Below are positions 1-64,000 of a DNA stretch of 64,000 bases, one piece after another. The position numbers and the translations under genes were made by a program. Source of the stretch: Eledone cirrhosa (lineage: Eukaryota); NCBI GenBank assembly GCA_964016885.1, contig OZ024742.1, forward strand, positions 318,556,001-318,620,000, written 5' to 3'. Position 1 is the stretch's first letter; every line of letters begins with the position of its first letter. The notes below the pieces were generated by a model that was not told the origin of the DNA, ran no database searches, and worked only from the letters and a program-made list of their open reading frames with translations.

Positions 1-160
1 TGTACACAATATTTCATTATTGTTATTGTTATTATATCATGACTCATACACTGTTCATTTTCCTGACATTTGTACATTATTCTATGTACTATACATGCAC
101 CTTTGATGAGTTGTAGTGCACCTGAGCACTGTACACAATAATTTCATTATTATTATTATA
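1..160 (+). mobile_element. 3' end (partly duplicated) of a CR1-group LINE with (ATT)n tail
   Basis: tgcacctgagcactgtacacaataatttcattattattatt also occurs at ~22085-22135, where it follows a CR1-type ORF2 C-terminus (TWNKLPASV...FK), and inverted at 14744-14790. Confidence 0.65.
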
Positions 161-1240
161 GATTTTATTTCTAGCCAATGCTCAGGTGCAATAAGTAGCA
201 AGTGCCCACAGGATACTATCTCCTTCTATTGCCCAGATGGTTCTATAGAAATAGTAGACACTTTCCGTTACCTGGGTGACGAAATCAGCAGTGGTGGAGG
301 GTGTTCTGAAAGTACAGTAGCCAGAGTCAAAACGGGATGGAAAAATTTCAGAGAGCTTATACCACTATTGACAACTAAAGGTTTCTCTCTAAAAATGAAA
401 GGCAGATTATATGATGCCTGTATACGAACAGCAATGTTACATGGCAGTGAGACATGGGCTTTGTATGCAGAGGATCTGCGCAGACTGGAGAGGAACGAAG
501 CATCCATGCTCCATTGGATGTGTAATAGTAATATACGTGAAGAGCAAAGCATAAATGAACTAAGTGAGAAATTAGGAATAAGAGGGATCAGATGCTGTTT
601 ACTCGAAAGAAGACTACATTGGTATGGTCACGTGATGCGCATGAAAGACGACAGTTGTATAAAAAAGTGCAGGGCGATCAAAATTGATGGAAGTTACGGA
701 GTAGGTAGACTCAGAAAAACCTGGGATGATTTGATAAATTCCGACCTCACACACTTACATCTCTCTAAGACAATGTCACTGGACTGAGAGCTTTGGCGCT
801 ACGCTGTAATACAGAAGACACGCCTTGCCTATGTACAAAGCGAAACCTACAGTCAGTCGGCACCTCTTAACCAAATATACACCCCATCCCACTACCCATA
901 CTCTACTCCATCCCCACTCCCACCAACATCACCCTTTCTCTGTAAAGTTATGTTGGTACCACAACATCCAGTCCAAAATAAATGAGGTCGTGTAGGTGTC
1001 ACAACAAAAAAACACAGTCCACACTGTAATGTGGCCGTGTAGGTAACACGGTAAAAACCTCCCAGTTCCACACTGTAAACGTGGTTGGTGTTAGGATGGG
1101 CATCCAGCCATAGAAAACCTGCCAGACAGCCCTATACGAGTGAGACATGGTCACCCGACCAATCTTGCCTCAAGTAGGACAATTCCCGGCTAAACCCATG
1201 CTAGCGTGGAAGATAAACGTTGATAATGATGATGATGATA
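161..1240 (+). mobile_element. 5'-truncated RTE LINE, copy 1 (RT C-terminus, long 3' UTR, (GAT)n tail)
   Basis: ORF 116-787 has [22 protein letters not shown] and RLHWYGHVMR; premature TGA at 785-787; tail gatgatgatgat runs into (TA)n; collinear with 2417-3513. Confidence 0.92.
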
Positions 1241-1264
1241 TATATATATATATACCTAACCCTA

Positions 1265-3513
1265 ACCGTGATATTGTCGGGGAGAAGTGTATCCGTAATG
1301 ATAATGGTGTACTTGCGCTCACTGATACTGATAAGAAGATAGCCTGGAAGTGTCACTACGAGAGACTATTAAATGAGCAGAATAAATGAGAAAAAAATAG
1401 TCTGCCCCAAATCGATCCAATAGAAGGACCAGCGGTGCAAGTTAAAGGTAGTATAATAAGTAAAGCAATCAAAGATATGAAGACAGGCAAGGCAGCTGGG
1501 CCTTCGGAGATAGTTGCTGAGATGTTGAAGGCATCTGGTATGGTGGGACACACTATGGTCACCCGTATAGTTAACCAAGTAATACAGAATGGGGTTATAC
1601 CGAAAGACTGGCGTAGCAGCAGCATCATTAACTGCTACAAGGGTAAAGGGGATACTCTAGATAGGGGAAACTATAGAGGCATTAAGTTAGTTGACCAGGT
1701 CATGAAGGTCACAGAAAGAGTTATAGCGCAACTAATCAGAGAGCGAATTGATCTAGATGAAATGCAGTTCGGGTTTGTGTCAGGTAAAAGTACCACAGAC
1801 GCTCTTTTCCTTGTACGACAACTACAAGAGAAGTACCTAGCTAAAAGTAAACCCCTCTACTTAGCTTTTGTAGACCTGGAGAAAGCTTTTGACAGAGTCC
1901 CCCGTTCCATTATCTGGTGGGCTCTTAGAAAACTAGGTGTAGATGAATGGCTTGTGAGAGCTATACAAGCTATGTATAATGAAACAGTCAGTAAGGTTAA
2001 TAATGAATATTGTGAAGAATTTAGTGTAAAAGTTGGCGTTCATCAAGGCTCTGTCCTTAGCCCCCTCTTATTTATTATTGCCCTTCAGGCTATAACAGAG
2101 GAGTTCAAGACCGGCTGCCCATGGGAACTCCTATATGCAGATGATCTAACGCTCATAGCTGAATCAATGGCTGAACTAGAAAAGATATTCCAAACATGGA
2201 AGCATGGCCTAGAATCAAAAGGTCTTAAAGTTAACTTGTCTAAGACTAAAGTCCTAGTTTGTAGAAAGGAAAATAAGGCACAGGTACCCTCAGGGAAATG
2301 GCCTTGCTCAGTGTGTAGGAAAGGAGTAGGCAGAAATTCAATTTTATGTCCCAAATGCAAAGTATGGGTACATAAAAGATGTAGTGGGATCACAGGTAAA
2401 CTATCTAAGAAAGTAGACTTTATATGTGGCCGATGCTCAGGTGCAAGAGGTAGCCAGTGTCTACAGGATACTAGCCCCTTCTATTGCCCAGATGGTTCTA
2501 TAGAAATAGTAGACACTTTCCGTTACCTGGGTGACGAAATCAGCAGTGGTGGAGGGTGTTCTGAAAGTACAGTAGCCAGAGTCAGAACGGGATGGAAAAA
2601 GTTCAGAGCTTATACCGCTGTTGGCCACAAAAGGTTTCTCTCTAAAAGTGAAAGGCAGATTGTATGATGCTTGTGTACGAACAGTAATGTTACATGGCAG
2701 TGAGACATGGGCATTATGTGCAGAGGATCTGCGCAGACTGGAGAGGAACGAAGCATCCATGCTCCGTTGGATGTGTAATAGTAATATACGTGAACGGCAA
2801 AGCATAAATGAACTAAGTGAGAAATTAGGAATAAGAGGGATCAGATGCTGTTTACTCGAGAGAAGACTACGTTGGTATGGCCACGTGATGCGCATGAAAG
2901 ACGACAGCTGTAAAAAAAAGTGCAGGGCGATCAAAATTGATGGTAGTTACGGAGTAGGTAGACTCAGAAAAACCTGGGACGATCTGATAAATTCCGACCT
3001 CACACACTTGCACCTCTCTAAGACAATGTCACTGGATCGAGATCTTTGGCGCTACGCAGTAATATAGAAGACCTGCTTTGCCTATGTACAAAGCGAAACC
3101 TACAGTCAGTAGGCACCTCTTAACCAAATATACACCCCAATCCACTACCCCTACCCTATCCTCCCACTAACACCACCCCTTCTCTATAAAGTTGGTACCA
3201 CAATATCCAGTCCAAATAAATGAGATAAATGAGATCGAGATCGAGATCGTGTAGGTGTCACGAGAAAAAAACACACAGTCCACGCTGTAATGTGGCCGTG
3301 TATGTAACACGGTAAAAACCTCCCAGTTCCACACTGTAAATGTGGTTGGTGTTAGGAAGAGTATCCAGCCGTAGAAAACCTGCCAGATAGTCCTATATGA
3401 GCGAGACACGGTCACCCGACCAACCTTGCCTCAAGTGGGACAACTCCCGTCTAACAAATGCTAGCGTGGAGAGTGGACGTGAAACGAGGATGATGATGAT
3501 GATGATGATGATG
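1265..3513 (+). mobile_element. 5'-truncated RTE LINE, copy 2 (complete RT domain with internal PHD-like finger; frameshifted)
   Basis: KAAGPS, NYRGIKL, QFGF, FVDLEKAFD, GVHQGSVLSPLLF, YADD, YLG; stop at 1387-1389 and a 2-nt deletion near 2605 split ORFs 1435-2667 and 2621-3067; ends in (GAT)n then (TA)n. Confidence 0.95.
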
Positions 3514-4086
3514 ATATATATATATAAGGTCAGATTAGATTTTTTTTTTTAATCAGATGGTCTCTGCACGAGAGCCCGATCTGTTTATCAAATACTACTA
3601 GTAAACAACTAGTAAATGGCTTTACCTGAAACATTAAATCACCTTTCTCACAGTGCGAACTTTTTTCCACTGTCTGCATTACTTTTCGCTACTACATACC
3701 ATCACTAGTTTTCCTTGAAGTTTACTGTTTCACAAAACAAATAATCAAACCAACTATATATCTGTATTTCTTCTATATCGATCTTTACAGAAAGGTCCTA
3801 CATATCAATATAATGAGTTGAGAAACTTTCTATTAACTGAAATTATTCATCGGATCCATTGACATCCCTTTCTTGGGATGTTCGAGATCTTAAAACATCA
3901 GACAGGGGAGACAACTTAAATGGTTGTCCCTCTTACAATTTTCGTCGTTTCTCCAACGCTTTGACGACTAATATTCAGTGAGGTCGAGAGCCTGCCTGGT
4001 CAATGTCCAACTCTCTGCAGAGTCTTCCCCTTTCGTGGATGAGCTCCGTATTTCCATTGCACTCCGAATGGGAATAATTAAATAAT

Positions 4087-4283
4087 TGTTTTACACTTGT
4101 CACCAGACCAGCAATTTAAACGGAAAGGGAAAGTCGATTGAATGGATCTCACTGCGTTACTAGTACTTTATTTTATCAACCCCGAAAAGCAAAGCTAACC
4201 TCGACGTGATTTGAACTGAGAATGTAAAGGGCCGTAACTAAATGCTGCAAAGCATTTTGTATGATGCTCTAACGATTTTGCCA
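4087..4283 (-). mobile_element. tRNA-derived SINE family A (core gaggttaactttgcctttcatcctt.cggggtcgataaaataaagtacc; Meta-domain-like)
   Basis: Same ~200 bp unit recurs at about 4444-4630(+), 8500-8660, 12305-12485, 26365-26582, 28165-28360(-), 32565-32712(-), 48950-49100, 52330-52505, 55500-55655, 56135-56350(-) and 56375-56575(-); B-box-like gagttcaaat. Confidence 0.8.
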
Positions 4284-4443
4284 TTAATTAATGATTTCTT
4301 TATTAACCAGACAGGGTTCAGTTACTAATTAAGTAATAAAATCAATTAAATGAAATTTTTAAAAAAAAAAAGAAAAATGTAAAATAAGATGAATCTCGTT
4401 TTTAAGTCAACTTGGTAAAAGTCTTACAATCACAACTACCAGA

Positions 4444-4630
4444 GTGGTGGATTGGCAAAATTGTTAACAAAATGCTTTTCAATATTTGTTCTTGCTCTTT
4501 GCGTTCTGAGTTCAAATTAATGTCAACTTAGCCTTTCATCCTGCCAGGGTCGATAGATAAAGTTTTGATAGCGATGTAATCGACTTTTCCTCTCCGCCAA
4601 ATTGCTGGCTTTGTATCTAAACAAACCAGT
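4444..4630 (+). mobile_element. SINE family A copy, head-to-head with the previous copy
   Basis: ggtggattggcaaaa...tctgagttcaaa...gcctttcatcct...aaattgctggctttg. Confidence 0.75.
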
Positions 4631-4668
4631 CACAACAACCATCGCCGACACCAACATTACTACTACTG

Positions 4669-4752
4669 TATATGAGACCCTAGCTTTTATATTCAGTTAA
4701 ATATGTTACTTTATATATATGAGACCCTAGATTTTATAGTGAGTTAAATAAG
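4669..4752. repeat. Imperfect direct tandem duplication
   Basis: tatatgagaccctag(c/a)ttttata..agttaaata occurs twice about 46 bp apart. Confidence 0.7.
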
Positions 4753-5333
4753 TTTCATATTTCCCGGATAATATTTTTCGCTTTCTTTTACGTTAGCAAA
4801 AATTCAGCCAATCACGAATCTGTAACATACACGCACCCATGCATATATACGCAATACTTTTTATAAATTTTGATAAAATCTTCGATTAATGCAGATTCCT
4901 TTAACGTTGTTTAAAATCTAAGGCAAGCAAGGGAGATAATTCTAATAATATCAGCTATTTGAAATTTGTTGGGAATAAAGATAGAAATGGATGGTGTTTT
5001 TATAAGTTAACTAACATGTTTCGATCTTTTAAGCAAATCATATTTTGGGATTTATGGCGTTGTTTATGAGTGAATATCAATAATATAGCTGAGGGGATAT
5101 ACTTTAGGATATGTCCTGTATACTAAATAAATATATAGTAGAGTTTCACATGTTTAATATAGTTATTGTTTTTTTCAATCTCAACTGAGATTATCCATGC
5201 AATTAATATACAAAACCCCCTCTACCATATTTGCAGACGTTCGCTTAAAGTATTTTCCCTCGGTTATAATTGTTATTTATAATCAAATCAACGTCACTAC
5301 ATTCTGTCTCTCTCTCTCTCATACGCTCACACT

Positions 5334-5357
<24 letters not shown>

Positions 5358-5364
<7 letters not shown>

Positions 5365-5591
5365 AGATCAAAAGATGGTTAAAAGAGTTCCAAGTATTTT
5401 ATTATGCGCATTTCAAAAATAAATATCATCATGGGATGATATCTGCGTTCTCATCAGATAAAATAGGGAGACATGATATGAAGCTTAAAAAACACTTGTG
5501 AGCATCATGTCATCCCATGATGATATTTGTTTTTGAAATGCGCATAATAAAATACTTGGAACTCTTTTAACCATCTTTTGATCTTATATTA
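5358..5591. repeat. 82-bp inverted repeat (one mismatch, 70-bp spacer) next to (TA)n; Penelope pLTR-like
   Basis: 5358-5439 is the reverse complement of 5510-5591; the left arm overlaps a hammerhead motif. Confidence 0.9.
5395..5465 (-). ncRNA. Type I hammerhead ribozyme motif (minimal, palindromic stem III)
   Basis: Minus strand reads UAUUUUAU-CUGAUGA-[gaacgcagauaucauc ccau gaugauauuuauuuuu]-GAAA-UGCGCA-UA-AUAAAAUA: perfect 8-bp stem I, full catalytic core, long stem II, AUA cleavage triplet. Confidence 0.8.
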
Positions 5592-5766
5592 TTTATACTC
5601 CAGTCCTACAAACTATAGAGTGCTACTTATCCGATATTTGCATTGCTTTATTGTGCTACAATAAAACTCACCTCCTACATATATATATATATATATGTGT
5701 AGGAGGTGAGTTTTATATATTATGGAATACTGTTAGCTTCTTGCTACAATAATTTCTATGCTTTTC

Positions 5767-5830
<64 letters not shown>

Positions 5831-5868
5831 GATATTAACAAATGGAAACTATATTTATAAAACCATAT

Positions 5869-5936
5869 TTATTTCATTATACATATTTCAAGGACACCAA
5901 GTTAAATTATGGTGTGCTTTCATCAGATAAAAATAA
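5869..5936 (-). ncRNA. Second type I hammerhead ribozyme motif (different sequence family)
   Basis: Minus strand reads UUAUUUUUAU-CUGAUGA-[aagcacacca uaauuuaacu ugguguccuu]-GAAA-UAUGUA-UA-AUGAAAUAA; stem II 9 of 10 paired. Confidence 0.72.
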
Positions 5937-6108
5937 TATAGAGCAGTTTTATAAATAAATATTGACATACCCTTAAAGAATGCAACCATTACTGTTGGAA
6001 GCTCCCGTATTTTTACTCCAATTATTTGTTGAGTGCTTTATATCAGTTATAAAAATATTTGCTTGTTGTATCCCAACAATTTAAATAGAACTTTTACATA
6101 TATATATA

Positions 6109-6246
6109 TATATATCATAAAACATGTCTATAGAATCACAAGATAAAATATATACTATTTCCTCTCCCAATTAGCATAATCAAATTGGGAGAGGAAATAG
6201 TATATATTTTATCTTGTGATTCTATAGACATGTTTTATGATATATA
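6109..6246. repeat. Perfect 64-bp-arm palindrome with 10-nt loop, starting in (TA)n
   Basis: 6109-6172 is the exact reverse complement of 6183-6246; loop agcataatca. Confidence 0.95.
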
Positions 6247-6340
6247 GCTCTGGTTGTTTAATTTATTAATTTTTCATTGAGCCACAAAGTGACCAGTTGC
6301 AAAACACGTATATGTATGTGTATGTATATATATATGTAAA

Positions 6341-6396
<56 letters not shown>

Positions 6397-8679
6397 AAGT
6401 GTTAAAAACAAACAGACAAAATTTACTTAATTTTTCCTCTTAGCTCAGAAAGAATTAACTATATAAGGAATTAATCTGAGCTAAATACAATTATAAGTGT
6501 GAAGAAAAAACAGATAAAATATATGCTGATCACTTGTAAATCTTGCCAGCTTCCCTTGAGGAGGGCGAGGGCTATACCTACGAAACGAATATTTAATACT
6601 AGCAATTTCTCCATTCCAGTATTTTATTATAGTAATCTAGGCTAGACACCTTCATAGCAGAAGTCAATGTGGCGGCGATTCTCTTCGATTGTTGAGATTA
6701 CTTCTAAAGGGATCGCAACAAACAAGAGTTTCTAAAATCTTGTGAAAAAATGTTGTCACTTGACTTTCAACCATTTCGCATGGATAGGGTTGCATATAAT
6801 CAACTTATTACAACTAAAGGAATAATTCGGAAACTGTCCTTCACAAACGAACTGTTATTTCTCTCACATTGGTCACACGTTGGCAAAAAATTATGACACA
6901 TTTCTTTTGAACAATAGCTCTTTTATTTATCAGAACTGTTTTTCAAATTGATTTCAGCTTAAATTATCATTATTATTATTAGCCTCTGTTAAATTAAATC
7001 GACACATTTTCCCTCAAGTGCCAATGATGAATATTTCTAAAACTCTTCTCTGTCGTTTGGGAAACTCGCGACTTCATAAGAATTTTGCCTTATTTACCTC
7101 TTTGGCGACACACTACCGATCTTTAGAGACATTTCACAATTCTTGCTGGCATTCTGTGAGTAAAATAATGACTTTTGAGTTTTTATATTCTTTCAAATAC
7201 ACACACATCAAGCATAATTATATATGATGGTTACATTTTATCACGTTCTATTTATACGGTGCCTTACGAAGGAAAAAAAAAGAACGTTTTCAATAGATTT
7301 TGGAAATGTATTTTGCTCTGTACACAAATCACTAGGTACTCCAGAAACGAAATTTAATGGAAACATACAAAATATTTTAAAAAATAATAAAAACATATAT
7401 ATATATATTCAATTAGAGTTAGTTGATTTAGAATCAACCGACTTTTATATAACAGATGTCAAGTACTCAACGGTATATGTTTATCCGGAGTATTGTTATA
7501 ATAATAATAAACAAAAAAAAAAAAGTTACTTTAGTCCATCCTATTATATGTATATATATCACCGCTAATCAGATTTTCACATTCCGGTTTTTACTTCCAC
7601 CCATCATCAGCCTTGTTTTTCACATTTAAATTATTTCCTTATGTAATAATTTCAAACGCCGCATAGACACTTTAGACCCATAATGCTTATTTTAATAGCA
7701 TATTATGTGTATGTGTGATTTTATTTTTAATAAATGTTATGTTGTTTTAACATAAGCGTTTTTGTCAAGTTCATCAGTCTTCAAGGGCATTCTGTAAAAT
7801 ATCTTAGTTTCACTACGAGGTCATATTAAACAATTCTATTTAATATTCTAAATATCAAAACTCTCACACATGGGCAACTGCATCAAGTGTCCCATTGTTG
7901 GGGAACCTTTCCTTGCGACTTTGATTTTTATCCTGTTTCTCAGTATATAAAAGTTATATGTTTCCTTGTTGAGGGGCACTACAACGAAATTGGCTGTCAG
8001 AAGCGAAAGTATGTATCTAAGCAGAGGTCATTAACTAATAGTATTGAATGTTATAACCACTAGCTTCTTCATATTTCTGGCCAAAGCAGTTCACACTACC
8101 TCAGCCGTCCAGAATACTTGCCGGATTATCTTTTCTCATTCAGACCAGTGACCACCAGTATCTAGATGGACAGTGTATAGTAGATGTGGTCCAATGACCA
8201 TAAAATGTATCGTGCGCCTAACTTCCTGGATCACGCTGGATCCATTCTATACCTTCATTCTGTATATAAGAAGAAAGTCTTAGGTGTCAGACTTAATCCA
8301 TCGACCTGTTTAACACCAGCATCTGATCCTTAGGTCCCTTTAGTGAAGTCCAGTCTGCTGCAAGCATTCGGACCAAGTCTCCGGTTTGGGGATAACTTCC
8401 TCATTCCCAACACTCTCAGAGACCCGAAAAAGAGCCAAGGGCACTATTCATAACTAAACAATAAAAAATGCCAAACCAGAAGATTATTATTCTCTCTGAT
8501 AATCCACTAATTGACAGATCGTCAGAGAGAATGCATTGCAGTATTTGTTCTAGCTTACTCATAGTCTGAGATCAAAATTCAATCCTTCCCAGGTCGACTT
8601 TGCTTTTCATTTTTTTTTTAGACAATATAAATGGTACCAGTCCCAGCCCTGTACTGGTGCAGCTTTTTCTCCCTCTATC

Positions 8680-9250
8680 TGTAAAGTGGTCGTGTAGGTG
8701 TCATGCAAAAAGTACCCAGCCCACACTGTAAAGTGTTCGTGTAGGAGTCACGACAAAAAGCACCCAGCACACACTTTAAATGTGGTTGGCGTTAGGAAAG
8801 GCATCTAGCCAGAAACAGTTCTATATGAGTAAGACACGGCCACCTGACACAACTTGCCTCAAATGGGACATCCCGTCTAATCCATGCTAACGTGGAAAAT
8901 GGACGTTAAACGATGATAATGATATGTAACACCCTAGATGTTCTGTTGTTTCAAGACAGTGTCTGTTCATGTCTACATGGATAACTGAAACCCCGGGTGA
9001 AATCATGGTACATACTACCAAATCATATTCTATATGGGTTAGGTGGGCCAAGTGTTGCTCATACGGATCTGTATTTTGGCTTGATTTCTGCCGCCAGTGT
9101 TGACTGGGTACTTTTTTTCGTGGCACCAAAACGACCATCCAACAGGGTGGAGTGGATACTTTTTCTGTCACTAACACCACCACTGTCTTACAGGCATGAT
9201 GGACTAGGTGCTTTGTTGTTATAGCACCAGATTCACCATACAGGGTGGAC
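8680..9250. mobile_element. Two tail-to-tail solo copies of the RTE 3'-UTR/SINE-like module (8680-8925 +, ~8990-9250 -)
   Basis: gtaggtgtcacgacaaaaagcacccagc units, then ggttggcgttaggaaaggcatc, then ccatgctaacgtggaaaatggacgttaaacgatgat; matches the 3' UTR of RTE copies 1 and 2. Confidence 0.7.
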
Positions 9251-9404
9251 TTTTTTGTGGTTCGGAAAGAGGGGTGTATCAGGGACGAGGAGTGAAGGTT
9301 GGGGAATTAATTTTGAAAATAATGAAGAATTCGATGGGATTTAGCAAAATAACTAATTCGTTCGTTAACAAGCTATTTGGAACATAAAAGGTCTTTACAT
9401 AAAC

Positions 9405-9680
9405 TTATGAATGAACAATGACTTCATGACGGAGTAGTTTTAGCTATTAAAGAAACATCCAGAAATTGTCATATTCACTTTTTATTTATTTTGTGGTGTC
9501 ACAGTTCTCATCAGACTCGTTTTTGCCTAGTCAATGACCAGGTGGCAAAGATAATATAAATTTTGACATCACAAAATAAATGAAAAATTGATATAACAAT
9601 TTTGCATGATATTTTTAAATGGTTAAAATGACTCTTCTGTTTTGCTTCAGTCTCAAATCAAGTCACTTGTCAAACAAGTA
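9405..9680. repeat. Degenerate foldback / MITE-like inverted repeat
   Basis: aattgtcatattcactttttatttattttgtggtgtca (~9464-9501) pairs with tgacatcacaaaataaatgaaaaattgatataacaatt (~9564-9601); weaker pairing extends outward. Confidence 0.6.
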
Positions 9681-10043
9681 CAACTCCAAAATTATATTGG
9701 AAGTTTTACCCTAAAACTTGACTAAATTTTACATTTCATAACCCTTTCATTATATTTTTAATAAAATGATTTTCAAATGATTTGGAAAATAATCAAGAAT
9801 TTGGAGGGATTTAATAATATAACTAACTTGCTCATTTATCTGGTGTTTGGAGCTTAACTTAACTAAGGTTCTTATGATGAAATTATGATGGAAGGTTTTT
9901 AGATAAATATAAACACTTGAAAACATACAGGTGGTTTCAGGTTGTTTGGTATTAGAAAGATTAATTAATTGATCTGTAACGATGAAATTGTTATATTAAA
10001 TCTAATAAAACAGCTTCATAGAAATTATTTCTTTCTTTTACAG

Positions 10044-10491
10044 TATGGAACCCAGTCTGCAGCCAAAATTTCTGAAAATGACACAGATCTCTTAGTTCCT
10101 GTACCTTTAAAAGAACCACTCTTCCTCCAAGCTCCTCACATTACACAGATTAGAGACCTACATGCCACACTGACTGTGAGTAGTAATGTAGGCATATGTA
10201 AAGACGATAATACTGCATTGCAGTGTGATAATACGGTGTCAATCTTTGTGCCTCACTTAAACAGACTGGTTGATGTTACAGTGTCACCCGACAGCAAATA
10301 TTTGTATTTATTCCTTCCATCCACAAAAGAAGTGATTCGCATTGACCTGCCACCTGAAGTTGATAAAGATGAACTTCATATGCCAACAGAAAAAATTGAA
10401 TCCATACAAGACCGGATGTGGATGGAGCAAAAGGTCTATTTAGGGAAATTATCAACACAGTACATGCAACTTGCCAAAATTAGATTAACAG
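10044..10491 (+). CDS. COX10: Protoheme IX farnesyltransferase (COX10), N-terminal internal exon
   Basis: Acceptor tttctttctttta cag|TAT; open frame YGTQ...WMEQKVYLGKLSTQYMQLAKIRLT G|gtaact; L.KI.LT is the known entry into the COX10 UbiA domain; phase 1 matches the next exon. Confidence 0.85.
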
Positions 10492-10612
10492 GTAACTATC
10501 TACATATTAGTACACAATCTCATGCTTCTTGTTTTGTTTTGTTTTATGCATCATGTTGAAATGGAAGTTCTGTTAGATTACAATGTATTTTTCAAATCAA
10601 AATAGTGATTAT

Positions 10613-10810
10613 GGCGTGTGGCTGATTGGTTAGAGAACTGGATTCACAATCGTGAGGTTGTCAGTTCGATTCCTGGACCAGGCGATGCGTTATGTCCTTG
10701 AGCAAGACACTCTATTTCATGCTGCTCCTTCTACCTGGAGTTGTGACCGATAGATAATATTAGCAATTGGAAAGACCAATGGAAACATTGTTTCCTCGGT
10801 CTGATTTGAC
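10613..10810 (+). mobile_element. tRNA-derived SINE family B
   Basis: A-box-like tggctgattggttag, B-box gttcgattcc, then tgtccttgagcaagacact; further copies near 11903, 37062, 40325, 44370 and 56590. Confidence 0.7.
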
Positions 10811-11216
10811 AAAAGTCGATCAACAAATTTATTTAATTATTAATATATTTAATTCTCTATTGTTTTCGATAACCCTATGCCACCTTCAACAAGCATATAG
10901 AAACCATGTTTATATAATTCTTGAGGTTTTTATATGAAATAGAAAACTAATTCATTTTCAAACTCTTCTCTTGATGTTAATCTAAGTCCATCAAAATTAT
11001 TTTGTAAATTTCTAAATAAATGATAATCAGAAGGAGCAAGGTAAGGAGAATATGGTGGCTGAAACAATTGTTCACAGGTGTGTTCCTCTAGGAGGTTTTT
11101 GGTTATTCGTACAGTATGAGGACAAGCATTATTGTGACAGGGAATGACCCTTTTCTTGCTAAGGATGAGAATTTTTTGGCCTGAGCAAAGCTTAGCTATG
11201 AGAATTTGAATATTGT

Positions 11217-11432
11217 TTAACCCTTTAGCATTTACATTACTCTATATATATAGTTATATTTTCACGGTAAACACTTTACCTCACATAATATTGAATCTAT
11301 GAGATTTTGATATTATTTATTTTGAGAACAGTACCTTAACATCTGTATGAGTGGCTAGTTACGGTCAGTTTGAATAGAAAGAGATGAGAGAATTCTGGCC
11401 AGATACAATTGGTTTAGATACTAAAGTGTTAA
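11217..11432 (+). mobile_element. piggyBac-like MITE family 1 (TTAA|CCCTTTAGCATTTA ... TAAATGCTAAAGGG|TTAA)
   Basis: ~210 bp with TIRs and TTAA flanks; other copies 31043-31267, 38022-38221(-), 52962-53169(-), 54349-54553. Confidence 0.8.
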
Positions 11433-13519
11433 AAATTCATAATGAATTGTTCTTTGTATATCCCACCACACACTTAACAGGATCTTCCTTGGGTGCTAGT
11501 CTATCACCATGACTAAGCCACTGACAGCAGTGCTTAACATTGCCATAAAGAATCCATTTATCATCCCCATTAATGGCTCTGTAAAAAAAAGAAAACAATT
11601 GAAGGCATCATGTATGTAGTGCCTCGCTGTAATCAATACATTGGTGACTCTACAGATAAGATGTTGAACGCATTTTCCAAGCCTTTTCAATTCATATGCT
11701 AGCATGGAAGATAGATGTTAAACAATGATGTTGAGGAGGATGATGATGATAGAACTGTTGTGTGGCTAACATTGGTCCACTGTCTCCTAGCTCTGATAGG
11801 ATTTGCTGCAACAACTTCCAGTGCTTCTAAATCAAGTGCATTTGGGGCCAAGGTGAAAGTATTTTCATGAATAATGAGAAGAGGTGTATTACTAAATTGT
11901 GAAGGCGCATGGCTTAATGGTTAAAGAATTGGATTCACAATTGTGAGGTTGTGTCTTTGAGCAAGACACTTTATTTCACATTGCTCCTTCTATCAAGAGT
12001 TGCAATTGGAAAAAACCAATGGAAACATTTTTTCCTTGGTCCAATCTGATGAGTTGCACTCCACTTGGTAAGCAAATGAGGTCTGGGATCTTGTTATTCG
12101 TTCCTGGATATTACTAACAGTGGCATGACTAAACACCAGTCTAAAATAGAACTTTAATAAATCTTGTTCAACATTTTCAACTTGAAAATCAGACAGTACT
12201 TTTATTCCTGATACATTTTTCACTGTTCACATCTATGGTGTAGTTTATGTTAATTTCAATATATGTGTATTGTTTGAGCAATTATTATTATTACATCTTG
12301 CTAAGGACAATGGATTGACAGTATTGGTAGTGTCTGACAACATGCTTTGAGGCATATAGTTACAGCTCTTTACGTTGAGTTCAAGTCATACTGAGGTTAA
12401 CTGTGCCTTTGATCCTTACAAGGTTGATAATATAAAGCAACAGTAATGCATTGTTGACCGTGTGCCTAAATCAGAAACAATTATTATATCTTGCTAATAT
12501 TAACATATTTAATACTTCTATCATACAAACCCACTTGTTATAAAATTCTTTTGCTGGTTTCAGTCCTTGGACTGTGGCTATGGTGGAACATCACCTAGAA
12601 GGGTTTAATCAATCATATTGACCCCAGTACTTATTTTTAAGTCAGGAATTTATTTTAAGAATCTCTATTTGTTGAACCACTAAGATGGAGGACATAAACA
12701 AACACTGAACCCATGCTAGCATGGAAAATGAACTTTAAACGATAATGATGATGACATCCATATATGTGTGTAATATGCTCCTGCACAGTTTTCATGCATT
12801 AATTTCATTCACAGCACTGATTCTATAGTGGAAGACAGTTGCTGCTCATAGTACCACACAGTGGGATTGAACCTGAAGGTATATGACTGCAAAGTTAATT
12901 TCTTAAACAGATAGTCATGCCTGTGCTTGTGTGTATTATCATCATCATCATCATTTGATGTCTGTTTTCCTTGGTGTCATGGGTTGGACATCATCAAGAA
13001 ACTATACAAGTTAGATGGCCAAATCTTGCTCATACTTTCCATTTTAGCATGGGTTCTACAGCTGGATATCCTTCTGAACTGGGTGCATGTTATCATGGCA
13101 CTAACACTACCATGTGTATGAATATATGTACATGTATCTGTATTAATCTATGTGAATGAGTGCTTGCATGTTTTTATTTTTTGTGTGTGTGTGGTTTACT
13201 CTGTTGAAATATTCCCTATTTGTGTTATGAAGTTCAAATTTGTTATCTAATATAAACTATGTAATATGACATCTGTCACTCTTATATCAGTAATTGGTAC
13301 TGGCTGGTTGTTGTTATGCTGGGAACATTAGGGGTATGATTTTAAAGGACATATTTGATTTTTACTTTGTTTTGTGCAGTATGTGTCTAGTGAGTGGTGT
13401 TGATTGTAGGTTTAGAGATTGTGTTTGCTTGGATATGTGGATAGCATTGGTTTGGTGTAAATTTTTTTTATGTTAAAGTTACAGCAGTTAACAGTCATAG
13501 TTGTGTGTGTGTGTGTGTG

Positions 13520-13680
13520 TACAATGGGTTTCTGCTCATTTTTTGTCTATCAAGTTTTACTTACAAGGCATTGTTCAACCTAAGACTACAGTAGAAGACA
13601 CTTGCTCGAGGTGCTGCACTGTGAGATCAAGCCAGAACTATGTGGTTGTGAAGTAAACTTCTTAAACACACAGCCATGTC
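13520..13680 (-). mobile_element. tRNA-derived SINE family C
   Basis: catggctgtgtg.ttaagaagttt.ctt..caaccaca...gcacct.g.gcaagtgtcttctact; other copies near 12780(-), 17175, 18455(-), 48230, 50915 and 51713. Confidence 0.7.
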
Positions 13681-13867
13681 TTGCTTGAAAGTAATTTTGA
13701 TGGTTATAATCATTTAAGAAGACTGTAGGAATAGTTGTAGGCTTCTGAGCTTCACCAAAATGGAAGAATTTGTCAAATTATGTTTGCATCAGAACAACAT
13801 TCTACATTGATGGAATAAAAGATGTTTTGCTTTTAGTTTTCTTATTATTTATTTATTTGTGTTTCAG

Positions 13868-13992
13868 GTTTGGTAGTGATTTCTGCAATGGCAGGATATG
13901 CTCTTTCACCTGCTGCTTTTCATTTAGACACATTCCTTCTTTGTACTCTTGGAACTGGTCTCATGTCTGCATCAGCTAATGCTATAAACCAG
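13868..13992 (+). CDS. COX10: COX10 exon (125 nt)
   Basis: tttcag|GT TTG...; (G)[41 protein letters not shown]|gtaggt; not in the ORF track in this frame. Confidence 0.95.
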
Positions 13993-14019
13993 GTAGGTGT
14001 ATTTTAAAATTTTATTTTT

Positions 14020-15021
14020 ATCATCATTATCAATGGAAGAACTAAAGAATAAATTCCAGCCATGGAAACAGAACTTAGAATCAAAAGCGCTGAGAGTAAA
14101 TTTAGCAAAAACCAAAAGGTTAATAAGTAGGAAAGAAAATAGGGCCCTGATCCCATTGGAGAAGTGGTCTTGTTCGATATATAGAAAAGAAGTAAATTCT
14201 ATATGATGAACACAATGCAAATCTTGGGTACACAAGAGGCGTAGTGGGATAATAGGCAGACTAACAGGAAAGGAAGACTTTATACATAATAGATGTTTAT
14301 CGTCAATTAGTAGTATGAGTGCCAATGATATAAACCTTTTCCAATCCCAGGAAGGATCCATAGAAGTGGTGGATAGTCTCTGCTACCTAGGTGATATAAT
14401 TAGCAGTAGAGTAGGGTGTTCCTGGAACATAGTACTTTGAATAAGGACAGGGTGGAAGAAGGATGACAACTTGGCTGTATGATGCCTCTGTATGAAGTGT
14501 GGTGCTGCACAGTAGTGAAACTTGGACAGTAAACCCAGAGGAGATGCAAAGGCTGGAGAGAAATGAAGCAAGTATGCTTTGATGGATGTGCGTGAATGAC
14601 AAAGCATGGCTGAGAATGAAACTGGGTATAAGGGGAATCAGGTGTAATGTGCAGGAGAGGAAACTGCATTGGATGTGAAGAAGTGCCAAAAAAATCTCAA
14701 TGGAAGGAAGCTGCAGTAAAGGCTTGAATCCCGGCAACAAGTTATAATAATGATAATGAAAATTATTGTGTACAGTGCTCAGGTGCACTATAACTCATCA
14801 AAGGTGCATGTATAGAACATAGCATAATGTGCAAATGTCATGAAGGTGAACTGTGTATGAGTCATGATATACACACAGACACCTACACATGCGTGCGTGT
14901 GTATGGAGGGGGAATATCAGGTGTAGTGTTGGCGAATTTCAGTAGAGAGATCCCATGCTGAAAAAGACCCATCACATGCAAGCGTAGAACAGTAGACATA
15001 AACTGATGATGATAGTGATGA
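14020..15021 (+). mobile_element. Degraded RTE 3' part in a COX10 intron, interrupted by a CR1 3'-end fragment (14744-14942, -)
   Basis: LESKALRVNLAKTK, YLG and SETW remnants; RTE tail resumes at ~14945 and ends tgatgatgatagtgatgat. Confidence 0.8.
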
Positions 15022-15972
15022 TCAGTTTTGTGTGTTTTCTGTGTTAACATTAGGTTGGATGAAACTTTAACCAGACATGTCTAACCATTATGCTGTGAGA
15101 TCATTGTTTATATAACTAAATAGTTGGAGAGAAATACACTAATTTCTCTCTTCTTCACTCTTAGAGGAAGGGCAAGAGGATAATGTTTGATACTTTATTC
15201 ATCACAATAATTGAACTTATCAAACTCTACTGTTGAATACTAACATAAACCTTTATCAATTACCTCAGATTCTTGACTGTATCCAACCTTGGGTTTGATT
15301 TAACTAATTCATTCTGAATATCTCTTCACTACCTTTTACTCCAGTAACCCTCTACTGTCAACAGTTAGAAATTTCTTTTTTAATTATCAAACATACATCT
15401 TGCATGTGTCCACAACATTGCAATCATCTTTTTTACATATATATATATATAAGATATTTATAACCTGTTATATATATGTGTGTGTGTGTGTATCATCATC
15501 ATCGTTTAACGTCCATCTTCCATGCAAGCATGGGTAGGATGGTATGTCCCTTTGTGAGGGATCAGGTTGGGGGACCGTGATTCGCTCACACACAACTTAT
15601 TTTGGCTTGGTTTCTACGGCTGGATGCCCTTCCTAATGTATATATATATATTTCATCATCATCATCACCATTCAACACCTATTTTTCATGCTTCTATGAG
15701 TTAGATGGGTTGTCACACTTTGAGATAGTCAAGTTAGGGTGACCGTGTCTTGCTCATACAGATCAGTTTCTGGCTTGGTTTCTATGGCTAGATGCCCTCC
15801 CTAATGGCAACCATATTACAACATGGACTGAGCACTTTTTATTGTGGCACCAAAATAACTGACAGGGTGAACTGACTGCTTTTTAATTGTGGTAGTAGCA
15901 TGATCATCTATGGATGCTTTTTTTTGTCTCTTTTACTGTAAATTAATATTTAATTGTATTTATATATTTCAG

Positions 15973-16043
15973 TTCTTTGAAGTGCCATTTGATGCTCAGA
16001 TGAACAGAACTAGGAATCGTGTATTGGTACGAGGTTACCTTAG
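15973..16043 (+). CDS. COX10: COX10 exon (71 nt)
   Basis: tttcag|FFEVPFDAQMNRTRNRVLVRGYL AG|gtaagg; contains the UbiA/COX10 D..M.RT..R motif. Confidence 0.95.
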
Positions 16044-16500
16044 GTAAGGCAAATTGTCTTATAAATATATTATAGATTATTTATTTCTCTGATTAAACAA
16101 TATAGTTGAAGTGTTTTTTATTCTTTTTACCTTTATCTCTCTACACAGTGTGTTTTAGGGCCATTCTCTTGAATTCTTGTGTTTTCCTTCTTTCAGTAGT
16201 GTAATATTTATCAATAAGTATTATCAGTGTATACTAGATCACTATTAAAGAAAATGATTTGGGTTATAAATAATCTAATTAAACTGTTTGCATCTAGTTT
16301 AGAATATCCCTGCACATTGTATGTGACAACTAAAAGTGTTGGCTTTAATAAGGGCATCCACCTGTAATCTATCACCTAAAAAATAACCCTGTGCTGAGTT
16401 TGAAACCTATAATGGGCCCCCACAAAGTTATTCCCTGCTTTGGTGGGTAAAATCACCTTAAAAGGCTTGTTGTAAAGTAATTCTCTTTCTCTATTTTCAG

Positions 16501-16733
16501 TCCTCTCCATGCAGTATTATTTGCTACAGCAACAGGTTTAACAGGAATGGTAATTCTTGGTTCAGGAGTCAATTCTTTGACAGCCTATCTTGGTTTAATC
16601 AACCTTGGCTTATACACATTAGTCTACACACCAATGAAACGAACAAGCATAGCAAATACCTGGGTTGGTTCTCTTGTTGGAGCCATACCACCTATGATGG
16701 GCTGGGCAGCCTGTACAGGTGACTTGTCTATAG
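16501..16733 (+). CDS. COX10: COX10 exon (233 nt)
   Basis: ttttcag|T PLHAVLFA...[42 protein letters not shown]|gtaaat. Confidence 0.96.
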
Positions 16734-17444
16734 GTAAATCTTGATATTTTTTTACAATTCATATATTTCTTTGTGTTCACATTTTTTTCCTCTTTTCTCG
16801 TTTTATTTCTCTCCCTCCTTTTTAATCCTGTTCCCTTCTCTCTATCTCTTCCTCTCTTTATTCTATCATTTCTCTCTTACTCCTTCTTCATTTTTTAAAT
16901 TCTTTTCTTCGTCTCTCTCTCTCTCTCTCTAAATATTTGTTTTCTTCTTTTCTACTATAATTCTGCAATCTAAGTCACAGAAAAGAAAACACTGTAACCT
17001 GAAAAAAAAGATCCTTCCTACTTTGAGCCATCACATGAAACCAAGTTCATTTTCCTACCACAATGCACTGCACAGACTGTTTTGTATTGAAAGATTAAGA
17101 AAGACTTATCCAGTGTAACCTTTATTTTTTATCTTATACATATAATGATGATGAGTAGCTTGGTAACTTTAAGCAGGCATGGCTGTATGGTTAAAAAGTT
17201 CACTTTGTAACTATGTGGTTGTAAGCTCAATTCTATCCCACTGCACAGCTCTTTAGACAAGTATCTTTTATCATAGCTTCCTGTACTGAACTATAGTTAT
17301 CATTGCTACTTATAGGAGCTATTTAATTAACTAGTTAGTGATAGCATATGAATTAATGTATTATAGTCCAACATACTTTTACCTGGGTTAATGTCACTTT
17401 AAAGTTCAAATAACATAAAGTAACTTATTTTATTTTCTGTTAGT

Positions 17445-17695
17445 TAAACCCTTTGATATTAAAGCATCTGAAACCACTCCTGGTTTTACAAATCAAAGCT
17501 ATTTATTTTAAAGTGTATATATTTATCTAAAACCTTTTCACCATAATTTTATGTGAGAACCTTTGTTCAGCTATGCTCCAAACACCAGCTTAGTAATGAG
17601 AAAGACAGTTATATTACTGTATTTTGAATGTTTAAAAAATAATTTGGAAATTATAAGCAATGTTTTTCATTAGAAATATGGTAAAAAAATGTTTA
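17445..17695 (+). mobile_element. piggyBac-like MITE family 2 (TTAA|CCCTTTTGATACCAAA ... TAACAAAAGGG|TTAA consensus)
   Basis: Related copies near 9740-9967, 19138-19470, 20655-20880, 39115-39364, 39565-39800, 43942-44166, 45755-46010, 50313-50560, 51470-51713 and 54592-54759. Confidence 0.7.
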
Positions 17696-17722
17696 AACAC
17701 ACTTTCTTTTGTATTTTCCCAG

Positions 17723-18177
17723 GTGCCTGGTTACTCGGTGCAATCATGTATGCTTGGCAGTTTCCTCACTTCAATGCTCTCAGCTGGAACCTTCGTGCAG
17801 ACTATTCACGTGGTGGCTATTGTATGTCATCTGTAATGAACCCCAGCCTATGCCGACGAGTTGCCTTTCGTTACTGTGTAGCAACAACGGTCTTCAGCAT
17901 TTTGGCACCATTTGCAGGACTGACCACTTGGATGTTTGTCGTTGATTCTCTGCCCTTGAATCTATATCTCACCTACCTAGGCTGGAGATTCTATAAAGAA
18001 GGTGATAGCAAAAGCTCTCGGAATCTTTTCCGTTTCACTCTACTACACCTGCCCGTCTTATTCACATTGATGTTATTAAGCAAAAAACCAAGTCGACCAA
18101 AAACTGATGAAATCACTCTTAGTTCTATCATTTCAGATGTGACTGATGTATGCAACTCAGATGCTTTGTACCTATAA
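17723..18177 (+). CDS. COX10: COX10 last coding exon
   Basis: ttttcccag|GT GCC; [25 protein letters not shown] (catalytic His motif), [14 protein letters not shown]; stop TAA at 18175-18177. Confidence 0.96.
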
Positions 18178-19869
18178 TGTTACTTGAACCCTTAGGTCTA
18201 ATTAAATTTCGTAATTAATATTAAAATAGCTTTTTTTTTTTTTCATTTACCTGAGATATTTATGATATTATTATATTTATTTTGTTTTAGAAATTGTGTA
18301 AATATCTTTTCACGGTTGGATGTTTATAAAAACACAAATGCTGGAAGTAGAGCGGATCAGAGTGTAAGTACAATTAGAAAAGGTACTGAGTTAACAAAAG
18401 CAACAGAATTTCAGGGGGAGGCAGTTGTGTGACTCAATCAGCAGAGAAAGAGCATTCCCTTCCAATGAGCTTCCACAGAGTTTCTGTCTTCCAAATTTCA
18501 CCCTTGAGGCTTTGATCAATTTGAGGTTATGGTACATTTCTCTAAGGTGCAATTTTGTGGGATTGAACCCAAAACAATGTGATTGCCAAACAAACTTTTT
18601 AACCAGGCAGCTATGTCACCACTCAATTTTGACATGTTCTTAGTTCAAACCAAATTAAAGTCAACTAAAATAAACCTCAGTATAATATCCTGATAGGTTT
18701 GGCTCTTATTAGTTGTTATATGGCAATAGAGAAAATGGAAGACCAAGAAAGAAATGACTAAAGATGGTGGAGGGGGAAATGAAAGCCTAAGGCAAAATAA
18801 AGAAGCTTGTTACGGGGACCACAAAATTAATGCCTATGTCATTAGCTGTCATATGAGAGAAACCTAACTCAGACTTTAGCCCTAAGTATCTTTGTAAACC
18901 AGATCAGATGAATAGATTCTTCTCATCTTTTGTTGGAAAAATCCTTTAAAGTCATTTATGAAACTATATTTATTACCTTCTGGCTGTTGAAGGGCACCGA
19001 CAGAGGTTTCCAATGTTTATTGAAGTGATTTCTCATCTTTCTTTTTTTTTTTTACTTGCTTTGTCCAAAGGAAAGGAAATGCTCATGGCATTCACAGGTC
19101 GTCTGAGACAAGTGGATGGTTGGTGCTGTTAACCTAGTTAACACTTTTGATACCAAACCACCTAAAACTGCCCCTGGTTCTAAAGCAGGCATGTGCAATT
19201 TTTTTTTAGCAGTCATCCACATAGGATATGGTTCATAAGACGAGCCACACTACTAAAAGATTCAAGGCAATTTTAAAATTAGACATGCCATTCAGAAAGG
19301 CAAACAGCCTGCACACTTTCCTTCATAATTTTATATAAGGAACTTTGTTAAATTATGTTCCAAACACAAGTTTAATAATGAGAAAATTGATATTGCTACA
19401 TGTTTACAAATTTTTACTTATTTAAAAATCATGGGCAGTGTCTTTTGTTGGAAACATGGTAAAGAAAGGGTGTATTCGGTCAACCATTATATATATATTT
19501 TGTGTGTATGTGTATATATATATATATTATATATAATCAAAGAACAGTCCATTATTTTTACAAAACGGTGAATTAAATCAACCCACTACATGACTGGTAC
19601 TTATTTTATTAGATGGTTGACCATTACAGGATTTGAACACAACATAACTAAATACAGCAAGGCATTTAATTCTGCATTCTATTTATGACTATATTGTTAA
19701 AGTCATATGGTTGTATTTCACAGTAAGGCATAGAAGAGAAATAGTAATCAAATTTCCCTCAAATTACACATTTTGGGTGATTTAAGTTGGACACATCACA
19801 TATCCTGTTAATTATAAGGTTTGTGCAACAGTTCCATCATTGTCTTTCAAATCTATTATCTGGGGTCAC

Positions 19870-20460
19870 TTCTCAGGAATACTGTGGCCATTAGGATTAA
19901 CACATTCATCTATTCTTAAAGTGCAAACAGCATTAAGAAAATTTATATGGGATTCTCAGCAAGTCTGGAAGACAACAGTATCAGTTGATGAATTGTAAAA
20001 AGTTGATTGTGAAAGATTCAGTTTCTGTACTGGCAGCATCAGTATAGGCCAAGAAAAGTTATGAACATTAAAGTCTCTAATGGTGAAAACTTTGAAGAGA
20101 GATGAGATGGGGTTTTTGTTCTTGATGCAAGAAAAGATATGATCAGAGTTGTTGGTAGTTGGAGTTTAAGGACAGTAAAGGGAGCTGATGAATTAAGTGG
20201 AGAGGAGAAGGGGATTTGAGCCAGAGTAACTAAGTCCTTGTTGCTGATATCTAGTTGAGAGGAGTAAAATCATATGCCGACAGAACCTTTCAGAGTGAAG
20301 TTTCAGCATAGAATATTGTCTGGGCAGCAAAGATGAACTACAGATAAGGAGTGAGTAATTTGTGTCCTGAAGAGAAACAAGATAAGCTATTTGTGTATTT
20401 AATAGGTGATGAGTGGAGTCTAAATTGGATCAAAGTCCATGAATGTTAGAAGAGGAAGAA
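19870..20460 (-). mobile_element. Highly degraded CR1/Jockey-type LINE endonuclease relic
   Basis: Minus-strand remnants SNIHGL*SNLDS (APE N-terminus) and IRDFNVHNFSW (GDFN motif); many stops. Confidence 0.5.
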
Positions 20461-21916
20461 TTGTCCAATGTGTTTAGCACTAATCAACAAACATTTATTG
20501 AAGTAACCTCTAATGAGCTTGGTTTGAAATTATGCAAAGAGGTTGTATTACACTAGCAGGTATAACGTGCATACCACCCACTAAAAACATAAGGGATCTG
20601 TTATGTGTTCACTTAGAAAAAAATATCAGGAAAGCCATGGCTGGAATGCTTTTAGCATTTTGATACCAAACCACCTGATTTATGGATATAAAACTTTGTT
20701 TTAAAGTTTATATTTATCTAAAAACCTCCCATTATAATTTCATGTAAGAACCTTTGTTATGTTATGCTCCAAATGACAACTTAATAACAAGAAAGTTAAT
20801 TATATTACTAAATCCCTGTAAAAATTATTTGAAAATCATGGGCAGTGTGTTTCATTAGAAATTTGATAACAAAAGGGTAAATTAATCCTGGTTGGATGGG
20901 GCCAAATAACAGTACTTTTGCCCCAGTTTGCCTGGCTAACTGACAATAAACAGTTTCCATAGCTACTTCTTCCTTGAGTACTTAGTAGTAGGGAAGGAAA
21001 TTCAGCTGTAAAATAATCATGCTTTAAAAAAGAACCATCTTATCCATGCAGCAGCAATGTAAAATAGTAAAAGAAAAAAAATAAGGTTTTCAACAAATTT
21101 GACATTAAAAAATATTTTATTTCTTTATTATCTTCAGTTATGATGGAAATAAAGCAGTTAATTTGAAGGTGAAGTTTACAAGAATTAATTGATGGAGACA
21201 ACAGTCGAGTCAATCACATATTATGAAACGAGATGAATATAAAAACGGAATAGTGATGGTTATGGAAAGGATGTTACCATCCAGTAATGTTAATAAAAGT
21301 CTCATATTTTCAACAATGAGTGTTCCAGTTGTTCAGTCAATAGAACTACCTGCTCATGAAATTAACATATATGTATGTGTGTATGTAAATCCTGAGCTCC
21401 TCATAAGAATTGTCATTTAGCTCCAACTTTCATGTCATTCAGCACAAAGATGAATATCCTATAAAAGACCAATGAGGGATCCTCTAAATGGTTGCTTGGA
21501 CTGCTAAATTTCTCTTAAATCATACCTTTTTTAGGGGGGGGGGGGGTATTCGTTAATGTAATTTGAGATAAACTATGTCTGATTGCCATAGCTCTAATGC
21601 CTTTATTCATAGGTAATATTCTTCAAAGACCTACTCCTGAATTAAAGTATGTCAACTTAAGTTTTCTGCCCAAATATATAATATGTCTGCAGAAGATTTT
21701 AACTTACAATCCATGAGCTAGTTACCCGGTTAGCTGATTTTTCTTTCACTACACACACACACACACATATACAATTGTGTTGATATTCTTTTAGCTTTGT
21801 ACCACGAGGAAGAACACTAAATTATTCTTACATAATTCTGCACCCATATATAAAATGTGATTATATATGCATACATATAAATATATATAAGTACAGGGTT
21901 GATATAAAAATACCTT

Positions 21917-22135
21917 AATATACATGGAACAAACTACCTGCATCAGTTATTAGCTGTCGAGACACTGCATCCTTTAAGGCCTCCATGCTTCCCGAGATCC
22001 GCCAACACTACAGCTAACACATACAAACATGTACTTCCCTGACATTTGTGTATTATTCTATGTACTATATTGACGAGTTGTAGTGCACCTGAGCACTTTA
22101 CACAATAATTTCATTATTATTATTATTATTATTAT
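21917..22135 (+). mobile_element. CR1-group LINE 3' end
   Basis: TWNKLPASVISCRDTASFKASMLPEIRQHYS* followed by 3' UTR and (ATT)n. Confidence 0.75.
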
Positions 22136-22630
22136 CTCTAACAGTATATATATTTGACCAAAGGCACTGAATTTTTTTCTTCACTTAAATGATGGTTAGT
22201 TTTTATCATAAAAATGATTTTCTGTTTGTGCAATTTGAACAAGTACTTTTTCTTTGTCTCCTCTGTATTTTGAAATTCAAGATTACATATTGAGTGCAAG
22301 GTAAGTGCGTTCTTACACAACGTCCTGGTATTCATATTTGTTTTCATTTGGCCGATGAAATCAGACCGTGTAAAATAAAAATCAAATTCTATAACTGGGA
22401 TGTTTTGAGGAAATGATCGTTTGGCTATACAACAGAATTAAATGGTATTTTAGCTGGAATAATTTAAATGATAAATTAATAGATAAGCAATCTAGTGTTC
22501 TTATTTATTGACAAAAAAAAATTAATTTATCCGTAATAAGAAGACTGGTTGATTGGATTGCTTTTACATAAATATGTATTCTTCCATATATTGATATCGT
22601 AATGAAAATACCGTTGAGCCAAAGATTAAA

Positions 22631-23833
22631 TCATACTTTTTTCTTCGTTATCTTCGCAGCCTTCACGTTCTTACGACCAGTTGGACAGAGTTCCTTATTA
22701 AGACACCCACCACATGCCGGGTTGATGGGTCTGCAAAGCTGTTGGCCAAAACCAACCAACAAATGGTTTACTTCTTTCCAATATTCTCGAGGTAGCCAGT
22801 CTTCGAGGAATTTGCGAGTTTTTTCGGGTTCTTTTGTTGGTGTCGGGACCCAGCCCAGTCTGTTAGAAATGCGGTGAACATGCGTATCCACACCAATTCC
22901 TGTTAGTTTATCCCACGCACATTTCATAATCAAGTGAGCCATTTTGGGACCGATACCGGGTAACTGGAGCAAACCTTCAAGAGAGTCAGGAATATCACCG
23001 TGATATTTCTCTTTCAGAATACGTGTTGTTTTTTTTATATACTCGACCTTCCTCTTCCAAAAGCCCACGGGATAAATTAGTTTACCCAGTTTTTCGTCTG
23101 TGGTTGCCAAGATGTTGTCAATGTTGCAACCGTGCTCTCTCAGCCGCATCATTGCTGCAGATGTGACCTCGTCTTTAGTTTGGCTGGACAGCATCAGCGA
23201 TAGCAGGACCTGATATCGGAATATTTCGGGTACCGAAGTGCGATCAGATATCGTATCGCACCCCATACTGTCAACTGGTGCGTCTTGATGCTTGCGCATC
23301 TCTCGAATGTTATTCAAAACTAATAGCCACCCTTCAGGTTCCCATTTGCTTCGTTTGTTTTCCAGTTTTATATCAGTTTGCTCGACTTTTTTCGTCGCGA
23401 AATACGGCGATATAGTTTGAACGCTAATATTATTTTCAAGCTCACCTTCCGTTTCATATTTAATCGTTATTTTCGATCTTCGCTTACCAACTCGGGAAGG
23501 GTTAAGGCTGCCAGGCAGTCCTTGTTGATTAGCTGAGTCGCTTTTGTGAGTTGAATTTCTTTCAACCTTTTCTTTGCTGTTTATAAGTTCCGTGTATGTG
23601 GTATTTTCTGTTTTGATATTAGTTACATAATTATCAACACGTGGTGGTATTTTATGACTAACTTTCAAGTCGTCATAATCGTCAGGTTTTCTACTCAAGG
23701 AACGAGTTTGACGTCGGTTGTCATTGGAAATTGAGTGACCTTTCGAAATATGGAGCATTATTAGCAGGTGTGAACAATAATTTGATCGTGCTGAAAAAAT
23801 ATACCGAGAAATGTTTATAACATTTAGAGACAT
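22631..23833 (-). CDS. NTHL1: Endonuclease III-like protein 1 (HhH-GPD DNA glycosylase/AP lyase), single-exon ORF
   Basis: DAPVDSMGC, RYQVLLSLMLSSQTKD, LIYPVGFW, HhH LPGIGPKMA (catalytic K), VDTHVHRISNRLGW (catalytic D), 4Fe-4S motif C-x6-C-x2-C-x5-C; uninterrupted 400 codons. The true start could be Met1 or Met26. Confidence 0.96.
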   Translation of the reverse strand: MSLNVINISRYIFSARSNYCSHLLIMLHISKGHSISNDNRRQTRSLSRKPDDYDDLKVSHKIPPRVDNYVTNIKTENTTYTELINSKEKVERNSTHKSDSANQQGLPGSLNPSRVGKRRSKITIKYETEGELENNISVQTISPYFATKKVEQTDIKLENKRSKWEPEGWLLVLNNIREMRKHQDAPVDSMGCDTISDRTSVPEIFRYQVLLSLMLSSQTKDEVTSAAMMRLREHGCNIDNILATTDEKLGKLIYPVGFWKRKVEYIKKTTRILKEKYHGDIPDSLEGLLQLPGIGPKMAHLIMKCAWDKLTGIGVDTHVHRISNRLGWVPTPTKEPEKTRKFLEDWLPREYWKEVNHLLVGFGQQLCRPINPACGGCLNKELCPTGRKNVKAAKITKKKV

Positions 23834-24312
23834 GAATAGACAACGAAGGGCAGATAACTCTCAACTCTCGATAGATGATTTTCTTCTTATTCCCCCCTCT
23901 CCAAACTTTTATAGTTTGTTTCAAGGAAAATTTCGTGTACAATTTAGACTCTCCCGCGCGAGGCAGCCAAAGTACTTCAATGACCACGGTTAGTTGCGTT
24001 TATAAATACATCATTCCAACATTTGTTGATGGGTTTCAGGTCTCTGTCAATTTTCTGCCACTGGTTCATCGTGGGACATCCGCTTTGCCTCTTTCCATGG
24101 GGTTACTAATCAAGGCCACATTTAATTTGAGGGCAAAGATGGTAATTACCCTGGGCCCACCACCGACGGCCGTAGCAATTTGTTTGTGGCCTCATCTGAG
24201 CTTTTTAGTTTTAGGATAGTTAGAATTTTTGAATTTAATACCTGTATGTCTAAGTTTGCATTCCAATTACTTACAACAAGCTAACTTTGATATGTAAAGG
24301 GGGGGGGGGGGG

Positions 24313-25890
24313 CCTTCTTCTTCTCTCACTTATTCCTGAAAGGGTCGTGGGGGCAGAGTCCTCAAACACTCCTTCCAGCTGGAGTTGTGATCTCTCAATT
24401 TGGAAATGTAGTGGCTCTACCTGGAATGACACTGATCTCCGAGCTACTCACTCTATCGAGTAACTTTACTCCAAGGACCCTTTCATTCTTCATGCCTGGA
24501 GGACTTATTTCCAAGGCAACCTTTGTAAGTCTCTTTCTTTGCTTGGATAGGGACTGTGCTGTGTATGAGCTCCTCCAACCTGAAGTGTCCCAGGCTCCCC
24601 AAGGTCTAAATCCAACCCTAGTAACAATACAGGACCTGATTAGCATGTCTTTCATCTGGAAGTTGTGTGACATGTCCCAAGCATTCAAGTCGACGCTTGT
24701 ACATGATGTTAGACACATGTTTTTGGTGGATTCGTTGACAGACTTCTTTGTTGGTGATGAAGTCATCCCACATGATGCCAAGGATTTTCCATAGTTATTT
24801 GGTGTCAAAATCATCTAATTGGTTTTCTTGGCTGGCCTTCACAAACCATATTTCGCACCCACGCATGAGCATTATTAGCACATTGATGTTGTAAAATCTC
24901 ATCTTGGTACCAAGCAAAAGTATTTTGCTTCTCCAGATCTTGCTGAGTTGCTTCAAGGCAGTCGAAGCTTAGCCTATTCTGCAATTAATTTCTTTCACCA
25001 TGTCTCCACTTGTGTTGATTGAGATTCCGAGGTAAATGAAGTTGTCCACGACCTCCACATCCTCCTCATTGATGTAGATGTTTATTGGTGATGGATGTAT
25101 ATCAACTAACATGTTCTTGGTCTTTTTGACTCTGATGTGGAGTTCTCTGCTGGCTGCAGATGACCCTATCTCATCTATCAGATACATGTCAGATGTATTT
25201 TGTGCCATGGTCGTAGTATCATCTGCAAAATCAAAGTCTGAGAGCTTCTGTTCCTCCTGCCAATGAATTCTCTTATCTTCTGTTACCCTTTTGTTGGCAT
25301 CCTCATGTTCATTTGGAGGAGCATAGCACTGATTTATATTGACTTTAGTGTGTGAGGTGACATATCTTGACGTCAAAAGTCATCCATTAATGGGTATCCT
25401 CTCCTCAAGTGCCCTCATTGCTGATGTATCTAAGATAAGGGCCACTGCAGCTTGATGTATTCCATCTTGACGCCCTGAGAACAGAATAGTTTTGTCCTCT
25501 GATCTAAATTTTTGTGTATCATTTCAACAGTCCTCATTGAGCCTAATATGTTTAAATTGCAAGTCTCCATTTCTTTGATGACTTGAGCCAGTTTGGTAAT
25601 TGGTATATTATTCATACATTCCAGTATCCAATGTGCATGAAGAATTTTGCTGATGGGATTTGAGATTTCGGGGTGGCAGCACCCTCTGAGAGGCTTTCTC
25701 TGGCAACTGCCATACTGTTTCCAGGTGGAGACAACTTTCATCCTGCCTGATTTTGGCTTGTTGCTTTTAGAACTATTTTCAATAGCAAAGGTGTTTTTTA
25801 CAGGAGTAGGTTGCTAGCCTTCAGCCCAACCACGTACTGTAAGAGAGAATCATCTCATGGAGAGTTACCATTTAACCCATGAATGGAGAT
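24313..25890 (-). mobile_element. Internally deleted RTE LINE of a second family, bounded by poly-G runs
   Basis: RTE-like 5' UTR (ggttgggctgaaggctagcaacctactcctgtaaaaa), APE remnants (NLNILG, QCYAP) fused to RT (DFADD, FIYLG, EINCRIG), gaagaag tail; a related tail lies at ~45205-45500. Confidence 0.8.
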
Positions 25891-27526
25891 GGGGGGGGGG
25901 GGGGGTTTCAGGCAGCCTTGACACGCTCTGACACAAGTCCCTCTTAGGATATTTGCACCATTTTATAGCTGAGAAGCTACCAGATTTCAGGTCTGCAACT
26001 GCAACTGCTTATTCATGCATCCAATGATGCCTTGTTTCACAGCTTACCATCATACTGAAGGATTGCCTCCTATCTGCAACCTGGGAATATGGTTGATGGT
26101 GACAGTTGCACTCACTACTCAGTGTAAAATGGTTTTAAATATCTTCATGAATAGAAACAGGCTTTTCTTATTAAAAATGTACTTTCATGGATTAATTCAG
26201 AATTATTAATCCTTATTAAGTGTCATGGCATACACGATTCTTTACATTCAAAAGCTTTACTCAACTAAATACTAAATAACTAATCTCCAAGACTGAACTT
26301 GTAGCTAGTATCTAGGATTATTTATGCATTTTATTCATTATCAATATTTGTGCCATAGTAGGTCAGTGGATTGGTAGTATCAGTAAATCATCAAACAACA
26401 TGTTTTGTGGCATAGTGTTACACCCCTTTACGATCTTAGTTCAAATCTTGCTGAGGTTAATTTTGCCTTTCATCCTTACAAGGTTGATAAAATAAAGTAC
26501 TAGTAATACACTGGGGTCGATTTAATTGACTTTTGCCTCCCCAAAAATTGTTGGCCTTGTGTCTAAATCAGAAACCAATATTTGTGCCATAGTTTATTTG
26601 CTCAGAAATAGCTAATATACCTGTTCACTCATATGAATCACAACTGTATTATTACCTGCTTGAAATATATATCTAGTTTATTGTGGTTTATGATTTCTTT
26701 GGTATTGATACCAAACTGGATTTGCAGTTTCCTAAGACATTGATATTGGTGATTGTATTTATCTACCCTTCAAATTAACTGGACAAAGAAGTGTTCATAA
26801 TTAATTGATTATCTGATAAAGGTGTAGCTCAAATATGCATTGATATAACCTTTGCTTAGTAAATATGCTTCTGAACCCATTTTAACAGTTAGTAGCATTA
26901 TTTCAGCAAATCTAAGATCTATTGAACATTTCAGCCAAGCATAAAACAATATGCTATTCAAGAATATCATACAGCTAAAACAAGAGACTCAGCATTTGAG
27001 TATCTTGTTTCAGCTGTGGTTAATGCCTTTGACAAGTATAGCTTAGGATGACCTTCTTGTGAAACTATTCTCGATATAGCCTTTTCACTAAGTTATTGAG
27101 GTAACTTCTTTTGTGTTATCATAAATCTGGGCCACTGACTTTTGATACTAACAAGTTTTATATTTTCAAATACACTTTGTTATTGGCCACTTCATGATAA
27201 CAAGACACTATGTTTAGAATGTGATGTAATTGGCAATATGAGGTCTGAATAATGCTCAATTTATTTCCCATATAAATTTACAATTTAGATTTAGAATTTA
27301 GAAAAGATTCTATTTGCTTCTTGTTCTATGATTGTTCAACATCTAAACAATAATTAGATCATATACCCTCCTTTGTTATTTTATTTCCCCAAAAGACAAT
27401 TCATTAGTCTGTAGCAAAAGCGTAGATCAATTGATCACCATACTTTTTTATGATCTTATCTGTATGTCTGTACATGTATGTGTGTGTGTACATCATTGTG
27501 TGTGTATGAGTATAAGTGTGTATATC

Positions 27527-27865
27527 ATCATCATCATCATCATCGTTTAATGTCTATCTTCCACGCTAGCATGGGTTAGATGGGTTTGTCCCATTTGCAT
27601 ATATTATAAGTGGGTCATGTAGGTATCACGACAAAAAGTACCCAGTCCACACTGTAATGTGGTCATGTAGGCGTCACAACAAAAAGCACCCAGAACTGAC
27701 TGTAAATGAGGTTGACACTAGGTAGGGCATCCAGCTGTAGAAACCAAGCCAAAATCAGTTCTGTATGAGCAAGACATGATCACTTGACCTGGCATTGCTC
27801 ACAAGAGGATAACTCGTCTAACCAATACTACCATGGAAAAATGGACGCTAAATGGTGATGATGAT
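27527..27865. mobile_element. Head-to-head pair of RTE-tail/SINE-like modules
   Basis: (CAT)n-gtttaatgtctatcttccacgctagcatggg (-) followed by a + copy ending ggacgctaaatggtgatgatgat. Confidence 0.7.
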
Positions 27866-28877
27866 TATCTACCTTGATATGTTTAAAATGTGTTTAGCAG
27901 ATGACCAGTTTGGAAGTATAAATAAGGAAAGTAAAAATATCATCAACTTTTAAACTATTTCTTCAATAAAAAAAAAAGAAATAGATTAAAAATCCTTCCA
28001 CAATTTTAGCAGTTTTTTTTTACGACCACTATTAATATGTTTGTCCTGACAAATTAATACAATATTAGCTTCAACAATCCCAACACTAATACTACAACAG
28101 ACACACACACCATATCAGTAATAATGCCACTTGTACTAACCATAAGAAAGAATCACAGTAGAAAATAATTGTTTTTACTCTTGGCACAAGGCCAGCAATT
28201 ATCCCAGTGTATTACTGGTATTGGTACTTTATTTTATCGACCCCGTAAGGAAGAAAGGCAAAGTTAACCTCGGCGGGATTTGAACTCAGACCATAAAAGG
28301 CCGTAACTCTTTGCTGCAAAACATGGCGTCCGACCGTCTATCGATACTGCCAATCCACCGAATGAAAGGTAGATAGATCATAAAAAGTAAATAGTTATGA
28401 AAAATGAATAATTAGAATAAGTAATAAATGTAATTAATGAATTAAAGACGTAGGTAATTGGTTAGAAAGCCTATTCATGTGTATGTGTATGGGTGTATAT
28501 TAAGTTGGTGGTGAAAAGACTCCCTTGCATGGGCTAATCACATGCTCAAACAATTCCTGGGATCTGGGAAAGGGATCCATGTAACCAAGTAGATTCAATA
28601 TAGTATGAAAATAGGGGGAAAATACTTGAATGCTAAGTTCCATGCACTGCAGGTAGGAATCATATCCCAGTGTCCGAGAATTTTACCAAGGAAAACAGCC
28701 AGGCAATCAACTTATGATGGAATGGATCCTGTATACAGGAGCTAGCAAGAGCAACCATCATGACAAAGATTATATGCATTCAAAGTATTATCTCCTGCTA
28801 ATGGTAATATCAGTATAAACATTACTAATACTAACCCTAAAAAAAGGGATGATAATAAAAAATAAAAATGAGGATAT

Positions 28878-29790
28878 CACCATCATCATTTTATGTCTGT
28901 TGTTCCATGCTTGCATGAGTTGTACAGTCCTTCTCAGTTCAGCAGCTCTCCACTTTTGTGTTCCTTTATCATTTCCTTCGTGAGCTTTAGCAATCGGAGA
29001 TCAGGTCTTCCTTAGTCTTCTTCTATTGCAGCTTCCTCCCACTGGAATTACTTGGCACTTCTTCACCCAGCAATCATCATCCATGCACATCACATATCCT
29101 TACCAATACAGTCTCCTCTTCTGCACATTACCTCTGATTCCTCTTATACCCAGTTTCTCCCTCAGTTCATCCATGTTTTGTTGTTCTCAAACATTAACAT
29201 TGCACATCCATCAAAGCATGTTTACCTCAGCCATTGCATGTCCTCTGCATTCACTGCTCATGTTTTCCTACCATGCAGCATAGCACTTTTATACATAGTT
29301 GTCATACAGCTGACTTTTCATTTGTTGGGAGAAATCTTTTGTGTTATTAGTGGTAATAGTTTCCTAAACTTCTTCCATCCTGTCCTTATTCTAACTATTA
29401 TGCATTCCAAGCACCCTCTTCCACTGCTAATTATATTACCTAGGCAGAAAAAAACTATCAACCACTTCTATGGTTCCTTCCTAAGATTGTAAAAGGTTTC
29501 TATTATTTAATTTGTTATTGCCACTCTTACTATCAATTGACCCTGAACATTTACTACGTACAAAGTCTTCCTTTCCTGTTAGCTGCCTGTTGTTCCACTA
29601 CGCCTCTTGTTTACCCATGATTTGCATTGTCTACACCATATACAGTTTATGCCTACTCCTTTTCTACATATCAAGCAAGGCCACTTCCCTGATGAGATTG
29701 GTGCCCTATCTTCTTTCCTACTTATTAACATTTTGGTTTTTGCTAAATTTATTCTAAACCCTAATTGATTCTAAGTTCTGTTTCCATAGC
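28878..29790 (-). mobile_element. Degraded RTE (PHD-type family, short 3' UTR) 3' part
   Basis: Antisense homology to 43000-43897; (CAT)n tail at the left end. Confidence 0.8.
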
Positions 29791-30073
29791 AGGGCACACC
29801 TCAATCAGAGAAGTAGCTTGGAGACCAAGGAGTCACTCCAGGTAGAGCTGCTACTTCTCCGAATTGAGAGATCGCATCTGAGATTCGAGACAAACCACAA
29901 CAGAAACACAAACCCTCCATCTCAATTTTACTTTTGAAGATCATAAGAACTGTAAAACTGGTAAAGTAAATGAATAAATATTTTAAAAGACTCTAGTTGC
30001 ATTTTCAATTTCTTTCTTTTCTTTATACTTTTACCCATGTGGGACATCTTTTTAAAAAAACCTCATTTTCTTT

Positions 30074-30104
<31 letters not shown>

Positions 30105-30106
<2 letters not shown>

Positions 30107-30181
30107 TATATCGATCTGATGACCGATCCAGATGTATATTAATATTGTCTGGGATCCAGAAACCTTTGGTAATGGAGTAGT
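30105..30181 (+). ncRNA. Hammerhead ribozyme motif (degenerate stem I) between (TA)n tracts
   Basis: CUGAUGA (30116-30122), stem II uccagau...gucuggga, GAAA-CC-UUU-GG-UA-AUGGAGUAGU; same family as 37829-37912. Confidence 0.6.
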
Positions 30182-30678
30182 TGTTCACTTTCTAATTAAA
30201 TAAATATATATATATATAAACCGTCCATCCCATGCTAGCATGGAGGATGGATGTTAAACGATAATAATGATGATATATTTATATATATGTATATATATAT
30301 ATATATAATATATATATATACATATATGCTTATATATGCACCCACACACTTACACACACATACAAACACACATACACATACAGATAAAATGATAGATGAA
30401 TAGAGGAACAAATATATATATTTAGGATGTGTTATTGGTCTACATATGAAGACATTGAAATGTTCCATGTGTACTTGCAGTGAAATTTGTGGAGTCTGGT
30501 ATACATTTAGTTCTATTTACAGGAAGGGGGATGTCTCTGATAGACTAACATCCTTCATAGTAACAAGTAACTATGTAATTTTAGGTATATTGTATCATAT
30601 TTCAAGTGTATATTAAATATCATTATATCATTTTTGGAAGTAGTTTAATTCTTTTAAAAATGTTTATCTTATCGTTAG

Positions 30679-30709
<31 letters not shown>

Positions 30710-30729
30710 CACACAGTGTAATTTAAGTA

Positions 30730-31040
30730 TGCACAGGAGATGTGGAATTACAGGCGGGTTGACAGAAAAGACAGACTTTGTGTGAAGTTAATGCATTGAA
30801 GAAGTAAGCAGTAGGAGCATGCGGAAATAGATTCCTGCAATTGCCTGGGAGGCTCCCTAGAGTTTGTTTTAGAATTTTATTGCCTGGATGACCTAGAGGG
30901 AAGAGAATGCTCTGAATATGGTAGCCAGTGTGAGAACAGGCTGGAAATGGCTTACAGAACTAGTACCTCTGTTGACAATGAAGTGCTTCTTTCTCTGAGT
31001 GAGAGGTAGGCTGTGTAATGTCTGCATGTGAGTGGCAATG
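30730..31040 (+). mobile_element. Old RTE fragment
   Basis: Remnants of HRRCGITG, VASVRTGWK and ELVPLLT. Confidence 0.65.
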
Positions 31041-32989
31041 AGACCATTTAGCATTTACATTACTCTATATATACTATTGTATTTTCACAGTAAAGGCTTT
31101 ATCTTACATAATATCTCACATAATATTAAATCTATGAGATTTTGGTATAATTTATTTTGAGAACAATACCTTCACCTAAGTATGAGTGGCTAGTTACAGC
31201 CAGTTTGAACAGAAAGAGGTGAGGTAATTCTGGACGGTTATGGCCGGTTTAAATGCTAAACAGTTAAATACTGATGACCTGAGAGTGCTGGACAGAGGTG
31301 GGACAAAAATGCTCAGTCAAGTTAGATGCCCTTCCTATCACCAACCTCTTTACAGGGTGTACTTGTTTCATTTTATCATAGCACAAGCTCTAGAAGAGTT
31401 TTTGACACATCTGAAGAGTTCTCTTGACCCTTTTTGGCATACTTTCTATGGCTGGATACCCTTCTTATCACCAACCAATTTACAGAGTGCATTCAGTGCA
31501 CTTTATCATGACATCATCTCTAGGGGGGTTGTCAGCTCATTAACTTGACTGAACATTATTTCCATACCTATATTGTTACTTTTTGAATCTCAACCATTAC
31601 ATGGAGAATATAGAGTGCATTTTATAGTGGCACCAATATTGGTTAACCATCTTCCAATGCAGTGATGTTGTGGTGTATGAGGATAGGGATGGTGTGAAAC
31701 AGAGTGCTGGGAGGTGTAATGTTTTATAAAATGAAAGACCACAGAGATGATGTGATAGTAATAAGTAATGTGGCAGTGGTGGAGGAAGTAAATATATATT
31801 TTGCTACATGGTTTCTGTACAGAGGGTGCAATAGATGGGTGGGTGGATAAAGAGTATACTGCATAATGCAGTAGAACACTTCAACACAGGCACATCCTCT
31901 TTTTCAATTATTGTTTCCTACCAAGAACAGCTTGTTATCTGTACCTTTTGCCTGTGATCAGCCTCGCTAATGGTCCCTTCCATCTCACTTCCTGTACACT
32001 GCACACGTCAACTCTTCTTCATTCAAGCATACCCCCAGTTTCACATGATCTACCTTTCAGCTTGCCAAGACTGAGTGGCTGCCCTTAAATGCATTTCCAT
32101 ACAGGAAAAGGTGTCATACACGTCATGGGGTCCTGTTTGAGGTAATGTTTTATGGCCAAACACTCTTCCAGACATCAACCATTTTAGACACTTCTTATGA
32201 CACACAAGGATATGTTATACCTAGTCTAAATTGGACACACACAGGTACATACACATACACACATGAGGTGGCTGTTGCAGCAGGTGTCACTGGCCATTCT
32301 CCACAGCAATGCCTTTGCTATTTTGTCTGTGGGGTACAACTGAAACAACACTCAGATTGGGGTGTAGAGTTTATTGTTCCTTCCCCTTCTTCCTTTTTTT
32401 CGTTGCTTAATTATTTTTCTTCTTTTCCTTTTTCTTTTTTTAAAATTATTGTTTTAGTCACAGTTGTATAAATAACATTGCAAATTGTTTACAATTCTCA
32501 CAGAATGAAATATAAACACATATAATAAATACAATTAATTATTGCTACAAACCTTACAAATATAATTGTTTCTACTTTTGGCACAAGGCCAGCAATTACC
32601 CAGTGTATTACTGGTACTTTATTTTATCGACCCCATAAGGATGAAAGGCAAAGGCCGTAACTCTATGCGTCAAAGCATGGCGTCCGACCCTCTACCGATA
32701 CTGCCAATCCACTGGCCATCACAAACCTTACAAATATAATGCACAAAAAATATGATCACAGCGAGAGAAAAAAACAAAACAAAAACAACCATCAATTCAC
32801 CACCAAGTGTGACAATTGGCAGCACACCACAAAAGTCAATAGAAAATTTTCAAACAAAATTCACTCACAGCATTACCACGAGTGGTAGCAAGGCTAAGGT
32901 GCTAAAACAACCAGGCACCCTCACAGGCATCACCTGACACCTCGGTAAGGCAAGCTGCTAATAATGACAAGAACTTCACTGTCAACAGC

Positions 32990-33880
32990 TCAGCTCCACC
33001 AAACATCTCAAATGCCACAGGCTGGAAAAAATAGTTATTTGATAGTTTTCAGTATATTAAGATTTTATTCTGTTCAGAAATGGAAGCAGTGACCCTCACA
33101 TTTATAGCAGCATCCATGATGTGGAAGGGAGCAAAAGAGTCACTGATTGTGACATCCCAGATGAGATATCTGCCTCTGATTCAGGGACAAAGGGTAAGAC
33201 CTTCTGATCTCTTCCTTTCATTTCTGGATAGTCCAACTGGTTCCAGAACCGAGGGGATATTTACCAGAGCTAGGGCCTGCTTAATGATCTGGTTTAGCTC
33301 GGTGTGGCAGGCGAAGCGACCAGCATTCAGGCAGTAAGACAAAACATGGAGGCTTGTGAGTCGAGGGGCCAACCGCAGCAACATCTCAGACTCCAACGGA
33401 CATTGGCTCCCACTCAGAGTGCTATGGAGATGTGGAGCTCATCCTGACTGAGAAGACCACCAATGTTGGCCACAGGCAGGGCATCAACCCAGTTCTCTAA
33501 GAATTTGGCGCTTGCAGAAAGTAAGCAACACATAGAAAATTGGTCAGTTTGATCAAAGAGAAAATTGAAGGTGTTGCTTGAATGCAGATTGTCCCATACT
33601 CTCTGCTTCTGTATAACCATGTCAGTATCAAGAACTGACACACCCAGCTCTCTCCACTGTAGTAAAGCTTCATCCATCTCCATGTTGGAAAGGAGAGGAT
33701 GTCACCTACTAAATGGGAGCAAGCATGGATGGAGGAAAGAAAGCAAGGTAGAGACAGAGAACGAGCATTTACGCAGACCAAGACCTCCAAACCGTTTGCA
33801 CAAGGTAGCCTGGTCGTGGGACCCTAGAGAGAGTCTGACATTGACCAAAGTTCACTGAAGATTAAGTCGTCAAATAGATC
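32990..33880 (-). mobile_element. Degraded CRE-like (R2 group, restriction-like endonuclease) non-LTR retrotransposon
   Basis: Minus strand gives ...GRFACHTELNQIIKQAL...LEPVGLSRNERKRSEGLTLCP*IRGRYLIWDVTISDSFA...SEQNKILIY*...FQPVAFEMFG, a decayed zinc knuckle plus RPDG/WD/E..K..KY/P.A.E..G RLE motif series. Confidence 0.75.
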
Positions 33881-34265
33881 CTGTAAGAAGGATTAACACT
33901 TTTTTGTTTCCTTATTGCTACGTATATCGTACAGTTTTTATCACATTTTCTGTATATGTAGTCCGAATTATATATTTTTGTTCGTGGACAAATTAACATT
34001 TTTGCCATAGATACTATAAACATTTAAATTAGAAAATATTTCCCTTTTATTTAGTGGAAACACATGTCAAAAAAGCAAGTGTGAGGCTAATAAGAACAGT
34101 AGGTGAATATGATGAGAGATATATTGATTAAAAAAAACAACTTAACATACTACCTCCCACCGTTAAACTGGAGAGCTCCACTGTTGTTAAGCCTGTTAAT
34201 AGTTAACTTCTCTTGGCTTGTCCTCCACCATTTCTTCAGCTCCGTTTCTACATCACGCTAACTTC

Positions 34266-34411
34266 ATGACGATGGTAAATCGTGCAGTTCTTGACCGCAT
34301 TAGAGGTGGTTACAGAATTTTTGTTGGTGATTTAGGTAGCCGAATTGGCAAGAATGAATTAGAGAGGCAATTCAAGTCGTTTGGCCCCATAACAGATATA
34401 TGGGTTGCCAG
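34266..34411 (+). CDS. First coding exon of an SRSF3/SRSF7 (RBP1)-like RRM protein
   Basis: MTMVNRAVLDRIRGGYRIFVGDLGSRIGKNELERQFKSFGPITDIWVAR|gtaagg: RNP2 (IFVGDL) and the ELE..F..FGP...WVAR signature; strong donor; downstream exons not seen. Confidence 0.85.
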
Positions 34412-34650
34412 GTAAGGTTTAAAACAAAATCCATCTTTTTTTTTTTTTAATCCGAAACTAAGATTTTTTATACTCTCATCTTTACTCCTTCCTTATGTCT
34501 ACCTCATTCTTTCTCTTTGCAATCTTGTATTTCTCTTTTGTTGATTCTTTTCCTTAATATTCTATCGTAACCTTGATTTTTGATTTTCATAATTTTTCTA
34601 TCTCATACTCTGATTCTCTCTTCCACGAATGAAAGGATGAGAACATCGTC

Positions 34651-34687
<37 letters not shown>

Positions 34688-35492
34688 CATCCTCTCATTA
34701 TTATCATTTTCGATTTCTATTCTTGTGTGTCTATTTCTCCTTTTTATATGAATATCTATTTTCGTTTCTCTCTACCTTATTACATGTTTTTATAACTACG
34801 TGATTCATTCACATAGTGGAGAGTTTGTCCGAAATAATTCACGTCATCTCGAAACTTGTGTATGTGAATAATCTCCGCTGTTGTTTGAAAATAAAATATT
34901 GAGAATTTCGTGGTCCAGAAGTCGAGAGAAAGTTAAACTTGCGTAAGGAGCAAACGAACGACTACGCACCTTCCAAATGAATAACTATATATATATATAT
35001 GACAAACATTTTTTGATATAGTGACTCCATAATTGTATAGTAGTTATGTATTTATTGGTTGACTGTACTCGACTTTCGGAAAATTTGGGTATATATAAAG
35101 TGGAAAAGAGTGATTGTTTAAATGTCTTATATGTTTCTGGTAAATCGTGTTTCTGAAGAGGGTAGAGTCAGTGAAAATGTTAATTTTAAATATCTATCTA
35201 TCTATATAGTGTTATGGATTGTAAGCAGCAATGTGGTCTTTTAGTCCCTTTTCCTCTCAAATTGCTGCTTATAATATGGGTGTACGTGGGAATATATGTA
35301 TCGTTAGAATTTTATATATATATATTGTGAATATCTACCACAATCTATTTCATACCCGATGTTACCAGACAGTGATGGAAGCTTAAACAAATGTAAACCA
35401 TCCATTTCATCACTGCCTTCGTTTTGTTTTTCGAACGCGTCGGAGGTGGAGACACCATTTCAGCACTCATTAAAAAAAAAATGCACCCCGCT

Positions 35493-35524
<32 letters not shown>

Positions 35525-35554
35525 AGGAAAAAAATAATAAAAGAAAACGCACCT

Positions 35555-35589
<35 letters not shown>

Positions 35590-35699
35590 GGGACTTTATA
35601 ACATGTACAAACAGTTGGTGTTTAGCATAGCTTGCTTTCTCAGTTTATATATATTGATTAAAATCTATTTTGTTATTAGGCAGAGCGCTAAGAATAACG

Positions 35700-35925
35700 C
35701 GCCTCTTGTAACATTAACTCGATCTTCTAGAAATAGCAGCCAAATATTAAAATTCCCTAAAATCGTACTTTATTGTTATAAAAATCGGAATTCATTAGGT
35801 TTAGATAATGTATATTTAATACACTGCATGGGAAGAACAAAAAAACAAACAAACAAAAAAACCCATGATCACGCTTGGAACGCATTTGATCATCGGTCTG
35901 CCTAATAAGGGCTGACCTAAAGATG
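35700..35925 (+). repeat. Unclassified dispersed repeat
   Basis: ctagaaatagcagccaaat...tggaacgcatttgatcatcggtctgcc; weaker relatives near 20620-20660 and 21480-21640. Confidence 0.4.
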
Positions 35926-37455
35926 AAAAACGATTTCTTTTTTTGCCACGAGGGTCTGACCTAAGGATAAAATAATTATTTCTACATTTCCTTATAAAAT
36001 AATGACAAAAGTGGTAGCGTGGGAAATACCGAGGTTTATCAAATGATATTGATGGGGATCTATTTTTGTCTATTAAACACCACACCATGCCAATCCACCC
36101 ACCTATTATACTGTCTCTCTCTCTCCCACATATATATATCAAAATGGAATCAGTTTCAAGCTGGTTAGACCATTAGTCGACAGAGTACTCAATACTTGGG
36201 GTAGTAGAGTACTCTTTATTTCACTGCGACTAAAAATGATTTTAACAGCTTTCGTGTTTCCTAATAGCGAAAATGATTCTTCCGCGACTGAACTAAGGAC
36301 AATGTTCATAGCACCTTTCTTTCTATCTGTTCTATTTTTATCTCTATCTAGTTATTATCAACACTATTATTCTAACTCGTACACATGTGTGTATAGATGT
36401 GTACATATCTTAGAATGTGTGTGGCTTTGTGACATGTTCGCTGTTTAAGTATCCATTTTGTATAGATTGCCTGTAGACACAATACGCACATATTTACTGT
36501 CTCACACAGAGGTGTACATGGTTACTTTACATCCCAGGTAGTCACGTAGACTGCTCATGGGCAAATGTTTGTTGGTTGATGGGTTAGGCGCTAACGAATG
36601 GCCTCGAGATTTGGGCTCAGCTTACAATGTCCCTTAAGTGTAAAAAGAGAAGGTAGATATCTTGCAAGTTAATGATGATAGCCTCTATCTCTTTATGTAG
36701 CCACGAATTTGAGCAAGTGCGTGTACGAGATGTTTCGCATTTTCTTGTTTATGAATGTTATCGATTGTGTGTGTTTGTCTGATAACATGTTTGAGAGTAC
36801 CCTCATCTGTGTGCATGTATGCGGAAGTGTTTAAATAGATTTGAGTTCTGTATATGCGTGGGTGTGGCTAACGTGTGTGTATATATAATTGTGAAAGTAT
36901 GCAATGTATGGCCGTAGTTTCACGTATCTTTAGATCAAATATTATAGTCCATGTCAAACAGAACTAAACATTTTTTTAGGTGGGAACCAAGCCACCGACC
37001 TTTGATTTTGGCTCTACTTTAGCGTATAGTTTAATTTAATTGTATACCCTCCTGAAGTAAAAGCGCGAGGCCTAGTGGTTGGGGGTGTTGGGCTGATCAT
37101 AAGTTAGGATGGATTCCTATAACAAGCAGTACGTTGTGTTCTTGAGTAAGACACTTCGTTGCTTTTCTTGATATGAGTAGGACCCCCATAATTAAGTCGC
37201 CGGAGAAAGTGCCCATAAAATGCAGCCTCATAAGGGGCCTGCCAAACCTGCATAGGTACAAGGTGTACAATTTAAAAACAAAAACGGAGAAAAAAACTGT
37301 CCTAAGATGTAGGAATTGAATTATCTAAACCCTATTTTAAAGGTGGTAAGGTCTTTGTTGAGAAGGATTTTAGCTGCTAATGGCAACCTCATTGCCAGGC
37401 CATTTATTTTCTTTCCTTAAATCTTTTTTTCCTCCCAGGGCATGAGTGAACAAAT

Positions 37456-37507
<52 letters not shown>

Positions 37508-37746
37508 TATATATATGTAGTTTAAATAATGTTTCATACACTTAACATGTATGTGCGACCATTGGTTTTGGGGTCCAGTTATAGCCACCACTGTACATAG
37601 GAGGAGGCACTTCCAAACTGATCCTACATTGGGCACACGGACAAAGCATGTATCATATCAAAATCGTTCTTACGTCTATATATATATAAATAAATATGTG
37701 TTAAGTATTTCCGTAGAAAAGGTAAAGGAAAGAAGAGTGAGTTATT

Positions 37747-37932
37747 TAATTACATAATAAACAACACTATAATTATTCCATTACCAAAGGTTTCAGGAAA
37801 CTTGAATTTCAAAACTTATATCCAAAACATAACTATTTCATCTGATGAACGAACTGGATGTTTCTGTAAGGATCGTCTACTTTTCTGAAACCTTTGGTAA
37901 TGGAATAATTATATTGTGTTAAGTATGTAATT
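37747..37932. repeat. Inverted repeat with internal hammerhead; Penelope pLTR-like
   Basis: aattattccattaccaaaggtttcag (37771-37796) is the reverse complement of ctgaaacctttggtaatggaataatt (37885-37910), with imperfect outward extension. Confidence 0.85.
37829..37912 (+). ncRNA. Type I hammerhead ribozyme motif
   Basis: AUAACUAUUUCAU-CUGAUGA-[38-nt imperfect stem II]-GAAA-CCUUUGG-UA-AUGGAAUAAUUAU; 13-bp stem I with one mismatch and one G-U; GUA cleavage triplet. Confidence 0.7.
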
Positions 37933-38632
37933 AGATAAAAATATATATAGAAATGGCTTCTACTGTGGTTACTCCTGATTGAACCTGAAATACGCACGTG
38001 AATAAATATATATATATATGTTTAACCCTTTAGCATTTAAACTGGTCATATCCGGCCAGAATTCTCTCACCTCTTTCTTTTTAAACCAGCTGTAACCGGC
38101 CACTCATATTGATGTTAAGGTATTGTTCTCAAAATAAATAACATCAAAATCTCACATATTCGATATTATGGGATAGAATTATGTGAGGTAAAGCCTTTAG
38201 CATGAAAATACTATAGGTTAAGGTAGCATTGCACTTAAAACATTCAAACTTAAGCAGAGTATAAAGTTTCAGCTTGGTTGCTTTATTTGGAAATCAGGTA
38301 AAGCAACCTGCCATTTTTCTCTGCAGAAAATGAAAAATAAAAATGAGTCATTAAAAATTTGACAGAATGTTCATTGTTCAAATCCCATTGAGGTTGATAC
38401 AGTACCAATCCAGCACTGGGTACTAATCTTCCTTTTCTTCTTCTTCAAGAAATTGGCTGTGGAGTGGAATAGGATCCACTAGGTTTAAATGCACTCCTGC
38501 AACTCCATCAAGAGTTGAGGGCGTGTGTGTGTAGAAGGACTAGCGTCCGAAACGTTAAGACCCTCTTCTTGCTATATCAAGATTTAACCTAATATACTGT
38601 ACCAATTGTGTTGTTATTTCTGTTTACTTTTG

Positions 38633-38691
<59 letters not shown>

Positions 38692-40679
38692 CACACATTG
38701 GCAATGGGGAGGTGTTCTAGCCAGAGTAAACTTCTCAAACAAAGGCTCGGGAGAACTCTGCAACTGTGGCATAGACGTGATAATATCACCCAGTACACTC
38801 TGTAAAGTTGTTGTGATAAGAAGGGCATCCGCCCATAGAAAGCTTGCTAAACAAAGAGTGAGATAAGCTCCTCAGCTATGACAAAGCATGACAATTTCCC
38901 CAAAATGTAATTGGTACAGTGTGTAATTGTATGTCAGGAGTCTGGACCACCTAGAGGTCTGAGGTTCCACTTGAGTACTAACCAGTCTATGATGTTCAAC
39001 CCTTATTAATGGAAAATGTACGTTAAACAATGATAATGATGGCAGCACGCAATCCCTTTGGAATAGTTTACATAAAGTAGGCCGACACAGTAGAAAGTTG
39101 CCTTATTCTACCATCCCAATTTGTTACCACATATCTAATGAAATATGCTACCCGTGTGTTTTAGTTAATTTTGAAAATAATCAAGGATTTGAAGGGGTTT
39201 AGTCAAAGAAATTTTCCATTATTAATCTGATGTCTGGAGTAAAATTTTTAAAATAATACTTTTACAGAAAATTAGGTGGGAGTAAGTTTTGGGATATGAA
39301 TATTTGAAATTTTTGTATCATAGAACAGTGCAGTTTAAAGAGGTTTCAAATCAAAAGGGTTAAAAAAAACTCCTAGATGGGCTGCCTTGCCCCTGGCTTA
39401 TGGAACCCACATCTATTTAATATTTGTTATAAGGGTATATGTGAATTAGTAATACAATTTTTAACATGGTGAATTTTTTTTTTTCAATGTCATACTCTTA
39501 TTTTATGAGCAAATTTTGACTTGATCACTGAATTATTAGCCAGGTTTAAAAGCATTGTTTTGATATTATTTTGATATTAAACCACATGAAACTGCCCTAG
39601 TTCTATGATATAGATTTATTTCAAAGTGTTTATATTTGTCTAAAAACCTTCCATCATAATATTATGTAAGAACTTTTGTTAAATTATGTTCTCAATACCT
39701 GCTTAATAATGAGTAAGTTATATTACTAAAGTCTTCCAAATTTATTGTTTTTAAAATTAAAAACCAGTCAGTGTCTTTTAGAAATATGATAATGAAGTGG
39801 TGAAGAATATTGCATGATATATTTTTGTATTTTGAAATAAGGTTTCTGCTACTACAAGTATTCATAAGTTTAACCAATTTGTTAGTTAATTAGGTAACCA
39901 GCTGCAATTAAAAAAATAAACTGGCTTGATATTACTGCTGAAAGTATAATTTAGCTTTCTCTTTGTGTAATATATCTTCTATCTATTGAAGTTCAAATGT
40001 GTGGTGTTTCAGTTTCCATGACCATTTACATAAATACACACAGTATCTAGGTAATTGAGAAACATTTATTGAAATCTGTATGAGGCCAGGTGTAAATGTT
40101 TGTTGAGGCTAACAGCTGTTTAATACTATCAATATTAACAGATGTGTGATTATATGTGCTGTGGCCATCATCTCCCTACAAAATTTATTTGCCTCCTGAA
40201 GATTTAATGATCTTTTCCAGCAGTTTCTGTCAAACATGCAAATACAAACAGTCCTCAATAATATATCTTTCTCTCTTTGAGGTGGGGTTTGTTGTAAATT
40301 GGTTAGTGATTATATATATTATTGGAGGCACATGGCTTAGTGGTTAGGATGTTGAACTCTGAGTAAGGTTGTGTGTTTGATTCTTGGACCAGATGGCATG
40401 TTTTGTTCTTGAGCAAAATACTTTATTTTATGCAATAATACAGAAGACCCACCACCCCATGAATACAGGCAGAAACATACATATAGTATTTACCTCCACC
40501 CCTCTCTCATACACCTCCCATGAGCACAGCCTGAAGCATACATCTGGTATGCGTCACCTTTACCTTCATCCTTCCTTCCACACACCTCCCACAACCTAAC
40601 ACTCCGCCCCTCTCATGCCCATATACCACATCCCTAATCTCCACACACCCTTCCCACCAAAACCCCAAAACCATACACT

Positions 40680-40935
40680 GCAAAGTGGTTGTGATGGCGA
40701 CATGACAAAAAGCACCCAGCCTACACTATAAAGTGGTTGTGTAGGTGTCACCACAAAAAGCACCCAGTACTCACTGTAAATGTGGTTGGCGTTGGAAAGG
40801 GCATCCAGCCATAGAAACCAAGTTAAAATTGGTTCTGTATGAGCAAGACATGGTCATCCGACCTCGACTTGCCTCAAATGGGACAACCCGTCTGCCCCAT
40901 GCTCGTGTGGAAAATGGACGTAAATGGTGGTGATC
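40680..40935 (+). mobile_element. Solo RTE 3'-UTR/SINE-like module
   Basis: Two caaaaagcacccag units, then ggttggcgttggaaagggcatccagcc, then ggaaaatggacgtaaatggtggtgat and (TA)n. Confidence 0.75.
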
Positions 40936-41089
40936 ATATATATATATAATTTTAAGTCTGCTTTCTATGTTGGCATGATTTGGAATGGTTGTTATGGTCC
41001 CAGATTAGACAGGTTGAGGAACCACATTTTACTGTTTGATATTTCGGCATATATATATATATATGTGTGTGTGTGTGTATGTGTATGTA

Positions 41090-41723
41090 TGCCATTAAGA
41101 CAGTATCTGATGTAGATTCCGTCCTCATCATCAAGATCTGTGGCTTGCTTGAACATCATGCTGAAGAAGATGGTGAAGAGAGTCGGTGTCAGGACATAGC
41201 CCTGCTTCACTCCGTTGATGATCACAAAGGACCCTTGAGGCCACTGATGAGTCACACTGGTCCGTGTAGTTGGATGACCCTGTTCAGGAATTTTGGGGGA
41301 CAACTGAGTCATTCCATGATCTGCCACATTCCTTTTCTGCTCACTATCGAATGCTTTAGTCAAGTCAATGAATGCCACATACAGCCCATTATTTTTCCTT
41401 CAGGCACTTTTCTTGAAGCTGCCTAAGAACAAACACTGCCTTAACATCCACTGGAGAAACTTTATTACCAATATTGAAGTTCTTGAATGGGTGGAGGTCA
41501 TCAGCATTGATGCCATACTGCTGAAGTCCCAACTACGCTAAGCAGGGCACGTCTCCAGGATGAAGACCATTGTTTGCCCATGATGATGCTGTATGGCGAA
41601 CTCTTCACTGGTCATTGTGACAGTTCCGCATTGGCCTGAACAGCCACGAGCAGGACTGCTGTCAAAATGGACCACCCCTTTCATAATCTTCATTCACAAA
41701 GCCAAGCCATGATGATGACGATG
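41090..41723. mobile_element. BovB-like RTE fragment with 5' inversion (41090-41435 -, 41436-41723 +)
   Basis: Minus part VFVLRQLQEK...AFIDLTKAFD...GVKQG...LFTIFF; plus part LNIHWRNFITNIEVL...QLR*AGHVSRM...LYGEL and a (GAT)n tail. Confidence 0.8.
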
Positions 41724-41781
41724 GTGTTTGTATATATATATATATATGCAAGCAGGAAAAAGCGGACGTAAAATGATGATG

Positions 41782-41817
<36 letters not shown>

Positions 41818-42130
41818 AGAAATATAAGCTTACACTGTATTTGACTTAGGAAGTTAGTCTGATAGTGGGGATTTTTAAAACACTCTTAATGTGGAAAAAG
41901 TATGATATATATATATATACACACACACACACACGTATATGACTGTAGGAAGCAGAAATCTAGTCAACTAATACCGGAGTTGAGATGGGTGTGTAGTGCA
42001 GTTAGAATTATTATCAAAATGGCCTTCCCATACATATTTATAAGCAATTATAGAAGTAAAATGACCAAGTAAATAAATTATTGGATTATTGCATCATTGA
42101 TTGCTATTGACATTTTATGACAGATATGTC

Positions 42131-43899
42131 ATTATGAGAGACTGATGAATGTGGAGAACGAATGGGAGAGAGAGAAATTACCCTCAGTAGATCCGACAGA
42201 GGGACTAGCTATTGAGATTGACGAATATAGGGTCCAAGAGGCAATTAAGGAAATGAAAAATGGTAAGGCTGCTGGACCATCGGGGATAGTTACTGAGATG
42301 CTGAAGGCATCAGGGGATGTAGGCACTAAACTGGTTACATGCATCATCAATCAGGCTATATATGGTGGTGTCATACCCAAAGACTGGTGCAGCAGTATTG
42401 GTGAGCAATTATAGGGGTATATATGGTGAGCAATTATAGGGGTATAAAACTGATGGATCAGGTTATGAAAGTGACAGAAAGGATATTAGCGCAACTAATT
42501 AGAGAAAGGGTCAAACTAGATGAGATGCAGTTTGGTTTTGTGTCTGGGAAAAGTACAACAGGTGCCCTCTTCTTGGTGAGACACATACAAGAGAGGTTCT
42601 TAGAGAAGAATAAGCCACTATACTTAGCTTTTGTTGACCTAGAGAAGGCCTTTGATAGGGTACCCCGATCTGTCCACTGGTGGTCCCTAAGGGAACTAGG
42701 TGTTGAGGAATGGCTTGTGAGGACAGTGCAAACTTTGTACAGATGTGCTGTCAGTAAAGTGAGGGTAGGAATGGAGTTTAGTAGGGAATTCCAGATACAA
42801 GTAGGAGTACATCAGGGTTCGGTCCTCAGCCTGCTCTTGTTCATTATAGTCCTCCAAGCCATAACAGAGGAGTTTAAGACTGGCTGTCCATGGGAACATC
42901 TCTATGCTGACGATCTGGTTCTTATAGCAGAATCAGTAGAGGAGCTAGTGAATAAATTCTGGCTATGGAAACAGCAGTTGGAATCAAGAGGACTGAGAGT
43001 GAACCTAGCTAAGACAAAAGTGTTGTTGAGTAGAAAAGAGGACAAAACTCTGATTCTGTCAGGGAAATGGCCATGTTCGATATGCAGAAAAGGAACTGGC
43101 ATAAATTCTATAAAATGTACACAATGCAGATCTTGGGTACACAAGAGATGTAGTGGAATAGCAGGCAAACTAACAGGTAGGGAGAAATACGTATGCAGTA
43201 GATGTACAGGGAAATTTGACAGTAGAAGTCGCATTGATAGACACATTTTTCAAATGCAGGTGAGTTCTATAGAAGTGGTTGATAGCTTCATGTACCTAGG
43301 TGATCAGATTAGCATGGGAGGGGTGTGTTCCGAGGCCATAGTATCTAGAATAAGGATGGGTTGAAGAAGTTTAGGGAGCTGCTTCCTCTGCTGACGAAGA
43401 AGGGTTTCTCCCTGTGTACGAAAGGCCAGTTATATGGCACCTGTGTGAGGAGCGCAATGCTGCATGGTAGTGAGACACGGACAGCAACTGCAGAGGATAT
43501 GCGACGGCTGGAGAGAAATGAGGCAAACATGCTCTGTTGGATGTGCAATGTCAATGTGCGTGAACGACCGAGCATGGATGTGTTTAGAGAGAGACTGTGT
43601 CTGAGAAGGATAGATTGTAGTGCGGGAGAGGAGACTGAGATGGCATGGACATGTGATGCGCATGGAGGATGACCGATGGGTGAAGAAGTGCCAAGAAATG
43701 CCAGTTGAAGGAAGACGTAGTAGAGGTAGACCATGAAAAACATGGGCGGAGGTGGTGAGAGCAGACCTCAAGATCACTGAAGCTCACGGTGGAGATGACG
43801 AAGGACCGTGACAAGTGGAGAGATGCTGTGCTGAATAGGACCCGTCCCACCCTTGCAAGCAGGGAAAACTGGACGTAAAATGATGATGATGATGATGAT
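42131..43899 (+). mobile_element. 5'-truncated RTE LINE (PHD-type, short 3' UTR subfamily)
   Basis: ORFs 42145-42414, 42423-43364 and 43361-43672 carry RT motifs (DLEKAFD, GVHQG, YADD, YLG) and a C4HC3 insert; tail cttgcaagcagggaaaactggacgtaaaa(tga)n. Confidence 0.95.
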
Positions 43900-46329
43900 A
43901 AAGGTGCAAATAGCTAAGAAGGGTAGATTTCAACATTACTGCTAACCTTTTTGTTAACATATATCTTATGAGATACACTGTCTCTGGTGTTTAAATTATT
44001 TGAAAATATTAATTTGGAGGTATAACATGCTCATTATGAAGCTGGTGTTTGAAACAAAAGTTCTTATATAAAATTCTGATGGAAGATTTTAAGATCATTA
44101 TAAACATTTAAAAATAAACAGGTTTGTGTCATAGAACCAAGGGCAATTTAGTACCAAAGAGGTTAATATTGTTTTCTAAGAAAGTTAATTGTAATAGACT
44201 AGCATCCTATCCAAGGGAGAGGTAGCACACATTTTTTAATGCTATAAAGAGTGCAGCTGAACTTTTGACTTTATAAACAAACTAGTTTGTGGTGACGTGT
44301 GCATATTTCTTTAAATTCACTACTTACTGTACAGGCTATTAATCAGCTTTATGTTATTTACTGTGTGAATGTGTGTAGCCTGGTGGTTAGAGTATTGGGC
44401 TTATAATCACAAGGTTGTGGTTTTGATTCTTGGACTGGAGAGTGTGTTGTGGTCTTCAGCACAATACTTTATTTTATTTCATTCAGCTGGTGTTAACTTC
44501 CCAATGAACTGGCATCCTGCTCAGGGGTGAGTCTTGTGATATCAGTCACTTAACACCAATAAAATCTGGATGAGCCCTGGTCTTGTGAGAGATTTCAACT
44601 AACTTGACTTTTTTTAAATTCTGAACATTTAGGGTTGCTTGGCTGTATGTATATTTACATTTCTAAAGTATAGAAATGTTAGTATTTCTATCCTGACACC
44701 TTCTTTTTCACTTTTTATTTATTGCCTTTCTGGTAGTGACATGCCAGAAATGAAAGAAAGCGCGAGTTTCACAAAGCCTCACATTTCAAATATAACTTTC
44801 AGAACCAATCATGTCTTACTAACTATATAGGCTGTATCTGTCTGTCAGTCATGTTCTGTTTTGTCTTTTTCTTTTTCAATTTCAAGATAAGCAGATTCAG
44901 CTAAAAGATCTGTGTTTGATAGAGATAGAAGCAAAGCATGTCTGTTCTTGTACTAGAGATAAATTCATTGTAATATATATTATTTGTGTGTATTTTATAT
45001 CCACAGATAAAGGTTGGAACTTTACCTCTAACTAGTTTGTCTCAATATCAACATTGCACATGATTGATGACCCCTGGCTTCAGTCTGCTTAAGCAAGCAT
45101 ATATCATAGAGTAATCACACAGTAATTGCTGGTTATTTATTTTAATTAATTTTTATTTTCATCCCCATTAATTTTGGTGTATTTGTATTATCTCTCACAC
45201 CATGCCACTGTCTTCTCTTCTTTGTCGTGGGGGCAGAGTCCTCAAGCATTCCTTCTAGTAGGTCCTGTCAGAAGCAACCATCTCCAACCATTATTTGGGG
45301 TCTATCACTGGGTCTCCTCCAAGTTGGTTTTGCCCTTAAAAATCTGTCCAGCGTTTTTTTTTTTTTCTGAGACATTTTAACCACATCTGTAATATCAGTG
45401 CCGTGATCTATCAATTCGGATAAGTATCTAGATTGACTTTCTGATTTCAGTTATGACTCTATTGAGTAACGTTATTCCAAAGACCTTTCGAAGGAACCCC
45501 ATTTTCGCCACTTGTATTAATTTTTTTGTTATATGAGGATCATATTCTGTTGTATTTATCCAGCTCAGAATAGTGCATTTAGAAGAGTTAGCACCAGGAA
45601 GAGTATCTGATTGTAAAACATTACCTCAAAAAGGACCCCACAAAAAATATGAAACATATCATGTGACTTGCAAGTTAATCTGGTTATCTACTTTTGTTAA
45701 TTCTTGGCAAGAAGTGTTGAGGGTCTTGTCTAAATACATATTTAATTTTTTCTAATGAAAAACATTCTGTTTCAATTAAGTAATGAAGAATTTTGAGGGA
45801 TTTACTAAAGTATTTTTTCATTACTAAGTTAGTAACATAGCATATGGTTCTTATATAAACTTATCAGCGTCATCTAACAAATGTTAAATGATGTTGATGA
45901 TTTTATAAGAACCATATTTATGTTGGAAGATTTTAATTTAGATAGTAACCCTTTAAAACGAGTGGTTTTATTTCATAGAAACAGTGCTGGGTTGGTATCA
46001 AAACAGTTAATGAGGATTTTTAAAATTATTATTAGAGAAAAACAGTCACAAATTCTGTTTTCTTTTTAATTAGTTGGAGATGAAGTCATGGTTTGATAGA
46101 CACAATATAAGTATTACTGGTATTATTTTAATGTCTTGTATTGTTCAATATAAGATGTCAATTTAAAATTACAAGCCATAAAACGACACATTAAGTATTA
46201 AATCTGAGTCGGGGCTTATGCTGGTATTTTTTTTTGTTCTACATTGTTGTCTCTTGGAGGAATGGTGTAACTATTAGCTGATAGGGTCATTTCTTGGATC
46301 AGAAGGGTAGAAAGAGTTAATAAGGGTGT

Positions 46330-46750
46330 TATAAGTTTGACTGTCCTACAAACTTTTAATCACTTCTGCAAGACCATCATCTTAATCACAAAGCATGTAT
46401 TGTATAGCTTGCAGGCTTTCCAGCCTTATAAACTGAACCTAGTGCTTCTGGTCCCTTTCTAAAAGGATCTCTACCAACATTACAGAATTCTTTTACTCAT
46501 CAACCAAGATGTCTCTGTATAAGCAATATTCCCACTGAGAAAGCCTCAACATATGTTGCTCCACTTCATAGACAAGCCATCTCTGATCACCTCTAACTAA
46601 CAAGGCTACTGGTTCTGGCTGTCCCTTCCATTACCCTTAAACAATGCACTGTAGATTTAGCTCCTGTCCTCACTGCTACAGTGTGCCCCATTTTCAAACA
46701 TGTTCTTCAACACCTGAATCCCTGTTCTTTCTAATGACTCAGCTAATTCC
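46330..46750 (+). mobile_element. Very old CR1/Jockey-type LINE fragment
   Basis: Remnant NKATGSG / PSITLKQCTVDLAPVLT resembling KA.GPD.IP...LK.C...LAP.L. Confidence 0.45.
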
Positions 46751-49700
46751 ATTGCCTAAAAGCCAAAAGTAAGGAGACAGAGAGGGAGGGAAAGAGAGAA
46801 AGGAACAAAGAAAGACAGAGATAAACATTCAAGGACTAAGAAGATAAAAAAAAAATTGCAGTATGTTTATCTATGCTTTTCTTTACTCATTTCTCTCTTT
46901 GTGCTATTGCCAAGCCTTTCATATAAAAAGATTTGGGGTGTAGATCCAGCCAATAAGCTTAACCCTTTCACTACTACTCAGTTTTCTCCTGCTCCTGCTG
47001 CTTTCTGTCTTGCTGAATTTCCCTCTAAAATATCTTGCATAATATAGTCTCACTGTATGTGCCTTGCTGTGTATTGCCACCATGCTGGGAATTTGTACTT
47101 GCCCTACTCTTCCCTTTCCTTGTTGGGCAGTATGGTTGGCTTCTGAATAAAATGTAGTCAGAAATGACATTCTTTCTTGCTTCTTTATGTAACTTCTGGT
47201 ATATTTTATTTTGTTATTTTGCATTCTTCACTCCCAGATTTCCAGTTTCAACTTTTTTCTTACTCAGTGATGAGTTTAGTTTATTTTCTTTTCTATTCAT
47301 CTCCCTATTTCTCCCCCACCTATTCTCAGATTTTAATCTGTTCATTCTCCTCAAGTGTGAACTGTTTGTGGAGAATGTAATGAAGTAAATGATATTTCCC
47401 TTCCCTTTCTCTCCACTAGCTGCTGTCATTCAACTTGATATCCTCATTACTCTGGTTATATATTTGTCTGTGTTGTGTTAGTGATTTAAATAAAACCAAA
47501 TGTTTTCCTATCTAGCCACTCTGTCTGTAGTTAGCATGCTATTTTTGTAGAAAAATATTTCAGTCTTTGAACTGACCCTTGGGGAAAGTTTTGTATGTTT
47601 ATATGTTTATATGTATGTGTGTGGTGCATGTAGAAACACAAGGCTGGAATTTATGTAAATTTAATCATGTGCTGGGCAAAGGTAGATTTCTGGTGAGGGG
47701 GAATATAATTGTATAAACTCCACTGCTACTTAGTTCATCCCCTCCTTCAAGTTTGGGAGGGAAAACCTCAAACTTGGCAGGTTTTGAACATAAAAACAGA
47801 ATTGTTGAAGAGCTAGGTATAAAGTACTAGATGACTACCTGGCATTGCCTGGGAAGTAATACATTGAATTTGATGGCTATTTTGTTGAATGTGAATCATG
47901 CTATGTACTTGTATTTATTATATCATAAACAATATTTATATAGATACACCTTTTTACAATATATCATCTGCTTCTTGAATGCTGCAAACTGAACCCCTAG
48001 CAGTCATTGATTGGTCTCAGACCTCATTTGCGTACTAAGTGGAGTGAAACTTGTCAAATCTGACCAAGGAAACAATTTCCATTGGTCTTTGCTGACACTA
48101 TCTACCAGTTACAACTCCTGGCAGAGCTAGCATTCATGAATATACCATATCACAAAGAAAACTGATAATCATGTCTTCAAATGGTTATTGTGTACTGTTT
48201 TGGAAATGAAAAATGTTCACTTATTGGTGCACACATGACTGTAGGTAAAGAGTGCATTTTGCAGCCACATGGCTTCAGGTTTAGTCCTGCGGTGTGGCAC
48301 CTTGGGCAAGTGTCTTTTACTATGGCCTTGGGTTGACTAATCAATGCTTTTTGACTGAAATTTGATAAATAGAGACTATGCAGAAACCATCATCTATATA
48401 TGTATAAGAATGTTTATATTTATTGATGTCCCAGAACATAGCAGTTTGATAAAGAGATATCAATAAAATATGGGCCAGGCTTCACAATGACAGCCTTGTT
48501 ACACACTCATGTTCAATCGCCTTGAGAATTGTATTGAGGGCACAGGTCTGTGGGATGCTCATCCAAATTATACATTAATTTCATGAGCAGGCTATTCCAT
48601 TGATTGAACAAGTGGAACACTCATTGTTGAAACCACTCCATTCCAATTCCACATGTATATATGTATATAAAATAAAGGAAATATACATTCTATAATATAA
48701 TATATACATTCTCTTAACAAACAGTTAAAACTCATAAAATTACTATAATTGTTCGACCTTAGTCTCTTGTGGCAGAGGATGCCTTTAGAGAAAATGGGCC
48801 TTAAAATGTTTGTTGTTGCTGTTGGTAGCTTTATATTATCATGCCTTAGATGGCTCTAGAAGGGAAATATTTATATGTTGTTTATAAATGAGCCTTTTTC
48901 TGCTGCCCCTATATATGTCTTATGTTTTGCTGTATTTAGTTATGGCTTTCTACATTCTGAGTTCAAATCTCACTGAGGTCAACTTTGCCTTTCATTCTTC
49001 TGGGGTCAATAAAATAAAGTACCAGTTATGTACTGAGGTCAATATAATCAACTTCCCCCTTCTCCCAAATTTCTAGGCTTGTGCCAATTCTAGAAAGAAT
49101 TATCATCCTCGTGCCGACATAAATTGATTTGCCATTTTCAATTTAGAGTAGTCACATCACAAGTATTTATTTGGTGTGGATTTTTGACATTTTGCTTTAA
49201 GTGTTTGCTGAAAAGGCTGAAATAACAAGTTTTATTTCAAAATAAAATATTTTATATCAATGTTTTTATTTTATTTTTTACTCATGCTGTATATATAATT
49301 TTACATGGAATGTGTTCTGTTGTGCAGACCTGTCATTATAGTGTAAGCACATTCACTGAATGATGCTTTGGTATAAACATTTTAAAACATTTATTGGTTA
49401 TACCATAGCTGTTGTTCATTGAAAATTAATTGTTATTATCTGGATTGTAGAGTGGTAGAAATATTAAAGTGCAAGATTTCATTGTCTCTTTTATATCTTG
49501 AAATCAAATTCTGCTGAGATTGGCAAGGTTTTTGATATGAAACCGTATGTTGAAACATAGTTATATTTGGGGAGAGTCATTTTCTAATATTGACAGAAAA
49601 ATATAGTAAAACATACTCACTGTTTGGTTTGGTTTTCATTTCAGTACATCTTTATATTTCTATAAATAATTTAGCTGGCAATCAATGTTTATCATTGATT

Positions 49701-52700
49701 GAGCAACAGTTAAAAAGTATTAAACAACAACACAATAAGCATTTTAAGGCCATTTCCCTGCTATAGTAAGAGTTAGTTTTGTGGGCAACACGATGGGCTT
49801 CATACTCTTCACAAGGTTCTTTTGGAGACAATGTTTTACAGTCAGTTACCTTTCTTGGCACCAACTCTTTTAGTTGCCTCATATAACCAGATACACACAG
49901 AATATAAATAGAATAGAAAAATTTCTTAATACTATCAGGAAGTTGCTTCAAGTGTCTTTGCAGTCTTTATATGCTTTATGGTATTCACATGATCTTAGTA
50001 GCAATTAGTGGTGTGTCTCATTTTAGTTGCTAAATTGGTCACATTGAGGTAATTATTGCCCAACAAGATCGGTTATTTTTGTAAGTTAAGAGTAACATAG
50101 CTGATTAACCTCTCCTCGCTACCACTACCTTCATATATAACTGATAGACATTTGATTGTGGACACTCCACTCTTTGGGAAAATGAAAATTTATCTCAGAT
50201 TTGAACTCAAAATACACTGCTAGCTATTTATTGCAGTGATCTACCAATTCTTTTTAACTTGTTCATTTTTAACCCTATGAAACAAACCCCCCAATTTTAA
50301 AAGAGTTCCTATTTAACCCTTTTGATACTAATCTCCCCTAAAACTGCCTCCATTGTTGTTGTTTTTTTTATATGTAAAGTTATTTATTTTAAAGTGTTTA
50401 TATTTATTTAAAAACCTTCCATCATATTTTTATATAAAAAAAAATGTATGCAATACAACTAATTTTCTCATTAAACTAATGCTCCAAACATTAGTTTAAT
50501 AATGAGAAAGTTCTATTACTAAATCCAAAATAATTTGATATAAGAACTTCTTTTACAGATACCATCTTTATTAATAATTTTAGTAAACCCCCCCCCCCCC
50601 CCCCCATGTAGTAGCTGTGTGGTTAAGATAGCTAAGCTGTTAGCTGCTAATTTGAACATGAACCTTACTACATTGAATAGCCAAAGTATTATACATTACA
50701 CACACCCATTGTGTTTGTAGTTGTAAAGAATGTACTTTAGACAGGTAACTGTAGCAAAATATTGTCTCTAGTAGGTTATCGTTCTGTTAGAGCTATTTAG
50801 TCATTTGATCAGTGCATTAGAGCTGGATAAAATAAGCTGTTGGTTGGCACATTTGATTAATTGTCAGTTTCTCTGTGGTAGTCATTCAACTACTTATTCC
50901 CCTTTGTGGACACAACATGGCTGAATGGTTAAGCAGTTCACTTTATAATCATTAGGTCTCGAGTTCAATTCTACTGTGTAGCATCTTGGGCAAGTGTCAT
51001 TATCATAGACTTAGATCAATCATGACGTGTGAGTGAAATTAGGTAGACAGAAACTGTTTAGAAGCCCATTGGATGGACTGAACTTGTAATTTAAAGGTCC
51101 AACCATGTCACACTTTGCTGAATCTCCCTGAGAATTACGTTAAGGGTAAATGTGTCTAGAGAATATTCAGCTACTTACATGTTAATTTGATGGGTAGGTT
51201 ATTCTGTTGATCAAACAAATAGAACCCTCATTGCCAAAACTGACGGAGATCCATTCCTTTTCCACTTATTCCCTTCTCCGTAATAAAGCCTGAAGTCTTG
51301 TACATGTGTAATAAATCTTTATTCTATGTAAATCCATCAAGTTAATTTCCTCTAGTTGTGGCTCAATTGATCACTGGCATCATATTTTGTATGAGTCTGT
51401 TCAATTCTCCAATGATTAGCATTTGTTAATGAAATGAAAAATTTGTTCTGTGTATGTGTGTGTAATGTTTTAACCCTTTTGTTAATATTTTTAATGAAAA
51501 ACTGCCAACGATTTTCAAATAATTCCAAAAATATCAAGTATATGGAGAGATTTAGTAATATAAATAACTTTCTCATTATTAAGTTGGTGTTTGGAATGTA
51601 ATAGATTGTTACATAAAAGAATGTTGGAAGGATTTTAAATAAATATACACATTTTAAAACAAATTTTGTATCATAGAACCAGGGGTAGTTTCAGGTGGTT
51701 TGGTATTAAAAGGAATGACTATGTGGTTAAGAAGTTTGCTTTGCAACCACATGGTTTTGGTTTCAATCTCCTTGTGTGGCACCTTGGGCATGTATCTTCT
51801 ACTATAGCTGCAGATTGACTATTGCCTTGTGAATGAAATTGGCAGTTGGAAACTGTGTGGAAGCCTGTTGTATATGTCTGTGTACCTTTGCTTTGCATGG
51901 GACACCACTTGACATCTGATTATCATCATCATCATTGTTTAACATCTATCTTCCACGCTAGCATGGGATAGACAGTGATGGTGATGTTTATTTATGTCCT
52001 GCAGCTTTGTGGTTCAACATGCAAAGACCAGTACCTTAAATAATGGTTGGTGCCAGTAAAAGCATCTGGCAATAAAATACTGCCTCAGAAATTCGCATCT
52101 AATCCATGCCTGCTTTAAAAAGCAGTTGTAAAAAAGATGATGGGGGTGACTTGATCTCTACCCCCTTTTTTTGCTACTTTTATGGGGTGTAGAAAAAAAA
52201 TGTATGCCATCCCTTCATCTAAATAATAAAACCATACTTGAAAAATAGTTATAATAAAAATAATCAACACAAGATAAAGTTACTTTTAAAATAGAATCAC
52301 ACATACAAATGCAATAAAAAGATATGTATTCGCAGCATAGTTACGACCCTTTGCATTCTGATTTCAAATCTCGCCGAAGATAGCTTTGCCTTTCATCCTT
52401 ACGAGGTCGATAAAATAAAGTATCAGTAACGCACTAGGGTCGATTTAATCAACTTTCCCCTCCCCACAAAATTGCTGGCCTTGTGCCTAAATCAGAAACT
52501 ATTATTTTATGGGGGAAAGAAGAAGCATTCTATGTGTCTTAAATAATCCAGTATTTTGTTTGTTTGATATTTATTGATGCATTCAATTCTCACTGTACTT
52601 TATATTTCATTTTGTGATGTGGAATTTCTTCATCAGTGATACAGTGTTTAGTTATTTGTTTCTTGATTGTTCCTTCTTCAAGATTAAAAAAATTTTTTTT

Positions 52701-53389
52701 CAAAATGATAGGATAAACATTTTTCTAATTGAATGTCTTTTTCCTTGTTAATGAAAACAACATATTTACATTGTGAATAAAAAAGCTTTACATAATATTT
52801 AGTGATGTATTGGATTAAAAACCTAACAATGAATTTACTGATGCATTGGCTTGATATAACTGTGGTTATGTAATTATCCTTAATGAATGTACTGTAAACT
52901 TGGTAAAACAAGATCCTGTTTAAGAAACATTGGCTTACATCAGCTTTCACAATATCATCTGTTTAAATTTTTAGCATTTAAACCGACTGTATCGAGCCAG
53001 AATTTTCTCACCTCTTTCTGTTCAAACCGGCCATAACAGGCTGCTCATACTTATGTTAAGGTATTGTTCTCAAAATAAATATCAAAATCTTGTAGATTTG
53101 ATATTATGTGAGGTAAAGTGTTTACTATTAATACGTATATATAGAGTAATGTAAATGCTAATGGGTTAAACATTGTTTTCTTTTGTCTCTAAATCTAGAA
53201 ATTATGCTCATCTCATTCTAATAGAATCCAGTTCTTTGGGTATCTTAATGTCAAAGTTAATGACATGTAGATGTTGATTGTGATAAAATTTATAGTTTTG
53301 TAGATTTGTATTTAAGTATATAGGTTAGATCAGTTGAAGATAAGTTTATCAGAAATCAAAGTATGTGATTTAGTCATCTGTGACTATGA

Positions 53390-53832
53390 TGTTTTCTTCC
53401 CTACTGTATGGAGCTGAAACCTGGACAGTCTATAAAGCTCAAGTAGACAAGTGACATGCATATGATGACAGCTGCAGCAAATTATGAATATTACTCTTTT
53501 TGACAAGATCAGGAATGAAGAAATCCTCCAGCATGCTGGTCTGCTCCTATGATGGAAATTCTCATTGATAGAATTTTACAATGGATAGGACATACACAGG
53601 GTGGACAACAGCAGATTCCCCAGGCAACTCCTTCACTCCCAACTATGCATGGAGAAAAGAAACCAAAGATGACTTATACTGAAGTTCAAAGATACTGCAA
53701 AAAGGAATATGAAGTGGAAAGGAATTGATCATAACAAATGGCAAACCCAAGTGAAAAACTGACTAGTATGGAGAAAGTTTATCAAGCCAAAGCCATGAAC
53801 AGTCATAGTCATATCAACTGGCTGCTAGATGA
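53390..53832 (+). mobile_element. Degraded RTE 3' end (another family)
   Basis: LLYGAETWT, KIRNEEIL, LQWIGH, RFPRQLL, KFKDTAK remnants. Confidence 0.75.
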
Positions 53833-54127
53833 TGTGCTTGAATATAAGCTGATCCAAATATAAACCCTGCCTTTTATTTTATGCCTGAGAAATGGGCAAC
53901 AATCCAAAACCTTTTTATAAGCCGAGGTAGCTAATCAACAAATGTTTAGATGGCGTGGTTTTTAAATACTTACAAGTATGAAATATATTTTTGAACTTTT
54001 AATATTTTGACTTAAAATGCTTTAAGTGTTGTTTAGAAGATAGTTTTTGTTTCACAACTCCATTACGTGATGCTTTTTTTGCCCTTTTTTACCATCGTTT
54101 TTTTTTCTTTTTTGGCACATTTCTTGG

Positions 54128-54240
54128 TTTATAGACGTCTATAAACGGTAACTTGACAGAGAGAGAGATGAATATTGTAGTTTATATACGTCTATAAACG
54201 GTAACTTAACGGAGAGAGAGAGAGAGATGAATATTGTAGT
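54128..54240. repeat. Tandem duplication of a ~55-bp unit with a palindromic head
   Basis: tttata(g/t)acgtctataaacggtaactt.ac(ga)n tgaatattgtagt twice; gtttatagacgtctataaac is a perfect 20-bp palindrome. Confidence 0.8.
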
Positions 54241-55355
54241 GAATGTGTTATAATCTCCTGCCCTGTCTAAGAGGACAGTAGCTACGTTTAAGTATTGACC
54301 TGAGCCATAATGATCTCTTCAACCCATGACAGGATAGAAAAACAGATTTTAACCCTTTAGCATTTACATTACTCTCTGTATACTATTATATTTTCATGGT
54401 AAAGGCTTTATCTCACATAATATCGAATCTATGAGATTTTAAAAGTATTTATTTTGAGAACAATGCCTTAACATCAGTTTGAGCGACCGGTTACAGCCAG
54501 TTTCAACAGAAAGAGGTAGAGAATTCTGGCCGGTTTGAACATTAAAGGGTTAAATGAGGACTTAATAGTTTTTCTATTTATATAATTTGCTTTAACCCCT
54601 TTGTTTACCATATTTCTAATGAAAGACAGTGCCTATGAGTTTTAAATAATTTTTAAAATAGGGATTTAAGTCAAATCACTGACATTTTTATTATTAAAAT
54701 AAAGCAAATAGCTTGGTATTGCAGAACTAGTAGGAGCAGTTTGGTATCAAAAGGGTTAAATTGTCATTAAAGATTTCTGTGGAGATGCTTGGATCCCTCA
54801 TGTTCAAAATATGCTTGTTCTTTATCACTGAATAAAAATCTTAAACATATTTCTTCAAAATAGGTTTGTCTTATACACCTGTGCATTTTATAACCTGAAA
54901 AATATGGAATATAAGCTAAGTGATGGCGTAGTTTGTGGCATCACACTATATCATAGCTGGTGATGTAGCATAAAAATAATTTAGACAGGTGAGTGATATA
55001 GTATACCTGTCTATATTATATCATATGTATGCATAAAGTAAAAGGAAACAGCACAGTACAAAGAGGGAATATATTAGTTTAACACTTGATGTATATAATA
55101 AGAAAAGTCATTATGTTTCGGACACTAGTCCTTCAAAAGATAAAAAGAGAAACAAAAGATAAAATTAAAAGATAGAGAGTGAGAAGAGGAAGGAACGAAA
55201 AAAAATTATTTTGAAAAAAGGTTGTGTGTATTCAGGCAGCCATTTTGGAGAATCATAATATATATATAACAAAGAGGCTGTGGTAAGATACCAGGTGGAC
55301 CATAATGCAACAGAGTACTCAATACTTAGAGTAGTAGAGTGGGTAATAGGGAAAG

Positions 55356-55456
55356 AGTCCGGACCCCGACGGCTGAGCTCTGGCCGTTCGATGGCTAGAT
55401 TCAAGTTCGGATCTAGCCGTCGAAACGACCAAAGCTCGGACATCGGGGTCCTGACT
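55356..55456. repeat. GC-rich ~100-nt imperfect hairpin inside a (TA)n-flanked ~200-bp element
   Basis: agtccggaccccga...gagctctggccgttcgatggctagattc pairs with ggatctagccgtcgaaacgaccaaagctc...tcggggtcctgact. Confidence 0.85.
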
Positions 55457-56134
55457 ATTTTCTTATATATATATACACTAGTCTGTATAATACTGTTGTG
55501 TACTTGTTTGCAGCATTGAGTTACGTCCTTTATGATCTGAGTTCAAATCCCGTCGAGGTTAACTTTGCCTTTCATCCTTACGGGGTCGATAAAATAAAGT
55601 ACCAGTAATGTACTGGGTTATTGCTGGCTTTGTGCCAAAAGTAGAAACAATTATTTACCTGTCTGAACTACATCACATATACACCAAATATCAGTTGTAT
55701 AATCACCATATACTCACATTACTGTTCGGTGCTGCATTATATATATATATATATCTACTAAAATGATTATATAATAAGCTGTATAAACAAGCACAACAAC
55801 ACAACCATATGTGCTTGTCTATAAATGTGTTCACAAGTTTTTAAGTATTAGCTGTAGTAATGGGAGAAGGAATATTTTGGGGTTATTGTGTCAAATATTA
55901 CATGGCTCTGCTTGTGACTTACTCTACCTGTTTGTCTACCTAGCTTGATCAAGCCCTAGAACTGGTTGTTGCTATGGCAGTAGATTTTTAATATTTTGCT
56001 AATATTGAAATTTCTAAAGAAGAAAATAAGTTGTTACAGTACCAAATCAAAGTTTCTTGACCTCAGCAAATGCCACCTTCAATAATTATAATTTTTAATA
56101 ATGATAGTAGTATTAGTATTAGTTGTAGTAATAA

Positions 56135-56575
56135 AATGAATTCTGATTTAGGCACAAAGTCAACAATTTTGGGAGAGGGGAAAATCGATTAAATTAACCC
56201 CAGTGCATTACTGGTGTTTTATTTAATTGACCCTGTAAGGATGAAAAGGCAAAGCTAACCTCGGCAGGATTTGAACTCAGAATGTAAAGGGCCGTAACGC
56301 TATTCTGCAAAGCAGGGTGTCCGATACCCTATCTATACTGCCAATCCACTGTCCTGTAATAATAATAATAATAATGATTTCTAGTATAGGCACAAGGCCA
56401 GTAATTTTGGGGAAAGGAAAGTCGATTAAATCGACCCCAGTACATTACTGGTACTTAATTTTATTGACCCCGTAAGGATGAAAGGCAAAGTTAACCCCGG
56501 TGGGATTTGAACTCAGACCATAACTCTATGCTGCAAAGCATGGTGCCCGACTCTCTACCGATACTGCCAATCCAC
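56135..56575 (-). mobile_element. Two tandem SINE family A copies separated by (AAT)n
   Basis: Both read aggcacaa...cccagt.cattactggt...gacc..gtaaggatgaaaggcaaag.taacc...gatttgaactcaga...gccaatccac. Confidence 0.85.
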
Positions 56576-57773
56576 TACCCTTATATATATATCGAAGGGT
56601 TGTGAGTTCAATTGTCAGACTGGGTGATATGTTGTTTCCTTGAGCAAGACACTTTATTTCACATTGCTCCAGTTTACTCAGCTGTAGAAATGAGATGATA
56701 GGGACTGGGGTCCATATCTTTCCACTGCAAAGTGGTAGTGGAGGTGCCATGGCAAAAAAGCACCCAGCAGTCACTGTAAATGAGGTTGGTGTTAGGAAGG
56801 GCATCTAGCTGTAGAAATCAAGCCAGAATCAGTTCCCGTCCCACCCTTGCAAGCAGGGAAAAGGCGGACATAAAATAAAATTTTTTCTTCACTATTAGGA
56901 GTTTGTATGGTTGTGATTGTAGTAGCAGCAGTGTAACAGTGATGTAACAAAAGGAGACAAATCTAGGGCCTTGTTTTATCTAAAGTAATATAGTGGATTG
57001 CAGTACTTACTAGGAGTACAACAGTGATGTAATAAAAGAAGCAATCTAGTGCCTTATTTTATCTAAAGTGATAATAGTGGAAAGGAAAGCAGTTTCTTAA
57101 CCCAAACAACTTTGTGTGTAGGGATGATGATGATGATGATAGGTGGTCTTTTGAGATGTTTTGATAAAAGTGATGAAAATAGATATAGAATATCTTTTGT
57201 GGGAATGCAAATTGATCACATACATCATTTAATGTTGTTTTTCCCTGCTAGTGAGGGTTGAATAGATTGTCACCCGATCAGTACTTAGTGCTATTGATTC
57301 TCAGATAGGCCAGTGGCTACATCGTCTTACATATGTACCTGAACTCTACAGAGTATACTCAATGTGTTTTATCATGGCATCAGCACAAGGGAGATCGTCA
57401 TTTTTGGCAAAATAATAATAATTTTTCCCTTTCTTTGGCAAGTTTTCTATGGCTGGATGCCTTTCCTATCACCAACCATTTTATAGAGTGCACTGGATGC
57501 GTTTTATCATGTCATCAGTATTTGAGAGGTCACCGTGTTCTTGACACAACGGAAAAGTCCTCTCAACTCTTTTTAAGCATGGCAACCTGCAGCTGGATAT
57601 CCTTTCTATCACCGACTCTCTTATGACATGTATTGCGTGCATATTTTTGTGGCACCGGCATTAGAAACGTGTTTTGACTGATGGGTCCTCTCAGCCCTTT
57701 TTGTCATGGTTTCTTTAGATAGGAGTCCTTCTTAACACCAACAACAGAGTGAATTGGGTGTATTTTGTGTATG

Positions 57774-57856
<83 letters not shown>

Positions 57857-57916
57857 ATCAACATCATCATCATCATTTAACGTCCATCTTCCACGCTAGC
57901 ATGGGTTAGACACATA

Positions 57917-57960
<44 letters not shown>

Positions 57961-58057
57961 TGTATGTATATATATATATACACATATATGTATATATATA
58001 TATGTGTGTATATATACATATATACACATATATGTATATATATATGTGTATATATAT

Positions 58058-59251
58058 ATCACAGGTAAGCTAACTAACAACACAGATTTTACATGTGGCC
58101 GGTGCTCTGGTGCAATAAGTAGCAGCAAGTGCCCACAAAATACTAGCTCTTTCAATTGCGCAGAGGGTTCTATAGAAATAGTGGACTGCTTCCGTTACCT
58201 GGGTGACAAAATCAGCAGTGGGGAAGGGTGCTCTGAAAGTACAGTAGCTAGTCAGAACTGGATGGAAAAAGTTCAGAGAGCTTATACCACTATTAGCCGC
58301 TAAAGGGTTCTCCCTAAAAATGAAAGGCAGGTTGTATGATGCCTGCATACGAACAGCAATGTTGCATGGCAGTGTGACCTGGGCATTGTGTGCAGAGGAT
58401 ATACGCAGATTAGAGAGGAACGAAGCTTGCATGCTCCGCTGGATGTGTAATAGTAATATACGTGAACGGCAAAGCATAAACGAACTAAGGAAAAAATTAG
58501 ATATAAGAGGGATCAGATGTTGTTTACTCGAGAGAAGGCTACGTTGGTATGGTCACGTGATGCGCATGAAAGACGACAGCTGTATAACAAAGTGCAGGGC
58601 AATAAAGATAGATGGTAGCCACGGAGTAGGCAGACCCAGAAAAACCTGGGACGAGCTGATAAATTCCGACCTCACACACTTACACCTCTCCAAGACAATG
58701 TCACTGGACCGAGACCTTTGGCGGTACTCAGTAATAGAGAAGACCCGCCTTACCTAAATACAAAGTAAAACCTACTACAGTCAGTAGGCATCTCTAACAA
58801 AATACACCCCCGTCCCACCACCCCCACCCCATCCACACCGCCCCTTTCAATGTAAAGTTATGTTGGTACCACAACATCCAGGCCGAAACAAATGAGATCG
58901 TGTAGGTGTCACGACAAAAAACACACAGTCCACGCTGTAATGTGGCCGTGTAGGCAACACGGTAAAAACCTCCCAGTCCCACACTGTAAATGTGGTTGGT
59001 GTTAGGAAGGGCATCCAGCTGTAGAAAACCCGCCAGACAGTCCACGCTGTAATGTGGCCGTGTAAGCAACACGGTAAAAACCCCCCAGCCCCACACTGTA
59101 AATGTGGTTGGTGTTAGGAAGGGCATCCAGCTGTAGAAAACCCGCCAGACAGTCCTATGCGAGCAAGACAATCACTCTTGCCTCAAGTGGGAAAACCCCC
59201 GTCCAAACCCATGCAAGCGTGGAACACGGACGTTAAACGATGATGATGATG
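58058..59251 (+). mobile_element. 5'-truncated young RTE copy with a 112-bp duplication in the 3' UTR
   Basis: ORF 58320-58757 is intact to the natural stop; duplication 58927-59038 / 59039-59150; (GAT)n tail; TA-rich tracts on both sides. Confidence 0.95.
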
Positions 59252-59254
59252 ATA

Positions 59255-59309
<55 letters not shown>

Positions 59310-59381
59310 ATATATATATGTATATGTATGTATATATATATATGTATATGTGTATATATATATGTGTATATATATGTGTAT

Positions 59382-59382
<1 letters not shown>

Positions 59383-59415
<33 letters not shown>

Positions 59416-60387
59416 GGTTTAGCGTCCGTGTTCCACGCTTGCATGGGTTTGGACGGGGGTTTTCCCACTTGAGGCAAGAGTGGTTGTCTTGCTCGCATAG
59501 GACTGTCTGGCGGGTTTTCTACAGTTGGATGCCCTTCCTAACACCAACCACATTTACAGTGTGGGGCTGGGAGGTTTTTACCGTGTTGCCTACACGGCCA
59601 CATTACAGCGTGGACTGTCTGGCGGGTTTTCTACAGCTGGATGCCCTTCCTAACACCAACCACATTTACAGTGTGGGGCTGGGAGGTTTTTACCGTGTGG
59701 CCTACACGGCCACATTTACAGCGTGGACTGTGTGTTTTTTGTCGTGACACCTACACGATCTCATTTGTTTCGGCCTGGATGTTGTGGGACCAACATAACT
59801 TTACATTGAAAGGGGCGGTGTGGGTGGGGTGGAGGTGGTGGGACGGGGGTGTGTTTTGATAGAGATGCCTACTGACTGTAGTAGGTTTTTACTTTGTATT
59901 TAGGTAAGGCGGGTCTTCTCTATTACTGAGTACCGCCAAAGGTCTCGGTCCAGTGACATTGTCTTGGAGAGGTGTAAGCGTGTGAGGTCGGAATTTATCA
60001 GCTCGTCCCATGTTTTTCTGGGTCTGCCTACTCCGTGGCTACCGTCTATCTTTATTGCCCTGCACTTTGTTATACAGCTGTCGTCTTTCATGCGCATCAC
60101 GTGACCGTACCAACGTAGCCTTCTCTCGAGTAAACAACATCTGATCCCTCTTATTTCTAATTTTTTCCTTAGTTCGTTTATGCTTTGCCGTTCACGTATA
60201 TTACTATTGCACATCCAGCGGAGCATGCAAGCTTCGTTCCTCTCTAGTCTGCGTATATCCTCTGCACACAATGCCCAGGTCTCACTGCCATGCAGCATTG
60301 CTGTTCGTATGCAGGCATCGTATAACCTGCCTTTCATTTTTAGGGAGAACCCTCTAGCGGCTAATAGTGGTATAAGCTCTCTGAACT
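59383..60387 (-). mobile_element. Second, inverted young RTE copy, near-identical to 58271-59251
   Basis: ORF 59900-60337 differs from ORF 58320-58757 at only three residues; carries the same 3'-UTR duplication. Confidence 0.95.
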
Positions 60388-62258
<1,871 letters not shown>

Positions 62259-63851
62259 ACTTTGAATAACTTTGAAATGTTTTGGCCAGTATTGGCCCAG
62301 GCCATGTCTAACTTAATAGCACCACCTGGCGAAGTCTTTCAATTCAGGATTTGGGCACCATGGCCCATTCGAGAAGAGAATTACTGTTTGCGGAGACATA
62401 TCCGGGTGTGGGTGGTTTGTCCGGGATTACTTGGAGGAATTTGTCCAAAGACTTCTTGAATTTTGTGTGGTCAGTTTCTGTTTTGACGTGTCCTGGTGTG
62501 ATGTTGAAGAGAGCAGGGCCGATTGAGGTGAAATAATTGTGCCGTATTGTTGTTATGAGTTGCGATTTAGATTTTTGAATGGGACGGATAGCACGGGGCC
62601 CAAGCCTTGGGTGTATCTTGAAGGCGATGCCAACATCATTTGGGCAGTGATGATGGAACATTTTCCACATCATGCAGATAATATAACGCTCACGGCGACG
62701 TTGGAGTGAGTAAAGTTTCAGGTTTTCCAATCGACCCCAGTAGTCAAGGTCTGACATGCCATCTATCTTTTTCGTGATTGCCCTTTGAGGAGCTTCAAGT
62801 TTCATGATACTTTGTTTCGTGTGGGGAGACCACAGTGGACAACAGTATTCAAGGTGTGGTCGGGCGAAAGTAGAGAAGAGAAGGATAATGGTGCGGGAAT
62901 CTCTCGACTGGAAGGTTCTGAGGATCCAGGAACACATTCTGCGGGCCATGTCAACTTTGCTGCTTATATGCGTGGTCCAGCTTATGTTGCTGTCCACGGT
63001 TACTCCCAAGTCTCTGATGTTGTTAGATGCCACGAGAGTTTCCCCGGAGGGAAGGGAGTACGGGAGTTTCAGAGCATCCTCTTTTCCAAAGTGGATCAGT
63101 TCGAATTTGTCTTCGTTCAGTAACATGTTGTTCTTTTCTGCCCATTGGGTAACAGCCAGTAGGTCTGACTGAAGGCTTATCCGGTCATCCACGCCATTGA
63201 TGACCTTTTGGAGCTTGGAATCATCAGCGAAAATTTTAATGTTGCTGTGTTTGATGATGTCAGTGATGTCATTAATATAGATGATGAAGAGAAGTGGGCC
63301 CAACACAGTGCCTTGTGGGACTCCACTACTGACTTTGGCTGGGCTTGATTTGACTCCCTCAACTACAACATGTTGGGTTCTGTTTGACAGGAAGCTCTTG
63401 ATCCACTGCAGCAGCTTTCCAGTGACACCAATATTGGACAGCTTTCTCAGTAGAATGTTATGATCAACCCTGTCAAAGGCCTTGCTGAAATCAAGGTAGA
63501 TAACATCAGTGTTGGAACCCTCTCCCAAGGCTCTCAAAATGTCATCAAAGTGATGCAGTAGTTGCGTCAGGCAATCCCTTCCATTACGGAATCCATGCTG
63601 GTTGGAGTTCAGCATATTGTTACTCTCAAGGAAGTGGGTCATTCGCGATCTCACCACTCGCTCAAATACCTTAATGATATGAGAGGTGAGTGAGATTGGA
63701 CGGTAATTCACGGCAAGGGATTTGTTTCCCTTTTTGAAAACTGGGACAACAGACTGGGATAGAAGGTTTTCTGGCACATATCCAGCATCCAGTGAGTTCC
63801 GCCACAGATTGGCAAGAGGAGAAGCAAGTTGGTGTTGACACGCCTTCAAGC
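62259..63851 (-). mobile_element. 5'-truncated CR1-group LINE with an uninterrupted 501-codon RT/C-terminal ORF (62344-63849)
   Basis: [56 protein letters not shown]; short 3' UTR ending (ttcaaagtta)x2; TA arrays on both sides; the ORF start is only the truncation point. Confidence 0.95.
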
Positions 63852-63888
63852 GTATGTATATATATATGTATGTATATATATATATATG

Positions 63889-63951
<63 letters not shown>

Positions 63952-64000
63952 ATATATATATGTATGTATATATATATATGTATGTATATATATATATGTA
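63852..64000. repeat. (TA)n/(TATG)n microsatellite running off the window
   Basis: Direct reading. Confidence 0.98.

What the first reader, a model, noticed from the sequence alone, without database searches (positions are those of the whole stretch)
5335..6400. Cluster of small non-coding, (TA)n-embedded foldback elements carrying hammerhead ribozymes
Seen: about 1 kb alternates (TA)n with 150-330 bp unique modules. One has an 82-bp inverted repeat overlapping a complete type I hammerhead, one has a second unrelated hammerhead on the same strand, and one is a perfect 64-bp palindrome. None has coding capacity. Established: Penelope-like elements carry minimal type I hammerheads with palindromic stem III in their pLTRs and leave inverted-repeat ends; retrozymes are non-autonomous hammerhead retroelements. 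Inference: several distinct non-autonomous ribozyme retroelement families target TA arrays here, possibly an uncatalogued retrozyme-like system in this lineage.
Basis: partly seen in the sequence, partly recalled or inferred. Interest (0 to 1): 0.75.

Follow-up and report, generated by a model that had tools for sequence, protein, structure and literature searches.

The report
Stacked Penelope ends in TA repeat
This kilobase is a pile of five short leftovers of jumping genes in one TA repeat: two ribozyme-bearing ends (plus a scrap) of protein-coding Penelope-type retrotransposons and two pieces of non-coding ribozyme repeats, whose ends all sit just before the same small hairpin motif, which likely tells the copying enzyme where to start.

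Summary
Both hammerhead modules (M1, M2) are 5'-truncated ends (pLTRs) of two autonomous Hydra-clade Penelope-like elements. Longer copies run through a 3'UTR into an RT plus GIY-YIG-type ORF, full-length copies read HHR-ORF-HHR, and the two ORFs are 52% identical, so the hammerheads are related. Fold-backs are the known Penelope inverted-arm-plus-tail footprint. Not found in print: back-to-back arms used one short and one long fixed end in 42 of 43 classifiable pairs, and all seven mapped ends fit a start 7 nt before a bulged NCTC...GAGN hairpin shared by coding and non-coding families. That is a likely reverse-transcription start signal and a testable link between Penelope enzymes and retrozymes. 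Cleavage, expression and mechanism are untested. This scan already noted the same footprint and hairpin on other DNA.

The parts
5334..5359 (.). (TA)n target array, left
5360..5501 (-). M1 short-ended arm: 5'-truncated pLTR of Hydra-clade PLE family 1, from -43 to the fixed short end (about +100 to +106 from the hammerhead core)
   Evidence: 97% identical to pLTR of long copy L183; long copies reach the ORF
5395..5465 (-). Hammerhead 1, type I: 8-bp stem I, CUGAUGA core 5457-5451, long stem II, GAAA-UGCGCA-UA, predicted cut after 5403; predicted to be sequestered by the inverted arm in a transcript of the whole module
   Evidence: cleavage untested
5507..5678 (+). M1 long-ended arm (+16 to +189): overlaps the other arm (makes the 83-bp inverted repeat) and carries the about 85-nt tail
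   Evidence: 98% identical to L183; end classes
5597..5624 (+). Bulged hairpin motif ACTC...TA-GAGT-GCT just after the M1 short end
   Evidence: role inferred
5680..5695 (.). (TA)n
5698..5716 (-). 19-nt scrap of the M1 long end, a separate mini-arm
   Evidence: 19 of 19 identical to ref +170..+188; similar scraps in L011, L062
5713..5769 (+). M4: last about 53-57 nt of a non-coding tandem repeat of about 630 nt; the family's hammerhead lies 324 nt upstream of this end and is absent here
5770..5829 (.). (TA)30
5830..6010 (-). M2 short-ended arm: 5'-truncated pLTR of Hydra-clade PLE family 2 (-84 to +100)
   Evidence: 98% identical to L199; ORF link
5870..5934 (-). Hammerhead 2, type I: CUGAUGA core 5926-5920, 10-bp stem II with one mismatch, GAAA-UAUGUA-UA, predicted cut after 5878
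   Evidence: cleavage untested
6006..6098 (+). M2 long-ended arm = the 93-nt tail alone (+96 to +193), abutting the other arm with a 5-nt overlap
6015..6037 (+). Bulged hairpin motif ACTC...TT-GAGT-GCT just after the M2 short end
   Evidence: role inferred
6099..6114 (.). (TA)n
6109..6183 (-). M3 short-ended arm (+206 to +280 from the family's predicted cut site) of a 658-nt non-coding tandem hammerhead repeat; no hammerhead in this copy
6181..6344 (+). M3 long-ended arm (+215 to +388); overlap with the other arm makes the 64-bp perfect inverted repeat
6247..6282 (+). Bulged hairpin motif GCTC...TT-GAGC just after the M3 short end
   Evidence: role inferred
6345..6392 (.). (TA)n, right

Best explanation
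The cluster is five truncated insertions in one (TA)n array: ends of two protein-coding Hydra-clade Penelope-like retrotransposons (M1 with a separate scrap, and M2) and of two non-coding hammerhead repeats (M3, M4), all likely written in by Hydra-type RT-endonuclease. Shown: family membership, the ORF link, two fixed ends per family (one seen for M4), one long plus one short end per back-to-back pair, and a hairpin motif after each end. Inferred: the endonuclease nicks both strands of a TA array. Two RT active sites (probably a dimer) each start 7 nt 5' of a bulged NCTC...GAGN hairpin on RNA that spans the pLTR-ORF junction, helped by a few bases of TA complementarity. One strand uses the first hairpin and the other the second, so the stretch between them is the one-sided tail. 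Both cDNAs run upstream through the uncut or re-ligated hammerhead, usually stop early and are joined at variable points, which gives the fold-backs. M3 and M4 would be passengers that mimic the hairpin. New TA flanks stay targets, so insertions pile up. The window copies lack ORF and promoter and are probably dead.
For: Upstream continuation into a CT-rich 3'UTR in 20 of 30 M1 and 20 of 30 M2 loci picked by a 5' motif. RT (YRDD) plus C-terminal GIY-YIG-type ORF upstream of M1 in L137, L139, L140 and of M2 in L138, L141. HHR-ORF-HHR copies with periods 3692, 3864 and 3707 nt (L176-L178, sister subfamily 88% identical to M1), and L181/L183 98-99% identical to M1; M2 tail runs into the ORF start in L195, L199, L201-L203. 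Hydra diagnostics RWx, DKT, CxCx5C and CxxC-E-N-CxH are present (against PMC8557442 section 11). The predicted fold's best PDB matches are telomerase RTs. M3 tandem periods 660/658/658 with longest stop-free frame 48 aa; M4 runs head-to-tail. Pairs: 42 long+short, 1 short+short, 0 long+long, 3 with an unclassified end, 1 dropped for low coverage, from 127 loci; p=5e-12 against 50%. Hairpin motif: 4 matches in the 3692-nt M1 unit and 3 in the 4240-nt M2 unit, two of each directly after the two ends; allowed start intervals of all 7 mapped ends share only the value 7 nt. In vitro precedent for two internal starts, a tail and cutting of both strands: PMC11167929.
Against: No cleavage, expression or enzyme data. 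M4 has a second hairpin 91 nt after the first, but 0 of 53 mapped M4 ends lay before it, so a hairpin is not sufficient. The hairpins fold no better than shuffles (z +0.5 to -2.4 for the 6 correctly framed of 9 folded). TA microhomology blurs each end by 2-8 nt, so the 7-nt value is an intersection of intervals; M1 and M2 are homologous, so the seven ends are not independent. M3 and M4 show no BLAST similarity to the M1/M2 units, so which PLE moves them is not shown. In vitro the anole element showed no strand difference in start site. Pfam gave no RT or GIY-YIG hit for the ORF; clade assignment rests on motifs and by-eye comparison, not on a tree with published Hydra sequences.
Confidence: 0.8

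Rival explanations
1. All modules are non-autonomous retrozyme-like or fold-back elements of their own.
For: No coding capacity in the window; M3 and M4 families are non-coding tandem units with hammerheads.
Against: M1 and M2 link to ORFs. A tail-to-5' junction pattern gave 1 hit for M1, a template switch rather than a tandem, and 0 for M2. No same-strand neighbours within 1.5 kb among the first 100 listed motif hits for M1 or M2, unlike M3. Inner junctions differ in every copy.
Confidence: 0.07
2. The two fixed ends come from plain base-pairing of nicked (TA)n to TA-like patches in the RNA (L1-style twin priming); the hairpins have another job, such as protein binding, promoter or translation control.
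For: Each end carries 2-8 nt of TA-like microhomology. M4's second hairpin lacks an upstream TA patch and shows no end. In the window's M2 and several others the tail arm starts near the short end, as one-RNA twin priming predicts.
Against: The AT-rich units hold many other TA patches that are not used; ends cluster at two sites only. The anole element starts at a site not homologous to the cut DNA.
Confidence: 0.25
3. Inverted arms arise after one normal insertion, by hairpin fold-back or endonuclease resolution of a DNA intermediate, not by two RT starts.
For: Craig et al. attribute the tail to endonuclease-mediated resolution; arms often duplicate the same stretch.
Against: Arms often cover different, barely overlapping parts (M2 here; L082, L083, L086), which a fold-back of one cDNA does not give; tail ends match RT starts in vitro.
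Confidence: 0.1

Closest known systems
Hydra clade of Penelope-like elements, including Hydra-1_Obim (Craig et al. 2021, PMC8557442; section 11, passages and supplement parts read)
   Same: Single ORF with RT then C-terminal GIY-YIG-type domain; RWx, DKT, CxCx5C, CxxC and CxH motifs; hammerhead in the pLTR; (TA)n target; partial tandems, inverted 5'-truncated copies, one-sided tail.
   Different: Unit 3.7-4.2 kb (published mostly <3 kb); tail 85-93 nt (published 30-40 for PLEs); the hammerheads differ from the one listed for Hydra-1_Obim and use AUA, U15.2-A16.2 and a non-G-C base of stem II. So these are other families.
Poseidon of Anolis carolinensis, PAc (Frangieh et al. 2024, PMC11167929; parts 1-2 of 4 read)
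   Same: Two internal RT starts downstream of the hammerhead define the tail; both target strands cut and extended; AT-rich target; stem-loop at the start; predicted dimer.
   Different: Other clade; PAc starts lie inside the ORF, here 45-170 nt before the ATG; no strand preference seen in vitro, whereas genomic pairs here use one start each; no shared hairpin motif or passenger RNAs described.
Animal non-LTR retrozymes (Cervera and de la Pena 2020, PMC7229834, part 2 of 6 read; Li et al. 2026 preprint 10.64898/2026.07.22.740005, part 1 of 5 and passages)
   Same: M3 and M4 families: non-coding tandem units, one type I hammerhead per unit, proposed PLE passengers.
   Different: Units of 658 and about 630 nt exceed the 150-450 bp quoted; mostly dispersed truncated copies in (TA)n with the PLE end footprint; circular RNA and cleavage untested; no sequence similarity to the two Hydra pLTRs beyond the hairpin motif.
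Minimal PLE hammerheads (Cervera and de la Pena 2014, PMC4209133; passages)
   Same: Type I, palindromic stem III predicted to work as a dimer (8-bp dimer helix, -12.5 and -4.2 kcal/mol).
   Different: The G10.1-C11.1 pair called highly conserved there is G-U (HH1) or A-U (HH2); stem II has an invariant C mismatch at its fourth pair.

Membership tests
Hydra-clade PLE (M1, M2) | Single ORF, RT followed by C-terminal GIY-YIG-type endonuclease | tested here: met
   Open frames of 821 codons (family 1) and 743 (family 2) with YRDD and a YxCxV...YxGST domain; fold closest to telomerase RT. Pfam silent.
Hydra-clade PLE (M1, M2) | RWK motif and DKT in place of DKG | tested here: met
   DKT in both; RW followed by T/I/R/H in these families, RWK in 10 of 12 aligned homologues.
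Hydra-clade PLE (M1, M2) | CxCx5C linker; CxxC and CxH around E and N; no CCHH | tested here: met
   CNCRIKNKC and CNCRNKSNC; CNLC-E-N-CLH and CDLC-E-N-CRH.
Hydra-clade PLE (M1, M2) | Hammerhead in pLTRs, partial tandem, (TA)n target | tested here: met
   HHR-ORF-HHR in L176-L178; TA flanks.
Hydra-clade PLE (M1, M2) | Placement in the Hydra clade of an RT phylogeny | not tested
   Published Hydra proteins were seen in the supplement and compared by eye only.
Neptune / Nematis / Poseidon PLE | CCHH motif in the endonuclease and DKG motif | tested here: not met
   DKT and the Hydra-type cysteine pattern instead.
Non-LTR retrozyme (M1, M2) | Non-coding short tandem unit | tested here: not met
   Units are 3.7-4.2 kb and coding.
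Non-LTR retrozyme (M3, M4 families) | Non-coding tandem unit with one type I hammerhead | tested here: met
   M3: 658-nt period, at least four units in L236, longest stop-free frame 48 aa. M4: head-to-tail run-on in 9 of 30 loci, about 630 nt, longest frame 84 aa on the antisense strand.
Non-LTR retrozyme (M3, M4 families) | Self-cleavage and circular RNA | not testable with these tools
   Needs bench assay or RNA reads.
Type I hammerhead ribozyme | Core CUGANGA, GAAA, UH with three stems and covariation | tested here: met
   Core invariant in 16 hand-picked variants; stem II 82% paired against 36-59% for slid controls; two-sided changes in stems II and III, only one-sided in stem I. Variants were pre-selected for pairing.
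Type I hammerhead ribozyme | Match to an Rfam hammerhead model | tested here: not met
   No hit in the window stretch at E<=10 or in 4 family loci at the gathering score.
Type I hammerhead ribozyme | Self-cleavage | not testable with these tools
   Atypical base pairs next to the core make activity uncertain.

The most novel reading that the evidence does not exclude
A bulged NCTC...GAGN hairpin, present twice per unit, is a 7-nt ruler for Penelope reverse transcription. A dimeric enzyme assigns one hairpin to each target strand, and unrelated retrozymes hitchhike by mimicking the hairpin alone. At the boldest, the M1-scrap/M4 junction at 5698-5769 (repeated in L062) is a single event that copied a PLE RNA from one nick and a retrozyme RNA from the other.
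Probability: 0.4. Interest if true: 0.7.

Novelty: new member of a known kind. Interest (0 to 1): 0.42.

Why it matters
As a locus it is ordinary debris of very abundant retroelements. Its value is that autonomous Penelope-like elements and non-coding retrozymes show one footprint side by side. How PLEs pick their internal RT start, why tail and inverted arm go together, and whether PLE enzymes move animal retrozymes are open questions. Intact 800-aa ORFs, two mapped starts and a short shared hairpin make all three testable with the published in vitro assay. It also warns that short hammerhead fold-backs in TA arrays are easily mis-annotated as miRNA precursors or retrozymes.

Tried and rejected
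1) My first idea that M1 and M2 have a fixed 5' end and are short non-autonomous circles: an artefact of best-hit selection, overturned by motif-picked loci. 2) Tail-to-head junction patterns: 1 hit for M1, not a tandem; 0 for M2; only gaps up to 30 and 60 nt were tested. 3) Neptune assignment from memory: dropped after reading the Hydra definition. 4) Rfam: only sub-threshold miRNA matches from the fold-backs, no hammerhead. 5) Pfam and PDB sequence searches of the ORF: nothing useful; the protein atlas gave no result. 6) Prediction of a second M4 end before its second hairpin: not seen in 53 ends. 7) Hairpin stability: not above shuffles; 3 of 9 folded windows were mis-framed. 8) First pair count (32 vs 2) had faulty de-duplication and edge effects; replaced. 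9) RNA: no RNA holder listed among 6 runs, which says nothing on expression. 10) Whether other individuals have an empty TA site here remains open; no data were obtained. 11) Chimeric M1/M4 pair: seen in 2 of 47 M4 end regions, but lone M4 53-mers and lone M1 scraps also occur, so two adjacent insertions explain it as well.

Full report
OBSERVATION. The region alternates five (TA)n runs with unique DNA. The two inverted repeats are as described. A descriptor scan found exactly two type I hammerhead motifs in the 64 kb, both on the minus strand (cores 5457 and 5926), and none in 30 Markov shuffles. Rfam did not detect them. The window lies in a 3.0-Gb genome; I did not establish the species.

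COPY NUMBER. Each module is a dispersed repeat. First-look candidates were 1023 (M1), 1119 (M2), 2001 (M3) and 956 (M4), 40 scored each; these are not copy numbers. Exact-motif counts were 280, 965, 294 and 61. Copies sit in (TA)n and have copy-specific inner junctions.

M1 AND M2 ARE ENDS OF AUTONOMOUS ELEMENTS. Best hits first suggested a fixed 5' end. Loci picked by a 5' motif overturned this: 20 of 30 M1 and 20 of 30 M2 loci run on into a pyrimidine-rich 3'UTR. Of seven long stretches fetched, five reach an RT plus GIY-YIG-type ORF (L137, L139, L140 for M1; L138, L141 for M2). A protein search scored 147 of 41,507 candidates, all 89-100% identical to the M1-family RT. L176-L178 read hammerhead-ORF-hammerhead with periods of 3692, 3864 and 3707 nt; they are a sister subfamily, 88% identical to the window's hammerhead arm. 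L181 and L183 have the same layout with broken ORFs and are 98-99% identical to the window. For M2 the tail runs into the ORF start in L195, L199 and L201-L203. The two ORFs are 52% identical and 33-38% identical to 12 unnamed homologues. So the two hammerheads are relatives.

CLADE. The proteins have RWx, DKT, YRDD, CxCx5C and CxxC-E-N-CxH, the features that define the Hydra clade, which targets (TA)n and carries hammerheads (PMC8557442 section 11). The supplement lists Hydra-1_Obim with a different hammerhead; its protein resembles ours by eye. An AlphaFold model (mean pLDDT 78) matches telomerase RTs best (E 3e-8). Pfam found nothing. No tree was built.

M3 AND M4 ARE RETROZYME-LIKE. The palindrome's family is a 658-nt tandem unit (periods 660, 658, 658 in L236), non-coding, with its own hammerhead. 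The window copy spans +206 to +388 from the predicted cut and lacks it. The 53-nt piece at 5713-5769 is the end of a second tandem unit of about 630 nt whose hammerhead lies 324 nt upstream. Neither resembles the M1/M2 units by BLAST. Both fit animal non-LTR retrozymes in anatomy; cleavage and circles are untested.

HAMMERHEADS. In 16 variants (14 chosen from the 87 rows, 2) the core is invariant. Stem II is 82% paired against 36-59% when slid and 61% across sequences, with two-sided changes. Stem III stays palindromic in 16 of 16. Stem I shows one-sided changes only. The set was pre-selected for pairing. The pairs next to the core are atypical (G-U or A-U at the base of stem II, U-A at 15.2-16.2, AUA triplet). 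Stem III is predicted to form an 8-bp dimer helix, and a transcript of the whole M1 module is predicted to fold into a long hairpin that traps most of HH1.

INSERTION FOOTPRINT. 3' ends fall at two sites per family: about +100/106 and +189/193 from the core in M1 and M2, +280 and +388 from the cut in M3. In 127 loci, back-to-back pairs were 42 long+short, 1 short+short (with a TA run inside), 0 long+long; 3 had an unclassified end and 1 was dropped for low coverage. All three two-armed modules of the window follow this rule. Inverted arms and a one-sided tail are known for PLEs. In vitro, an anole PLE extends both target strands from two internal starts that bound the tail, and hammerhead cleavage is not needed. 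The tails here are longer (85-108 nt).

HAIRPIN. Each of seven mapped ends (two each for M1-M3, one for M4) is followed by NCTC-stem-loop-stem-T(T/A)-GAGN with N complementary. The motif occurs 4 times in 3692 nt (M1 unit) and 3 times in 4240 nt (M2 unit), twice in each directly after the ends. Allowed start intervals, as nt before the stem and using the commonest stop of each end, are 4-12, 6-8, 4-7, 3-9, 0-7, 7-12 and 4-9; only 7 fits all. Against: the hairpins are weak, M1 and M2 are not independent, and M4's second hairpin has no end in 53 mapped.

MECHANISM. See Best explanation. Shown: families, ORF link, ends, pairing rule, motif position. From known PLE biochemistry: nicking of both strands, internal starts, tail. 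Inferred: the hairpin as ruler, one start per strand in a dimer, mobilisation of M3/M4 by Hydra enzymes, pile-up in TA arrays. Copies cross the hammerhead cut site and exceed unit length, so the template is uncut, tandem or circular RNA; the data do not tell which.

NOVELTY. The elements are new members of two known kinds. Seven searches of the held library showed no paper on the long+short rule or the shared hairpin; subscription journals and Repbase/Dfam were not covered. This scan's earlier notes report the two-end footprint (read before my count) and the same hairpin and Hydra link (read after I had found them) on other DNA; they are not independent support.

Noticed in passing
window 22631-23860 (-): Uninterrupted 409-codon frame with HhH-GPD and HHH domains; looks like an intronless endonuclease III (NTHL1-type) gene or retrocopy; the name is recalled.
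   Followed up: partly
window 17674-18177 (+): Exon-like frame matching UbiA prenyltransferase, likely COX10 (name recalled); the HhH-GPD frame lies about 4.5 kb away on the other strand.
   Followed up: partly
window 110-3067, 42405-43364, 58070-60385: Pieces of a LINE with RT and a PHD finger.
   Followed up: no
window 58925-59757: Two 112-nt-period repeats in opposite orientation around an (AT)n/(ATC)n stretch; similar 47-49-nt units at 981, 8679, 27613 and 40674.
   Followed up: no
L007, L008, L010, L137: A SINE-like repeat sits at AATAATT sites inside M1 copies, three times at the same tail position and in both arms of L137 at the same 3'UTR site with different lengths: a possible site preference.
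   Followed up: no
L006, L008, L036, L038, L046, L056, L062, L067, L069: At least six further hammerhead families lie in the same TA clusters as the queried ones; TA arrays here are shared landing sites.
   Followed up: partly
window 5698-5769; L062 about 1490-1595: An M1 long-end scrap joined back-to-back to an M4 end over a 4-nt overlap, in two unrelated loci: a mixed-template event or two adjacent insertions.
   Followed up: partly
A2 column 23: Invariant unpaired C at the fourth position of stem II in 16 of 16 hammerhead variants; a candidate tertiary contact.
   Followed up: no
L066 about 1237; L242: The M4-family hammerhead has an unusually long palindromic stem III (about 15 nt) that could fold as a monomer.
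   Followed up: no
window 60387-62258: 1.9-kb degenerate (TATG/TA)n array with extreme GC skew.
   Followed up: no
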